A stretch of DNA of 6,756 nucleotides, from positions 1 to 6,756 of the forward strand of contig NW_021829176.1 in assembly GCF_006345805.1 (NCBI RefSeq), written 5' to 3'. Positions 1 to 6,756 of the stretch are shown piece by piece. Below the pieces are notes generated by a model, which was not told the origin of the DNA, searched no databases, and worked only from the letters and a program-made list of their open reading frames with translations. Origin of the DNA: Octopus sinensis. Its lineage: Eukaryota. Both the position numbers and the translations under genes were made by a program. Every line of letters begins with the position of its first letter. The stretch's first letter is position 1.

Positions 1-54
1 ATTCCTTTGAACTAGGTTTGTAGGTCAAAATAATTATTTCTTTGTGGGAGTGTT

Positions 55-726
55 TATATATATATATGTGTGTATGCATGTATGTGTGTGTGTATGTGCA
101 TGCATGTATGTATGTATGAATGTATGCATGTATGTGTGTATGTATGTATGTGTGTATGTATGTATGTATGTATATATATCATGTCGGTCTATTTATATTT
201 TCTTGTTTGGAGGGAAAGCGGAGAGGCGTGTGACTTTTATACAGATGTGTATTTGGTGTGTGTATGTGTGTGTCTGTATACGTGTGTGTCTGGTGTGTGT
301 GTGCGTGCGCGCGTTTGTGTGTGTGCGTGCGCGTATGATTGTGTGTTTGTGTGAATGTGTATTTGTGCGTGTGTGATTGTGTGTGCGTATGTGTGCTTGT
401 GTGCGTGTGTGTATGTGTGTGATTGTGTGTGTGCATGTGTGTGTGCTTGTGCTTGTGCATGTGTGTGTGTGTGCGTGTGTGTATGCTTGTGTGTTTGCGT
501 GAATGTGTTTGTGCGTGTGTGACTGTGTGTGTGTGTGTATGCGCGTGTATGTGTGTTTGTGCGTGTGTTTGCGTGTGTGCATGTGTGTGTGTATGCTTGT
601 GTGTTTGTGTGTATATGTATGCTTGTGTGTGTGTATGTATGTATGTATGTAGGTATGTGTGTGTTTGTGTGCGTGTGTCTGTCTGTGTGTGTGCGTGTGT
701 GTATGTGTGCGTGTGTGCGTGTGTGT
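55..726. repeat. Compound (TG)n/(TATG)n/(TGCG)n microsatellite block, interrupted by unique sequence at about 177-256
   Basis: Directly visible. It generates the spurious VCVC/HTHT ORFs in the track. Confidence 0.98.
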
Positions 727-782
727 TTCCTTCTGAAAGCGGTTTTCCTAAAAAAATTAAGCTTTGGTAGTTCCGTCGTCGC

Positions 783-891
783 TCTCCATCCTCTTTTCCA
801 TTTCTATCAACCCCCCACCTCCATCCCTCCATCCCTTTCGCACCCTCCTTCTTCCCACTCTACCTCACTGCTCCACCCATGCCCTTCCATC
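783..891. repeat. C/T-rich low-complexity tract
   Basis: Almost purely pyrimidine with scattered A; CTCCATCC recurs three times. Confidence 0.8.
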
Positions 892-1005
892 AAAAAATCA
901 AATAATGAAATTATAGAAAAATGGAATTATAACCTTCTCTCTATTCTGTCGTTGTAGTTTCGCTTTCCAGCGAAGGTAGTTTTGGTAACAGTGCGTGGAC
1001 GGAAC

Positions 1006-1082
1006 GGCAGAATCGGTGGTGCGTCGAACAAAAGTACATCTTTTACTTGCGACAGCTTTTAGGTGCCGCGTTTAGATCCTGC
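1006..1082 (+). mobile_element. Old, diverged family-1 SINE head (A-box and B-box region)
   Basis: 1006-1033 GGCAGAATCGGTGGTGCGTCGAACAAAA matches the young copy GGCAGAATCGTTAGCACGCCGGGCGAAA at 20/28, with 7 of 8 mismatches being transitions. B-box-like GCGTTTAGATCCTGC (1068-1082) lies 62 nt downstream, versus 61 nt in the copy at 3781. Confidence 0.55.
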
Positions 1083-1195
1083 TTCTAGGCTTAATAAAGT
1101 GAGAAGCAGTGAGAAATTACTGGTAAAAGAAGAGGGCCGCTTAGGATTTTGTCTTATGCGGCGCTAACGGTTCTCCCAAATCGCTGGCTTAATAC

Positions 1196-1223
1196 AATAA
1201 TAGTAATTATTATTATTATTATT
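1196..1223. repeat. Short (TAA)/(TAT)n microsatellite
   Basis: Directly visible. Confidence 0.85.
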
Positions 1224-1230
1224 TCAAAAT

Positions 1231-1376
1231 TACATCGACCTCAGTATTCAGCTGGTACTTATTTTTTCGACCCCCGAAAGGATGAAAGGCAAAGTCGACC
1301 TCGCCGGAATTTGCATTCGGAACGTAGCGATGGGCGAAATACCGCTAAGCATTTCGTCCAGAGTGCTAACGATTCT
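1231..1376 (-). mobile_element. Family-1 SINE, second unit of a head-to-tail dimer (starts at AGAATCGTTAGC, lacks the 3' tail)
   Basis: The reverse complement aligns to the copies at 2622 and 3781 from the A-box region through GGTCGATGTA. Confidence 0.95.
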
Positions 1377-1597
1377 TATTTCTTTATTGCCCACAAGTGG
1401 CAAAACATAGAGACGACAAACAAAAACAGACAAAGGGATTAAGTCGATTTCATCGACCCCAGTGCATAACTGGTACTTAATTTATCGACCCCTAAAGGAT
1501 GAAAGGCAAAGTCGACCTCGGCAGAATTTGAACTTAGAACGTAACGGATTTGAACTCAGAACAGAGCATGCTAACGATTCTGCCAGCTCGCTGCCTT
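1372..1597 (-). mobile_element. Family-1 SINE with tail type A ending ...AAAGAAATAAGAA(T), and a rearranged head with a duplicated B box
   Basis: Minus strand starts AAGGCAGCGAGCTGGCAGAATCGTTAGC. A 15-bp direct repeat ATTTGAACT(T/C)AGAAC sits at 1526-1540 and 1548-1562. Confidence 0.95.

Positions 1598-1599
<2 letters not shown>

Positions 1600-1656
<57 letters not shown>
1600..1656 (-). repeat. (TAA)19 microsatellite, probably the (TTA)n 3' tail of the SINE at 1657-1800
   Basis: Perfect 57-bp repeat directly abutting the 3' end of the minus-strand SINE. Confidence 0.95.
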
Positions 1657-1657
<1 letters not shown>

Positions 1658-1800
1658 GGTACAAAACCTGGAATTTGTGTGGAGTGGGTAAATCGATTAT
1701 AACGACCCCAGTGTTTCACCGGTACTTAATTTATTGACCCCGAAAAACGCCGCTAAGCATTTCGCCCGGCGTGCTAACATTTCTGCCAGCTCGCCGCCTT
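1657..1800 (-). mobile_element. Family-1 SINE with tail type B and an internal deletion of about 60 nt that removes the B box
   Basis: The head AAGGCGGCGAGCTGGCAGAAATGTTAGCACGCCGGGCGAAATGCTTAGCGG joins directly to TTTCGGGGTCAATAAATTAAGTACC. The tail ...CACAAATTCCAGGTTTTGTACC differs from tail A. Confidence 0.93.
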
Positions 1801-2073
1801 ATTGCCGCACTTGATAAATCGAGAACACAACTCAGCTTTCGCCATGCAAATCACGGACAATGCTTCCACAAGATTCGTCGGTCTCACATCTTGAAGATAA
1901 ATAATGGCTGACCAACCCACAGTTATGTCGACCCCCAACAACACAAAGTGCCCTTTCTTACTATAACTGAAAGCAAGCAGGAAAATGTTTGCTTTTCTCT
2001 GTCTTCCTCTCTCTTGACCTCTTACTCGCTTGTTTTGTCCCTCTTGTTTTTGAACTGTCTGCTTAATCTCCAG

Positions 2074-2193
2074 CGATATGTTGGCGACCGCCGACTTCTT
2101 AAAACCCAAAGCAAGCCCTGAGGTCATAACCAGTCGACAATGGACGAACCAATGGGCTTTCATCTTTTTCACGTCACACCTAGATCAGTTGTC
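2074..2193 (+). other. Candidate 120-nt internal exon (unconfirmed)
   Basis: Pyrimidine tract at 1991-2070, CTTAAT branch-like motif, CCAG acceptor at 2070-2073, and GTC|GTAAGG donor at 2194. One frame is open (DMLATADFLKPKASPEVITSRQWTNQWAFIFFTSHLDQL). I do not recognise the peptide. Confidence 0.25.
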
Positions 2194-2592
2194 GTAAGGT
2201 TCATACGTAATGACATTGTTACTGAAATACGAAATTAATGAACGTAGAAGACAATTGCGCATGTTATAACTATTGAAATATTCCGTACAATATAAGAGAA
2301 ATGAGATAAAAGACGTTTGGTATGTGTCACAGCGCCATTTTGTTATGTTCTCACTCCCCACTAACTCTAGAAACTGGCTGTTCTCTGCCTTTCTCTCTCT
2401 CTCTTGATCTCCCCTTTTGTTTTTCGTTGTCCTTTTTTTCACGCCCTCTCCTAAAAAAAAAAACAGGAAAGCCATTATTTGTCTGCTTTTCCTTCTTTAC
2501 TCGCAAAGCAAACAGGAACTGTCTCTACTTACACTTTATAGATAATATCGATTGATTACAATTTATGTTAAGAAATAGAATGAGAAATGCAA

Positions 2593-2621
2593 TGTGTGTG
2601 TGTGTGTGTGTGTGTATGTGT
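2593..2621. repeat. (TG)n microsatellite, left flank of the SINE trimer
   Basis: Directly visible. Confidence 0.97.
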
Positions 2622-3176
2622 AAGGTGGCGAGCTGGCAGAATCGTTAGCACGCCGGGCGAAATGCTTAGCGGTATTTTGCCTGCCGTTACGTTCTGAGTT
2701 CACATTCCGCCGAGGTCGACTTTGCCTTTCATCCTTTCGGGGTCGATAAATTAAGTACCAGTTACGCACTGGGGTCGATATAATCGACTTAATCCGTTTG
2801 TCTGTCCTTGTTTGTCCTCTCTGTGTTTAGCCTCTTGTGGGTAGTAAATAAATAGGTATTTCGTCTGCCGCTACGTTCTGAGTTCAAATTCAGCCGAGGT
2901 CAACTTTGCCTTTCATCCTTTCGGGGTCGATTAAATTAAGTACCAGTTACGCACTGGGGTCGATATAATCGACTTAATCCGTTTGTCTGTCCTTGTTTGT
3001 CCTCTCTGGGTTTATCCCCTTGTGGGTAGTAAAGAAATAGGTATTTCGTCTGCCGCTACGTTCTGATTTCAAATTCCGCCGAGGTCAACTTTGCCTTTCA
3101 TCCTTTCGGAGTCGATAAATTAAGTACCAGTTGGGGTCGATCTAATAGACTGGCTACCCTCTCAAAAATTTCGTGC

Positions 3177-3178
<2 letters not shown>
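2622..3178 (+). mobile_element. Family-1 SINE trimer: one head followed by units with tail A, tail A, tail B (period 184/185 bp)
   Basis: GGTATT recurs at 2671, 2855 and 3040. Units 2 and 3 lack the first ~50 nt of the head. Unit 3 ends in the B-type tail (GACTGGCTACCCTCTCAAAAATTTCGTGCC). Confidence 0.96.

Positions 3179-3228
<50 letters not shown>
3179..3228. repeat. (TG)25 perfect microsatellite
   Basis: Directly visible. Confidence 0.99.
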
Positions 3229-3229
<1 letters not shown>

Positions 3230-3305
3230 CGATTACAATGAGGATAGTAAACATTATCAATAATTAATTTTATATTACACAATTATTATATATCCTGGGA
3301 AAAGG

Positions 3306-3377
3306 GACTGATAGAGTAAGAACTGGGGGTCGATTTGTTCGACTAAAACTCTTCAAGGCAGTATTCCAGCATGGCCG
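3306..3377 (+). mobile_element. 3' fragment (tail type C) of family-2 SINE
   Basis: CTGGGGGTCGATTTGTTCGACTAAAACTCTTCAAGGCAGTATTCCAGCATGGCCG is homologous to 6687-6733 within the window. It matches my recollection of the octopus SINE tail ...AGGCGGTGCTCCAGCATGGCCGCAGTC. Confidence 0.8.
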
Positions 3378-3451
<74 letters not shown>

Positions 3452-3470
3452 CATGTATGTATCTATATAT
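3378..3470. repeat. (TA)8(TG)23(TATG)n compound microsatellite
   Basis: Directly visible. Confidence 0.97.
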
Positions 3471-3471
3471 A

Positions 3472-3636
3472 GGCGCAGGAGTGGCTGTGTGGTAAGAAGC
3501 TTGCTTATCAACCACACGGTTCCAGTTTCAGTCCCACTTCGTAGCACCTTGGACAAGTGTCTTCTACTATAGCCTAGGGCCGACCAAATCCTTGTGAATG
3601 GATTTGGTAGACGGAAACTGAAAGAAGACCGTCGTA
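3472..3636 (+). mobile_element. 5' half of a family-2 tRNA-derived SINE with a CORE-like segment
   Basis: A-box-like TGGCTGTGTGG and B-box-like GTTTCAGTCCC. ACCTTGGACAAGT resembles the start of the CORE/MIR domain (ACCTTGGGCAAGT). Octopus OR1/OR2 SINEs are known CORE-SINEs, but I cannot verify the exact family name. Confidence 0.85.
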
Positions 3637-3696
3637 CACACACACACACACACACACACATGCAAACATACACACATAATATATATATATATATAT
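3637..3696. repeat. (CA)12 ... (AT)9 compound microsatellite
   Basis: Directly visible. Confidence 0.96.
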
Positions 3697-3780
3697 GAGC
3701 AACTATATGAAAGCATTATTACTGTTTATAACTGTAATAATGAGGTGGTTAGCAAGACTTCTACCTAAACAGGTATAATA

Positions 3781-4017
3781 AGGCGGCGAGCTGGCAGAAA
3801 CGTTAGCACGCCGGGCGAAATGCGTAGCCGTATTTCAACCGCCGTTACGTTCTGAGTTCAAATTCCGCCGAGGTCGACTTTGCCTTTCATCCTTTCGGGG
3901 TCGATAAATTAAGTACAAGTTACGCACTGGGGTCGATATAATCGACTTAATCCGTCTGTCTGTCCTAGTTTGTCCCCTCTGTGTTTAGCCCCTTGTGGGT
4001 AGTAAAGAAATAGGTAT
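3781..4017 (+). mobile_element. Full-length family-1 SINE monomer (tail A) with a 10-bp TSD AGGTATAATA
   Basis: TSD at 3771-3780 and 4012-4021. A-box-like TGGCAGAAACG and B-box-like GAGTTCAAATTCC are present. The central GCCTTTCATCCTTTCGGGGTCGATAAATTAAGTAC resembles, from memory, the Meta/MESC SINE domain. Confidence 0.97.
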
Positions 4018-4109
4018 AATATGAAATATTTGAATAAAAGAAGAGTAAAAACACCGCTTGCGAAAGATGAAAGCGAAAAGCTTCAAAAACCACCAATCCT
4101 ACGATAAAT

Positions 4110-4162
4110 ACACACACACACACGAGGAATGCAATGAACACTTCAAAAAAAAAAAAAAAAAA
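4110..4162. repeat. Short (AC)7 repeat (4110-4123) and A18 run (4145-4162) in the spacer between the inverted SINEs
   Basis: Directly visible. Confidence 0.9.
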
Positions 4163-4198
4163 GGCCTAGCTTCAGGATGGAACCCGAAGACAGCCCAC

Positions 4199-4417
4199 AT
4201 ACCTATTTCTTTACTACCCACAAGGGGCTAAACACAGAGGGGACAAACAAGGACAGAGATAGGTATTAAGTCGATTACATCGACTTAATTAATCGACGCC
4301 GAAAGGATGAAAGGCAAAGTCGACCTCGGCGGAATTTGAACTCAGAACGTAACGGCAGACGAAATACGGCTACGCAATTCGTCCGACGTGCTAACGTTTC
4401 TGCCAGCTCGCCGCCTT
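4199..4417 (-). mobile_element. Family-1 SINE monomer (tail A) with a 19-nt internal deletion and a 14-bp TSD ACAGCCCACATACC
   Basis: TSD at 4190-4203 and 4420-4433. It shares subfamily-diagnostic bases with the 3781 copy (GAAACGTT, TGCGTAGCCGTATT, GTCCCCTCTG). Confidence 0.97.
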
Positions 4418-4598
4418 AAACAGCCCACATACCCCAAATCTATTTCCAAAATATTTACCACGTCAACGCGTGTGCGTTTCGAACTTTACACGTACCCATA
4501 CACGTAACTCACAAGCATACAGGCACTTGCGCGCGCACATTATTATTAATCTTTCGTTTAATCCATATAAGTGACGTTTTATTTCCATTTGATCGCTG

Positions 4599-4722
4599 CC
4601 CCCCCCCCCCCACCACCGCCACCGCCACCGCTTTTTCTTATCCTTTTTTTTTTATCGTATTCATTTCTTTTCTATATATATGGTTTTTCTTTTCTTTTGT
4701 TTTTTTTTTCTTCATCTTCTCC
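4599..4722. repeat. C13 run plus CCA/CCG triplets, followed by a T-rich polypyrimidine tract of about 90 nt
   Basis: Directly visible. Confidence 0.88.
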
Positions 4723-4803
4723 ATGTTCCAATTACCTTTTATGCTATCTGATGTGTTTATTGTGCGTGTTCAGTGAACGAAGCCACATTCTGACATGGAG
4801 TAT

Positions 4804-5358
4804 GCACACACACACACACACACAACACACACACACACACACACACACATACAGACACATATACACACGTCCACACGCATACATATGCACACGCACGCAC
4901 ATACACACACATATATTCACACACACATGTCCACACACATATGCACACACACACACATGTCCACACACATATGCACACACACACACACGCACACACACAC
5001 ACACGTCCACACACATGCACACACTTACATACATACACATATGCTCACACACACGCACACAAGCACACACATACACATACGTCCACACACATGTACACAA
5101 ACACACACATAGACACACATATACTCACACCCACACACGTCCACATACACATACACACACATATTCACACACACACATGTACAAGCGCACACGTTCATAC
5201 ACACACACACTCACGCATGCACACACACATACACACACATATATTCACACATATACTCACACACACATTCACACAACACACACCTCCACACAGACACACA
5301 CACATTTACTCACACACACGCACACACCCATGCACACACACACACAAACACACACACT
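4804..5358. repeat. Compound (CA)n/(CATA)n/(CACG)n microsatellite block
   Basis: Directly visible. It contains a perfect 30-bp tandem duplication at 4921-4980. Confidence 0.98.
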
Positions 5359-5462
5359 TCAATGAACACAATAATGGGACATTGATAATCACCGCATTCA
5401 ATCAACGATCACAGGAACATTCTCTCAGAACAATATATAAACTAATTCATGTCAGACCAACC

Positions 5463-5933
5463 CAATGTTCCGCAAACCCTTTTTTCACTTAAGGTACACC
5501 TACATTCTTTTCGAAATTCGGCGGCACACCTGAACTAGAAATATAACTAAAAGTACAGCGGGGTGGGAATTATATTTAGGTTACACTGCGGCACATCTAG
5601 CATCGTCTAGTGCAGTGGTTCCCATACGTTTTCGGGCTACTGCCCCCTTGACACCCAGACCACATTCCTAGTGCCCCTACCCCAAGTAACCGTCACAAGC
5701 AGAGACCTTTTTCTGAAGCAAATTCAAAGCAACTTTATTTCACAAAAGCTTAACCTAACGAACCCATTATTTCGTTGTTTTTACATAAATCGCTACCCTC
5801 ATTGTCACCCCACTTTTCTTCAACGCCCCCAATCGAACTTCCTCCCCCCCCCAGGGGGAAATACTGCCCACTTTGGGAACCACTAGTCTAGTGGCACATC
5901 AGCGTGCCACGGCATACCGGTTGCAGAGTACTG
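5463..5933. mobile_element. Older hAT-like non-autonomous element (about 190 bp once the nested insert is removed)
   Basis: Imperfect TIRs CAATGTTCCGCAAAC (5463-5477) and the reverse complement of 5919-5933, CAGTACTCTGCAACC, match at 10/15. G(C/T)GGCACA motifs recur at 5521, 5588 and 5891. No TSD was found (GACCAACC versus GTTTAATA). Confidence 0.55.
5613..5885. mobile_element. hAT (Charlie-like) MITE, 273 bp
   Basis: TIRs CAGTGGTTCCCA (5613-5624) and TGGGAACCACTA (5874-5885) match at 11/12. A perfect 8-bp TSD GTCTAGTG sits at 5605-5612 and 5886-5893. The 8-bp TSD and TCTAG target core are established features of hAT/Charlie elements. Confidence 0.93.
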
Positions 5934-6087
5934 GTTTAATAGGTGTGCCAAAATCGTCGAAACGGGTGATCAAACTTCCAAGAGCACCAATTACTATTGG
6001 TATCCCGTCTACTCTCTTCATTGACCACAACCATCGTATTTCCCACTTCAAATCGTCATAGTTATTTATTTTCGCTTCATCTTTCAC
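5934..6087 (-). mobile_element. Non-LTR retrotransposon fragment, R4/Dong-like restriction-like endonuclease (RLE) C-terminus
   Basis: The translation KINNYDDLKWEIRWLWSMKRVDGIPIVIGALG fits the K..KY..L..EI.RLW....V.VIPIVIGALG motif of R4/Dong-type ORF ends. Similarity stops at the hAT TIR (5933). Confidence 0.8.
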
Positions 6088-6099
6088 TATTTATTTGTT

Positions 6100-6137
6100 G
6101 ACGTCACTGGTTTCGGCCTTTTTTTAGGTCTCGTCTG
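6100..6137 (-). ncRNA. Degenerate, probably inactive, minimal hammerhead-ribozyme-like motif
   Basis: Minus strand reads CAGACGA-GACC-UAAAAAAA-GGCC-GAAAC-CA-GUG. The canonical core is CUGANGA, stem II, GAAA, then NUH. Defects: U4>A, one stem II mismatch, H17=G, and no stem I pairing found. Confidence 0.45.
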
Positions 6138-6282
6138 TCTTTTCTTGATTTCAGTCTGTCTTTCATTATGCCTTGTACTTAGCTTGGTCTTGCCTGCTGT
6201 TTCTTCATTGAACTTAGTCTTTCCCTTGGTCTTTTCTCGGTTTGGCTTCTATGTAGATCATTTCCTGTTTACCTTATTTTTG

Positions 6283-6540
6283 TCTGGATCAGTTGGCTGC
6301 ATTTTTTTCTTCTACATCCGGTCATATGATACTGGTCTCTCTCATGTCATTCATCAATGGCCTACACTTTGCAATTTCGGTCTTCTGTTTCCCTTTCAGT
6401 GATATCCATTCGAAAGCTGTGTTAGAATGGTGTTGTTTTGGTAGCTCGGACGTGTGACCAGTTAGTTTTAACCTTAGTCCTGTGACAATTTCGCTAAGTG
6501 TTCGTGCGTGGATTCTGTTAAGAATGTTCTCATAGGTTTC
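6283..6540 (-). mobile_element. Decayed LINE fragment, RTE-like post-RT (thumb/C-terminal) region
   Basis: The translation TYENILNR...LSEIVTGLRLKLTGH...HSNTAFEW.SLKGKQK...MNDMRE.SII*PDVEEKNAAN*SR parallels the RTE-type pattern TNEEVLxR...I..RRLxWxGH...KxAxxWxP.GKRxRGRP...D.....W..AEE.AxDRxxWR. Both stops are TGA codons one transition from TGG/CGA. Confidence 0.65.
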
Positions 6541-6559
6541 CATTCCGTATTTAACTTAC

Positions 6560-6628
6560 CAGATTGTGAGACAGATAGACAGACAGATTGATTAAGATAG
6601 AACTAACATGTGTGATATATTGGCGTTT
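6560..6628 (-). other. Candidate 69-nt phase-0 exon (unconfirmed)
   Basis: Minus strand reads TTCTAAC-gtctctcttctttttatatcttaaCAG|AAACGCC...AATCTG|GTAAGT. Frame 0 is open: KRQYITHVSSILINLSVYLSHNL. Confidence 0.35.
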
Positions 6629-6640
6629 CTGTTAAGATAT

Positions 6641-6733
6641 AAAAAGAAGAGAGACGTTAGAATAGCTGTCAGATTTTGAATAAATGCTGGGGTCGATTTG
6701 ATCAACTAAAATCCCTTCAGTGCGGTGCCCCAG
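6641..6733 (+). mobile_element. Diverged 3' fragment (tail type C) of family-2 SINE
   Basis: CTGGGGTCGATTTGATCAACTAAAATCCCTTCAGTGCGGTGCCCCAG aligns with 3323-3369. The left boundary is approximate. Confidence 0.75.
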
Positions 6734-6756
6734 AATAATCAGAAGAACAAACAAAC

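Follow-up and report, generated by a model that had tools for sequence, protein, structure and literature searches.

Tandem repeats derived from SINEs are already known from squamates and limpets. In the SINE-derived satellites (sSat) of squamates, a portion of a tRNA-derived SINE is repeated in tandem and the terminal unit is longer, extending to the end of the SINE; short loci made up of a few variable units are known as well (Vassetzky et al. 2023, PMC10702118). Their origin has been left to unequal recombination or repeated insertion, with no further mechanism given for the junctions (PMC10702118). In the limpet Patella caerulea, the 179-bp satellite PcH-sat derives from the 3' part of a Nin-SINE, lacks boxes A and B, is pericentromeric and accounts for about 10% of the genome (PMC11121367). 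The first tandem duplication of a dispersed element is an unexplained step in the origin of transposon-derived satellites, and both of these studies left it open.

Two other kinds of composite are relevant. Template-switch chimeric retrocopies, exemplified by U6/L1 chimeras, the end-to-end jumping of R2 and the microhomology at L1 5' truncations, consist of segments of different RNAs in one orientation that are joined at short microhomologies and have a single target duplication or none. Multimers of full-length elements are formed by the mammalian SINEs B2, Dip and Ves, which have head-to-tail neighbours in the same orientation (40-49% of copies for B2 and Dip in rodents); according to the authors of that study, insertion into a tail and a dimeric template are indistinguishable (PMC8466645).

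The window, that is, the whole 6,756-nucleotide stretch of Octopus sinensis DNA analysed here, contains a small and old example of a mobile element starting a tandem repeat. A single SINE head is followed by three head-less units (2622-3178), namely two full units of 184 and 185 bp and a last unit with a different tail. Like the squamate sSat, this array repeats a SINE portion in tandem and has a longer terminal unit. It differs from them in that it has only 2.5-3 units, shows no homogenisation, mixes tail subfamilies and is joined where 5 bp of the element's 3' end match its head. Similarly, PcH-sat and the octopus array are both ~180-bp mollusc tandem repeats of SINE origin; unlike PcH-sat, the octopus array retains box B and is a three-unit repeat, known here as a locus and not by its abundance. 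In the literature searched, the coverage of which was incomplete, no description of head-less arrays of octopus SINEs was found; the A. fangsiao genome paper contained nothing on SINEs, and the sequence strings of the SINE were absent from the paper texts searched. What is new here is the logic of the junction, a mimic of the 3' end inside the head that is backed by target duplications, together with the mixed-tail chimera.

Anatomy and age of the head-less array

The window is rich in repeats and contains eight copies or pieces of one SINE of ~238 bp. Copies of this family with 87-94% identity were detected by BLAST in three species, O. vulgaris, O. sinensis and O. bimaculoides, in 24-kb loci surrounding the rhodopsin gene. 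These loci (L014-L016) were reached from octopus rhodopsin through the members of its cluster and provided ~24 kb of non-redundant octopus DNA, giving a total of ~31 kb compared, in which the window had been picked because of its trimer.

The SINE consists of a head starting from AAGGCGGCGAGCTGGCAGAA with a box-A-like motif, a box-B-like motif (GAGTTCAAATTCC), a core (GTCGACTTTGCCTTTCATCCTTTCGGGGTCGATAAATTAAGTACCAG) and alternative tails. Its dispersed copies have target-site duplications of variable sequence (9 and 14 bp at two monomers), as is the case for tRNA-derived SINEs. Neither ARAGORN nor Rfam recognised a tRNA in the head, though the box-A-like TGGCAGAATCG and the box-B-like GAGTTCAAATTCC are present. 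The element appears to be an octopus tRNA-derived SINE with several tail subfamilies (A, B and others) that have the head, the core and the last ~27 nt in common. Clean tail-B monomers were found in O. vulgaris (L014, 22712-22518, minus strand) and O. bimaculoides (L015, 18941-19170 and 226-40), and yielded the tail-B consensus CTGGGGTCGATCTAATCGACTGGCCCCCTCCCCCAAAATTTCGGGCCTTGTGCCTAGAGTAGAAAAGGATAT; tail B is a real subfamily. Tails A and B differ in the middle and have the last ~27 nt in common (CCTTGTGGGTAGTAAAGAAATAGGTAT versus CCTTGTGCCTAGAGTAGAAAAGGATAT), and one machinery probably moves both. The array and its immediate flanks, all on the plus strand, are composed as follows.

2593-2621, plus strand: (TG)n ending in TATGTGT, immediately 5' of the SINE head
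2622-2670, plus strand: sole head of the array (SINE positions 1-49), with box-A-like TGGCAGAATCG; of the GAATCG...GCTTAGCG type
2671-2854, plus strand: unit 1, tail A, 184 bp, with the internal GGTAT (2671-2675) at its start
2674-2677, plus strand: T4 run in unit 1, a sequence motif
2698-2707, plus strand: box-B-like GTTCACATTC in unit 1, a sequence motif
2855-3039, plus strand: unit 2, tail A, 185 bp; 5' part with C18 and A49 as in unit 3, 3' part resembling unit 1
3040-3178, plus strand: unit 3, tail B, 139 bp; 7 bp (TACGCAC) missing, 3'-truncated at TTGTG of the B consensus
3179-3228, plus strand: (TG)25, directly 3' of the truncated tail B

Tandem Repeats Finder (TRF) reported a repeat at 2671-3132 with a period of 185, 2.5 copies, 94% matches and a score of 831, and the GGTAT motifs starting at 2671, 2855 and 3040 give spacings of 184 and 185. 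These results confirm the head-A-A-B anatomy and the period described in the initial annotation. Chance recurrence of one 5-mer within a 238-nt element is not improbable (roughly 0.2); the tandem structure is far beyond chance. Both junctions consist of GGTAT, which is at once the 3' end of tail A and a motif inside the element's own head, where a box-A-like TGGCAGAA is also located (2634-2641). Units 2 and 3 begin at head position 51 without any spacer. The array combines a tandem SINE portion and a longer terminal unit, as in sSat, with a single head, whereas full-length SINE multimers have a head on every unit.

Units 1 and 2 end in tail A (...GTAGTAAAGAAATAGGTAT), and unit 3 departs from tail A after GGGGTCGAT. 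From there unit 3 tracks the B consensus to ...TTTCGTGCC and ends where the consensus reads TTGTG, at the start of (TG)25; no continuation of tail B was found past (TG)25 (local alignment, p = 0.27). The different tail that had been noticed on the last unit is thus that of the octopus tail-B monomers, the consensus of which it fits with a local alignment score of 60. Both ends of the array lie in (TG)n, and with the 3' end in such a tract no target duplication is readable.

The internal site of the tail-B monomers reads GCTTAGCGGTAT, with point changes in two of the three, and that of the two tail-A monomers reads GCGTAGCCGTAT. The trimer head has the GCTTAGCGGTAT form, as in the tail-B monomers, with GAATCG upstream. 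As the initial annotation had stated, both clean monomers of the window carry CGTAT at this site, but an internal GGTAT is not distinctive of the array, being present also in the copy at 1376-1225 and in the tail-B monomers. GAATCG was found in none of the three B monomers and neither of the two A monomers; it is present in the copies at 1225-1376 and 1377-1600 and in a head piece from O. vulgaris, all of which belong to composites. The tail-A units of the composites also have the GTCCTCTCTG variant in common, in addition to the GAATCG heads, unlike the two clean monomers. Given the GCTTAGCGGTAT form of the head and the tail B of the last unit, the trimer head and unit 3 may together represent a single resident B element into which tail-A material was inserted.

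The substitutions listed earlier for the units were also correct: units 2 and 3 have gccgCtacg and gtcAac, and unit 1 has gccgTtacg and gtcGac (alignment columns 18 and 49). A crude estimate of chance sharing of the derived states C18 and A49 by units 2 and 3 is ~0.04. Unit 2 is a mosaic, matching unit 3 at columns 9-49 and unit 1 from the core onwards, with a switch point between columns 49 and 95 that falls in the most conserved core. It could have arisen by unequal crossover between units 1 and 3, from a long 5' part templated by the resident copy, or from an independent RNA, and does not discriminate between the models.

Unit 1 is 94.1% identical to unit 2, 93.5% to an unlinked monomer and 94.4% to an O. 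vulgaris unit. The units are no closer to each other than to unlinked copies, and therefore the array is old and was never homogenised; with three units, it differs from the many loci or long homogenised arrays of sSat. By this measure, the units are as old as the dispersed copies, there was no recent amplification, and the array dates from the mobile period of the family. By itself, the locus is small, old and probably inert.

Target sites and junctions outside the array

The window contains two clean tail-A monomers and, upstream of the array, a cluster of three copies on the same strand.

3771-4020, plus strand: clean tail-A monomer (3780-4017) with internal CGTAT; target-site duplication AGGTATAAT at 3771-3779 and 4012-4020
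4190-4433, minus strand: clean tail-A monomer (4204-4419) with internal CGTAT and a 19-bp internal deletion; target-site duplication at 4190-4203 and 4420-4433
1600-1801, minus strand: first copy of the three-copy cluster, internally deleted, tail B-like (C); (TTA)19 follows at 1600-1656
1377-1600, minus strand: tail-A copy, head rearranged with its box-B segment duplicated; ends in AAATAAGAAT; directly after the (TTA)19 tail of the upstream copy
1225-1376, minus strand: copy 5'-truncated from head position ~18 (AGAATCGTTAGC), with internal GGTAT and no spacer to the copy at 1377-1600; ends in GTAAT TTTGAAAT(AAT)n

The target duplication of the second monomer reads ACAGCCCACATACC on the plus strand and GGTATGTGGGCTGT on the minus strand. 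The duplications of both tail-A monomers open with (A)GGTAT, for which the chance is about 4^-6 x 4^-5 (~1e-7). Therefore, both sites already had GGTAT before the insertion, and priming thus makes use of microhomology to the 3' end of the element. At an O. bimaculoides tail-B monomer, ATAT-GTGAATTCTCT lies upstream, compared with ATAC-GTAAATTCTCT at the 3' end. Because of the tail-A duplications and this ATAT/ATAC match, pairing of the 3' end with the target over 4-6 nt at the start of reverse transcription is, judged from these sites, the rule.

A second head-to-tail junction of the window is present on the minus strand at 1372-1376, where AAATAAGAAT is joined to CGTTAGC. It represents a partial match (AGAAT versus GGTAT) and lies at a head position different from that of the trimer. 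Excluding the trimer, two of the four tail-A ends are joined to SINE-internal sequence, more than random hits on a 5-mer would give, and the joined copies are all on the same strand. Two copies are 3'-truncated at a match to the adjoining microsatellite, namely unit 3 at TTGTG/(TG)25 and the copy at 1225-1376 at GTAAT/(AAT)n. Only the minus-strand pair 1801/1600 forms a full-length multimer, with a head on each copy and the preceding tail as the joint. The B2, Dip and Ves multimers, which are full-length and have their own heads and A-rich tail joints, are like this pair and unlike the head-less, spacer-free trimer. The head of the copy at 1377-1600 has TGCTCTGTTCTGAGTTCAAAT, which duplicates the box-B region, in place of the segment between GTTAGCA and CCGTTACG.

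Beyond the window, the ~24 kb of non-redundant octopus DNA contained one further tail-A-to-GGTAT junction. It is located at 24010-24257 (minus strand) of O. vulgaris locus L014, in a patchwork of SINE positions 91-233 (with tail A), 50-110 and 1-50, in this order. The first piece, following the flank, ends in AAAGAAAT, which is joined to CGGTATTTCG in the same manner as tail A is joined to GGTAT in the window; the second piece starts with CGGTATTTCGTCTGCCGTTACG..., and the third extends from AAAAGGCGGCGAGC to GCTTAGCG and is followed by the other flank. The head piece ends exactly at the internal GGTAT, and the flank AAATGAC resembles AAATACC of the SINE. Between identical flanks, O. bimaculoides has 795 bp of unrelated sequence and no SINE, and the O. 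vulgaris patchwork replaces those 795 bp. Therefore, the patchwork is one three-piece insertion with a target deletion.

This patchwork has one orientation, microhomology at its junction and no target duplication, and thus looks like the template-switch chimeric retrocopies. However, known chimeras usually join different RNA species at their 5' ends, whereas the octopus composites join RNAs of the same SINE family at one preferred internal site that mimics the 3' end. The patchwork, with its target deletion and with no resident SINE at the O. bimaculoides site, fits template switching combined with internal priming, and not insertion into a resident head; the end of the head piece is what priming at the internal motif would give. 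The tail-A-to-GGTAT junction in L014 could also have been copied from a pre-existing multimer instead of being made anew.

Joining of the head-less units

Reverse transcription primed by microhomology at GGTAT, and not later DNA amplification, is in our view the probable process, at about 0.6, by which the head-less units became joined; this value covers the two variants described below together. The putative partner reverse transcriptase would start where a DNA 3' end pairs with the RNA, normally with ...ATACC-3' on the terminal ...GGUAU, and the putative partner LINE would have a 3' end in common with ...TAG(AG)TAGAAAAGGATAT or ...GTAGTAAAGAAATAGGTAT. Heads of the GCTTAGCGGTAT type hold the same five bases at positions 51-55, so that a DNA end ...ATACC at this place would be a ready primer for another tail-A RNA. 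Template jumping and microhomology at 5' junctions are established for non-LTR reverse transcriptases from work on R2 and L1. The predicted RNA fold of the element is no better than that of shuffled sequences (z = -0.93), and so gives no structural support for a pause or cleavage site; a structural hotspot of the RNA at position 50, which we had considered, was dropped for the same reason.

In the first variant, the primer would be a nascent cDNA that has passed the internal GGUAU, and the reverse transcriptase would switch templates, so that the whole composite would enter (TG)n in one insertion. In favour of this variant are the O. vulgaris patchwork, the large proportion of tail-A ends that are joined and the GAATCG type of the head. 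It needs three RNAs in one event, however, as well as a tail-A RNA with C18 and A49. Template switching is the variant that we would place slightly ahead, although this preference is tentative.

In the second variant, which is the model proposed in the initial annotation, the primer would be a nick at the GGTAT of a resident copy, where a tail-A RNA would be reverse-transcribed and its 5' end resolved by homology, adding one unit per round. A target overhang of 9-14 nt (GGTATTTCGTCTG...) would be identical to cDNA positions 51-64 and would prime the second strand in register, yielding a head-unit-unit product with no visible duplication; we infer the in-register, head-less unit formed by such homology-guided priming from the standard model of target-primed reverse transcription. 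The part of this model that concerns GGTAT as the priming and target motif of tail-A elements is borne out by the target duplications of both monomers, and the 9-14 nt length of these duplications would allow the pairing in register. The GCTTAGCGGTAT form of the head, which is that of the B monomers, the tail B of the last unit and a reading of unit 2 as a resident-templated 5' part with an RNA-templated tail are also in line with it. Priming at a resident head fares less well at other points. The patchwork that contains the O. vulgaris junction has no target duplication, and O. bimaculoides is devoid of a resident copy at that site; the joined tail-A ends (two of four outside the trimer) are too frequent for random 5-mer hits; GAATCG is present in the trimer head and in none of the three B monomers; and the model predicts identical unit starts over 9-14 nt, whereas the first 15 bases of units 1 and 2 include 2 differences. 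With three possible sources for the unit 2 mosaic, the addition of one unit per round is one possible course of events among others. Taken as a whole, we regard the resident-copy model as possible but rather unlikely.

An origin at the DNA level would involve a microhomology-mediated tandem duplication, by slippage or break repair, between the two GGTAT copies that flank a unit, followed by unequal crossing-over and by an ectopic exchange bringing in tail B. The unit is indeed flanked by 5-bp direct repeats, unit 2 resembles a hybrid of units 3 and 1, and unequal recombination has been offered for the squamate satellites (PMC10702118). However, the units are no closer to each other than to unlinked copies or those of other species, so that the duplication would have to be as old as the insertions, and tail B and the B-type head need extra events. 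In addition, the O. vulgaris patchwork and the pieces 3'-truncated at microsatellites would be left unexplained. We thus consider this origin unlikely.

Still less probable is a multimeric master element, a dimer or longer, that was transcribed and retrotransposed as a whole, the junction being inherited. The same junction position at an unrelated locus in another species, the second of only two loci compared, would agree with such a master, as would the GTCCTCTCTG variant and the GAATCG heads that set the composite tail-A units apart from the clean monomers. Against it, RNA polymerase III terminates at runs of T, and the TTTT at 2674-2677, after box A, would stop it; the internal units have no box A; and an A-A-B element with a truncated B tail is not plausible as a master. 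An assembly artefact, in which repeats were collapsed or mis-joined in this repeat-rich region with its microsatellite flanks, can practically be dismissed, because the units differ at 11 of 185 positions and have different tails and clean junctions, and a similar junction is present in an independent chromosome-level assembly. A tandem repeat of the hammerhead/retrozyme type was also considered and rejected, since an Rfam scan at E<=1 gave no ribozyme match in 2622-3178.

Joining by GGTAT-primed reverse transcription, the reading that we prefer, suggests a broader hypothesis that is more doubtful: the SINE family may grow its own tandem arrays, the internal GGUAU making every nascent cDNA or resident head a substitute target and ~185-bp units arising far above the chance rate. 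If this is true, the sequence of the SINE would itself encode a defined first step towards a satellite of nucleosome size and towards tail-swapped chimeras. Together, the 5-bp match at the junction, the target duplications of the monomers and the independent one-step patchwork make this a concrete hypothesis that can be tested by a census, for which the chromosome-level octopus assemblies GCA_951406725.2, GCA_006345805.1 and GCA_001194135.2 exist. For repeat annotation, SINEs account for ~11.6% of the O. vulgaris genome and mostly belong to unclassified families, and head-less units and mixed-tail chimeras will inflate the counts of 'unclassified SINE' in this species.

Related and neighbouring repeats

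The first 30-39 nt of the core (GTCGACTTTGCCTTTCATCCTTTCGGGGTCGATAAAT...) recur in unrelated eukaryotic metagenome contigs, which fits a deeply conserved SINE domain. The core may be Nin/Deu-like, an assignment that serves here as a lead. Octopus repeats have been annotated as tRNA-Deu (PMC13282606). In a metagenome scan, 13 contigs had only 20-39 nt of the core in common with the octopus SINE, several of them by chance. Contigs L002, L003, L005, L006, L008 and L012 contain a longer common element (...TTTGCCTTTCATCCTTTCGGGGTCGATAAATGAGTAGTAAGCTGC...GGTGGCGCCATCTGGTGAACGCTTACGAGG...) that carries the octopus SINE core, and this set probably represents SINEs of other marine invertebrates. No match to the SINE was obtained when viral contigs and bacterial and archaeal genomes were scanned for its patterns, and a search of the protein collection with the junction-spanning reading frames of the SINE gave no candidate.

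A degenerate reading frame at 5899-6087 (minus strand; ...KINNYDDLKWEIRWLWSMKRVDGIPIVIGALGSL...) has weak relatives only, with E values down to 3e-10 and 44-62% identity. In an exhaustive profile search, these relatives were short unnamed proteins from TARA ocean and other eukaryotic assemblies, and the frame is probably a C-terminal remnant of a retroelement protein. The loci of the relatives contained no copy of the SINE of the array, and the protein collection searched with this degenerate transposon frame provided no candidate for more octopus DNA.

The SINE cluster is bracketed by two impure tracts, (TG)n at 256-726 and (CA)n at 4805-5357 (~470 and ~550 bp), which form an inverted pair with 70% complementarity. 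Spurious Rfam matches to mir-297 come from the long (TG)n/(CA)n tracts. An unrelated second SINE family is represented at 3474-3636 of the window (plus strand; GGCGCAGGAGTGGCTGTGTGGTAAGAAGC...GGACAAGTGTCTTCTACTATAGCC...), between (TG)n/(TATG)n on the upstream side and (CA)n on the downstream side; O. vulgaris has copies with 86-88% identity (L014, 19342-19493 and 20408-20538).

A tail-B monomer with ~70 bp of downstream sequence lies next to the same flank in opposite orientations in O. vulgaris (L014, 22447-22712) and O. bimaculoides (L015, 18948-19204). The difference could stem from a small inversion, or a larger composite repeat could be present in two copies. A further SINE copy of O. bimaculoides, which is older (L015, 528-686, minus strand), has (TG)n directly upstream of its head, like that at 2593-2621 of the window; in this genome, SINE 5' ends may regularly be associated with microsatellites. 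Finally, a fourth tail type (GGGGTCGATTTGWTCRACTAAAA...) is represented by two plus-strand pieces at 3323-3375 and 6688-6735. Both start at CTGGGGTCGAT, which is either a recurrent 5' truncation point or the start of a separate short element, and upstream of the piece at 3323-3375 lies TAGAGTAAGAA, a sequence similar to the end of tail B.
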